DNA from: Botryllus schlosseri
Lineage: Eukaryota
Length of the DNA: 64,000 nt
Assembly (NCBI GenBank): GCA_051294905.1
Contig: CM119377.1
Span: 10,230,001-10,294,000, forward strand
Direction: 5' to 3'
The position numbers and the translations under genes are program-made. Every line of letters begins with the position of its first letter. Position 1 is the stretch's first letter. The notes beneath the pieces were generated by a model that saw only the letters and a program-made list of their open reading frames with translations, had not been told where the DNA came from and made no database searches. This document shows positions 1 through 64,000 of this stretch, piece by piece.

Positions 1-66
1 CGTGAAATGTCATCGCAATCTAATTCCTCGAGTGCTTTGGAATCATTTATTTTCCACTTCAAGTAG

Positions 67-213
67 TACTGGCACGTCTTGGAAACAGCTAATATTACTT
101 GTACTGAAGCAAGCTATCGTCAACGACTTCTCGACTACCTCTGGCAACAATACGAAATTCCGTCTACACATGTAATGTGGGACGTGGGTCCGTGGGTGTA
201 TAATGACAGTTGA
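67..213 (+). CDS. Possible terminal coding exon of an unidentified gene entering from the left edge (YWHVLETANITCTEASYRQRLLDYLWQQYEIPSTHVMWDVGPWVYNDS*)
   Basis: Pyrimidine tract plus AAG/TAG acceptor (ttattttccacttcaagtag, ending at 66), then 48 open codons to TGA at 211-213. ATTAAA at ~402. No family recognised, and other frames and the minus strand are also partly open here. Confidence 0.25.
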   Translation, partial: YWHVLETANITCTEASYRQRLLDYLWQQYEIPSTHVMWDVGPWVYNDS

Positions 214-660
214 CCTCACGTCATATCAATCGTTCCCAGTTTGATACCAAGTCCTGTACCTGAATTGTTTTGTATAGCCGTGTGTGAATTGTGTATCGCA
301 GTTGGATGAAACTAAGCCTCTATCTTCATACACTTCAACTCTTTCTTCAAACAAGCGCTTTTGACCGCCTTGCTACCCGATATACTATAATATTCGTGGG
401 AATTAAATGATAGAATTTCCATGGTCATTCAGATCACAAGCCAATGACAATAGATCACCAAAGATTTACCCCTTCTAAACAACATTCAACTGCAAAGACT
501 CCAACCAAACATCCTCATACGTCATAACATTTTTGAAACAGTCACAAGTTTACTACCAGATAGCATGCAAAAAAACACTGACAATTTCGCCGCATTTCCT
601 ACAAAGTACAAAACCGGAAACAGACACACGGATCGCATCTTCACCGACACAAGTATGCAT

Positions 661-2277
661 TCAATCGGCACCTTCTCCCGGGGATCTCACGTCATCAATC
701 TTCAAAATCATACGCACAAGCTGTGTAGCTAGAGAGATCTGTTGCTTCTTGCCCATGAGCGTTTCAAGAACGTGCTGCTCTTTCATGTCGCAGGTGCCTT
801 TGTTCAAGCAGTCGATTCCGAGATTAGAATTTCCTTCGTTGACTTGCCTCGAACGGACTGCGGATAAGGTCTGAATCGGATTGAGGCCACTGTTTTCAGC
901 CAGAGCCAAGGGAACGGTTTCCAAGGCTTGAGCGTAAGAACGCATAGCATACTGCTCCAAAGTCGGATTTAATTCGGCCTCTTTTGAAACAGAGATAGCA
1001 CATGCAATTTCACATGCACCACCACCGTACACAACTCTGTTATCGCGGACCAAGTTACGAATAACACACAGAGCATCGTGGATAGAGCGTTTCGCCTCTT
1101 CGCATATCATTTTGTTACCTCCCCTCAAAAAGATGGTGACGGCCTTTGTGTTCTTGCATTTCTCGATAACAAGCATTCTATCTTTCGTCGTTCCAAAAGA
1201 GATTTCACGGACAATACCGGCGTAACCTAATTTTTCCGGTGTCAACTCCGAAAACCTTGGAACGATTCGGCCACCTGTTGCGATAGCGATAAGTTCGATT
1301 TCCGGTCCACCGACCCATCGTACCGCAGGTAACTCGTTTTGAAGAAGCAGGTGATTAGCTTCATCGTCAAATCCCCATTGGCAAATTGCTATGCTCGCGC
1401 CGGTGTCTTTCACTTGCTTTACCATTTCTGCAAACTTTTCTTTTTCGTAAGTCTGCAACTTTTTATAATCTTCAACTGATGTAACGTCGAGCTTATGCTT
1501 GGTTTTAGGCTTTGGCGGTTCAAAGGGACATGTCAAGATTGCGAGTTTCGCATCTTTGATCACTTTCGGCATTTGAGGATGGCTCATATCTTTATCGACA
1601 AGGACGCCCCTGATTAGCTGACTGTCCTCTAATTTACCACCGTTCTTCGATTCAACTTTGATTAATTCAAAGTCCACGTCTTTACGGTCGAAGTCCGCGA
1701 CAGCCATAACTGCATCGACTGCGATTTTTGCGAATTGCCTGTGACATTTATTGACGATTTTTGATCCAAGAGTCGTCATGGCTACTTCAACCAAATTTTC
1801 ACAGTCCTTGGGATCGACTTGGAAAACATCTGCAATTTCATCAAGTTTTTTCAAAGCAACATGCATGGCAGCTTCATAGCCATCAGCAACTCGTATAGGG
1901 TGGATTCCACGGTCGAGAAGTTGCTCCGCTTGTTCTAACAGAGCACCGGCCAACACCACAACGCCAGTGGTACCATCTCCAATCTCATCATCTTGAGATT
2001 TCGATAACTCCACCATCAACTTGGCAATCTGATGATTGACGTCCATCTTGTCGAGAATGGTAGCACCATCGTTAGTGACAGTAACATCTCCGTCAGGAGA
2101 TACCATCATTTTGTCCAACCCATTTGGGCCGAGAGACGTGCGAACGGTATTGGCGACTGTTTTGGCAGCTAAAATATGCGACTTCACTGCGTCGAGTCCT
2201 GTTAATCTGGACTTCCTTTCTTGATCTCGTACAATAATAAACGGCCTACCGTATTCGTCGAATGCCATAGACGCCAT
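661..2277 (-). CDS. CCT5: T-complex protein 1 subunit epsilon (CCT/TRiC chaperonin), single exon, 538 aa
   Basis: Uninterrupted ORF with perfect Kozak context (CCACCATGG). N-terminus [23 protein letters not shown] and [12 protein letters not shown]-binding motifs, and the CCT5-type [17 protein letters not shown] segment. Confidence 0.98.
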
Positions 2278-2403
2278 GGTGGAGTGGTGGGTGCAATAAT
2301 CGAATCCAACAAGATATTTCGAAGCTCATCAACCGCTCCTTCCAGAATCGTCCACACGAATCGCACGCCTCTGCTACGGTTGGAAATCACTAGCCGGAAC
2401 GTA

Positions 2404-2411
2404 TGACGTCA
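2404..2411. promoter_or_regulatory. Consensus CRE palindrome (TGACGTCA) about 130 nt upstream of the CCT5 ATG
   Basis: Exact 8-mer in a promoter-proximal position. It also occurs elsewhere in the window, so function is unproven. Confidence 0.3.
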
Positions 2412-2599
2412 CTTACAGATTTATCCACCTATGTAAATTTTGATTTTGTCTATCTCAGTTTTTTAAATTGTTATTTTAAAGTATGGTGCGAACCAAAACA
2501 ATTTACTACGCCAATAGAACATACGGTGAGGATGCTAGTTCAACTGAATTCTACTTGAGTGATCTGGGTCAGAATCTTTGCTGGATTCATGCATTCATT

Positions 2600-3640
2600 C
2601 ATCATCATCATCATCATCATTGGTTTATTAGCAATTTTATCAGTTCAATACACCACAAAAATGCGATACAATGAAAAGACAGGAAGATGTCGAAGCGACA
2701 AGGAGTAGTCTATGGAATCTGACACCCACCTTGGCCTAGGCGATGTAAAGAGGAGGCATGCACACTGAATGAAAGTAAAGAAGATAGTATAGAAGAAGAA
2801 TGCGACAAGAAATAGGGCGGCATGTCATGGGAAGCGAGATCGATAGGTCAGTCGTGGTCCGGTAATCTTGAGGATGGACTGTACTTATTTAGTAGTAATT
2901 GCTTGTATTTCGACTTGAATGTGGACATGCTCGTCGACTGTCGGATGGCCGGCGGGATACTGTTCCACACATCAGGTCCGGCATATTTGATGGAGCGATG
3001 ATCTTTTCGGTCGATCATATGATATTTGGACGACGTGGACGCGCGTGTGTTGTACTTGTGCGCTTTTGATTCAGAGGTAAAGAAGTCATTGAAATATTCG
3101 GGGCAACGACCGCAGTGAAACTGATACATAAACTTGGCGATTTCTAGTTTCCGCATATCTTCTATGTTTAGGACGCCGAATCTCTTCAGCAGTGACTTAT
3201 TGGATGGGTAGCCAGGCCCCTTTGGGGCCCTAGCTATGATTCGGAGCACTTTATGCTGTAGTTTCTGCTGTGGCTTGAGTGCAGTGTTTACTGGCAGCCC
3301 CCCAACAGAGGATGCCATAATGTAACTTCGATTGAATTAAGGATTTAAAGAGTATCAGAAGAACCCATGCTGGCATGAAGCGCCCAAGGCTGTAGAACAG
3401 GCCGCACTTCGGTGATAATTTAGTTTTTAGGGACTGAATATGACTCTTCCAGGACATGTTCGAGTCCAGTAAAACTCCGAGATATTTGGCATTATCTGTG
3501 TTGGAAACGGGCTGACCAGCGATATTAACGGTTAGGTTATTTTTTGAATTAACTGTCAGCAATTGCGATTTCGAGGCGTTTATGCAAAGGTTGTTCTGGG
3601 CCGTCCACTCATGGACTTTGGGCATTTGGCCACCAGTCAT
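2600..3640 (-). mobile_element. 5'-truncated CR1-group (L2/Crack/Daphne-like) LINE, copy 1, frameshifted
   Basis: RT C-terminal region (KYLGVLLD...WKSHI...SKLHYGILCWG) split between ORFs 3251-3646 and 2848-3318 by a 1-nt insertion near 3287 relative to copy 2. 3' end is AATAAA followed by a (TGA)n microsatellite tail at 2600-2620. Confidence 0.9.
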
Positions 3641-3995
3641 TGACACGGATTGACAATAAAAGAGGGCGGAAATTCTATATTTTCGTCAAGGCTATAGTCC
3701 TGCGTTTGTAAGCCAAAATAGATCACATAGTGTTATTTTGTGATGATATACAAAAGAAAAATAACAGTCATCCTCTTGGTTACCAATCTACTGAAAACAC
3801 ATAGTGTACAACGTTGTAAATTGCTATGGTACAACATATGGCTGATTGTGGCGGGTTGAGGGGTGTTAGATTCCTTCAGGCTGGGTTCGACTGGAGTTTG
3901 CTTATGGAGAGGAGAATATAGTCGTCAGAATATATTTTTATCTGAACAAGACACACACAATGTACAATGCAATAAGATAAGTTGCGGTTACAGTT

Positions 3996-4840
3996 ATCAT
4001 CATCATCATTGGTTTATTAGCAATTTTATCAGTTCAATACACCACAAAAAATGCGATACAATGAATAGACAGGAAGATGTCGAAGCGACTTGGATTTGTC
4101 AATGGAATCGGACACCCACCTTGGCCGAGGCGTAGTAAAGAGGAGGCATGCACACTGAATGAAAGTAAAGAATACAGTATAGAAAAAGAAAGCGACAAGA
4201 AATAGGGCGGCATGTCATGGGAAGCGAGATCGATAGGTCAGTCGTGGTCCGGTAATCTCGAGGATGGGCTGTATTTATTTAGTAGTAATTGCTTGTATTT
4301 CGACTTGGATGTGGACATGCTCGTCGACTGTCGGATGGCCGGCGGGATACTGTCCCACACATCAGGTCCGGCATATTTGATGGAGCGATGATCTTTTCGG
4401 TCGATCATATGATATTTGGACGACGTGGACGCGCGTGTGTTGTACTTGTGCGCTTTTGATTCAGAGGTAAAGAAGTCATTGAAATATTCGGGGCAACGAC
4501 CGCAGTGAAACTGATACATAAACTTGGCGATTTCTAGTTTCCGCATATCTTCTATGTTTAGGACGCCGAATCTCTTCAGCAGCGACTTATTGGATGGGCA
4601 GCCAGGCCCCTTTGGGGCCCTAGCTATGATTCGGAGCACTTTATGCTGTAGTTTCTGCAGTGGCTTGAGTGCAGTTTTACTGGCAGCCCCCCAACAGAGG
4701 ATGCCATAATGTAACTTCGATTGGATTAAGGATTTAAAGAGTATCAGGAGAACCCATGCTGGCATGAAGCGCCCAAGGCTGTAGAACAGGCCGCACTTCG
4801 GTGATAATTTAGTTTCTAGGGACTGAATATGACTCTTCCA
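3996..4840 (-). mobile_element. 5'-truncated CR1-group LINE, copy 2 (near-identical to copy 1, frame intact)
   Basis: Aligns almost base-for-base with 2605-3450 and has the same AATAAA-(TGA)n tail. Homology stops at gactcttcca (4840). Confidence 0.9.
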
Positions 4841-4865
4841 CTTTCTTATAGTACCCGGAATAACC

Positions 4866-4935
4866 ACAGTCGCGGAATCGAACCCGGGAATCCCGGGCGG
4901 CAGGCATATCGTCAACACTATGCTATCACCCCTGC
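4866..4935 (-). mobile_element. tRNA-Gly(GCC)-derived Pol III head (SINE-like), degenerate
   Basis: A-box-like TAGCATAGTG (4925-4916) and B-box GGTTCGATTCC (4884-4874). GCCTGCCGCCCGGGA..CCCGGGTTCGATTCC resembles the tRNA-Gly(GCC) anticodon and T arms. Acceptor and D stems do not pair well. Confidence 0.6.
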
Positions 4936-5259
4936 TATGTTAGAATTAGCCAGCCCAATCTCCAATGCGATATGTTAATTTAGCTCTTATTCTGAACGTA
5001 TGTGGTGAAATCTGATTGCGAGGAAATCCACAGTTGGCGCTTGGTTCGCCGTTTAGTATCTGGCAGATACTATCTGCCGGTTTGGGTGTATTACCATGGG
5101 ACTCCCCCGTAAAGGAGAAAGATCTGAAACAAAAAGCGAAGCAAAAGATTTGATTCGAAGTGAACGGGAAGTTCAAGACTAATACAAAGCCAACAGAAAG
5201 ACTTGATTCAATATAGCTATTACCGCGAGCACGCGACCAATAATAGGAACCTGACGAAG

Positions 5260-8200
5260 ATGAGCTCTAGAGAACTGGGCCAAGGAGACGGAATGCAAAG
5301 ACGTAGAAGCGCAAGCGCTGAAAACTATGACGATATAGTACAAGAGTATGAAGGTGAAGATGGAGATGAAGACGTTCCCGGGGCCGTGGGTGGCGGAGAC
5401 ATTGTGGACTACGGAGCCAGTGCCGGTAAGTACTTATTGAGGACGAGTTATCTGCACGTGCAGGCTATATACAATTACCCTAACAAACTCTATCTTTATG
5501 CCCGACTGGAACTGCTGGCCGTTTTGCCTGATATATCAGGCGAGCATTCGTGATTCTCCAAGTTAAAGTAATTTAATAAAAAATAATTAATAAATAAAAC
5601 ATAGTGTGAGCACAGGACACCGATTCCATACAGGTCTCTATGCAATCTTCGATCAAGCTTTGTTAAACTTTGCACTCTGGTCCACAGCTATAAGGTTACT
5701 GAAGAACATAGTGTACGACTATACAGACCAGGGTTCTGCAACTAGTGGTGGGATTCGGCGGGTTCTATAGAAATTTCTCATGAAATATTATGAGATCATC
5801 AAGCCGCAGGATTTATTTCAAAAAATAAACCGAGATTCCATACGGGATTAACGGAACGGTTACTGTCCGTTTATGTAACAAAACCAGCTGAAAAATATGA
5901 ATTTTGTGATAGCTAACCGACTGACCAAAATTTCCAAACCCACCACTACTGAAAACTTATAGGCTACATGAATTTATCCATTCTTATCTTAATTTCATCG
6001 ATTTTCTTATTGTTTTATTGAGCTTGGTCGTTTTGATATCCTTGTATATGTGTTCAGTTGCATCATGTATGACATTGCACATTCGTGTCTTGAGAAATTG
6101 AGCGAATGAAATAACAGAGCTGCTGAATATGATTATGGCCAGTGGTGTATCCAAGGGGGGATTTTAAGGGTCGGACCCCCCCCCCTTTTCAAGATCTTCT
6201 AATATTTGCTAATTTATCAGTTCAATATAGTCGTTTTCTGTATGATAGCGAAAATATGGCGCTTCAATGTATATTGGGGGTCGAAAACCCATACAAAATA
6301 TTGGCATTATGCGCTGAATTAGTCTAAAGAATAAAAAATGTCATAATATTTCGTACGCATTCTGTGCTTGTTCAGCTACGTTTCATCTAGGTGGCAGTTG
6401 CTGACTTTCTCAACTTTCTTCCCTCGATTTCTCTCCCGCCCTGCGAAAACGAGAGACGCATTTCATGAAAATCTAATCTAATTGGTCGACGCGATATGTA
6501 CCGGTAGTTGCAAAGCCCAAGCTGTCGGAAATCAACATCACCCGCAAATTCGCGAATGCTGTTCTCAAATCCACATTGTTCTGGCGATTATCGGCGAGAA
6601 ATGGCCTACAATTGACATTCACATTTCAAAATACAAGCCTAGCGATCCACATTTGCGATTGTTAGGCGGCTCGCTCATTTTGCTGTGGTTGAATTACAGG
6701 CCTATGTCGCCGCTGAACGGGAGAATCGAGTAGACCTAGTAGTAAAGTTAACCTATTGATATCAGCTGACAAGTTTCTCTGTCGCTCAAGTCATTATCCC
6801 AGTGTGTACTCTGTAGTAGTTGACTAACTTGCGTGCTAGCAATTAAGGTCTGATTATCTTCGCGCGTACCGTACGACACGCTCAGCCGTACGGAAAGCAC
6901 ACATTTGTGTACATCTCTGGCGACCACGATCACCCGATTTTATGCCATTGTTAATTACATCTCCGATGTGTTAATGTATACTGTGTAGCAAGAAAACAAA
7001 CCATGAGTAATAGTTGTAACACACACTACAAAGTCTATGTGACGTCATAACGACAAAATATGCTACTCAAGGTGAACCCCCCCCCCTTTGATCTCGGCTG
7101 GATACGCCACTGATTATGATATGTCATCTCGACTCCGACTAGAAAATAAAAGATTCAAGCTCAACACCGGACACATCACTTTTATTATCTCACAGGAGGG
7201 AGGCGTGCTTTCACAGACGATGAATGGCGGATCATATCGCAAACGCAAGTCCTATTAAGCAGGTATGTTCTTCAGCAAACGGTCGAGTCGCTACTGTATT
7301 CTGAAACGTATTCATGTTCTAGATTTGTGATCGATTCCGCTCAAAGAGACGGATTGCAACGCGATAGGTATGAAGTATTATGTCAAGTTTTGAAAGAAGA
7401 GTCTCGGGTAGGAGGTGCTAAAAAGAAAAATAACTTCCAACAGTTATCTATCGTGTGATATTTCAGGGTTGCCAGATGGAGCGGGATGACGACATACTCG
7501 CGAAAGCTGTCTTAACGATGGGCGACGACCTTAATTTCGCGTTCTCCAGAAACAGAAAGATTGATGAGTCGGTTTCCTTTTCTTTTGCAACTGCTATCAT
7601 GCCTAGTAAAGAATAGTCACAAAATTCACTTGTTAATCTAACATGATTTTTTAAAAGTTTATTTTGGCACTGCTATATGCCTAATTGTTTGTAAACGGAT
7701 CATTTGATCGCTGATACCAGAGGTCGATAATAATGAAGTGCTTCTACTTTTTTTTTGTAGTGCTCATAGTAAGTTTTTTTCGCTTGCACCTATTTACTGA
7801 TGGGTCATGTTTGTTTTATGTTACTTCCAATTCTACGTCAGCATTTCTTGAAGCCAAACTATTTACTTTTAAAATTCTAGATTTGGTTAAGTGGAGAGTG
7901 GAGTTTGGACGTCACATTTGTGGGTTGCCTTTATTTTGTACTAGGAAACTTATGAAATAAGGAAACTAATGAAACTTTATTTTGTGCAAGGAAACTTATG
8001 AAACAGGGAAACTAATGAAACAAAGAAACTTATGAAACAGGAAGGAATTTGAATAAGAATTGAATTTTATTGCGAGTCCATTATCTGGATATTCGATTCC
8101 AAATAGATATTTTTTAATCTTGTTTGCAATAGTCCCAATCCATATTTACATAGACCAGTGGTTGTCAAAATTTTCAACCTTGCGGCACCCACTGTAGATG

Positions 8201-11200
8201 GAAAATAGTCCGTAGCACAGTGGTTCTCAACCTTTTTTGGTTAACGGCACCCTGCAAACAACCGGAAAATTTGATAGCACTGATAGACATACAGAGGTGA
8301 TCTCTGACGAAGCTCTTCTACCTATTCGGTACACGCGAGTAGTCTTTGCCTTCTTGCACTACGTAACCATGCCAGCACGCCTAACAAGAGAATGGGGACG
8401 GTTTTGATGGCGATATGGATTTCTAAGCGTGAACATCGACGACACTTCATTCCTTGATGGTAGTTAGGAAGGCAATGAGGATTTGTAAACTGCATTGTTT
8501 CCCAGGCGCCACCCTGTCTGCGATCGATCAACGCATCGTACAAAACAGGATTAACCCTTCTCGGCACGCGATACATCTAAAAAATTCTGGTTATCCAACT
8601 TTACGCTGACAATGCCCATGGTTTTCACTTGGCATTCGAAATAAATTCAAGCAAGCTAAAGGAAAATCAGCAGTCCAGTGTAATTCACGGTTTCAAATTT
8701 TCTTTTCAATCAGGTTTATAATATAAGATAAAGAGTGTGTATGCGATACTGAACTCTCCCCATTGCGCTATGAGATAGGATAAGTCACATTGGTGTGCGC
8801 GATTGCATGCATTAATATCAAACCTCCACACAGCACATATATGCAATGACAAGGTACCGTACTACATATCTGGATGGTTTCAACCAAAATTAATTGGTTA
8901 TTTACTGACTTGTATTCATTATATCATTGCTATTGTTGATATGAAATGTTATTTTCAATTCTCTAATAGTTGCTGACGATTACCCCTGGCGTGTGTCAGC
9001 TGAAAATATTTGGGTTTATTTCAATATGATTGTATCGTATTATTTAATTGTATATTGAACGTCTGTTCCTCCAAGAGTCTCTTTATCTTTATTAGTTCTC
9101 CTGTTTCATAAGTTTCCTTATTTCATAAGTTTCCATTCATAAACTGCACCTACTTGCGGTGCCATTAGTCTTTCTATGTTGGTCGCCAAGCTACATCTTT
9201 AAAGTATACAAGGTGCCGCCACACCAGCGATTGACTAAAAAAAGCATTTGATCGGACATGCCAATCGCTTCAAACTACTTGCGATTAATTTCTAAGTAAT
9301 GTTAGTTTTATTCTGATACTGTGGTTTTGGCAAGTCTTGAAATTCCCAACTTTTGTTTAAATGGAAATGTACTTGCTTCTGCTTGAGTATACATCATCAA
9401 TGACAACTTTGATCTCACGCATCATTCCTTGTATCCACGGCCTTGCATTAAAATGCGTAGTTTTCACAGGTAAATTCCATAAAAGCGGAAATTTCACTTA
9501 GGAAATGTTTACTTGGGGATTGTCATTGGCAAACAGTAGAATATATATTGACTCATTTAAAGTGGCGATTTAAAATCCACTGGAAATCTGATCAATTTCT
9601 CTTGCTGTATAATTTTGCAATGTAATTCGTGTTTAATTAAACCTGCTCTTTTCACAGTTTCATAGATCGAGTCCCTACCGAATCCGCAGAGTCAGTCTTC
9701 AAGAAAGTGTGCACGGAAATGTTCAAAGATGATAAAATCAATTGGGGAAGGATAGCAGTTTTATTTTACCTTGCGTATCGCATGATGGTGAAGGTACGTT
9801 CCATTGGGATAATGATAGATGCTCCTTTCTGTAGGTTAATCGCAGTGGTCGGGAACCTATGGATAGTGAGCCATATATGGATCTTTTGGGTATAAGATAT
9901 GACTCTTCGCCAAATAGCTATTTTTGTACTGAATTGATCAATATTGCAGCAACTTGTTAGTAAATTTTCATCACGGCCAGAATAATTATTTTTATGGCAG
10001 TAAAGACAATGTCGTCTTCAGGTTTAGGGGCTCGGGTCCCCTCTTCAAAATCCTCAAATTTAAGTTACTGTCGCGACAGCGACGAATATCGCTCGCGAAT
10101 TCGATGTACCTGACTCGAAATCTTGGATTGCACAATACTTTGATTGATTAAAGAGAATAGATGACAGATGAGGTACTGCCTCACTTGCCTCCTCTACCCG
10201 AACCTACGTTCTCATAACTCAAGTTTCGCATGCTTAAATAAGGCAACCAGCATAATAAGTACGAGTTTTTACAGAGAAAATGTGGCACACACAACGAATC
10301 CCAGGTAGTGACTTCGAATTAATGCTGCCACGATGTCACGAATTTTAAATTGTGACGTAACGTTAATGGATATGTATGGCTCTTTGGGAGTTAAAATGAG
10401 AAAATAGGGTCAATATGGCTCTTCGGACAAAAAAGGTTGCTGATCCCTTCTTTTTCGTTTATGTCAAATTTTTATGTTCCGAGTGGCTGTCATTATTTTA
10501 TTCCTGCTTTGTCATCTGCAAAATAGATAGTCTTGGCTTACAATTTAGTGGGGGAGATATATAATGTTCTGAGTATAATGGCTACTAACCATACGGTAAT
10601 TTTGCAATACAGAGTTAGTTCTAATGATGGACGACTTCTGGTATGAGGGAATCTGTATGTGATTTTGTGTTACAGTCTTTTTCAACGGGTGATTGGGTCG
10701 GCTGGATAAAGAAGATATTGAGGATAGCGTTGGATTTTTTCTGCAAGTTTTACGTCCACTGGGTTGTTAAGCAGGGAGGATGGGTGCGTATGTGGGAGAT
10801 CTTGACTTCTTAGTTCCTTCTAGTAGATATATTGATGTCCTAATAGCTTATATAAAAATAGTACCTGCTAGCAAAATCTTATTACTCTAACTAGGCTTTC
10901 AAGCAGTTGATCATCTACTTGACCACTCTAGACTGACTCGTATCACATGGAGTTCTATTCTCGTGCCCAGTAGGCAATATAGGTCTTGCAACTCGGGATT
11001 CACAACACAAATGTACGATTTGAAATTGATTATGGGTTCATTAATACCATCTGTGTACCAGAGGTGGTCACTGGTCTGTAACACAGTCGGCAACTTATAA
11101 TTTTTCGGAATACCCAAGCAGGTTTCGTATAACTGCTAAATTGGTTATAATTTTGGACTCTCTTTAGGCGAAACTAGACCGAGAATACCTATTTTTGCTT

Positions 11201-11804
11201 GCTTGGAAATTGCTGCTTCCACCTATTTACCGGTGAAGACTATTTTCATCACCTCTGCTCTGTACCAACTCGTAGTGACCATACGTCCTCTTTTTCAATA
11301 AATTGAAAATGTCCTCCTTTTCTAGAATAAGTATTAAAAACTCGACATCTACGCAGCGAACGTCAGAGTTTCATCAAACAATTGAGAAAAACGGAGACTG
11401 AGTCACTTTTTTTTACTCAACACAGATAGGCTACTTCTTAAAATTAACCATTTTCTTTTCCGGTATTACAGCTTTCGGAGTTTTTAAAAAGTGTCCTCTA
11501 TTTCGTATCTCGAAATATGATAACACTAATTCAGTATTACAAACCACTTATCGATGTTGTGCCGCTAATTTGAGTGTAGCCCAGTAATGTGCCACTCTTT
11601 TGACAACTGGGACAGATAGAAGAGGTGGAAGTACGCAAGTTGTCAACGGAATCTACTAATTGAAACTTTCGGTTCTGAAAACCCTAATCATTTTTTTTTC
11701 AGAGAACAATATTGGAGTACGTGCACTCTTCTACAAAGGCCGCTGTCATTCTCACTGCGATCGGGCTTGTTTCTTTTGCCTACTACTTTTTTTCGTCAGA
11801 CTGA
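5260..11804 (+). CDS. BAX: BAX-like pro-apoptotic Bcl-2 family protein, 7 coding exons, about 254 aa
   Basis: Exons 5260-5425, 7196-7262, 7323-7407, 7467-7567, 9658-9793, 10676-10783, 11703-11804; all GT-AG, frame-consistent (765 nt). BH3 LAKAVLTMGDDLN, BH1 EMFKDDKINWGRIAVLFY, BH2 WVVKQGGW, C-terminal TM AAVILTAIGLVSFAYYFF. Confidence 0.9.
6140..7112. mobile_element. Non-autonomous DNA transposon (hAT-like) in BAX intron 1
   Basis: TIRs CAGTGGTGTATCCA / TGGATACGCCACTG. Flanks attatggc / attatgat (6/8 match, decayed 8-bp TSD). Confidence 0.65.
7944..9134. repeat. Inverted pair of GGAAACTTATGAAA tandem blocks (old TIR-element remnant) in BAX intron 4
   Basis: ggaaacttatgaaataaggaaactaatgaaac at ~7944-8040 is the reverse complement of gtttcataagtttccttatttcataagtttcc at ~9103-9134. 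Other small TIR fragments lie between them. Confidence 0.5.
8970..9075 (+). repeat. Dispersed short repeat family (gctgacga...gtcagctgaaaata...gtacctccaagaagctg)
   Basis: Related segments at ~12150-12210, ~17505-17560 and ~52670-52772. Class undetermined. Confidence 0.5.
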
Positions 11805-14084
11805 ATTTATATTTCATCGGGCGTTACAAAGCTACCTGAAGAACGAAAGACATTTGGCAGATTTAATTTTTCCTGTAGGCCAATTAACACCACCACTAGT
11901 TCTCGACAGCTATTGTACTATTGTACTTGCTGTGGCATTTTGATGGTATATCTGTCTTGGGATCATGCAGATCTACTTATTTCTGACCTTGCAATGACAT
12001 ATGCGTGATATTAAACTTTATTGGGAGGGATTGTATCACGAATGTTACTTAGACACAGATTCCTCATATTTCGATGTGTGAACGCATTATACCCCATGTC
12101 GTTTCTACACTGCTTTCTTGACAGCATCGTGTATTATTGATATGTATAATTGAATAGTATGCTATTTAATTGTATAGATAAGTTCTGTACCTCCAAGAAG
12201 CTGTTCTAATGTGTAACTGTGCTGCCACAGTTCAGCCCATTTCATATAACTACTCCTGGTGCTAATTTGATTGGCTCCTATCGCTCCAGCAAGTGCTGAT
12301 ATATTTGATTGTCCCTCCAACTGAGCAAGATACACAGATGGCTGACATTATTGCCCACTTCTAAACTACCTAGCTGGCTTCATATTGTGATTCCTGCAAT
12401 AATTGTTTCACTTTTGTGTCACAGATATGGATGAGTCTAGCATTTCAACTTGAGCGCCGTCGTTACGATTTCCAAATGAGCAACTCAATCATTATTATTC
12501 ATATTTTCTACCCGGCGAGCCCATTGAATTTTGTTTCAAACCCTTCTCAGAATCAAATGCATACATCTGAAAAAATTCGGTGGAGCCCGTATTTCACCTA
12601 CAATTACTAAAATTTGACAGGCCAGTTGTATCAGTCGCTGGCAAATTTTTCGAACTGAACAAGATAAGGATATTCGCACAAATTGATATTTTCGACGACA
12701 AGTAAATAACATTACACACCATAAAACGGTCAGCTATGATTATCGATTAAAACAACTACAAAAATAATTAAACATTCAGCTATTAGTGCGAGTGGTACAC
12801 GAAATGGCAAAATGCAGATACAGTTAGCGACACCACGTACCGAAAGATTCAAGTGCCCTGATAGCACCAATTCCTTCTCAAAGGCAAATAAAAGCAAAAT
12901 CTAACATCATTTTAATCCAGGTTTTAAATAAGTGAAGATCAAAAGAGGCAATCCTACGTTACAATACACATTCTCACTGAAATAGCAATAGACGGTTGAT
13001 GTGGCATTGGCAATGCCATTTGGGCCACGGTGTGGGCAATATCAGTCTGTAAGCAAGGGAGCAATTGTAGATCAGAATTACAGATTAAAAACTAAATAAT
13101 TTACAGAGTAGAACACAACCAATTTATGCACGGTAGGGACTTGGGACCAGCAATGATTAGGTATAAGCAAACACTCGACCCAGGCACTTTGAACTTGTCC
13201 ATAATTTAGTAATGCGGCATAAGTTGTGTTATAGAGCGACTGGGGCTAAAATCTTGTCTAAGTGCTCCTAAATCCAACCCCTCACATCTATCATGGCCTT
13301 GGGGCAGAAATCCTTTATAACGGTAGCAAAATGTACAAGCTCTGTCACTGTAGTCTAAGCAGATACAAGGCCTACCCAGTCTGTGAACCATGGTAGCTAG
13401 GGTCGATTCATTTCACACCAGATAGTGGTGCTGAAATAGCACAATTTCACACTACAGCAGCGAATAGAATAATTCAGATAAATCGCAACATTTCATAAAA
13501 ATAGCACCAATCATTTTAAAAACATAGTAAAGAGAGATTTCATTGCCTAACACAGAAAAAGGATCACATTTCATTAAAATACTCCATAAAATTTATCAGA
13601 CGTACATAACATGGCTTGCAAACGGTTCACAGATAAATTTCATGTCATATCATGCGACCCATCGATTGAAAACTCGATTTAACTCTTCACACAAATGTAC
13701 CATAATAAGATATTGGCGCGTCTCCAATAGGGGATCAAACATTGTCACATTGCTATCATCACCGGACACGGGAGAGACAACTCATAATTGAAGCCAGAAC
13801 CATTGTAACACTAAGATTCCCTAGTACCTTATATGATACGCACAAAATTGTGAGGATTAGTAAAAATAGAATACAAAGCGGCAAAGAAACGATGCTTACA
13901 GAAAAGCGTGTTTGTTGTACAAACGGCTCTCCCTCTCGGGTTAGGCCCGCATGCAAAACGTTTAGCAATGAACAATTTGGGTGAACGTCTGTCCGTGTGT
14001 CAGGACCTTGTCGGCGACTCGGTTCTTTACAGCACTTGGTAGTTCTTCGTACTCTATTTCTTTTTGTACAATTTTGCAAAACCT

Positions 14085-17000
14085 TCAATTTGCCATGTTT
14101 ATTTCCGCCTCGGCTACCGTCCTGAAGATGGTTGAGAAAAAATATTGAAAACAAAGCCTGACAACACAAACTCAACTCATTGCGGTATTGATTACCTACA
14201 GGAGAGTCATAATCTATTTAGCAAATTGCTCGAAAGTCACTCCGACATACCACAGTTCTACTTTTGTACTACATTCGAGATACTTACTGTGTTGCTGTAT
14301 AGTACTCAAAGTGACCTCAACACTTCATTTTACGTAAAATTGTACTAAAACCGGTTCGTATATATATTCATTCGGGTGAGATATTGACAAGTTTTCAGTA
14401 CAAGGACTTCACATTTCATTCAGATTCCTTTGCTGAATGGCATAATTATTCCACATTACTACTCGCAATCAATTTTGCTATAATAAATTAGCATGAGAAG
14501 TAGAGGAAATGCGACTTGGTGTTCTAATGCTATCCAAAAACAGACATGTTCCATGCTCTGCCACTACAGCACCGGGCATACTTACGCTGAACACACAGGA
14601 TTTGTACAGATTGAGAGGTCTATTTAATTCACAATGAGAAGCATCTGTCAATTAGCGTGAACATGTAGATTTTATTAGAGATGTAGTTTGGAGTGCTGAT
14701 CAAAGATAGGATGCTGTTTTATTATACAAATAACATCACCACATAACTACAGTCTAGAACACGTTAGCTACCCAGCACCCCAAGGATTTGATTGAAACTA
14801 TGCACACCGGAAGCTACAAAGCGGAAGGACGCCGTACTCAAAAGTTCAAAATTGCGAAGAAAAGAATACGCCACACGATCGCTGTCTACTAAATGCACAA
14901 TGAAAACTACGACAACTACGCAGCAGTGAGATGATACGTTAGCAAGCAAAGGTACAATCTACAACCAGCACAGCCTGGCAAGCATGATAAGTTCATTCAA
15001 GCGTACGATACAAGCATAGCTCACTCGAGTCTAACAGCATAAGCCAAGCTGCATGCCACGCTAGTCAGAAGCTTCGGGACTTGATGATAACACAACTTCA
15101 ACGCTTTCACGATAACATTCCATCTTCGGTAAAACGCATGCACGTTCAAACACGAGAAAAATTCGCGTTTGCGATCAAGACCATATATCATATTATTTAG
15201 ACTACAGCCTTCTCGGTGGAGGATAGGCAACTATTTACTCGGGGAACACACATGTTGACCCAGACGTACACAGTCAACCTTTTACCCACTAATAAGGGCC
15301 CCCGGCTACTGCCTTGTCCTGCATCAAAAATGAGTTCTACAACCACACACCCAGCTAAAGAAAAAATGTGTGCCGGGGGTGAAATGTTGGAAATAATAAT
15401 GTGACGCGATGTCAAAAATTTGTTGGGGAATTCGTACCGTTCACACCTCCACCCCCCTGGAAACTGAGCAAGTATTGTTACCTAGTCCGGGAAATTTTTT
15501 TGAACTGCAAAGTCCTGATTCGAGAACTCGATTCATTGTGCCGCGTGCCCAGCCCTACTACTTAGTAGCAGTTTTATGTTTCGACATTGGCCTTTCATGG
15601 ACCCTTTAAAATAAGTACGTGGACCAAACCCCCGCCTTAGCTTAGCATTCACAACAATTACTCAAGTAAAAGTAGGTATGTAAGTATTCACTCAAGTAGA
15701 AGTAGCAATTCTGGAGTAAGTAAAAAAGTGGGTATTCAAGGCCAGGATTTGTCGAGGTCGAGGTAGAGCAAGAAGCTTAAGTAGGCAACACCTACTGGAG
15801 TACCGTAATTTTCCATGTATAATACGCACAGCACACACACTCCGGAAATGGCATGTCAGCATGTGGATTCTGGGAAAAAGCAAGCCTGTACCCATGTATA
15901 GTAAGCACCCTGCATTCGCAGTACATGAATAGTACATGCTTAAATGCCGATTATACAGGCCCTACTCGTGTTGACAAACTTGCCCGTATGACAAGTTACC
16001 ATCAATGGTTATGTTTTAGTATTCGATGTCATTCTGTTTTGCGAGGTCCCTGTTGAACAATCATGACATAACGATCGCTGCTGATTATACACTTAACGGC
16101 ATTGTCTCTAAATGATTGTAGATAGCAGCCAAAGCCTGTGAGGCCCGCGACGCGATAGTTCAGGCCAGCAACGATATCTTGCGCACGAGGCCCGTTACAG
16201 ATGCGATTGCTCAGGCCAACAGTCATACCATGCGCACCAGGCCTGTTGGAGACTAAACTGTTTAGGCAAGCGATTATAATTTGCGCACGTGGCCTTTTGT
16301 GTATCTGATTGACAAGGCCAACGATTATATCGTGCGCACCAGGCCTGCTGGAGATGCGACTGTTTAGACCAAGACCAGCGATTACGTCTTGCGCACAGGG
16401 TCTGTTGTATACGCGATTGTTCAGGCCTGTCGTTGGCGTGATAAATTAACGTGGATTGCCACGCGGGCGTGCAGCAATCAATGGCCTATTTTCGCCCGCG
16501 TATACAAGGGCAAAAAGAATCCGAAAATTTTGCACATTATACATGGAAAATTACGGTAAACTGGACAGAAATGTAGATAAAACTGTCAGTTTCTTAAAAT
16601 TTCATTCTACTTTTGAAAATACAAAGTATAAAAGGTATATAGTTTCACCTATAGAGAGGAAGGAGTCTAAACCCATAACCATTAGAGTAGCATATGCAAG
16701 CAGGCAAAATCCTACTTGAGTGCTTTGAAAAGTATAACACTTCTTAACTGATCGCCTCTGTGTGCAAGCGCACGCAAACTCATCCGCAATAAAAAACACA
16801 CCTTCCCGCAGGCAACCATACACCCCCGCATACCAAGCCACGTGGCAATGTCATTCGCGCCTTACCCCAAAAGTTCATCCACGTCGACATCACCATCGTC
16901 GGAGTCATGCCGGGCGCCGACGTCGAGCTGGGCCAGGGTTCGTTCCGCCTCTTCTAACACACCTAACGCCACCGCGGAACCATTCGGAAGCACATCGTTA

Positions 17001-20000
17001 GTGGGGCCAACGCGATTAAACAGCAAGCGTACAAGAGTGCATGCAGCGGAAACATGAGAATGTGCACGAGTGAGCTTTGCCGGGTGATGAAATAAATGAG
17101 GACGACTCGTGAGGCAGCGAACTGTGTGCCCACTACGTCTGTGTAGCGTGTAAGTATAACAAACAGTTACAACTAATACCGTATATTCTCAAGACGAAAA
17201 CGGACATTTGGATGTAGTTCGGATCTCAATAGCGAGGATGTGATTATAACATAGCTACATATTCAATACCGCTTTTGAAGAGACACTGAGAGACACAGCA
17301 CTTCAACATACGATTGAATTATATTCAGTTGCACAAATCCACCAACCTAACTTGTGCTAACAGACAGAGTTCGAGTATAATCTAAAAATAGTCCATAGAG
17401 GTTAAGCCTTAGTTCACCTCAATTATTCGAATTTTATTGCCACGTCATATTCGGTGATACACAGTTGATATACAAAGTACAAACGTATTTAGGATTCTTT
17501 ACTAGTCGCTGACGATTGCCCCTGACGAGTGCCAGCCCAAAATATTTGACATATTGAAATATTGTTCAATGACAGTGTTTTTGTTGATTGATACTTTTGT
17601 AGGTTCCCCGCAAAGATTAAAAGAGACCGCTAATTCCGATGGTATTTTGGAACTGGCACAAGAGAAGGTTAATGCGTATCAGATCGGACAAAAATTCAAA
17701 GGAAATTTGACCAATTAGCTGGTGTTATTCCAAAGCCTTGAGTTTTTCATGTAAGTCTCAAATCATCCGAAGCTTGGTCAAACCAGGACAAGTCGGAAAA
17801 AAACGTTACCACACCAGAAAAGATATTAATCATCAGAAATCGCACATGCAGTCCCGTCTGTTACATCACGCTCTACGAAAATCACGCATCATATTTCTAC
17901 GCGTAAATCGTCCCAATCCCAAAATTGATTGTTGCGCACGAGACAAATTACGCCGAAAAAATCCGCAGATAAAGGTCTACAACTATGTATACATACTTTC
18001 GTGTTGGGCAAAGTGTTCCGAATCGTCGTCTTCGTCTTCGCTGTCGCCCAGCAACGGTTGCTTGGGAGACGGCGTCGTCATGGCGACCACAACGGATCCT
18101 TCGCGCTTTTCTTTCTTTGGAGTTTTCTTGTCTGGCGATGTTGGCGCGGCGTCCTGTAAGTATCGAGACCAAGATGTCGACGACGTGTTATCGGAAATTA
18201 GAGAAGTACTGATTATTATTTTTACAAACATATTGAAAAGCAGGGTTGTAATGACTCGAGTCATGACTCGAGTCAGACTCGAGTCACGAGTTTCTGATGA
18301 CTCGAGTTATTTTCTCAAAATACGGAAATGACTCGACTCGAGTCAATCTTTGTATTGACTCGACTTGGACTCGAGTCATTGCGCATGACTCGAACCAAGT
18401 CACATGACTCGAGATTCAGACGGCCAAGACCGACATTTCATTGTGATTTCGAAGAATAGCAAAGTAACCAGCCTATTTGGACTTCGTCTATTAGTACTGC
18501 TACCTGAAAATGCGACCAGAAACTGTTGGATGAAAATGAGGGAAATTACTATACTATAAACGCGAACCATTCGACATCACCAAACAGAGTTATAAAAGTG
18601 CATTTAACAAGGTTTTATCTGGAAACAGGGCAGTCAACACAATGACTTGGACTCGGACTCGAGTCATAATACCATGACTCGGACTCGAATGTCTGCTCGA
18701 CGACTTGGACTCGGTGTTGAATTGAGTATGACTCGACTTGACTCGAGTCAAAACTATAAAAGTGAGATTGACTTGTGACTTGGTTACAACCCTGTTGAAA
18801 AGTAAGGTTGTAATCAAGGCTGGACACAACAATGATTTGAGTCAAGTAGTAGGAGATTATCAAGTACTAAAATTATACCTGTTTTAGACTGTGAAGCCTT
18901 GAAACCTCGTGTAATTGCTTTAACTACATTGCATAACTAACCCGGCGCTCGATCTCAACACGAAAACCAGCCCCACCTTATTTCTGTTGTTCTCCTCGTT
19001 TTCCTGCTGGACAACGGCTTCCGTTGTGACCGTCTTGGGTAACGGCGTGATGGGGGTCGCGGGGTCGACGCGCACAAAACACTTGGGCTCGACAACATTG
19101 CACACGGCCAGCGTGAATCTTTCGAATTCAGACGACGACATAAGGTAGAAACCTATAAAAAAGGGTGATTTCCACAATCTGCTAATCGTAGAATGTATAG
19201 AAATAGAAAGTCGAGGTAAAAATAAAGCGAACATTATTAGGGGTTACCAGTGAATTCAGCATTAGAAACGTAAGACTATATATCGTCGCGATGTCCATTT
19301 TTTAAATTCATAGAAAGAAATTCATGCAAAGTTAATCATGGCAAAGATATGGCCAGAAGAAGAAAAAAAAATTAACACGACATAAGCTACTATGATTCGA
19401 CAGCGACGATATCAGCGTGAACTGCGATTACTACACTTGGTGAATTCAGCATGATGAATAGCACCTGGCACGTATGTATTAATGCATATGCGATGCGTTA
19501 GGTTACGTTAGGATTAGGATTAGGGGCAGCCAAGTGCCGAATTCACGATAGTCATTATTCTTAGCATATTCTACACTACAGTAACGTCTACCGAGCAAGT
19601 TGCAAATCTCAACACCGTAAAAAGCGACCAAAAAGTGAATCTTCGACTTACCTTGGCCTGTCGTCGTCAGTATTGACGAGCCGATTCCGAGAGGGTTATT
19701 TGTAGCGATGCAAGGGTAGCTGACTTGCGGTCGGAATGACGGCAACACGGTCAGCAGCAAGATCTCGCCTGAAAAATTTGAAAAATGAAAAACAAAGTAT
19801 GTGAAACCGGATATATCAAAGCAAATTTATATAGTTTCACTCGGTTTTGAGACGGAAAAGAGCTTTTTGACTCGAAGATAGGCTGTCAAAAAGATAAGAT
19901 AAGACATAGTGTATTTTTGTCCTTTATGTTATACAGCGTATATACACTGACTCATGATACACATACACACGATCTGTGCATATCATGAGTGCACTATGTG

Positions 20001-23000
20001 CATATGCCACTGGACAAGGAAGGTGCAGACACAGCCTTGTAGGGCTTTCTAAATCTTGCACCACCACCCCTCCATCCTATCCCTGTAATACTGAGCACCA
20101 AGCTGGGAAGCCATTGATACCAATGTTACTGGTCACGTCTTTGTTCTCATGCAACTGGGGATTGAACCCCAAGCCGTACGCTCCACTTTTAGACCATCTT
20201 GTCTATCCGATTCAACATATTGTCAAGAGAATTTCCGAGTCAACTGCAACAAACTACTGAATTTTTTGCCAAAACACCTTGGTTTCAAAATAACTAGTAC
20301 ATACAGTTACTTCCCTCATCGCCAAACCACATCTGTCATTTTGCATCTGATCATTGATTTGAGAAATTCGGAAGATTGCCCCCCAAAAAAGACATTTCTT
20401 TCTTGTGCATATAAGATATAACCATTTTTGCTCCACTCAATATCTCATTACTGGAAAATTACCTTGATTCGTGAGACAGACCAACGCGTTTTCGCTGTAG
20501 TCCGGATTCGTGCCAGAATTGAACCGCGAATGCACCACCTTCCGTACCAAAGACCCGTCGATGGCGGTCAGTTTTAATTTTTTCCGCGGCGATATCTTGG
20601 GCAGCGAAAACACCTTGAATTGTTCTTCCGAGCTAAAAACGGAAACAATTAGAGACGTTTATTACAAAAATAGGAAAGGACTTTTTGTGCAAAGAACATG
20701 AAGTAGTGAATTGCCATCATACAATAATGTTGGAATTGGAAAAATACACAATAATTCTGGACACGGCGCATCTCACACCAGTGTTGGGATCTAGTCACTA
20801 CCTTACAGCCAACTCGAGTCATTTAAGATTAATTAAGTCAAGTCAAGCGTTATGTCGAGCAAATCTTCAAAGAGACTCGAATTTAGTCATCTCAAAATTC
20901 AAGATTTCGAGTAGATTTCAAGTCATTAAATATTTTCAGTTCCTGCTCTTTGATTGTAATGTGCGGATACATATGCATAATTTACTATACGCTTAACCAC
21001 GCAGAACTAGTCAAACTTACTGCAGTACCATTCCTAAACAATAAAACCATACGAGCTGAGGAGGTTATTCATGTAAATAGAAGAGAATGCTCCAGTATAA
21101 TTTATCGCAAGTGACGATTATTGACTGAAATGTGCATAACGGCTATAAAAACAGCATCGACTTTATATTTGTTTAAAGGTGAAATCATGTTTGAGCGAGT
21201 GGGAGAAACTTGTCACCCTATTTCATCGAAATTTAGATCTTATCCACCTGACTGAATTTATATATGAACACAATGATTGTAATGCTACTACGATGTCAAT
21301 CAGGCCATTATGACGGCCATTATGATGTTTTGTCTTTCATGTGGCTGCTGATTGAGCTGAAGACATCCAAACCATAAACGGAAATGGAATACAGCAAATA
21401 TAGGCCTAGTCTTGAACCCGTTGTTTTGCAAAGTAGAATATTAGAATACTTGAACGTGGCTCGAAACAAGAATGAAGTCGAGTCTGGGCAGTGACTTGAG
21501 CCTATTCTCATGCACATCAATATCTGACAACCGACCTGATAACAACAGAATGATGAGACGCAGAACCGTGACCGGTGCCGTTCGACGTCTTGCCACTACT
21601 CAGATGTACCGGCGATCCGTGCGCATCCACGACCGTCACATCGATAACAGGAGCCCGGTGCATGAGCTGAATCTCCTTACCTGAAAACCAGATACGAGAT
21701 TAATTTGCGGGGTAAATCACAGACTTCGTCAAAGTAGTCAATGTAAATGTCTATTCAATTACAAGCAAAAGCAGATATTTTCAAAATTCAAAATCATGTC
21801 AAGACTACTTTGAAAGTGTGAAAATGAAAGATATGAGAAGTACTCAAATGATTTAAAACGCACATTTGATCGGAAAAGGAGGGACAGGTAAACAAAGGGG
21901 TGGAGATGAGGGATATTTTGAAAACAATGTTCTAAATTCTAATCGATGAATTGGCTTAAATCTGTGTACAAATGCCACTGCAACAAGGATCAGATAATCT
22001 TTCTCGCAATAAAATGTCTACACGCATAAACATATGCCATATTAACATATAGATTTAGGTAGATTTTATTCAATTCTGTGCTGAGATGTGAATAACGACT
22101 GACTCACAAAGCAGGGGAGGGGAATCACAAACAAATTTCAGTGCGCTATTGATGACTGAAGGTGGCGGCATAATCTAGTATGACCAGTGGTTAATTATAC
22201 AGTTTTAGGTCGTTAAGACAGTGTACGGCAACATACAAAAAGAACAATATTCGAAGGAATTCGGAATAAGGGATAAGCGGATTACTCTCTCCGAGAGCAA
22301 TAAGGGGTTATAAAAAGGGGTAGAGTCAAGCTTCGGAAGGGGGTAGAGGTTTCTCTGATTCTACCCCAGGCTACGCCACTGCTCGCATAATTTTGACAGT
22401 TAGTCGGAAACATAACCACTCGATTAAATGGAGCAAGTAAGCAAAACCTACTCGAGTACTTTGTAGAAATACTCTGTTTCTGATCACTTATGCTAAATCA
22501 ACGGTGAGGACACGGACACCCACCTATTATCGAGGTCACTTCCAGTTCTTGCCTCTTGCTGTAGTCTGGAACGTCCAGCCCGTAGACGTAGATAGACCCG
22601 GTGTTGGTGCCGATCCAAAACGTCGGAGATAGGCTGACCGCTGAAATTGGATGTGAGAGAATAACGTCAAACACATACGTATAATAGAGGGAACAAAAGT
22701 CAGACAAAGTTGTAATTAGCACTGAGCAAACCGATTCTAGTACTGGAATCCGAATTGAGTATTAATTTCCATGATTTTAGTCGAGTAGTTTACATCCTTG
22801 CCACTAACAGTTATCTAAGACACGAGAATCATCGTTTCGATACTTGCTTACCTTTGTGGATGCGTTGTAGCCTAATTGGGACGTATGATATCTTACAAAA
22901 TATGTAGCGAAAGGCAACGTACGTTAATCACAACTAATTTGCAGCTACATTTCTTTGTAGTGATCGACCTGGGGGATCGTGTCAAGAGCGATATGCTGAA

Positions 23001-26000
23001 GTTCAACGGGTATTATTTACTTCAATGTCGCATAATAGGCAGATATTTGAACTGTTGAGGTAAGTTTTGCTAATCTGGACAATAAAAAAAGATCAGCACC
23101 CTCTCGAAGCCTATTTGAGAAGCTACATAAAAAACTGCAAGGTCAGTGCCTTCGCGATCCTCAGGTTGTGTCTGGGGGCAAATAGCGGAGAGGCTCATCA
23201 TTACTATTGAGAAAGAGACACAGTTTCAATTCTAGCATAGTTAACTCAATAGCGAAGTTGAGCAAGAATTTGTGAATTTGTCCGCAACTGCCACAACAAC
23301 GTATGAAATCGAACAGGGACTTACTATCTCGAATGTGAGTGTTTGCGAAGTAAATGCACCGAATCATTCCGCTCATGCCTTCGTCGGCGGCGCGAGCTTC
23401 CACTTTACGCTGCCCCGCCGGCGACCACGTGCCAGTGCCTGCCCCGCCAGGCGCCTCCTCTTCGTCCACAAGGGCGGCGTTGGCTTCCTGTAATTTCTGC
23501 AAGGCAAAGAGGCATTTTAACGCAATGCTCATTTCGAGCGTTGCACGACCACAGAGGCGATGAGAGCACTTCTGTTCTGAGTCTACCTTCGCTTTTGCCG
23601 AAATGATATTGTTTTAATCAACTAATTTCTTTCGACAGCAAATAGTCAATGGATGGAAAATGGCACCTATTTGAAGTGTCGTTCGTCATTTTGCACTCAA
23701 CAAAGAAAATGAAAGACAAACCTTCGACATGTCACCCCGGCGGTAATTTCTCCGTCTCCCGGACACCCGCGCTTTCTGGCCGTCCTTCCCGCGCTTGAAA
23801 CTGCCCCGCAATCGCCGTATCGACTGACGCAGCGACATTTTGAAGGACTTGGCCCGCGTGAAGTGACCGTCCATCGCCGAGTGGTCGCCCGTTTCCAGCG
23901 TGCACTGACTCAGGACGCACTTGTTCTGATGGCGAGAAAGGAAACAAGTTTTATAACAGAAAAATTATTGTCAATGCACCCCGTACATATAGTAAAAACA
24001 GGTCCGTTATGAACCAAAGTTACAAAAAAGCGGCCCCGTAAAATTGAAGGCCCTGGCTTTGGCTTGGAATGGACTTGTTCTGTCGGTGTAAAGGAAATAC
24101 ATTTCATAACCATACAGCTATTCTAAATGTTTCCCACGGACATAGTTAATGAGGTCTGTACAACGTAAAGTTATCGTAGCGGTGGCCACGTAAAATTTAT
24201 GTCACCAGCTCAGAACATACTTGGCAACGCGAAAGGAATCGTGCAATTGACGATTTGATAGAATGGAAAATTTCCCTTTTAAACTAGGCAGACCTCACGT
24301 TTCGGCATGGTTGCGATGTATCAAGTCGTCAAATTACTATAACCCGAAGTAACTATCGTCAATGGATGCCCCAACACAGACTCGGGACGCACTTATTACG
24401 GCGATGTGAAAGGAATTGTGTTGACAGTACACACTGTTAAATTTCAAGTGACTGGTCCATCTGGAGTACCGCTAACAAGATGCCTCTATACCTAAAAAGT
24501 TAAACCACATTAAAATGAAAAATATCGTCAATGTTCCAATAGACACAGATGATCCAGTCCGTACAACAGAAAGTTATCAAAAACCTCCCCCATAGAATTT
24601 CCTGATATTACCGCCGTTGAATTCGCTAAAATAAACTACCAGTAGAATACAGTAAAAGGACTTTGAGCGTATTTATTTACCTGCTGATAGTCAAATAAAG
24701 CATAACCGTGACTTGTTCCAAACCCGAGTAGACCCCACTGCGCCTGGACATTAATAGCGGTTATACCCGCCGGCGGTTTGCATTGCACTACGCTGTTCAC
24801 TTGATATCCTTCAAAAGCAAAAGTCAAAGCGTCAATATAGAACCGTAACACATATCGAATCAAAGCTTACCGGGTTCTAAAGAGAGGTGAATATCCTTTG
24901 GTATAAGTTTGTCGTGCCCTTTCCATGTGAAACCCGACCTTTCATGTAATATATCGACCTCTTTCGTCGTCAGACTTGTCTCAATTGCATCGTCAGATAG
25001 CACAAATACGAAAACCTTGGTATTTGAAAATTAAGGTGTTAAAAATTCAATAGAACCATTCATGACCAGTGTAGTGTCAAAAGACAGCAGCAAATTTATC
25101 ATTACAATAAAGTTCCAATTCTTTGTTTTGTGTTGCGTACTTTTGTCATAATTTCGTCGTGGTTTGATACTTATTTTAAAACTTGACCGGTCCAATAAAT
25201 TTATTTCAAATCGTATAATTACATAAGCTGAAAAGGTTGAGAACAAATGATATCAACTATAAACAGAGGCAGGCAGGAATTAAGCAACATGGAATCTGAC
25301 GTTTACGGTCAAAAGCGTGATACACATATTATGTATATAATATCAAAGACATAGTTCATGTTGACAGGAAATTACTTGAGAATGCACGCTTCAAAAATAC
25401 ATAGGCTGAGGAAGGGTCTGTATCAATTTAAAATCTAAAATACATGGTAGCCTGTGCCGAGATAATGAGAATGGAATGACTATGGTGAGCACCAATTTAA
25501 TACTACATATAAATACACGTAACCCTGCTTGAAAAGATCATTTAGTTAGCAGTAAATACCAACCTGTCCAGCTGTACCTCCAGCCACAACTGTACCGGTC
25601 TGTTGGCACATCGCTAATTTCCTAATTCCCAATTTCGGATCGTCGCTATATGGATCGAACTCTCCGATCTGTTAAAGAGATGACAAATGTCAGATTCAAA
25701 ATCCAAAATAACCACACATCATCCAATCTAGATACGTTACCTTTCGAAAAGGCGGGTATTCATCCTCGAATCCGTCGTTATCAATTGTATCGCCGTCGGT
25801 AACGAAGAGGTAAGAGGTATAAAGTTTCATCACAGGTTTCAGGCATGAGGTGGTCGCGTCCCAAAACTAAACGAGGTCAAACGCATATCACACGTGTCAT
25901 AAAATTCAATACTTAGCGGACAGATGATATCACGCACCTCAGTGTAGACTTCGTGAGCTATCAAATCTTAGCAATGATTTATCACCACAAGTTACTAGGT

Positions 26001-29000
26001 TACATATAGGCACAAGTATTATGTCCACCTTATAGTAAAATCAGCAAATACGGTAATTATGATGGTGTTATAATAATTTCATGGACGGTTACAAATGATT
26101 GCACGGCTCTAAATCACAGTACCGCCGCGAGTTTACAAGTGTGTTAAATTACATGGAATAAAACTTCATGAAGACAGTTTCTTACATCAAACAAGACACT
26201 TTAACCACAGCGTAACGTTAATTAACCAAAATATGTTTGACTTGAATATTACCCAGTAGTAAAACTCAATAAATAGCGTATCCAGAAACACATCAATGTC
26301 TATATTCCGCTTTTCCAATGAAAGATTCACCAAAAATCTTAAACTGTCAAGTGTTATACGTGAAACAGAAAATTACAAACCTTGATCGTTCCGTCTTCAT
26401 GCCCGGTAAGTAATAGTTCCCTATCGCTTCGTTCTGGTAACGGTGCGACTAGATTGACACCCCCGTCGATTGGCCAACGCTACAAAAATCGGAATATGTC
26501 AAAAGGACAGAGGTCTAGTACGCTAGCATAAAGCACAATTCAGTGTAACCATCCGATCTTGGGAAAGTTACAATACAGGGTAGGAGCAATCGGATTTCAT
26601 ATTGAAGCATCTAGATTCCGGAAGGTTACGAATTACGATGCCTAGGATTGCAATAACTCTAAGATTTCCCACCGGCTACTCAGGCACTGGTACTGTAAAC
26701 TGTAAATCCCAGATCATATTGTGCTGTAAAATCGCATTTGTGTCAAGCATTGGCTCCAAACATCAGTACCCACCAATTATGTGCATCAGCATGCCATGAA
26801 TATAGAATAGGTAATACGGAAATGGGTTTACTGTTCATGTGTATTCAAATCGCCTTTATAAAGGGCGTCTTAGAGATAAGAGAGCAGAATGAGATAGATG
26901 GATAGGTTTATATTCATCACACCAAGAAAACTAGAAAGAAGAGGCCATCGGAGTTAGTATAAAAGACAGGTTATTAAAAACTTCAGCACATTACATAGAC
27001 ATAATATATATTAAATGTGCATTAGGGCTGTTCAAAAATGACCTTTTTTCCTGAATCTTGCTGATTACTTGATTAAATCGTTAGGTTGCCTTAAAAAACA
27101 ACGCACACCAAATTTGAATTCATTCCAACTAATATTCGCGGATTTCGTTGAGTTTGAAATTTTTGAATTTGCCTAAAAATGCAAAAAAAAAAATTTTGTT
27201 CAAATTTTTCTGCCAACCCCATGAAATTGTTGCGCTGTCTTCAAAAACGATGCAAAACAAATTTGACTCTATTCAAAGCCGTAGAAGTGGAGTTATTTCA
27301 GTTTTTCTTTGATAATTCTGGGATTATCCTTGATTGGTGGATCATCCCAGAATTATCATCAAAAAACTTGAATAACCCCGCTTCTGCAGCTTGGAATTGA
27401 GTCAAATTTGTTTTCCATCGTTTTTGAAGACAGCGCAACAATTTCATAAGGTTGGAAGGAAAATTTGAAAAAAATTGTTTTTTGCATTTTTAGGCAAATT
27501 CAAAATTTTCAAACTCTACGAAATCCGCGAATGTTGGTTGGAATGAATTCAAATTTGGCGTGTGTCGGTTTTTATGGCAACCTAACGATTTAATCAAGTA
27601 ATCAGCAAGATTCAGGAAAAAAGGTTATTTTTGAACAGCCCTAATGTGCATACACACAGACACATACAGCAACAGTTCAGAATATATATGCTTAGAAAAC
27701 AAAGAAATAATGAATAGCAAATGATGCAATAAATAAATACATTACAGTGTAGGCCTACATAATTTCAGGAAATTTACCAATTCCATGAAACAGGTAACAG
27801 GTAACAGAATGTATGTGAGTACTCGTAGATCCAAGTCCTAAAATCTAATCTAGCCTAAAAAAAAACATCCCACGTACCGAATCCAAGGAGATATGCGGCT
27901 TCTTTTTATTCCTGCCGTCCAAGAGATTGGCGCGTTGCGCCGCGGCCTCGACTTTCTGCCACACCTGGCTGGACATGCCGCTGACGTGGGCGGAGCAGGT
28001 GATCGCGGAAGAGTGCAGGGAAGAGAGGTAAGGCGGGGTCATGGAAGGCCACCCCTCCTTTGTCAAGTCGATAGCGATAAGCTCTTCCTCGGCGAGAATG
28101 ATGAGGTATTCCGGATTTTCGTCATCTGAAGAGTAGGAGAAGAAGGGTTTACGAAACTACGCAGGATGATAAGAGTGAGAAAAGGCAGGGGCCTGCTGTA
28201 CTTTTTTGATCTGTGTCAAGAAGTGTTCCCCATGGCCATCACTAATTAGTGTCGATACTTATGTCGAAATATATGGTGTTTCACATGATCATCAACTAGG
28301 CTCCCCATGAAACTTGATATATGCACGTCGGAAATACACACGTCTATAATCGGCTTGGGGTCGGAGGTTACTCGGATGGTTGTTTTGAGACCACTTTCAC
28401 CGCATCGTTTTCAAGGCAAAACTACTCACTTCTTGCGTTTTTACTTTTGTAGGTAGAAAGAAGATTGTGGGTATGTTTGCATCACCTTTTACGTGTGAAA
28501 TTGCCTCAATACCTGGCCGAAATAGCCCCTGTATTGCTGTAACTGAGTCTATTTTCTAAAATTTGTAGCGTCGAATGACGTTTTGCGTTAGTTACTAAGA
28601 TGAACTTCAAAATTTCAGAACTAAACACTTCCAATTAACTGCTCAAAGTATGCGGCTCCATGTTCAAATCTACTTTTTGGAACTGTTACTAGTCTCAAGC
28701 ACAAAATTTTGCATTCCATCGATAAAAAAAAAAACAGTTTCACATATCGCACACGCCAATTCATATCACCTTCAAACGCTCCGCTGTTCTCGCACACCAC
28801 AAAGAAATCAATGATCCGCGACGTAATATCGAAAGTCACATGGTCCCGTCCACAGATGACGCTGACGCAGTGCCTGTCGCCATAATTGGCTCGCGGCATA
28901 CCGCCGCTAAACACCACGAAAGGTTGCCTATAACGAAACAACGTACCGTTGTCAATATCGCAGTAACGCGACAAAAAGGAAAAATGACGTCATACGTTTT

Positions 29001-32000
29001 CGAAGTCTTCCACAAAACCCGCGTGATGGCTTTGCAAGGAAAAGGGCCTGAATCAAAACATAGAAGTGAGTTATGATTAGAAAAACAGCTCACATAAATA
29101 AAAAAGTGCTGGTCTCTGACCGTGCAGCAAATAACACACCTTGTACATTATCATACAAGCGTCTTTTCTATAGTAGCACAAAAGTAGCTATCACTCTTAC
29201 ACCATGAGCTGGTGGTCAACAGAGAAAGTTTACAGGAACCTTGTAATATAAATGCTTAAAATTCATGTAAAAGTCAGCTAAAAACGAAAACTCAATTTGC
29301 GGATTTAGAAAGACTTAGGGTTCGAAATAGCAGAATGAGAGGGATAAATTGGAAATTTCCAATATCAATTCATAGATATTCTATAACTATTATTAGCGAT
29401 ATGATACATCAGCACCATAGTGGTCCAGTTTTCATCATATAGGTAAATTCAAATATTTTTGAGAAAACCCAGACCCGACATATCTTAGACCAGGGGTGGG
29501 CAAACTACTGCCAGCGGGCCGCAAAGGAATCGAGATACAAAATAAAAATATTGATAAATATATTCTTGTTGGTGCAATAGCCCGTCCTCGAGGCCAACGT
29601 ATTTTGAAGCGTTTTGATTGCTAAACATCCAAGAAAATCAAAGTGGAAATGGCGCTATCGGCATTGTGCCTTCTGAAGTTGACCAAACGCAGAATCAGCA
29701 TATACCTATGAGCCGATCGCTGCTCCCATATTCAAATTTCAAACATTTTTCAAGAATTAGCAGTCGGCACAACCTGCATTGGTCCTTAATTTTGGCGAAT
29801 TGATTGAAGATGGCCAGCTTATAAAAGCTCGTTCGTGTTTTTGAAGCATGTGCGTTCATCGAATCAATGCACAAATTGTTTGTAAGCTTGCGTCATGGCT
29901 TATAATTCCGAGTATACCATAATGCGGCCCAGCAAGGGATTCATATGCTGAATGCGGCCAGGAAGCCACCTTTGTCTTAGACTGTGTTAATCCTACTGTC
30001 AATTAATCTTTAAAAAACGCAGTAGAGAAATTGGATGAGAAGGTATCAACATTTTTAGCAACAATATGACTACACTGATATCCCAATGGCCAGCATTAGA
30101 AGCGAACCGATATATCAAAATTGTGATGGGAGTGGGCTTTGAAATGTAAATAATATTTCAGAGAGTGCTGTACTGTCCTGGCGTTGAAAAATTCACTTCA
30201 CTTAAAAGCTTTAATAAGCATGCTCCTGATATAACGGAGTACCATAACGACCACACAAAAAATAGCCAATACTTCACGTGACAATAAGGTAATTCACGCT
30301 ATTGTAGGCATTGCGTCATCGATAAATGTAAACCAACTTTGGCCGTCACATGAGAAATTGCCGTGTATGAAATCACAAGCGCCACCCAAATCAATATTTT
30401 GCACATGCATATTCGATGGCACAATAAAAAAGCAGACGCTGGGCAAACACAACGCCAAAACAGTTTACTAACAACAAGAATGGACAGATGGACTCACCAT
30501 AAGGAATATTCGGAGCTGGGATTACATCATTGTCAGTCAACTGCCAAGTCAACAGACTCCCGTCGCTGTGCGCCGTCATGAATTCATGCCCGTTTGAGTT
30601 CCAGGAGACAGCCTCGAGTTGCTAAAATCCAAAGAAAACGTCTTCCAAATGCAAACTACAATACGTCAATACAGCCAGAGGTTATCAAAAGTAGTGTGCT
30701 TTGCGGCTTGAGTAGAAGTAGAGGTAATGCCTCAAATTTCTACTACCAACAAGTATACGGTATATCATCACTGTAAAACCAGAATGTTCTACGTCCACTT
30801 ACAGTATTTTGTAATTTTTCTTCTATCACTATTTAGACACAGATCTTTTGCTTTAACCGGGTTCCAAGATTCTAAGTAGCATGAATAGCTAGTGAAGTGG
30901 ACATATGAACCTGAATTTTCAAGGTAAATTGAAAACAAAACTGGTTTATATCCAAATTATGTGGTCAAAGTCAAAATTTACAAAAATGGACATAGGACCG
31001 TTCGGTTTTCCAGCGACGATATAGCGATTTCAAAGACATGTCAAAATACTTCAAGTGGAAGTGGATAATGAATGTTTTGGCAAGTAAACAAGCAAGCACC
31101 TTTAAAAAGTTGGGTTGGGGGAGAGGTCAAACACTTTTATCAGTTAATCAGAGGTGGGTACTTCGGAATTGCAATAAAAATCTTTGTGCAAAATGGCCGA
31201 TGAAACTACAAATAGGTGCAATAGGTATATTTTATAACCATGAAACAGGGGCTAATTTCACATTGGTTTTATTTTTCAGACCACAATAATTATATATTAC
31301 TCATTGCCATCGCCGAATTGTGGTGTTGATAGTTGGTCAATCTTTCATTTGCTTAAATGTATGTTGTATAGAAGCATACTGGCGTTACACAAATTTGACC
31401 TTGGGAGCTCTAAATCACATTGCAATACCCTGATAGTTGTGTGACCTAAATTTTCTAATATTACTTTTCGCTGTAGTAACTAATCACTAATCATGTCGGT
31501 CATGTCGCATGTCTCCAAAACAAGCATAAATATTTAACTACGCGCACATGAGGTACAAATGTGATAGGTTTGAATATAAAAGACAAATAAAAGAAATAAT
31601 TCGGTAACGGGGCATTGCACTGAAGTCTAGGCAAGTCGACAAAATGACTGATTACTCGCACGCCTGCAAGGTAAAAAATGCCCTCGAATGTGCTTATAGA
31701 CAAGGTATCATTAAGCAATTATCTGTTCACAGCATCTAACTATGAATCACCAGAGACCAAGATTACAAAAATTCTGGGAAAATTAGACAATCTTCCTACT
31801 GCAAATCGTGAATTGCAGATTTTGAATGTGATTTCAAGAGACTACAGTATCTTGTCATACAACACTTTTATTCCCGAATTAGTGCAATAATCAGTTTCAT
31901 TACATTTGAAATCTTAACAGCACCAATTTCAATACCAATAAAAACAGAAGAGAAAGAATATCTTGCAAAGTGCAATTCACTGAACATGGAGCGAAACAAC

Positions 32001-35000
32001 GAAAACTTTACGTCAATTCACCGGTGAAATAATCTCTCCACAAACCTGATTTCCGAGAAAGTATTTTTCCACATTTTTGGTTTGGTCATTCCACAGGACT
32101 ACGAGTCCTCTGCTATATCCGATCAGAACCAAGTTGGAATTGGTGGGGTGCTCTTCGATGGCTTCTACCGGACCGAGCGCTTTTCCCGTTTTGTACTTTT
32201 CAGGGATGCTGCGCGTGAACGGGGAAGATAATTATAGGGATGTGGAAAGATTTGAAAAGATTCATTTGACTTGATAGAATTCAGCTGAGATATTTGAGTC
32301 TAAACCGAGCATTGTCCGTAAATACACTCCGTTGGATCGCATTTAGCACTTGTTTAATCGAGGGGCTTTGTTGGATAATCATGACCAGTTACACAGGGCA
32401 CAATTGGAAGTCACCAATGAGACCAGACCGCATTATCTTACAATCAACTGCCACCTGAGATATACGGTATCTTAGGGTTATCCTAACTTTCAATATGGGA
32501 ATGATAAATTTCAGATGTTATGAAAATATCTATGGAAAGGGTATCACTCAAGTATCACCGAAACACAATCTCAGTTTGACAGTGCGCAGTTGCAAATATT
32601 TAAAGGATTGCAATCAGAAATGATGCGCTTTATTCAGTTAGGTTGCAACATCAGATCAAACAACTAAAACCAAGCGTAAATAATCATCATAACTGGTATT
32701 AAATCTAAGAAACTGATTATCCCTGGATGAAACATAGCCTCCAGATAAGCCTCGAAAGTTCACATTCTCAAACATCTAATCCAATATGTAAATCTGTCGA
32801 TGCTGAGTTGGCTTCCCTTTCTAACTTGAAATGGTACAGAGTACAAGACAGATAATCCATTGAAGGCTTCGCTTGTAATTAAATTGTTTAAGGATTATTG
32901 GATTTTGATTGTTCTAGCAGCCTAGAAACAAATTGGATGAAAATTGAGAGAAAGGAATGTTATGGAGCGTGGGGAAGACTTCAATTTCATGTAACCTGAC
33001 AGGAACACAATAAAGTACCAATGCAATACCCAAGGGATTGCCATGATAGCAATCTGGCTCATTGTTTGCGGCCATGAGAACTAGTAGATGAGTAATTTGT
33101 AAAAAAAGAGTTTCGAAGTCACCATCAAGTATATTGAACCATCGGAATTCTGCTCCGTGATTATTGTGGTTAACGAATTATTTCCAGGCCCTTCTCGTTT
33201 GCTATTATGCAATTGAACTCGAGATATCTAAGAATTAGCTTGGGCAAAAATGTTTCCAAGCTCATCAAAGATTTGAAGCTACCAGAGCTAGAGTTATTGA
33301 GGTCAAAATCGATCAGAAGTGAAACGTCACAGTTACATGAAAGAATCAACTTCCACCATTGCGCAGACAGGGCGCTACATTAATCGGTTACGGTACTAGT
33401 AGCTAAATGTATTCAGGGCAGAGCAGAGAAAATTTTCAATTTTTCAAGGTTACAAGATGAAATCTTATTGCGGCTCAAACTTGAGTCGGACATATGCCCA
33501 TTCAGAATATGATTGATGGCTAGAAACAGAGGCTGATAGATAAATTAGAAACACCCCAGTAACCCATTCATGTTTTAGTAATTATATCAATATATTAGTG
33601 CCAATATCGCGTACATGTTTTCCGGTCAGCTGACCCCTTTATTGACACAGACGCTCAAATCTAAACAAGGTTTACACAGTCAGTACGATTAGATACAACC
33701 GTGTGGCGTAAGCGATAAATTAATATTCGATGGCGATAATATTTAAGCTCACGTTACTAACATAAAAAGAGAAGTCTTCATTGCTCACTAATAGCATACG
33801 TAGCCTACATATATTATAAAACAAACTATATGCAATAAGGAACCGAACTTGAACACATAAATTTCAATCTCTACTACTCTAGGCATTTCCATCATTATTG
33901 CACGGAAAACATTGCAAACATTGGAAAACAAAGCAACAGATGCCAGTGTGCTGGGTATAACATGATAACCACTTGAACATCACATCTGATTGCCGATTAT
34001 TGATTAATTGATATTTCAATGTGACAATCTAGTGCAAAGCATCTGGATTGTTACAGAGTCTGTGGTGGTCAGAGGTTGTACTAGCGATACCAAATATTAC
34101 CTAATATTTCGCACACAGTTTGAGGTTATTAGGGAAATTGGCTACTGAACTGTTTTCTTTCAAAATATTTAAAGCTGGCACATGACCCTAACAGCAAGCA
34201 AAAGCAGTTTGTTCCATAATAGCACTCAGTATTTCGCTACCACCTATACTTGCCAAAATTTAACAGCGACCATAATTTACCATCCGTCTTTGTCGTTGCT
34301 GTACACTGGCAGTTCTGAGCCCTTGCAAGCCCCAATCTTCACGGGACAGGACAGCTGATTTGATATTTACCCACCCCGCCTATGAAGTTTTTCTCAACCG
34401 TCAATTCCGAAATATTTTGGTATAAAATATAATATTTTGTGTGCCTATCTGGAATTGTTTACCTAGGATTTTACAATCCTTTTTAACAGTGCTGGCTCTT
34501 GCCAAGCACTGTCGAGATAGTAAGTATATTCTATCCTCTACATTTCAGTCCAAGTTGCAAGAGGAGCCACAAATTATCAATGGTTGAACCACAAGCAACA
34601 AAGATATCAACGGAATACAGCGTGTTATCAAACACATATCGCGGTACCTTTGCATTACTTGATCTTGATGTATCAAACCGCCGTCGCAAGGCTCGAAGCT
34701 TGGTAACGATAAGGGATAGATGCCACCGCTTTCCGTACCAATCCAAATTGAGTTGTTGGTAGATTTGACCATCACTTCGGTGATCTGGTTCATCCTGCAA
34801 ATATCGCACTGCATGACGAATCGAAAAGACTGGGCAATAACGAGCATTGATTCAGATGAATAACTAGACCGTGTGATGTACGGTATCACAACGGATGACA
34901 CTAGGGCAATTGTGACCTAAAAAATCAAAATTTTTGACATTTGTGACCTTAAAAAACATAATTTTGACCAAATTTTTACCTAATGTAGGTGTTTTCCCCC

Positions 35001-38000
35001 ATGTTAGAATTTTACTACTTATCATCATTTCTGGTTCGAACTTTCCGTCCTTACGAAGTAGTTCGATCTTAAAAATCTTTTTTGACTCAAAAACTGACAA
35101 ATTTTTTCATGAAAAAACTTGATTTTAACAAAATCTTGATTTCAACAAAATCTGGCCCTATGAAGTATTCCAGTTGTTACATCACATATTATGGTAGAAA
35201 TAATTAAAATCTGTTGTAGCACAACGAAAGATTCTACCCGAGTGTTCGTCCTTACCAAGTAGCTTGCCAAGAATGGAGAAAGAACGTTCAACAGCAGTGG
35301 TTGATGGCTGGCAACACTGCAGTAGTGCATACACTGCTGTTGACAAACAGTGTTGCTTCATTCTGACAATGGCATCTACATCACAATTTTTCATAATGAG
35401 CTTCTTGATATAAGAACCATGCAATGCCCAAGCAGTCTTGCTTCAGATAGGATATTGCGGCACATTGACCATAACACCATGTCAACCTATTTGATTCATT
35501 TGACCGTTTATGATTCACAATGAGCGGACAATTCGCCGTTTACAACGGTAGGCCTATAAAGTAGGCTACAAGCTGTAAAATATCAAATGATAAGTTCACC
35601 AATAATGCGAAACATACGATACTAACAAAATGATGAGGTCAAAAAAATTTTGACTTTGCAAACAAGTTTGACAAATTTTGACCTTACGCTACAATTTTGA
35701 CAAATTTTGACATGTCAAAAAAATCGCCCTAATGATAACATGTCCAGACACCTGTAATCAATAGCCTATCTACTATTTGCAAGACACAATTACAATGTGA
35801 ATGAAGTGCATGCTGTACGTTTCCGATGTCAATCGCACCATAATACAATTATCTTCAGTGGGAATAGAATCCATAATAAATATATGAATATCAGATGCAC
35901 ACCCTCAAAAGGCTACGGACAATAATGAATATGCAAGAAAGCAAGATAATTACTGAATTCAAGAGATTCAATCCATTTTGAATGCAATCATCAATTCTTG
36001 ACAACCTGGTTGAGGAATGAATTCTTATATTACTTTGTAAAGGCATACATGCAAGAAATTATGCATCGCATTAACGAGAATGGGATCTCATTGGCATTGA
36101 AAATTACCATGTCCTGAAGGGATTGATTTGAAGCCCATTCCGCAATCATTTATTGATCGCTTACACGATTACTAGCTTGGTAAAACATATTTCCGATTGC
36201 ATTGACATTGCTGCAGAATCCTTACATCAACGGATCAGAGCATAATGATCTTGACTCGCCTTTGCAATGAGAGGTGAATCTTCCATGCATGGCTTCACCC
36301 CACTATGTGAACTTGCTAATTTGAGGAATGTAACGCTCGGTCACACACCGTCATACCTGACATAGTAGATTACAGGTGTACTGAAAACCCTTGTGCACGG
36401 ATTATAAATAATCGAATTCCTGGGAAACGTAGCACTTACATAAATCAACCAGAAAACTGACAGCTGAGTGTACCCATGGTTGAGGAAAACTGATTTAGAC
36501 TATAAGTATGAGAGCATGATGTTTTCGGTGATGTAGGCCTACCTATAGGGTAATATTTTTCCAAAACTGTTATATATAAACCATGGTGGAGAGCAGACAA
36601 AACAACAATGAGGAACGAAAATTAAAAGATGCCGTGCTCTCATGGTATTGGAAAGTGGATGTGCTGAAGCTGGATAGCCTGTGTTATACACAATAATATA
36701 CACAACGCTGCATTATTTTAGTGACAAATTTACACAACGTAAGAATCTGCAATGCAATAAATTATTATACCCCGGTCTTCCCGGAAGTTGATGAGTGACG
36801 ACTTTAACCCATTCCTGAACACGCTTATCTTCCTTCCCGGCTTGGAGTTCCCACAAATGTATCGATCCGTCATCCAATATGCTGACAAGACGGGCCTGCA
36901 ATGAACAATTAACGTATTTCAACTATATAAAAACAGTAGCATGGCATAAGGAAGTATTATACAAATGTGTAACACTATATGTACGCGTAACGGAGACATA
37001 CGTGTACTTTAAGCATGATTTCGGACAAATTTGGAATGGATCTCAATTCATGCAATATCTAATTGAGATCTGATCTGATGGATATCCTGAATTACCAAAC
37101 GGAATGCGAACCGAGTTCATTGTCTAAAACAGAAATTACTTTTTGCAATAGGCCTACTGAATTTGCTTATAGCCAACATTTTGATGAATCCTAGATGGCA
37201 CACAATGGTGTTGATTTACAGGCATTATCCATCCCACTATCGGTGAGACATTAAATACAATCCTAGCTGCAGGTTCACACATTACACAAGAAATGCTAAT
37301 ATAACTGATGATTACTCTACCAGGAAATGTAAGCTCTTCCGGGCATGCAAAACAAAGTACGAATATATTTACAGAGCTTGAATTTGTATCAAGTACATGT
37401 GTCTGAATAGTTCGATGTTTATTTTAGCGGGTATTTGACACAACTAAAAACGACATTCTGTAACTAAATTACCATGGTCATTTATTAACTGAATAAAACA
37501 TGAATCTGTGATAACAGAATACTCAAACCCCATGCCAGGCATTGAGCATGCAAGATGTACAAGACACACCAGTGTACAATGTACATCAAACTATTTCTTC
37601 ACGTTGTTGTAAGAATAAAATTTCTATATCCAGGTAATCGTTACCACGCTGTTGTTTACAGAAATGATTTTCTATACATTTTCCCAAAGACAGTACACGT
37701 GGCCTAACATGAAATTGACAACCAATGCTAGATGAAGAAGTCAAGTCGGTCAAGAGCACTTCACTAACCTATATCCAAGTGCCATACAAACAGAGTTTCC
37801 CTATAATCCCAACTCGCGCAATAGATGTAATCAAAAGTACTTTTGAAAAGATATTGCCATATATTCGTCGCCTATTGACAATGCGAAATGCAATTGCTTT
37901 CATATTAACTAGATATTATATTATTTTGACCATTTTCTCAAGGTCATTGTATATCAATAGTGTGAAATTCAGTTTTGCATTCGTTACCGATAGGTCAATA

Positions 38001-40665
38001 TCCACATTTAGGGCCCTAATATTCTTCAATGACTTCATAAGTATTGATGGGACAAATATCGTTACTGCACTGAGAACTAGAAACAACACATTCTACAAAA
38101 AGATACAAGTTATGTAAACAGGTATATAAAAGAGAATGGGCCATAAATTGACTGAATCATATACCGTATATGTATACTTGGTAAAATTCATGCATGTGAA
38201 TTTTAGTCAATTGTTTACAAACAAATCGATATGAAATCATTTCACACTACAGGTTGATTATTTTAAAATCATGGCCAATGCCAACCTTTTTTCAAAATAG
38301 TAGGCCTACCTAAATATTTCCCCCAAAAGATTTGGAAAGTATGTTAAACATATCTTCAAAACAAAATCCAAAATCTCAATAACTTCGTCCAAACTTAATC
38401 CTTTACTGCTGATTGAAATCTCCGAAGACGCAACTATTTACCGAAGTTTGATACCATATTGCATATTCAGCACTTACCTCTCCAGCGAGAAAGTGCAATT
38501 GCATAATCTGATTTTCCTCATTGTGCCACGCGCTGAATTCAACTCCAGGCGCTCCAAATCTAAACAGTACAACACAACAGCAGTTAAGCACGAGGTGTAG
38601 ATCTGTCAAAAATCTCTCACACGCTCGTTAATATTGATTGCAATGGGTCATTATTCACTGAAGTTGCTTTTTTCGCGGTTGCACAGAAATTAAGGAATGA
38701 GGGTGCAGGTTGGCACAATCCAGAATTATCAAAATGACACTTTCAGGATGAATGACTCCACTCATTATCAGGTGAATATGCACAGTAACACACCCATGCC
38801 ATATATAATTCAAATTGTAACGATCAAAATCACACAAACAACTTGGCATGTGTGATGCAAAAAGAAGGGCTGCGATATTTCCACACAGTCACGCGCTTTG
38901 ACCAATTTGGATTTGGCAAGGTGAATAGAGTTTATTCAACACATTACGATTCAAAAATATCACGACAAAATTAGGGTATGCACTTTGGTGTCTATGGTGA
39001 AGAGGAGCAAGTGCCAAGTAACACTGTAGTCAAGAGTTGTCACAGCACACATATTCTAGCGCATTGGCACTATTTTCAAGACAATCGTTCAATGACACCA
39101 TCCCGGACAGCAGAATAACAGGGGTATTCCACATTTCTAGATGCTGCTGCAGACCTAATGCAGATTTATATTAGCTTGGAAACCAGTGTTGAATTGGGGT
39201 AATTAATCATATTCCAAGGAATTTAGTGAATGCTCAATCGAGTTTGCCAGGTCAAAATTGTAGAACCCTATTCAACGAAAATTCAGAAAAGTCCACAATT
39301 ATGCCCACCCCCGACAAAATTTGAACCTGCTAGCTCTTACAAGCCTGCATTCGCCTCAAATCGGATTATATTTTCGACTTGTCGATTTCCCATATATCTT
39401 ATACTAGCACACGCATCCTAATTCGTATACGATTATTTCTGATTAGGCATTGAAGCTTCTTTTTCACTTTCTATTTTCAGTATTTGTAGACAATAGTTTT
39501 GGTTGATTGACCTCGCACATAGCCTACTCTGTTGAACTTATCCCTTCATCACATTGCAAACATCCAGTATGGAAGCGGTGTCTACGGCACACGGGATCAC
39601 GCCGTGTTCACCGACAATTGCACGTTGTCACGATTCGTTGGTTGTATTTTTTTTTGATGAAAAAAATTATTAAAAAAATAAAAGTCGGTGCTAGTATTGT
39701 AATTAGCGTGTAAATGTTTTGATCAGTGAATATTCAAAAATTAAATATAGCAACTCAAATTTAGTATTGGAAACTTCATTTAATGCTGCCTTTTTGATAT
39801 TTATACATGTTTCTATTTAAATTTCTGCAAGGCGAAACTCGCAACTTGATTTTGATTATTCGGCATCTTTTGAAAGGAACGCGAACGCGACGTTTTCCGC
39901 TATTATATTGACAAATGTCGCCAATTTGCAGTGTCGGAATTTAACAAAGTTAGTTCAAAAAAATCCTTAACTTTCACAAATAACTTGTTCGAAACTAGTT
40001 GTAGGTTACGGTACTTTTGAATAGTTCCGTACAAATCTTGCAGCATTGCGACCTACGAGATTCCAAGGGCTAACATTGTAAAGGTGTTTTAAACCAATAA
40101 AATGTTGACAAGCAATTACTATAGCAATCTCGATAACAATAATTGAATTCTCATACGATAGTTAAAGTCTTTTACAGGAGGTACATTGAACTAACAGTGT
40201 CATCCTTATTATATGTTACCAACCAAGGATATTAAATCCATCATTTTACAACATAAGAAACCTATATACATTATCAAAAACAAAAATCGAATACGCAACA
40301 TCATTATATCATCTCACAATTTGATATATTACAGTCATAACTACAGCTCGAGTAATAAGGCATACTGAGCAACGAGCACCAAATAGCACATTGCATAAAA
40401 AGAATATAATATATATCGATATACTTACACTTTAATACATCCATGCTTATTTCCCACAGCCATCAACTTCAGTTTATGATCAAACGCCAACGCACTGGGT
40501 TGATGTGGGAAGCCATGATGGGCAGTCTGAAAATAACATTCGACGGAATTCTCAAGAATTAAAATTCATAACACAATAGCTTACTCGCTTGAATCCAAAC
40601 AAGTCCTCTTTTATTTTCTCCCTTTGAGGATCCAAGTGATGTCCTTTCTTCCACTTTTTCAACAT
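14085..40665 (-). CDS. LLGL1: Lethal(2) giant larvae homolog (single LLGL1/LLGL2 ortholog), about 25 exons, about 1060-1090 aa
   Basis: Exons 40585-40665, 40429-40526, 38478-38559, 36771-36895, 34648-34794, 32046-32208, 30498-30621, 28996-29047, 28770-28927, 27878-28125, 26381-26479, 25741-25866, 25564-25668, 24871-25015, 24681-24808, 23722-23925, 23325-23496, 22524-22640, 21536-21680, 20463-20632, 19652-19768, 18977-19152, 17997-18153, all phase-consistent. Tentative last exons are 16866-16962 plus 14085-14121 (alternative 17826-17872). Lgl-specific motifs: [42 protein letters not shown], aPKC site [15 protein letters not shown]. Confidence 0.95.
16130..16430 (+). repeat. About 51-bp degenerate minisatellite (5-6 copies) in an Lgl intron
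   Basis: GCGCAC anchors at 16181, 16232, 16283, 16334 and 16391. The same unit occurs at 45600-45760 (inverted) and 46140-46320. Confidence 0.7.
18241..18794. mobile_element. hAT-type MITE (554 bp) with subterminal GACTCGAGTC palindrome arrays
   Basis: TIR CAGGGTTGTAA / TTACAACCCTG. Perfect 8-bp TSD ttgaaaag (18233-18240, 18795-18802). Confidence 0.9.
20779..20900. mobile_element. Partial copy (one terminus) of the CAGTGTTGGGAT MITE family
   Basis: cagtgttgggatctagtcactacctt matches the inverted right end of the 59814-60475 element. The other end was not found. Confidence 0.5.
27023..27643. mobile_element. Fully palindromic hAT-type MITE (621 bp) in Lgl intron 10
   Basis: TIR TAGGGCTGTTCAAAAA / TTTTTGAACAGCCCTA. 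The arms stay complementary to the centre (~27330). Perfect 8-bp TSD atgtgcat (27015-27022, 27644-27651). Confidence 0.92.
29491..29974. mobile_element. hAT/Charlie-type MITE with decayed right TIR
   Basis: Left end CAGGGGTGGGCAAA, right end gccacctttg. Perfect 8-bp TSD tcttagac (29483-29490, 29975-29982). Confidence 0.8.
34902..35731 (-). mobile_element. Internally deleted hAT element carrying a transposase C-terminal remnant
   Basis: TAGGGC...GCCCTA ends with tttgac-type subterminal repeats. Minus-strand fragment [23 protein letters not shown] (~35270-35340) resembles the hAT dimerisation-domain ERxFS motif. TSD is not clean. Confidence 0.65.
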
Positions 40666-41405
40666 CTTGCGGGATTATTTCTCAGATCAGAAGAAAGGTG
40701 GCATTAATGCCCGGTAGTCCGACAAATTTGATAATAAACGAAAGGTAAAATATAAACTAACTGCGTCGCAAACAAGGAAGATTTATGAAGTCAACGTATA
40801 CCCTCAAATTGAGAGGTGACAGAGCTTAGTAAAATTTGTAACTTGAGTCAACTCTATTCACTCGCTCGCTTGGGGGCGTGACGACCGCAAATTTTTTTGA
40901 TCGCGTTTATGAATGAAAAGAGAAAGAAGACATGAAAACAGAGATATTTTTTATAAATGTTAGGGACACGAAAGGGTTTTGAATATGTGAATATATTCAT
41001 CGCGAATTGATATTATTACTTTCAATAATCAGAATACGTGAAATATAACATCCAACGCAGAATTTCCTGAATGTGAATGTAAACGTTTCATGAATATCTA
41101 ACCTTTATCCGTGTTCCTCGAGGAAGGCTTAGTAGATATTTTCGTATGTCACAATATTATTTATTTCATTATACGAAGTGTTGTGGATTAGGGAAAATGA
41201 ACTTCAACTAAAATAAGTGTTCTTCGTGGGAATGTAGCTCAGTGATGTAGCTATACGAATATCCGTCACAGGTCAATAGATACGCATGTTGCGCATGGGG
41301 CAGTAAATTTGCGAAGGTTTGTGTGAAATTCGCAGAACTTCACCCTGACGGACGGACGGAGTCTCACGTAGCTCTATATTAGTTATTCCCCTTCTTTGCA
41401 CAGCC
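40666..41405. promoter_or_regulatory. Probable bidirectional promoter shared by Lgl and C1QBP
   Basis: Head-to-head ATGs 740 nt apart (40665 minus, 41406 plus). GC-box-like GGGGGCGTG at ~40871-40880. Confidence 0.55.
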
Positions 41406-42203
41406 ATGTCCTTTTCGCGAGCATTATCGACATTCGTTAAAAATGCATCGGCGTCATTCGCCAAACAACAACGGTTTTCCAGCACTCTGTCTGTTGCAAA
41501 TGTGAGTCCTTTGTACATGTCCCCTATTTCGTCGCAACATAACAGAAGATGTACTACACTCCTGAAATCGACAAAATTTTCGCGGCAATGTGCAGCCGCG
41601 CTTCACACAGAAGGCGACAGGCGTTTCGTGGAACTTTTGGAGTCAGAAATACAGCAAGAGAAAGATAGATCATTATCTATGACATCGATGTCAGACGGTT
41701 GGCTGGCATCTTTCGATGGTGCTAGTGGTACCTTGAAGAAGTCTCATGATGGCGATAAAATAGAAGTACAGTTTTCACTTAACGGCTCAATTCCGCCGTT
41801 GCAAGAAGAAGATATTGAACATGGCGAGGAAGAGGAAGGAGCTCTGATGCCGTCTTACCCAGAGTTTACGGTGAAGGTTACAAAGCCCAACACCCGTCAA
41901 GCAATTGAACTGGAATGCTTCTTCCCGGAAGACGTACAAGACGGTATACAAGAAGACGAAGATACCAATTTATTCTCAATCCGAAGTGTTATTGTTTACG
42001 AAGGTGAAATTAGTGAAGGAACCTACATCATTGAAACGGACAATCTCGAACCAAAAGTGTACAGCTATTTATTGAGCTATCTGGCCGACCGCGGCGTTGA
42101 CAATCAGTTTGCGGAGGAATTTATCGAACTAACGACTGCTGCTGAGCAAAAAGAATATGTTGTCTCGTTACAAAAATTGAAAGACTTCATATCAAGCAAA
42201 TAG
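41406..42203 (+). CDS. C1QBP: Mitochondrial matrix protein p32/gC1qR (MAM33 family), single exon, 265 aa
   Basis: Basic Ser/Arg-rich presequence, then EGDRRFVELLESEI, an acidic core, and C-terminal LLSYLADRGVDNQFAEEFIELTTAAEQKEY...LKDFISSK, typical of C1QBP. Confidence 0.95.
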   Translation: MSFSRALSTFVKNASASFAKQQRFSSTLSVANVSPLYMSPISSQHNRRCTTLLKSTKFSRQCAAALHTEGDRRFVELLESEIQQEKDRSLSMTSMSDGWLASFDGASGTLKKSHDGDKIEVQFSLNGSIPPLQEEDIEHGEEEEGALMPSYPEFTVKVTKPNTRQAIELECFFPEDVQDGIQEDEDTNLFSIRSVIVYEGEISEGTYIIETDNLEPKVYSYLLSYLADRGVDNQFAEEFIELTTAAEQKEYVVSLQKLKDFISSK

Positions 42204-43026
42204 AAAAAGTGAATATCTGCTAAAACATTTAGGCATTTGATTTGATAATAACCCGGTTTCGCACTATAATGACCTTTTCACTGTTTTCTATTATAAATTG
42301 AGGCTACAAAACGTCGCCCGCTGCTATCTGCTAACTCGTCATCAAATGACTTGAACATGAATGTGCATTTGTTTTGCGAAATAATCAGTGCGTGAGCCTG
42401 CACTGTTTCAAAAATGATATTGTATTTCTCACAAGTTGCGATCTACTCTTCAAGATCTGAAGATCCAACGCACCTGAATATGTAATTAGACCACATTTCT
42501 TTTGCGCACAGCCAATTTTTGCCAGTGAATTATAAATGGCGTCAATTCTGACCTATAGTATGGTGGCCAAATGATTGAAAAAATTAACAGATCTGGCAGT
42601 TTCAATGTAGTGTTGCAATCGCCAATCTTTAAATTCATGTATGGTATTTTTGATGCTCTATCGAGCCTCCCAAGTCCTAATCCTACTACTGCTGTAATTC
42701 GAAGGCGGACATCCAAATTTCCCTATGTTTTGATCGCATGACCAAGTTATAAAAGTCAAATTATTTGGGAGCGAGTTGTGTAATTCATAATTTTCAGTTC
42801 TTGCATAATGCATACTGTAGTATGGCCATGTCAATGTTTTGTTTGTGTATTTGTATTACGGGATTTTCGATCCAACTTTTTGTTTGGCTATGAATAACAA
42901 AATTATGCTTGTAATAACGATGAAAGCTGATGGTAATTTTGGGCTTTTGTAGAAATATTCTGAAAATCTAGTTAGATGCTAATAAGGTCCATTGTTCGTA
43001 ACCTTGCCGCACAACCAGTACGATAC

Positions 43027-46000
43027 ATGCAAGCTCAAGCGATGGCTGCTAAGACTGAACCTATCGGTATGTCAATTCAATTCAAAATAATGACAAGATG
43101 TTGAATATGCCTCATTTGAAGGACAATTGAAGGATTTCAAGGAGATTAAGGAAGGGAAGGCTACAATTTTGATTGAGAACTCAAACAATGTGTTCTACAA
43201 CAATGTCCAAGAATTCAACAGGGACATCACGTAACTAGACGCCGAGATTTGAGTCGATATCTGATAGTCATTGATTGATACCTTAGAATTGCAGCTATCA
43301 CAGAGTTTGCGAAAGAAGCTCTCGTCAAGAAAAACATAAAAGGTGAGCATAATGGACAATCGATAGGTGCATCAGTACTACTTTTCCCTGTGCAGAATTA
43401 TATTTTTACATAGTCACATTATTCCAAGCTATGTATCATGGTGTAGAAATGTTCATTCCTATTTGATGATGCACTTTATGTCGTCGGCTCCACAATCTCG
43501 TGGAAGTGTGTAGGCTTACATTATTTGAGGCATATGCTGTTGCTAGATGACTTTCAATCATGAAAAAATACGAATGATACGGGTTGAAATGGTGTTGGTA
43601 TGACATTAATCACAATTTCCTTGTACCTAATATAATTTGCATCGAAAAGAATTTGTGATTCCCGTCAATTTCAAGTCACAAGTAACTTATTCATTAACTG
43701 GATTCCTATAGTTCCAAGACAAATTATAAATATCCCGATGTGCTCACTGTATGCGAGTCTAGATAATTCATAAGCATATAGGGATGATGAGAGTCTCTCA
43801 AAGGTTCTGGTTTGTGTGAAGTGAAAGTATTTTTCAACTGTTTCCATGGACCTGAATTGAATCCGACTGCTAATTTTTAATTCTACCGGTAGCATACCAT
43901 CACTGGAAGTTTCGGCATAACATTTGAGTGCTGAAAAACACTGGTTTTTTGCTTTCAGCTGTTGAATTTCAAGAAAATGACAAAAACATTGTAACAATCG
44001 ACGACAGCGCTACTCCGATGAGAAAAGTGTATCCAGGCAAGCCATGCGAGGTAAAAGCTTCTGAAAGACCTTGTCAACTTGGAGGGCTGCCATCGTCAAA
44101 TGTAATTTCAGGAAGGAATAACGATTCTGGAAGCCTTGTCTGCAAGCGGGCTGCGATCTGTACGACTGGCAAAGGAGGTCCCCGGAGTCAAGCAAATAGT
44201 GGCGAACGATATTTCAAAAAGTGCAGTGGAAGCCATTGAGCGGAACATCACCCATAACGGCGTCAGCGACATTGTCACAGCCAATGAGGATGACGCGACG
44301 TAAGTGGAGTGGAATGATATATCTGATCAAACTCTGATCCAACATGATCGTTACAGACTTTACATGCACAAGTGCAAGAGAGGAAGGGAGAACCAATTTG
44401 ACGTGATTGACCTTGATCCATATGGCACTGCGACTCCTTTCCTTGACTCTGCTGTGCAAGCCGTGCGACCACAAGGTATCGTCTGGAGCATTTTATATAT
44501 GTTTAATAAATAGCAATACAGATTCTTGTAACGTGGAATTTCAATGCAGACATAACATGCATACAATTTGAGGATTTGATTTCGAACAAATATCTTGGAC
44601 TTTGCATAGCACAGTCATAAAGAGGTGGTCGGTGCTCTTAGGGTACTCTGGTAGAATTTGCCTACTTGCAACACTTACTCAAGTGCAGTGGTGCCAAACG
44701 TTTTTAGACACGCCCCCCTTTATAATAGTGAAAAATTTCGATAACTTTGATTCTAGCATCAGACCAAACCATCTCATGTTGTTACAGGTCTTTTGTGCGT
44801 TACTTGCACCGATATGGCTGTCTTGTGCGGAAACAACCCAGACTCGTGTTACGCCAAGTACAGATCTATACCTTTGAAGACAAAAGCTTGTCATGAGATG
44901 GTAATTTCGTTGATTTTGTGTAATGTTTTCTGAATTCTCTAATCTTGCTTGTCGGCAGGCATTGAGAATATTACTTGGCTGCATCGAACAACACGCGAAT
45001 CGTTATTCAAGATATATTGAACCATTGCTTTCTGTCAGTGTGGATTTTTATATACGGGTTTTTGTGAAAGTTCATTATGGACCGGCAAAGGCTAAATTTT
45101 CCACCAGGTAAGTTAATGCGTTAGCGCTTTCATATAAAAGGTTCGCAGAATCGTGGCGCTTTCTTAGGCTCTTAGCGATCTGATCATTGTGTTATACTGC
45201 CGTCCATAGGCGCCGACTTACGAGGTTACGAGGTGGCGCAGCCACCTCGTCACCATATTTACGAGGTGGCGGCCACCTCGTACGAAATGCTCAAACTCCC
45301 AAGTTGTTTGTGACCAGTAATTAGTATTCAGGCCAATCGACGGGAGCTCGTTAGAGACGTCTTCGTTTTTGATACGCGCGTGTGCCAGGTGCGTAGCCAC
45401 GGGGTTCGAATCCCCCTGTTTGAAACGCGAAACCCTGTCAATTTGAAATAACCATTAACTCCAATATTCAGCAGCGTTCCGTGCGGCCGATTTGCGAGAG
45501 GCAAGTTTTCAATTAGCGCGAAGAGTCTGTGATGATATGCCGCTGAGATGTCGCGAAATTAGGTCAGCCATTGCAGTGCGCGTGGCAATCGTCGCCAGCT
45601 TGATTTATGGCATCTCGAACAAGCCTGATTCCGCTGGCTTGAACAATCGCATGTGCAATAGGCCCAGTTCAAACTATATCATCGCTTGTCTGCGCAATCG
45701 CATCTGCATTGGCGGCTTCTGCCTGGGGTGCACGATATCATCGTGTGGACGATTACACGCGTACGATAAGCTTGTCGACGAGTCCGGAAGTGCTGTTAAT
45801 TAGCGTGAGCGACTCTCTGATCGGTCGTGAACGCGCGCTTATCAATGCGTCTTACGTCTTATGTAGCCTTGGCGACGATTTGCGCAAGTCAAAATGTACA
45901 AGTTTTTATGGAATATGTGCTATAATGACGCCGATTTCAGGTGGTTCAAACCTTACCTCTTATATAACCCAAGCCTTGACACACAGCTTCTGATGGTTAT

Positions 46001-49000
46001 GTTCAAGTATTAGCGGAAATCAATTACGCATGTACGCACGCGACGCACATGTTTGCGGACATTCGATGTCATTCAGTTTCGAGATGTCACTCTTTAATCC
46101 ATTGGGAAGTAGGAGCCAAAGCATGGTAGGCCCGAGAAGCGGTAGTTAGGCTAGCGATATCTTTCGCACTGGGCCTATTGCAGATGCGATTGTGTATAGG
46201 CCAGTGACGATATCGTGTGCACCAAGTCAATGCAGATGCGATTTTGTAAGCCAACATGATATCGTGCGCACCGGGCCTATTGCAGATGCGATTATCCAAG
46301 CCAGCGCAATTAGGCTTGTAGGTGACGCGATAAATCAGGCCAGCAACAATTGCCGAGCGCGGGGCAATGAATGACCTAATTTCGCAATTATCTCAGCGGG
46401 ATATCGTGTCGCGTTACATTGTGCAGTGGAATGCGTAAGGACGAATCTCGCTTATTGTCGACACGCCTTTCGTTAATTGGCCGCGCGTAACACTAATACG
46501 ACTTATTGAATTGCAACCGAGTATTAGCGTCAGAGAGCTCATTTGACAAGGACGGGGTTTCGCGCTTCTAAAGGAGGGGCTTTTGACCCCCGAAACCCCC
46601 CTGGCTGCGCGCCTGGATGCACTTCAAAAATGTTTAGCGAACGTAAATCGAGAAATGCACCAATGCCGCCAAAATCCCTGTTTTAATCTGCAAACAATTG
46701 CCACGATGCTAGCTTCTCAACGCGAAGCCAGAAACCGCAAGAGACAATTGCTAATTGGCTGCGCGATTTCGCGTTTGTAATCATCATTATTGTCGGTTTG
46801 AAACCTCATATTTGAGAGTTGTTGTGTGTTACTTGCGAACTTGCCAGCCCAGTGCGAAGTGCATTTCGTTACTCACTCGACGCATTGCTCGTTAATAACA
46901 TCGATGCAACTTCAAATTTTCAATGACGATAATTCTGATTTTTGTTCGATGCATTCCGCTGACGGACGAATGATCGTACCGTTTTAAGACTCCAATTAAT
47001 AACTCGACTGCATGGTTTGATATTAATGAGTGCAGAGCCGGTATGAAAACGTCACGCAAATGGTTTAACGCTGCACCGGCATGTAGTGAAGTGCGTTTTA
47101 GTGCGATGATGACGTCATCAACAGGGAACAATTATGACGTCACAAGACTTCGCCACCTCGTAAAAAAATAAAAGTCGGCGCCTATGCTGCCGTCTATGCT
47201 TGGTAGCTGGTAACAGAACTTGAACAGGTCCTAATCCTGAGTTGCTCTGGTGTTATGACCCAAATTGAGTGTGTGTCCAGTAGCAGCTTGAGTTCTTCAT
47301 AGATTTATGGAAAATTAAAGCCATTGTGAGATTCAGTTCATAAATTCTGCTTGTAAGTTCATAAAATATTGTTATGGGTCACTTCGTGATCATTGAGACT
47401 AGATTTAAATTTGGCACTGTTTACGGAAAGCCTAATGCCGTATTCTCTCATTTTTAGTAAGCAGGCCTACGTTATTCGTTGTGGTTCTTGTAGCAGTTTT
47501 CACCTTCAGCCCGTATCGAATATTATCAAAACGGCAAAAGGAGGGTAATGCATATTCGCTTTGCACCATTGGAACGGCCTAGTTACTGACTTGTTTACAG
47601 AGAAAAGCATGTTCCTGGGATAGGACCTTCTGTCGGTAAAAACTGTGATGTGTGCGGCCACAAGAACTCTGTAAGTTTGCTGATTGGCCTTCAATCAATG
47701 TGTGCATGTAGATACGAAATAGCAAACTCTTATAATATTTTTAATGTAATTTCCAAAGATTATTATTTCAGCCGAAGTTAGTGAATGTGCTTGAATTAAT
47801 ATTACAAATTTGCTAGTGTCTTGAATCAGTTTGCCATGAAAAAAACTTTCAATTCACTCCAGGTTTCCATATACTACAATGAAATACTGACTATGTATCG
47901 ATCAACCAGTGTTGGAGCACCATGTCTTCCATTACTTAACATCAAAGCAACACGACCCTGATAGCTTTTCAGATTGATGTCCTGTTCCTTTTCAGATCGG
48001 GGGCCCGATATGGGCAGCGCCTCTTTACAACCAAACATTCTTAGATAAAGTTTTATATTCTGTGACTGCGTTCCCGAATAGATTAACGACGTCATCTCGG
48101 ATTAAAGGAATGATTACAATGATGAAGGAGGTGAGTTGGTTTGCTCTTAACAGTGTCAATACTGCATTTGATTATTATGCTACATTACTACAGCTTGGTG
48201 TGTCCTTAACAATGTGTATACATTCATTCGACAACACTGTGTTGGCATCAATGTTTGGAAATAGTTTTTGGGTGTTAGTGTTATCCTTCTATTGTAAATT
48301 ACCCGGGGAAAATGGTTTCACACTCCTCTGCATAGGTGATAATGGATTTGACTTTGTGATATCTTTAATGCCGTGCCGTCTTGTGAATTGTGAAATAAAG
48401 CCCCGGAATCCCTAACATTCGGTAATAGTCACAGTAATCAATATAGTCGCAATGATATTTTGAAGGAATTACAAGACGTGCCGCTTCACTACGTGTCTGA
48501 CGAACTTTCAAGCATATTGAAGATGAGCTGCCCGCGTGACGTCGAACTCAAGTAAGATCCAAGATTGCGGTCGCATCGTCGTTTTCACGAGTGCTCGTTC
48601 TATTTCCAGGTCTGGTATCGTGAATGCCGGTTATCGCGTTTCGTCTTTCCATGGACGGACGTCTTCGGTTAAGACCGACGCACCGCCAAGCGTAATTTGG
48701 GATTTAATGAAAGCGCTGGTAATTAAAATTGGATTTCTTTTGTTAGTTGGAATTTTCGAACGTCCCAATTTGAAGTTGCCTCGTCAACATCTGTTGTTCC
48801 TGCTTGCTTCTTGTTGAACTGAGTTTGCGTTTTTGTTCGAGCTGTGGTATTCTTTTTGGACATTGCTATATGGTTGGTGTTTCATAAGTAACTTCATGTA
48901 ATGGTGTTGATTATTCGCTTCGCAACTGCGATTCTTTCACCATCTCTGTAGAGTTATGGGTGCAAGTATGAGATTGTATCAATTCACCGCTAACGCTTGT

Positions 49001-50782
49001 TGCAGTTTCTTGTGCTTGAATATTTTCTGCTATTTCCCTTCCGTAATCCGTAGTCAGGTAGCATTGTAGATTCATCTAACCGTTCTTTAGAAACAGTTTG
49101 GTAAAGCCCTACATCAGAGATGCCACTGGGATATTTCGGAAAAAACCCAGATCCTATATTTCACTCAAATTCCTATGCGGAAGCTGAGAAAATGGAAACT
49201 GACGGTCATATTGACATAGAACCGAGTTTTGGCCCTTGATATTGAGACTATAACTATACGTTTTGCTTGATTAACAATTCAAATATTAAAAAAATATATG
49301 TTTTTTTCCTTTTGACCATTGCTAAGAAAATACTTGGTGCGCGTTGCTGTGAAAGCTCGTGTGATAAATAAAATTATTACTTTGCAAGCGGACGTTAAAT
49401 AAGCTGTGAAAGCAACCAAGATCTTATTTTGTTTATCGATACTAGCAGTCAAGTCTTGAATCGACATAAATTGTAAGAACACTGTTCCGAATTCCAATGA
49501 GTTGCCCTATGAACATGACATTCTGCGAGCTGGAAGTTGGTATACAACAAAGCTCCATCACGTCGTGGCCTTTCATTTTAGTAGTGAAACAGTTTCTCAA
49601 GACTCTGCCGTTACAATATAACAAAATTCCTCGAAAATGCAGCGATCAAGCAATCAATCGACAACTGAAGCTCGTGCATTTATCGACATTACAATCATAC
49701 TAATCTAATATAATTGATTTTCGTACATAAAATTAACCTGGCAAACACGATGTTGAAAAAACCCAGATTTCAAGGACAGAAACCCAGGTGATGCTTGAAA
49801 AACCCAGATCTGGGTGGAAAAACCCAGGAGTGGCATGTCTGAGCCTACTATCACCACTATTTCTGAATAAAAACAATACCGTACTCCCTTTCCAGTGGCA
49901 GAAGCAGAATTTGAATTTGGAAAAACATCAGGTGGGATCAGCGGCTCGCGCTATCCTGACTCGAAGTTCCACGACAGAAAATATTGACTTCCGCAAAAGG
50001 GATGAAGCGGAGGCCGCATCCAAGAAGGCTGGGATCACCCGGTTTCCTACCATGCCTGACAATTGGGGCCCAAAAGCCAGAGCCAAAGATAACAGGTACG
50101 GTGTAGTAAAATATTTGTCGCTTTTATGGTTTCTTGAGAGCCGGTTAACCGCTAATAGTCACATATAAACCGTAAAAATCTCTATATTACTCTGCGTACA
50201 TTACCCCACAAACTTGTGACTATAACTCGTAATAACTTCCACCGTAATAAGGCATGCCTGCTTCTTTTCGTTAGTGATGACGAAGAGACTTCGAACAATA
50301 TTTTGAAAGAGAGAAGTAAGAAGTTCCAAGGCAAAAGGAAAGCAAAGTCAGACCACAACACTGACAAGAGACCGAAGATTGCAGGTATATTTCTTCCTGT
50401 GACGTAATGTGAGAGTGGTGACCGTTCCCATGACAGTCGAGAGTGGCAACTGTATTTTGTGAAGACTTTCCACTAACAGGCGAAGTTGAGCTGAATACAA
50501 TTTTTTAAACTGGTATTATAGACCATCGATGTCACTTTAATAGTTCCCGGTTGATAGTAAGCTCAAAATTTTGTTAAAATGGATGTTAGACTATGTCCTG
50601 AAGGCAAACAACTAGCAAATGCAAATGTTCCACTGCAAAAGGTAAATCTCCGGGCTCCATGGTCCTTTGGTTTGGACCATTGTGGTGATTGAGAGAATTC
50701 TCTGTGATGTGTAATTCAACAACATTTTGGCATATGCGATCAGATCATACATCGCTGCGTTTCAGGTGAAGACCAGCGGTAA
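43027..50782 (+). CDS. TRMT1: tRNA (guanine-26 N2,N2)-dimethyltransferase, about 16 exons, about 559 aa
   Basis: Exons 43027-43066, 43122-43230, 43287-43342, 43959-44050, 44112-44299, 44357-44475, 44788-44900, 44959-45107, 47458-47544, 47601-47670, 47996-48130, 48466-48551, 48610-48718, 49896-50095, 50275-50384, 50766-50782 (last exon tentative; unspliced stop at 50407). Phase-consistent. Motifs [65 protein letters not shown]. Confidence 0.95.
45205..47186. mobile_element. Non-autonomous hAT element (1982 bp) in TRMT1 intron 8
   Basis: TIR CATAGGCGCCGACTT / AAGTCGGCGCCTATG with ACGAGGTGGCG subterminal repeats. Perfect 8-bp TSD ctgccgtc (45197-45204, 47187-47194). Confidence 0.9.
45386..46615. 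mobile_element. Foldback-like element nested in the 45205-47186 hAT element
   Basis: Ends CAGGTGCGTAGCCA / TGGCTGCGCGCCTG. Long imperfect inverted arms (45530-45590 vs 46350-46410) with oppositely oriented 51-bp minisatellites. No clear TSD. Confidence 0.7.
49115..49841. mobile_element. Probable MITE in TRMT1 intron 13
   Basis: TIR CAGAGATGCCA / TGGCATGTCTG with AAAACCCAG subterminal repeats. Flanks are only approximately duplicated (agccctac / agcctac). Confidence 0.5.
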
Positions 50783-51514
50783 CGCTGAAGCCTCAGTTGC
50801 ACCATGGTATCTGTGCCAGGGAGACGGTGATCAAGACCAGAACACTGGAAGCATTTCTGTCAGCGCTAGCGTGTTTAGGGTCCGGCATAGCTGTCCCAAA
50901 CGTCTGGGATATCCTTGTAAACACTCAGTTGTTGGATCGTTTCACACTGTTGCCACAACCATACATGGCCAATTGGCCATTGACTTGATTATCCTGATCC
51001 CTACTCTCACTAAAAAGTTTAACTACCGTACCCTTTTATCAGGTAGAGGTATTAATCAATATTTGATGTAGTGCAGGTTTTGGGTTTGTCGCACAATAAT
51101 GCAATTTTGTGCATTGGTTGAGGGGTGGTAGTTTCATTGCTTCCCCACACTTTATGATATTAGTTATAGCCGCTGGAGATTGAGCTCCTGCATCACTGCC
51201 TTGCAGTAAAATTTGAAAAATTTTCCCCTATGTACCATTGTCAATGGTTACTTTGTACAAGTTACCAAAATTTGTTTGTGCTTCTGAGTGAAAAATGTGC
51301 ACTATGCATACGGTGATCATTGCTTCGAACGACTTATTCACTGCAAGTCTCTTACTGCGGATTTTGTATTGGTATTATTAGTATGATAAAAATAAAGTGG
51401 AGGAAAACTATGTTTCAAATTCATTGAACCGAGTCTGTGGATCAAGCATCGAGCCAGTTCGCGATCTGGGTATTTGAAATGTTATCATGATCAGGAACGT
51501 AGCAGTGTGAAGTA

Positions 51515-53723
51515 CCGGGTGGTCATGACTCAAGTCGCGATTTTTTTGGTGACGCGAGTCAATTTTTGTATTGGCTCGAGTCATTGTGCATGACTCGAAC
51601 CAAGTCATATGACTTGAGACTAGGATGGCCGAGACAGACATTTCATTGTAACTTCAAAGACTAGTATAGTTATCACATTATTGATAACTGTTTAAACTGA
51701 TGAAAACGACTATATTATGAATGCAAGCTATATCACTCGAGCCGAGTTGAAAAAAACGGACAGAACATGAAATTTAACTGATAATAACGACTTGGACTCG
51801 GAATCCACCCTCTACTAGCTGACGTGACTCAGTGGTGAATTGATCCCTGATCTATTAGACCAGTGGTTCTCAACCTTTTTGGCTTCGCGGACCCCTTTTG
51901 ACCGTCGCGGACCCCCTCAAGATTTAGTTCTATTTTAGCTCTATTATGGTGCGACCTTCATTTGTTTTGTGCAATTATGAATATTATAGGCTTGTGATAA
52001 ACAGCAAAATATTGATTTTTCTTGAAAATAACATCATACTATTTATGTAGAAATTGGTAGACTTTTATTATTTCAAATCTAATTTTGCTGCTGTGTTTCT
52101 TGAAGTACGTGGTCGTGTCTTGAAAATCCGCGTCTTTGTTTTGATATGAAACGAGAAGTGCCAAAAACCATTTCCGCAAAGGTAGATGGAGGCTAATGCA
52201 ATATTAACGCATGACGCTTCCGACGATACTTTTGGTGGATCGCAACATTTATGGCAACAAAATGAAGAAACATATATTTTATGAACATATCACGTCCAGC
52301 ATCTAGCGCAGGGACGGGCAACATTCGGACCACATGCCGGCATTTTGATCGATTTGCAGAGAGTTTTATGCGCCAAAGAATGGATCCAAGTTTTCCAACC
52401 TGAGAAGGACTGTCATGAAACGACTTGTTCTGTTCGGGTTTACTTATATATTTACGAGCAAACATTTTCGACCATGAACAATTGAACATTAACAAGACAA
52501 GGCTGCGTACCAATATAACTGGTGATATGAATTTCAGGATTGGGGCGTAATGCTTTGATAGCAACGAAACACTCCTTGCGCATCAAAAAAATTGCCTTGA
52601 AGATAGGGCATCCGCAAGAAGAATGCGCCAAATCTGATAGCCGAGCTTTAAGAACAAATATATCATTGTCCGATTAATGACGAGTGTCAGCTGAAAATAA
52701 TCGGATTCATTTCAATATGACTATACTATACAATTCTACACTGAAGTCCTGTACCTCCAAGAAGCTGTTCAAATAGTGGTTAGGTATATCACAGGATAAA
52801 ATGGATTTCGTGGCAAGGTTTCAATCCCTACATTGGGACCTATTAGGGAAATACTTCGGAAATCTTTATTTCAAACCACTGTTCGCTAATTTGATGAGAC
52901 TGACAACTTCAAATCGAGAAGATTTCGCAGACACTAAGAAGTCACCCTGATGGACGTTACTATCTCCATATTTTTATTTTTTCACAAACCCCAACAGAAC
53001 GTCTCTAAACAGCAATACGTATGTATCAGCAGGTTATTGGAAAATTGGCAATAAAAATGAATTTCCGCACTACGATAGTTCATGTCAGGCGATTATGATG
53101 ATGATATGAGTCATGAGGTTTTAGCAGTTGTGGTGCGAAACTGCCTACTGCTTTCTCAAATTAAAAAATAAAACGAAAATTATGCGTGATCAGCCATTTT
53201 AAAAATTTAGAGGTCTCGCGGACCCCCTGAAATTGCTTCGCGGACCCCCGGTTGAGAACCGCTGTATTAGACCCTTTCCGTATTCTTATTGGACTCAATA
53301 TCTTAAATTGATGTTGTTATTTCATGGTTGTGTAATTGGCTTTTCCACTTAATTTAACTAATTAAGTTTCCTTTTCATTGAAGGGGTTGTGTAACAGGTC
53401 CCTGCTGTCGTTCAACCATGAAATGTGTATATCTCGTAACTGAGAGACATCCTGTTCTAGAGTAATTTGCCTCTAGTATAAAACTACTGACTCATTTGCT
53501 AAACCTACTTGTAACAACGTCTGAAATATATTCGTATGTCTTGCGTATATATGCGTCTTAAGAAGATCTCACCAGGATACAGTACAGGATTCCAGGTTAA
53601 GTAGTCAGCCAGCTAAACCTATAATACTTTGGTTAGCTATACTTCTCCCTGGAACATTATACCATGTATTGTTGCAGAACTCAAATGAAAGCGAGATTGA
53701 GTTGTGACTTGGTTACAACCGTG
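51515..53723. mobile_element. Older copy of the GACTCGAGTC MITE family, interrupted by a nested Charlie-type element
   Basis: 51520-51660 and 53690-53723 align with 18245-18460 and 18760-18794. Flanks gtgaagta / gtgaagca (7/8 TSD). Confidence 0.7.
51861..53264. mobile_element. hAT/Charlie-type non-autonomous element (1404 bp)
   Basis: TIR CAGTGGTTCTCAACC / GGTTGAGAACCGCTG with CGCGGACCCC subterminal repeats. Perfect TSD tattagac (51853-51860, 53265-53272). Confidence 0.92.
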
Positions 53724-54128
53724 GTGAAGCAACTGCAATCAATGCAGGGATTTCTAGTTTCCAGATATCCCTGAATATGTTTGGAAACGAATGCTGCCAA
53801 TTTGACAGGCATGCCCCATTCAAAATGTGAATCCTAGTTCCCCTCCGCCACGAACCAATTTGCTATCATTCTGATATCGGCCGCCAATCAACACAAATTC
53901 TCTGCTTGAGCGATGAAAGCGACGCTGACTCCTGACACCACAGTAACACTCATGCTAATCTTTTACCCGCAGTTTCAGTGCAATGGCTTTGGGGAAGATG
54001 GTTGCTGAGTGTAGTGCCCTTTAATAACATGATTGTGATAATGAATATGTACTGCTTAAATCAATGTGGTCTGCCCCTGAGATTCATTTAGACCCCAGTT
54101 ATAACGGAACTGATACTATCCAGTAGAG

Positions 54129-54874
54129 CAGGGGTGGGCAATTATTTTCCTCCGCGGGCCAATTGAGAGGTAGAAAATACATTGGCGGGCCGAGTGAAAA
54201 CTTCTAGCTATATTATTTCTAAATTACATTGTTAATAAATACTGCTCGGTGAATGTGTTGTTGTTACGTAAAGAGAAAGTGACGGTTGCTTGCAGTTTTT
54301 TGCTGAAATTCTCCCTCCCTTGACTGAGTGTTTCGTGTCTTTTTCATAAGACTGACTTTAATAAAAGTCCTTAATTTCGACTTCATGCTCGGCAAAAACT
54401 AAAAGGACTGGTTTACCCCTGACTCCAGTATACAAATATTCGGTGCTCTAAACCTTTGAATTTCAGATTTCGGCTTTCTTTTTTTGACATGCCCCTTCAT
54501 CCTTTATGGGTGCGAGTCATATAGTAATCGCGAGCACTGATTGACCTGTTTTACGAATTAGGGATTTGGAACACATACCGTATAATGGGTAATGTGACAA
54601 TGGCCACAAAAAAAGTTTGAAAATATATGTATGGAAAAAGTGATGTCTTGTGACAAAAATTGCCACTCACACTTGGCCATAATTGTCTTTATTTTGAATC
54701 TGGATTACGCACGCGACATACGTAGGCAGCGTAATCGTAACTTAACAGGCTTCAAAGTAAAGGAATCTCCTGTGGTTTCAGTCATTTAAAAAGTAAGTTT
54801 TATGTTTTGGATTCCAAGCAACCTTTCGCGGGCCGCACAGAATAGCTTCGCGGGCCGCACTTTGCCCAGGTCTG
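54129..54874. mobile_element. hAT/Charlie-type MITE (746 bp)
   Basis: TIR CAGGGGTGGGCAA / TTGCCCAGGTCTG with GCGGGCC subterminal repeats. Perfect TSD cagtagag (54121-54128, 54875-54882). Confidence 0.9.
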
Positions 54875-54998
54875 CAGTAGAGTATCTACTACTGTGCACA
54901 TCGTCAAAAACATTTAATTGAACAGTGGGAGGTAGAAAAACAGAAACTGGAAATATAATTTTGCATACTGTAAGGAAGGATTCTCGCATTGGATGCAG

Positions 54999-56591
54999 TC
55001 AGTCTGCCAAGACGAACGCAGGAAGCAGCGCTCCGTCTTCACCCAAAACGGCATCGAAATTTTGTAAAACATGCGCAAATTCCTGTGACGGCACGTCGCC
55101 TTTTTCACGCTTTACCATCCATTCGATTAAAGGTAGATAACAATCGCTCACACGCTTTACGAGTTCCTTTTCAACGATCAGACACTGGTGGGCCATCTTT
55201 TCTTCATAGAATTTCCTCACGGATCTAGCCGATTTGTAATAAATAGTTTCAACAGGTGACGGCGCATCGTCAAACAAGCCCTCGAGATCGCGACAGTTTG
55301 CACGAAGCGGAAGTTCATTTTGAAAACCTACACCAAGTTCGCTGTGGAACTTTACCGGCACAGCTTTTACTGTTTCAGTATATTTACGCTCAACGCTATT
55401 CAGTAATTCCTGCACCATATCCAGCATAACCGACTTATAATAATCAGAGATATGCCGCTTTTTCGACGGTAAACTTGACGATAGCTGCAATTCACTGTCC
55501 AGTAGGTTTATTGCTCTGGTGCAAATCCTCAAGCATTCGCTGGTCTCCCGCGTTAAGGCCTCCTTTGAGCGTGTGCGCGCGTAACTTGAGTCGCACCCCG
55601 ATTTTTTACATAGCCTCTCAAAAAACATAGTCTCTTCGGCGCAATATGAATCTTTCCAGGACAGGGAAAGTTGATCCCTAACCTCGGCGTAGGTGGACAA
55701 GAGCTTTTTTGTCCGCGGTGGCAGTTTGATGTGAGGTTTAACTTCGGTAAACTGTACCTTGACTTTGTCCGAGTCGAAAACAATCGTCTTACCGTCTCCA
55801 TTCTCTCGAGAATCCGGACTTGGAGGGCTATCTCCCGGAATATGCACACCGTTAGATTGGGGCTGATACGAGGATTCAGCCGGACCAATGTGGGGGGTAG
55901 TCGTCATAGCTTTCGTAGTACATGCCAGGTTATTGCGCGTGTGAGCTGCGGAAAGACTTTTAACACGCTTTGATTTATGCGTTGATTTCTCGATTCCTTT
56001 CGGAACCTTGGTATGCGCTGAATGTGATTTTGTGCAATTTGGTTTAGTAGTTCCCGAGACTTGGGCTGTCGGTACTAAACGTTTGGATTTGTTGTCTGCG
56101 ACTCTAGGTTGCGATTCCAGATATTGAATCGTTGACTTTTTCTTCCTAATCGGTTTGTCGTTGGTTTCATGCAAAAGCTTTGCCTTTCGCAGGACGTCGT
56201 TAATGCTATCCAATTCTTTGTCTAGTTTTGATAGGTTGTTCTGTCTCACTTCATCTTTTTGCTTCTGGAGAAAGGATTCTTGATATGACTTCTGAACTGC
56301 GTCTGGCGCTTGCGATAGGAGCCACGGTCTCTTGATTTCATCTGGAAAAATGAAACACAACTCATCACTTTATCCAGAGCAAGCCCAAGTCAAGAGCAGA
56401 ATGTTGTGCAGAGCATTTGCATGGCCATGCGAGATGTACAGAATTATCACAAACCACTAATACTGTAGGCTATACAACATATTTATAGTGATATTACTTA
56501 ACAGATGCAGGTGATGTTCGTTATCATGCAGCAGTTTCTCATATTCCCCAATCACAGAATCGATCCATTGCTGTACTGGCTCCAATTCCAT
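54999..56591 (-). CDS. TEDC2: Probable tubulin epsilon and delta complex protein 2 (C16orf59-like), 2 coding exons, about 478 aa
   Basis: Exons 56498-56591 (MELEPVQQWIDSVIGEYEKLLHDNEHHLHLL) and 54999-56341, joined by a phase-1 156-nt GT-AG intron. By-eye similarity to human TEDC2 blocks in the same order: KELDSINDVLRKA ~ KELEFLTQALEKA; IKLPPRTKKLLSTYAEVRDQL ~ LRLPAAFRKAASQNSSLWAQL; C-terminal LGEDGALLPAFVLAD ~ LCEGGARVLTILRDE. Orthology needs an HMM check. Confidence 0.6.
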
Positions 56592-57090
56592 GAATGTGTA
56601 GAAAATAATTCAATATACTATCTTCCTGCTGTATAAAAAAATATTGTTGCTGGTCGAGCGCATACAAGGACAAGAAGAGTGGTGGAAAAATGTCACAGTA
56701 ACCTAGACATAAAATGACTATGGATAGCAACAACCATCAATGTGGCACAATTCTGTCCAGGCGTAGTCTACACTTTTCGACAATCACACATGCAGAAAAA
56801 TCGGTATTTGAAATATAAGAAGTTCATCATCTTATCAGTCACATCGTGGAATCAGATATATCGATGATCTCACCAATTTACCTAGACATGGAGATTTTTT
56901 AAGGTACTTAATTGCACTCAAGCCATTAAAAACTAACATGCCTAGACTCATGATGATATCTGAGAATTATAACTTTTAAATACGTGATCTAGAAAACGAC
57001 TACCATCAAGTACTCGGCAGCTTTCTCAGAACCTAGAACAAGAAAATATTACAAAACAAACAATCGGAGTATGGCGCCAAGAATATGATA

Positions 57091-58095
57091 TTATCCTCTG
57101 TTCATTCTGTTACCATCTCCCCTACGATGAGTATCTTTAAAATCATCGAAAGCTCTTTGCTTCATCAATGCTTCCTCATCATCTTCATCTTCACTTTTCT
57201 CTTCATGACCAGCCCCGCCGTTAGCGCCTTGAACACCCTGGTCTGGCAATGACCCAGCCGCCGCATGGGAGTCGTACCACTCTTCCACAGTCATAGATGG
57301 TAAGCTTGGATATCCTGCTCCAAAAACTGATGACTGAGCTTTGTCACGTGTTAGAATGAAATTCTTAGGTTCTGAGGATTTATTCTGGTTTTGTGGAGGT
57401 TGCGGAGGGTTAGCTTTGTCAGGAAGACTGTTCCAGAACTGCAAAATCTCTTTTTCTTGTGCTATGGACTCCATGCTTTCAGCCGACTTGTATATCCATT
57501 TCTCAATCACGGAAAACCAATAACTTCGTACTGTCTCATCGTCGGTTGATTCCATGTCTTCATCATCGCTTCCGATGATTGTTTTCAAGTGAGCGAGTCT
57601 TTCTTGGAGCTCTTTCTCCCGTTTAAACTTTGCGATTTTTGCTTCTCTCTTGGCATTCAACGCAGTCAAATCTCGGCCGGTTGTTATTTTCGCGTGATCG
57701 CCCCCTTCCAAAACGCCCTCGATGTAATTATTTGCGCCGATGTCATAGTCTTTACACCTTTCCAAAAATTGTATTAGAAACCCTTCCGCGGACTGGAGCA
57801 TTTCTCTTCTGTGTTTGCGTTCTGTATGAATTAACAAAGTCAAGTCTGCGCAAATAGCTGGCGTGAGGAGGTATTTCAAATTAGAAGAAGTTATCTCGGA
57901 AGAATCTTCATTGGTGCTGAACAGCTTCAATTGATCGATCCGTTGAGTCACGATTTCAAGAAGTTTCAGAGTCGATTTGATTTGCGTTTGCACCGAATCT
58001 GACATTGTTGGTTCGGTACTCTGTTCAACCTTTGAATGAACGGTCAAGGCTTCAAAGAAGAGCTTCGACAATGGTTTTTGTTCCATCGTTTCCAT
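57091..58095 (-). CDS. IGBP1: Immunoglobulin-binding protein 1 / alpha4 / TAP42 (PP2A-family regulator), single exon, 334 aa
   Basis: LFSTNED..EITSSNLKYLL, REAKIAKFKREKEL, FILTRDKAQSSVFGAGYPSLPSMTVEEWY, DDFKDTHRRGDGNRMNRG match the TAP42 family. ATG is in strong context (ATCATGG). Confidence 0.97.
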   Translation of the reverse strand: METMEQKPLSKLFFEALTVHSKVEQSTEPTMSDSVQTQIKSTLKLLEIVTQRIDQLKLFSTNEDSSEITSSNLKYLLTPAICADLTLLIHTERKHRREMLQSAEGFLIQFLERCKDYDIGANNYIEGVLEGGDHAKITTGRDLTALNAKREAKIAKFKREKELQERLAHLKTIIGSDDEDMESTDDETVRSYWFSVIEKWIYKSAESMESIAQEKEILQFWNSLPDKANPPQPPQNQNKSSEPKNFILTRDKAQSSVFGAGYPSLPSMTVEEWYDSHAAAGSLPDQGVQGANGGAGHEEKSEDEDDEEALMKQRAFDDFKDTHRRGDGNRMNRG

Positions 58096-58104
58096 GATGA
58101 GGAA

Positions 58105-58659
58105 TCAGTATTCACACCAGTTGGATTTATCTGCGGGTGTAAGATCGCCGGTCAATAGCAATATAATGTCTGTAAACCACCAAACTCCAAGTCCACCAAG
58201 AGTCAAAAATTTTGCAACTCCAACACCAGTTTGACCCAAGCAGAACCTATCAACTCCTAGACACCCAAGAAATACCGAATACAATAATGTACTAATAAAG
58301 CAATAACCCGTGTACTTTAAGCAAGGTATACCGGACTTCTTAAAAGTGCGGTTTCCAGCACAGTCAATTGATTCGTCAAGTACGTGACAGTAAACCGTTG
58401 TAGTCTTCACTTCAGAATATTTTTGATAACCGAAATCTTCTGGCGCGCAGCCGATTCCTTCGTCGGCTTCGGAGCTGTTTATCGGTTTATGTAGTGAATC
58501 GCAGATGATGAATTCGTCGGGCAAGAGATTGCACTGAATAAGCGGCGACCATGGATCAATTTCTTGATTTTCCTGCTCCAGAGAATAAGACACTAAGACT
58601 GAGATTGCGAGAGAGAGTGCCGATATTACCACGCTCCAATACTGCATCGTAGACTGCAT
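58105..58659 (-). CDS. TM2D2: TM2 domain-containing protein 2, single exon, 184 aa
   Basis: Signal peptide, DPWSPLIQCNLLPDEFIIC, and TM2 domain TLLYSVFLGCLGVDRFCLG..KFLTLGGLGVWWFTDIILLLTG..NWCEY match TM2D2 specifically. First ATG is 58659; the ORF track start at 58662 is TTG. Confidence 0.95.
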   Translation of the reverse strand: MQSTMQYWSVVISALSLAISVLVSYSLEQENQEIDPWSPLIQCNLLPDEFIICDSLHKPINSSEADEGIGCAPEDFGYQKYSEVKTTTVYCHVLDESIDCAGNRTFKKSGIPCLKYTGYCFISTLLYSVFLGCLGVDRFCLGQTGVGVAKFLTLGGLGVWWFTDIILLLTGDLTPADKSNWCEY

Positions 58660-58690
58660 CAAAATAACAACGGGCGAAGTTGATTAGCAT
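58556..58690 (-). other. Out-of-frame uORF (44 aa) overlapping both TM2D2 start codons
   Basis: ATG at 58690 (weak context TCCATGC) and TGA at 58558-58556. A 21-aa ORF (58552-58487) follows 3 nt later in the same frame. Presence in the mRNA depends on the 5' end. Confidence 0.4.
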
Positions 58691-59075
58691 GGATTTGGAT
58701 TTGGATTAGATAAAACCGGATTTTATGATTTTGGCCGGAGCTGAAGAGGATTTAGCATACTGTGATTTTCAGGAAGAAACTAAATAGTTTTATACACAGA
58801 AAAGATTTTATTCATATTGAGGTGATTTGTATAATGATTCATTGACCATGGAAAACTAATTATCGGATAGATGCGAAATACGGGACTAGATTCTAGATTC
58901 TCTAGTCTCTTCGTTAATAGATGAAAATTCTTAGTAAATCTGAACTGAACTGAAGATATAGTCATCATAATCATATAGGTGGCGATCAATACCAGTGACG
59001 TAAGGTCAGGGAGGAAAAAAAAACAACGATGATGTGAGGCAGTCGTCAGGATGAGTAAAGGAAAATTGTGAAAAC

Positions 59076-59159
59076 CTTCCTGTCTTTTCATTGTATCGCA
59101 TTCTTGTGGTGTATTGAACTGATGAAAATTGCTAATAAACCAATGATGATGATGATGAT
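59076..59159 (+). mobile_element. Extreme 3' end (about 85 bp) of the same CR1-group LINE
   Basis: cttcctgtcttttcattgtatcgca...gctaataaaccaatgatgatgatgatga is the reverse complement of ~2605-2690. Confidence 0.85.
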
Positions 59160-59694
59160 TTTCCGTCGATGGTCATGAATAACCAAATTTGAAGATTTTT
59201 CCATTCAACATCACTAATCACTAAAGGAGAGGTGAAGCACAGACGAGTCATCGTTCCCCACCTGCGATTAAGCAATTCCAGGGATATCTTGATCTAGATA
59301 TCCCTAAAGAATTCTTCATAAACAGCAGCTCATAATTTCTATATAGCCGTTACTGCTAACTGGTTTGCAGAGCGCAAAATTTGACTAAATTGGTATCAAT
59401 CGAAAGCTACCACGGTACCTCGGTAATTGCGAAAATATGAATTTTATTCTGCTCGTGGTCCTGAGTGTTCCTGAAAGTGTGCTCGGAGAACGCCTAAACG
59501 TCTTCTTTTTAGGAATTTGTCCTCTTTTCCCACAAAAACTGTTGAAATGCGATCAAAAACTGGACTCCAGTGCAGCGAACGACAGGGTCGGCAAGATAAT
59601 TTACAAACGAAAAATACGTCCCTATGGGTATTTTTGGAGTCGAGTCAATAAAATGAACTTTTCTTGTCAATTAAACTAGAAATCGCCAATTCTA

Positions 59695-60537
59695 TATGTA
59701 TCAGTTACACTGCGGTCGTTGCCCCGAATATTTCAATGCTGACTTTTTTACCTCTGAATTAAAAGCGCACGAGTAGGCCTACAAACACACCCGCGTCCAC
59801 GTCGTCCAAACATCAGTGTTGGGATGACTCGAGTCAACTTTTTGGTATGACTTGACTTGACTCGAGTCACTTTGGTAAATGACTTGACTTGACTTGACTC
59901 GGCGTATCAAAAATATGGATTGACTCGTGACTCGGAGCAAAATTCACGAGTCAATTTCAAGTCATCAAGCATTCGGTGACGATAAAAATCACTGTATCTT
60001 GCATGTTCGGATTGTTCGTCAAACGCTGGCGTAACTCGTGAGAGCGACCAATCATTCAATGATCGTGTGTTTTACTGAGCCTACATTATTCTCCAACAAA
60101 TATATTGACCACAAACGAAGCGATCGAAGCTTAATTACAGCTTACGTTGTCGTAAACTAGTAGTCAAGTAGTTTAATACCAAAATATCTCTTGCTGTTCT
60201 CTGTTCTTACCTTAACCGAACCTTTTATTTTATTTTGAAATTAAAATCGAATAGAGTTTATATATTCCTCAACCATTGGCGCAGACACGAATTGTATCAT
60301 ATCAATATGTATAAATGGGTAATTTGCATCTTATCAATTCGTTTCTTTATTATTTATTTTGGCTGGTAACTATTAACTGAAGCTATGCAATTACTTACGC
60401 AGTTTAGCAGTTCTACGCATATGTAAGCGATACAGCCCCTTGTGACTCGAAGGTAGTGACTTGATCCCAACACTGCCAAACATCATATATGATCGACCGA
60501 AAAGATCATCACTCCATCAATTATGCCTGATGTGTGG
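59695..60537 (+). mobile_element. Internal fragment of the same LINE, split by a hAT MITE
   Basis: 59695-59813 and 60476-60537 are contiguous pieces of the LINE (reverse complement of ~2965-3130). Confidence 0.85.
59814..60475. mobile_element. hAT-type MITE (662 bp) with GACTTGACTCGAGTC subterminal repeats
   Basis: TIR CAGTGTTGGGAT / ATCCCAACACTG. Perfect TSD ccaaacat (59806-59813, 60476-60483). Confidence 0.9.
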
Positions 60538-60540
60538 TAT

Positions 60541-61330
60541 TTCGCAAGCTCTTTCCGATGATGTGTCCATTGTCGGAATTGTAAGTCAGGCACAATCTCA
60601 AAAACCCGCCCGGAATTTGGCATTTGCCGTTCATTGAAATTGATGCCGACGCAATGCCCGGCAGCGCAATGTAATGCATCTTTGGCACTCGAATTTGTAC
60701 TTAACCAGGACGAAGTTGAAAATGAAAATGGATTTTTATTCAAGTACTTTGCAAGCTCTTTCCGATGATGTGTCCATTGTCGGAATTGTATATGTCAGGT
60801 ACAATCTTAAAAACCCGCCTGAATTTTGGCATTTGCCGTTCATTGAAATTGATGCCGACGCAATGCCCGGCAGCGCAATGTAATGCATCTTTGGCACTCG
60901 AATTTGTACTTAACCAGGACGATGTTGAAAATGAAAATGGATTTTTATTAAAGTACTTTGCAAGCTCTTTCCGGTGATGTGTCCATTGTAGGAATTGTAA
61001 GTCAGGTACAATCTCAAAAACCCGCCCGGAATTTGGCATTTGCCGTACATTGAAATTGATGCCGAGGCAATGTCCGATAGCGCAATGTAATGCATCATTG
61101 ATACTCGTATTTGTAATGAACCAGGACGAAGTTGAAAATGAAAATGGAATTTTATTTAAGTACTTTGCAAGCTCTTTCCGATGATGTGTCCATTGTCGGA
61201 ATTGTATGTCAGGTACACTCTCAAATCCAGCCTGAAAATAGACATTTGCTGTACATCGGCAGTTCGGTACTTAAGCAAATTGCCGAGAGCGAAATGCTAA
61301 TCGTATTTAAAATTAAGCAGGACGAAATGC
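60541..61330. repeat. About 207-bp tandem repeat, 3 full plus 1 partial/diverged copy
   Basis: gcaagctc anchors at 60544, 60751, 60960 and 61167 (periods 207, 209, 207). Confidence 0.9.
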
Positions 61331-61524
61331 ATCCCTAAATACAGAACTTTGCATGCACGAATGTGTATTTGGTGAAAATCGGAATATTTCGACACGGGAT
61401 AGATCCGTTTTAATCGAGCAATCGGTGATTCGTCAAGTTGAGGGTTAATATTCCGTCTTGTCAAAAATCGTGTTTCACATGATCACAAAGATTTCGCCGA
61501 AATTTCGAGGAAGGTTGGTTCGAT

Positions 61525-64000
61525 TGGTTTGAAATAAGGACAGATTTGTTTGAAATGAGGAGAGTCTCATGTTTGAAATGAGGATAGTCATGTCAGAAAT
61601 AAGGATAGTTATGTTTGAAATAAGGATAGTCGCTATATTCACTATAAAGTCAGTTGCAGTACCAGGCACGACTTCCCAGTGGTAACCCAGTCCGAACACA
61701 TCCCAGACATGATGTCCAAACACGCCCCAGACACGATGTCCGAATGGCAGCACAGACCGAACACACCCCAGACATGATGTTCAAACACGCGCCAGACACG
61801 ATGTATGAGTGTCAATACAGGCCTAACACGCCCAAGACACCATGTCTGAATGGCAACACAGACCGAACACGCCCCAGACACGATGTCCTAGTGTCAACTC
61901 AGATCCGAAAACAACCCAGACACCATGTTTGAATGGCCGAACATGCCCCAGACAAGATGTCCGATTGGCATCACAGGCCGAACACACCCCAGACATGATG
62001 TCCAAACACGCCCCAGACACGATGTCCGGGTATCAACACAGGCCGAAAACGCCCAAGACACCATGTCCGAATGGCAACACAGGTCGAACACACCCCAGAC
62101 ATGATGTCCAAACACGCCCAAGACACCATGTCCGAATGGCAGCACAGGCCGAACACACCCCAGACATGATGTCCAAACACGCCCCAGACACGATGTCCGA
62201 TTGGCAGCACAGGCCGAACACACCCCAGACATGATGTCCAAACACGCCCCAGACACGATGTCCGATTGGCAGGACAGGCCGAACACACCCCTGACATGAT
62301 GTCCAAACACGCGCCAGACACGATGTCCGAGTGTCAATACAGGCCTAACACGCCCAAGACACCATGTGTGAATGGCAACACAGACCGGGCACGCCCCAGA
62401 CACAATGTCCGAGTGTCAACTCAGACCGAACACAACCCAGATACCACGTTTGAATGGCCGAACACGGCCCAGACACGATGTCCGATTGGCAGCACAGGCC
62501 GAACACACCCCAGACATGATATCCAAACACGCCCCAGACACGATGTCCGATTGGCAGCACAGGCCGAACACACCCCAGACATGATATCCAAACACGCCCC
62601 AGACACGATGTCCGATTGGCAGCACAGGCCGAACACACCCCTGACATGATGTCCAAACACGCGCCAGACACGATGTCCGAGTGTCAAAACAGGCCTAACA
62701 CGCCCAAGACACCATGTGTGAATGGCAACACAGACCGGGCACGCCCCAGACACAATGTCCGAGTGTCAACTCAGACCGAACACAACCCAGATACCATGTT
62801 TGAATGGCCGAACACGGCCCAGACACGATGTCCGATCGGCAGCACAGGCCGAACACACCCCAGACATGATGTCCAAACACGCCCCAGACACGATGTCCGA
62901 TTGGCAGCACAGGCCGAACACACCCCTGACATGATGTCCAAACACGCGCCAGACACGATGTCCGAATGGCAACACAGACCGAACACGCCCCAGACATGAT
63001 GTCCGAGCTTGCCGCAGACACGATGTCCGAGTGTCAACACAGGCCGACACGCCCCAGACATAATTTCTGAATGGCAGCACATGCCGAACACCACCCTGAC
63101 ATGATGTCGGAACACGCCCCAGAAACGATGTGCGATTGGCAACACAGTCCCAACACCCCCCCCCCCCCCCCCCCCCAGACACGATGTTAATAAGGTTGGT
63201 CATGTTTGAAATAAGGTCACTGGTCAGTCTCGTGTTTGAAATAAGGATAGTCATGTTAGAAATGAGGATAGTCATGTTTGATATAAGCTGGATAGTCATG
63301 TTTGAAATAAGGTTAGTCTCATGTTTGAAATGAGGATAGTCATGCTAGAAATAAGGATAGTCATGTTTGAAATAAGGATAGTCGCTATATTCACTATAAA
63401 GTCAGTTGCAGTACCAGGCACGACTTCCCAGTGGTAACCCAGTCCGAACATATCCCAGACATGATGTCCGAACACGCCCCAGACACGATGTCCTAGCGTC
63501 AACACAGTCCTAACATACCCCAGACATGATGTCCGAACACGCCCCAGACACGATGTCCGATTGGCAGCACAGGCCGAACACACCCCAGACATGATGTTCA
63601 AACACGCGCCAGACATCATGTCTGGGGTGTGTTCGGCCTGTGCTGCCAATCGGACATCATGTCTGGGGCATGTTCGGCCATTCAAACATGGTGTCTGGGT
63701 TGTGTTCGGATCTTAGTTGACACTCCGACATCGTGTCTGGGGCGTGTTCGGTCTGTGTTGCCATTCAGACATGGTGTCTTGGGCGTGTTAGGCCTGTGTT
63801 GACACTCGGACATCGTGTCTGGAGCGTGTTCGGACATCATGTCCGGGGTGTGTTCGGCCTGTGTTGCCAATCAGACATCGTGTCTGGGGCGTGTTCGGTC
63901 TGTGTTGTCATTCGGACATGGTGTCTTGGGCGTGTTCGGCCTGTGTTGATACTCAGTCGTCGTGTCTGGCGCGTGTTCGGATATCATGTCTGGGTCGAGA
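61525..64000. repeat. Hierarchical satellite built on a GACAT-G-ATGTC palindromic core, duplicated as a ~1.75-kb macro-unit and inverted at 63617
   Basis: Block A (~21-bp gtttgaaataaggatagtcat repeats) plus a unique spacer (61631 and 63383) plus block B (24+41 = 65-bp dimers, 350-bp higher-order duplication). C21 run at 63156-63176. Orientation flips at CCAGACAT-C-ATGTCTGG. Confidence 0.95.

What the first reader, a model, noticed from the sequence alone, without database searches (positions are those of the whole stretch)
58084..58690. TM2D2-IGBP1: two full-length housekeeping ORFs 9 nt apart, with an ATG desert and a uORF relay (candidate bicistronic mRNA)
Seen in sequence: TM2D2 TGA (58107-58105), then TTCCTCATC, then the IGBP1 ATG (58095). 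There is no AG in the gap and no room for a poly(A) site or promoter. In the 540 nt after the second TM2D2 Met (58644-58105) I count only one ATG in any minus-strand frame (58552); composition (~43% GC) predicts very roughly 8-10. C1QBP and IGBP1 show no such depletion. TM2D2 starts are weak or moderate (TTGATGC, ACGATGC), while both IGBP1 starts are strong (ATCATGG, ACGATGG). An upstream ATG (58690) opens a 44-aa out-of-frame uORF that bypasses both TM2D2 starts and stops at 58556. The lone internal ATG follows 3 nt later, gives 21 aa and stops at 58487, leaving 391 nt free of ATG up to IGBP1. Established: leaky scanning and reinitiation after short uORFs drive known bicistronic and ATF4-type mRNAs, and the IGBP1 N-terminal helix is conserved, so translation should start at M1/M4. 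Inference: one mRNA partitions ribosomes between TM2D2 and the essential PP2A regulator alpha4, possibly in a stress-tunable way.
Basis: partly seen in the sequence, partly recalled or inferred. Interest (0 to 1): 0.85.

Follow-up and report, generated by a model that had tools for sequence, protein, structure and literature searches.

The report
Two-gene mRNA in a sea squirt
In this sea squirt the membrane protein gene TM2D2 and the only copy of the phosphatase regulator IGBP1 appear to sit on one messenger RNA, and TM2D2 has been kept almost free of ATG triplets in at least seven related species, the signature expected if ribosomes must slide through it to reach IGBP1.

Summary
On the minus strand an intronless TM2D2 ORF (58659/58647-58105) is followed after 9 nt by an intronless IGBP1/TAP42 ORF (58095-57091). 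Only one ATG (58552) lies in the 549 nt between them.

In this species alone the depletion is modest (1 out-of-frame ATG against 4.6 expected, P=0.017). It recurs in six orthologous loci with near-saturated synonymous sites: 7 against about 40 expected, and combined P about 1e-9 over five lineages. IGBP1 in the same loci shows none.

RNA reads from four runs show:
- continuous, roughly equal coverage from about 58665 to about 56645;
- template-switch-tagged 5' ends at 58665;
- one dominant 3'-tag pile-up after IGBP1;
- no listed spliced-leader or poly(A) signal at the junction.

IGBP1 is single-copy in the genome.

Best reading: a capped, non-trans-spliced bicistronic mRNA whose second cistron is reached by leaky scanning. 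A 6-18 nt leader would help. This mechanism is inferred from sequence and was not measured.

ATG 58690 lies in a stretch with no RNA coverage, and the 58552 mini-ORF is not conserved.

This is a new member of a known kind (Drosophila stoned/Snapin, green-algal bicistrons), in a lineage where tight gene pairs are normally read as trans-splice-resolved operons. Other first-reader notes list further tight pairs in this genome; I did not test them.

The parts
58665..58665 (-). Mapped mRNA 5' end (probable transcription start). No AG precedes it, so it is not a trans-splice acceptor.
   Evidence: four X23 reads carry the reverse complement of the SMART template-switch oligo directly against 58665. 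Depth is zero at 58675-59022 in all four runs. Contigs of X2 and X7 end at 58657/58658. One search gives the sequence gttgtt|ATTTTGATG.
58660..58665 (-). Six-nt 5' leader before the first AUG. The conserved AUG at 58647 lies 18 nt from the 5' end.
   Evidence: The first 106 nt fold no better than shuffles (z +1.55).
58105..58659 (-). First cistron: intronless TM2D2 (TM2 domain). In-frame starts at 58659 and 58647; the latter aligns with the orthologues' start. Almost free of ATG.
   Evidence: Pfam TM2, E 4e-14. Orthologues 54-83% identical. ATG statistics.
58487..58552 (-). The only internal ATG (out of frame), with its 21-codon ORF. Not conserved in position.
58096..58104 (-). Nine-nt spacer TTCCTCATC between the TM2D2 stop and the IGBP1 start. 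It has no AG and no ATG.
   Evidence: Reads and contigs bridge it, and no joints or loose ends are listed there.
57091..58095 (-). Second cistron: intronless IGBP1/alpha4 (TAP42 family), the only copy in the genome. Its ATG density is normal.
   Evidence: Pfam TAP42, E 2e-77. Single genomic match. 14 out-of-frame ATGs against 12.2 expected.
56645..57090 (-). IGBP1 3' UTR, ending at the main poly(A) site at about 56645-56674.
   Evidence: the X21 3'-tag pile-up reaches depth 50-89 at 56674-56934 and drops to 0.95 in the bin below. X2 contig 1 runs from 58070 to 56645.
58556..58690 (-). It is present in the DNA, but its start lies outside the transcript seen.
   Evidence: ORF; zero depth at 58675-58761 in four runs.

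Best explanation
The locus makes one capped, polyadenylated mRNA of about 2.0 kb that is not trans-spliced (58665 to about 56645, minus strand). It carries TM2D2, a 9-nt spacer and IGBP1.

Some 40S subunits start at the cap-proximal TM2D2 AUGs, at +7 and +19 from the 5' end. Neither AUG has G at +4. Subunits that miss them scan about 550 nt that selection has kept nearly free of AUG, and start at the IGBP1 AUG (A at -3, G at +4).

Shown here: the ORFs, their single-copy status, the transcript ends and continuity at short-read resolution, and lineage-wide ATG avoidance restricted to TM2D2.

Inferred: that both ORFs lie on the same molecules, that scanning (not reinitiation or an internal entry site) delivers ribosomes to IGBP1, and that the very short leader causes the leakiness. 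The last point rests on the established finding that AUGs within about 12 nt of the cap are poorly recognised (my own knowledge, Kozak 1991).
For: 1. Transcript.
- Depth is continuous from 56645 to about 58665 in bulk RNA (X23) and in two contig runs (X2, X7). It is zero at 58675-59022 in all four runs.
- Four reads carrying the template-switch oligo abut 58665.
- The 3'-tag library X21 piles up at 56674-56934 (depth 50-89), against at most 6.8 near the TM2D2 end.
- Mean bulk depth is about 9.8 over TM2D2 and about 7.7 over IGBP1. X2 word depth is about 44-64 over most of TM2D2, falling to 21-36 in its two 5'-most bins, and 54 over IGBP1.
- X7 record 12 (860 nt) and X2 records 2 and 3 bridge the junction.
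- No joints, starts, ends or loose ends are listed at 58096-58140.

2. No AG lies in the spacer. The nearest AG is 35 nt upstream, inside the TM2D2 coding sequence.

3. ATG avoidance is conserved.
- Seven intronless orthologous loci have 0-3 out-of-frame ATGs against 4.6-6.7 expected. Per-species P runs from 0.035 to 2.5e-5. Fisher's combined P over five lineages is 1.2e-9.
- At codon junctions that could form ATG, the ATG-forming codon is used 7/90 times, against 437/1004 elsewhere (P 9e-13). In IGBP1 of the same loci it is 71/114 against 594/1428.
- Synonymous sites are near saturation between most lineages.

4. Tunicate TM2D2 proteins have no internal Met. The one exception is a Met at residue 171 of P0003, beside that species' overlapping IGBP1 start. 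The named non-tunicate TM2D2 proteins have 1-7.

5. In L004 the IGBP1 ORF starts 26 nt before the TM2D2 stop, in another frame. That fits scanning and does not fit termination-reinitiation.

6. IGBP1 is single-copy, so this cistron must supply the protein.

7. There is no Rfam hit and no unusual structure at the junction.

8. Precedent: AUG-depleted first cistrons and leaky scanning are described in green algae and in Drosophila stoned/Snapin (PMC11892635).
Against: - There are no long reads, so one molecule carrying both ORFs is inferred from short reads and contigs.
- Bulk depth is only about 5-15, and ten loose-end rows were not shown. A minor trans-spliced or internally started IGBP1 mRNA cannot be excluded.
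- The 5' end rests on four reads.
- The shuffle test is imperfectly calibrated. An unrelated TM2 paralogue (4 against 8.6, P 0.004) and a ZDHHC/ankyrin ORF (5 against 13, P 0.002) also score low.
- The weak-then-strong Kozak contrast is not conserved.
- Clavelina, where TM2D2 has introns and the gap holds an AG, shows no significant depletion (2 against 2.85).
- There is no translation data of any kind.
Confidence: 0.62

Rival explanations
1. Shifted transcription start. The promoter fires over a small range. Transcripts starting at or just after the TM2D2 AUGs (58659/58647) lack a TM2D2 start, so they act as monocistronic IGBP1 mRNAs with the TM2D2 body as an ATG-free 5' UTR of about 550 nt. 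Start-site choice, not leaky scanning, would then divide output between the two proteins.
For: The TM2D2 AUGs lie only 6 and 18 nt from the mapped 5' end, and contigs end at 58657/58658. This model predicts the same conserved ATG desert and the same coverage.
Against: The only tagged 5' ends listed are at 58665, upstream of both AUGs. No excess of starts is listed further in. Four reads cannot define a start-site distribution.
Confidence: 0.15
2. Ciona-type operon. A dicistronic precursor is resolved by spliced-leader trans-splicing, here at the AG at 58132-58131 inside TM2D2, or elsewhere. IGBP1 would be translated from its own SL-capped mRNA, and the bridging reads would be precursor.
For: Ciona operons abut genes with no intercistronic DNA, and their first genes are often single-exon (PMC1488885, PMC2760879). 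Several orthologous loci have an AG at or after the stop codon (L002, L005, L007, L008, L011). A small 3'-tag peak (depth 6.8) lies at 58153-58239.
Against: There is no AG in the spacer, and in Styela none within 100 nt of the ATG. An acceptor inside TM2D2 would destroy the TM2D2 mRNA. No loose ends are listed at the junction. The 3'-tag signal at the TM2D2 end is under 10% of the main site and lies upstream of an A-rich run. TM2D2 and IGBP1 depths are equal. Trans-splice resolution gives no reason for an ATG desert in TM2D2.
Confidence: 0.1
3. Termination-reinitiation. Ribosomes that finish TM2D2 stay on the mRNA and restart at the nearby IGBP1 AUG.
For: Stop-to-start distances are very short in all ten loci (4-37 nt). 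A reinitiation mechanism after long ORFs has been reported in yeast (PMC11952965, listed; not read).
Against: It does not explain ATG avoidance along the whole first cistron. In L004 the start lies 26 nt upstream of the stop. No structured element is evident. Reinitiation after a 180-codon ORF is normally inefficient (my own knowledge).
Confidence: 0.07
4. A uORF from 58690 carries ribosomes past the TM2D2 starts, and the 58552 mini-ORF then passes them on to IGBP1 by ATF4-like reinitiation.
For: Both ORFs exist in the DNA. Some orthologous contigs have tiny uORFs beside the TM2D2 AUG (L004, L005, L007), but whether these are transcribed is unknown.
Against: 58690 lies in a stretch with zero RNA depth and upstream of the tagged 5' end. 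The 58552 ATG is not conserved, and L001 and L007 have no internal ATG.
Confidence: 0.03

Closest known systems
Drosophila dicistronic genes stoned and Snapin, as described in PMC11892635
   Same: Two unrelated full-length proteins are encoded on one mRNA. The first cistron is deficient in internal AUGs. The second is reached by leaky scanning.
   Different: Here the first start lies only 6-18 nt from the 5' end, the spacer is 9 nt, and the lineage otherwise resolves tight gene pairs by trans-splicing. There is no mutational proof here.
Green-algal bicistronic loci (PMC11892635)
   Same: Pairs conserved over long evolutionary times, AUG depletion before ORF 2, and short inter-ORF spacers (median 40-183 nt).
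   Different: The algal ORF 1 is typically short (median about 290 nt in one species), whereas TM2D2 is 540-555 nt. The algal cases have Iso-Seq and in vivo mutagenesis support. This one has short reads and comparative statistics only.
Ciona intestinalis operons without intercistronic DNA (PMC1488885, PMC2760879)
   Same: Same-strand abutting genes, a single-exon first gene, and an ascidian host. The TM2D2-IGBP1 adjacency is also present in Clavelina.
   Different: Ciona operons are defined by an SL-trans-spliced downstream mRNA and a poly(A) site at the boundary. Neither was seen here, and the spacer has no AG.
ATF4/GCN4-type uORF control
   Same: Downstream initiation depends on what ribosomes do at upstream start codons.
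   Different: The upstream ORF here is a conserved 180-codon protein gene, not a regulatory uORF. The proposed uORF is not in the transcript.

Membership tests
Leaky-scanning bicistronic mRNA | Both ORFs lie on one mature mRNA | tested here: met
   one tagged 5' end (58665), one dominant 3'-tag site (about 56650), equal depth, and contigs and reads bridging the spacer. This is short-read resolution only; single-molecule proof is lacking.
Leaky-scanning bicistronic mRNA | AUG depletion in every frame upstream of ORF 2 | tested here: met
   One ATG in 549 nt. Conserved in seven loci, combined P about 1e-9. IGBP1 controls are not depleted.
Leaky-scanning bicistronic mRNA | Inefficient ORF 1 start (poor context or cap-proximal) | tested here: inconclusive
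   In the window, the leader is 6 and 18 nt and neither start has G at +4. In orthologues position -3 is a purine in 5 of 7, and leader lengths are unknown.
Leaky-scanning bicistronic mRNA | ORF 2 output falls when AUGs are added upstream or the ORF 1 start is strengthened | not testable with these tools
   Needs reporter assays or ribosome profiling.
Ciona-type SL-resolved operon | Same-strand genes less than 100 nt apart | tested here: met
   Nine-nt gap. Gaps are 4-37 nt, or the ORFs overlap, in nine other loci.
Ciona-type SL-resolved operon | The downstream mRNA begins with the spliced leader at an AG acceptor | tested here: not met
   No AG in the spacer. No loose ends are listed at 58096-58140 in four runs. 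Depth was limited, and ten rows were not shown.
Ciona-type SL-resolved operon | The upstream mRNA is polyadenylated at the gene boundary | tested here: not met
   X21 3'-tag depth is at most 6.8 near the TM2D2 end, against 50-89 after IGBP1.
ATF4-type uORF relay | The regulatory uORF lies within the mRNA leader and is conserved | tested here: not met
   58690 lies outside the transcript. The internal mini-ORF is not conserved.
IRES-driven second cistron | A structured or known element upstream of ORF 2 | tested here: inconclusive
   No Rfam match. The junction folds like shuffles (z -0.51). Absence of predicted structure does not exclude an IRES.

The most novel reading that the evidence does not exclude
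Ascidian 'operons' include a hidden class that is never resolved by trans-splicing. These would be true polycistronic mRNAs translated by cap-proximal leaky scanning. TM2D2-IGBP1 would be an ancient example, since the adjacency is shared by stolidobranchs and Clavelina. It may have evolved from an SL-resolved operon, and the 5'-leader length may set the ratio of the two proteins. Other tight pairs noted in this genome (COA4-SANBR, SMIM13-EXOSC3, HGH1-NAA20) could belong to the same class.
Probability: 0.3. Interest if true: 0.8.

Novelty: new member of a known kind. Interest (0 to 1): 0.64.

Why it matters
IGBP1/alpha4 is a conserved regulator of PP2A-family phosphatases. Here its only gene copy sits behind a 180-codon ORF on what appears to be a single mRNA. 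If confirmed, this would be a chordate case in which a conserved, single-copy gene is expressed as a second cistron by scanning, conserved across many ascidian species.

It would also mean that closely abutting gene pairs in tunicates cannot automatically be annotated as trans-splice-resolved operons.

The ATG-desert test used here needs only genome sequences from a few related species. It gives a cheap way to sort such pairs into the two classes.

Tried and rejected
- uORF relay from 58690: rejected on RNA coverage.
- Stop-codon readthrough fusion: the 9-nt gap is in frame here, but the gap is out of frame in 8 of the 10 loci (in frame only in the window and L009). Rejected.
- Conserved internal trans-splice acceptor: the AG at 58132-58131 comes from Pro-Ala-Asp codons and is absent in Styela, L001 and L007. 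Not conserved.
- Retrocopy with a second, intron-bearing IGBP1 elsewhere: rejected, single genomic match.
- PacBio RNA runs: none was listed.
- Spliced-leader-like words at the ends of the orthologous contigs: none relevant, and whether those Logan contigs are RNA or DNA is unknown.
- Two adjacent low-ATG ORFs in L035 looked like a second bicistron. They are exons of one SH2/SOCS-like gene.
- Mayfly TM2D2 as an outside control: 4 internal ATGs, 1 out-of-frame against 3.3 expected (P 0.07), so weakly informative. A nematode look-up found no record.
- Testing other candidate pairs noted in this genome (HGH1-NAA20, COA4-SANBR, SMIM13-EXOSC3): the loci were found but are multi-exon or ran off the fetched stretch. 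Abandoned.
- Rfam and folding of the junction and leader: nothing.

Full report
**What is there.** On the minus strand a 184/180-codon ORF (58659 or 58647 to 58105) carries a TM2 domain (Pfam E 4e-14). Nine bases later comes a 334-codon ORF (58095-57091) that matches TAP42 end to end (E 2e-77).
- Both ORFs are uninterrupted.
- The spacer is TTCCTCATC.
- Between ATG 58647 and ATG 58095 the only ATG in any frame is 58552. It opens 21 codons and leaves 391 ATG-free bases.
- Base composition alone predicts 10 ATGs there.

**Is the ATG gap more than chance?** Shuffling synonymous codons within the gene keeps the protein and the codon usage. It gives 4.56 out-of-frame ATGs against 1 observed, P=0.017. 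IGBP1, a CCT subunit, C1QBP and the neighbouring 453-codon ORF show no deficit.

Taken alone this is modest.
- In 264 kb of this genome TM2D2 has the lowest ATG density of 16 ORFs of at least 150 codons, but two exons of an SH2/SOCS-like gene come close.
- Two unrelated genes reach P of 0.002-0.004 in the same test.
- The single-species statistic therefore should not be over-read.

**Orthologues settle it.** The closest TM2D2 proteins (54-83% identical) come from Logan assemblies and from Styela clava.

In every locus recovered, a TAP42 gene follows TM2D2 directly.

| Locus | Gap |
|---|---|
| L001 | 16 nt |
| L002 | 13 nt |
| L003 (Styela) | 5 nt |
| L005 | 4 nt |
| L007 | 37 nt |
| L004 | the IGBP1 ORF starts 26 nt before the TM2D2 stop, in another frame |

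The adjacency also exists in Clavelina lepadiformis (gap 16 nt) and in two unnamed assemblies. In these three loci TM2D2 has introns.

In the seven intronless loci the counts of out-of-frame ATGs in TM2D2 are:

| Locus | Observed | Expected | P |
|---|---|---|---|
| Window | 1 | 4.56 | 0.017 |
| L001 | 0 | 6.04 | 1.2e-4 |
| L002 | 1 | 6.52 | 4.2e-4 |
| L004 | 3 | 5.99 | 0.035 |
| L003 | 1 | 5.85 | 1.4e-3 |
| L005 | 1 | 6.71 | 2.5e-5 |
| L007 | 0 | 4.73 | 1.3e-3 |

- Fisher's method over five lineages gives 1.2e-9.
- At codon junctions where a synonymous choice could create ATG, the ATG-forming codon is used 7 times in 90. The same codon classes are used 437 times in 1004 elsewhere in the gene (P 9e-13). 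In IGBP1 of the same loci the figures are 71/114 against 594/1428.
- Identical codons at conserved degenerate residues run at 0.27-0.49 for most pairs. Synonymous sites have therefore largely turned over, and the avoidance has been maintained independently.
- The tunicate proteins have no internal Met. The one exception lies beside the overlapping IGBP1 start in L004. The named non-tunicate TM2D2 proteins have 1-7.
- Clavelina is not significantly depleted (2 against 2.85).

**What the RNA shows.** Four runs from four studies were laid on 56500-59100.
- Depth is continuous from about 56645 to about 58665 and zero at 58675-59022 in all four.
- In the bulk library (X23), four reads carry the reverse complement of the SMART template-switch oligo directly against 58665. 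This marks a cDNA 5' end six bases before the first AUG. No AG precedes it, so it is not a trans-splice site.
- Contigs of X2 and X7 end at 58657/58658.
- The single-cell 3'-tag library (X21) piles up at 56674-56934 (depth 50-89) and falls to 0.95 below that. This places the main poly(A) site about 440 nt after the IGBP1 stop.
- Near the TM2D2 end the 3'-tag depth is at most 6.8, upstream of an A-rich run. That is compatible with internal priming.
- Bulk depth is about the same over both ORFs. An 860-nt contig and two allelic contigs bridge the spacer.
- No joints, clustered ends or loose ends are listed at the junction.
- IGBP1 has a single match in the 495-Mb assembly.

**Interpretation.** The simplest account is one non-trans-spliced bicistronic mRNA.
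- Ribosomes that miss the cap-proximal TM2D2 AUGs scan an AUG-free tract to IGBP1.
- The overlap in L004, the lack of any Rfam match or unusual structure at the junction, and the restriction of ATG avoidance to the first cistron favour scanning over reinitiation or an internal entry site.
- A close variant is a slightly dispersed transcription start that sometimes omits the TM2D2 AUGs. It predicts the same data and cannot be excluded.
- A Ciona-type operon resolved by trans-splicing is the textbook expectation for abutting ascidian genes (PMC1488885, PMC2760879). Its two defining features were looked for and not seen. It would also leave the ATG desert unexplained.
- At the available depth a minor trans-spliced form cannot be ruled out.

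**The relay idea.** ATG 58690 lies outside the transcript. The 58552 mini-ORF is not conserved in position and is absent in L001 and L007.

**Comparison and novelty.**
- AUG-depleted first cistrons with leaky scanning are documented for Drosophila stoned/Snapin and for conserved green-algal bicistrons (PMC11892635).
- I found no paper linking TM2D2 and IGBP1. The ascidian and tunicate searches I ran listed none describing a bicistronic mRNA translated by leaky scanning.
- I file this as a new member of a known kind. It is notable for its host lineage, for the 6-18 nt leader, and for carrying the sole IGBP1 copy.

**Limits.**
- No long reads and no translation data.
- The 5' end rests on four reads.
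- The species of the Logan and ENA loci are unnamed.
- The shuffle null is imperfectly calibrated.

Noticed in passing
window 54999-56591 (-): A third gene starts with ATG 56591, about 55 nt after the IGBP1 poly(A) site, and includes a 453-codon ORF with no Pfam hit. A gene of similar size follows IGBP1 in L005 and in Styela (L003). Four X23 reads at 56547 run on into unrelated sequence on the mRNA's 5' side, which could be another exon or a divergent allele.
   Followed up: no
window 59042-59079: A stretch of about 38 nt shows high RNA-contig depth (121 in X2), with loose ends on both sides in all runs. It looks like a short repeat shared by many transcripts or loci.
   Followed up: no
window 661-2277 (-) and 41406-42203 (+): A full-length CCT/TCP-1 chaperonin subunit (538 codons) and a C1QBP/MAM33 protein (265 codons) are also single uninterrupted ORFs. 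Intronless housekeeping genes seem frequent in this stretch.
   Followed up: partly
window 60480-61100: Overlapping ORFs on both strands repeat nearly the same peptides two or three times, suggesting a tandem repeat of roughly 250 nt.
   Followed up: no
window 62000-64000: G+C jumps to 54%, with stacked ORFs on both strands. The two I scanned had no Pfam hit.
   Followed up: partly
L015:1375-1917 and L024:8081-9685: A TM2 paralogue (4 out-of-frame ATGs against 8.6 expected, P 0.004) and a ZDHHC/ankyrin ORF (5 against 13, P 0.002) also show fewer out-of-frame ATGs than the synonymous shuffle predicts. The test needs a genome-wide null.
   Followed up: partly
L004:1-41, L005:4450-4464, L007:1-54: Tiny uORFs of 2-5 codons end at, or overlap, the TM2D2 start codon in three orthologous loci. 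If transcribed, they could push ribosomes past the TM2D2 AUG by delayed reinitiation.
   Followed up: no
L008:4985-5000: In Clavelina the 16-nt gap holds a good acceptor-like ttgcag 2 nt before the IGBP1 ATG, TM2D2 has three introns, and ATG depletion is not significant. The pair may be trans-splice-resolved there.
   Followed up: partly
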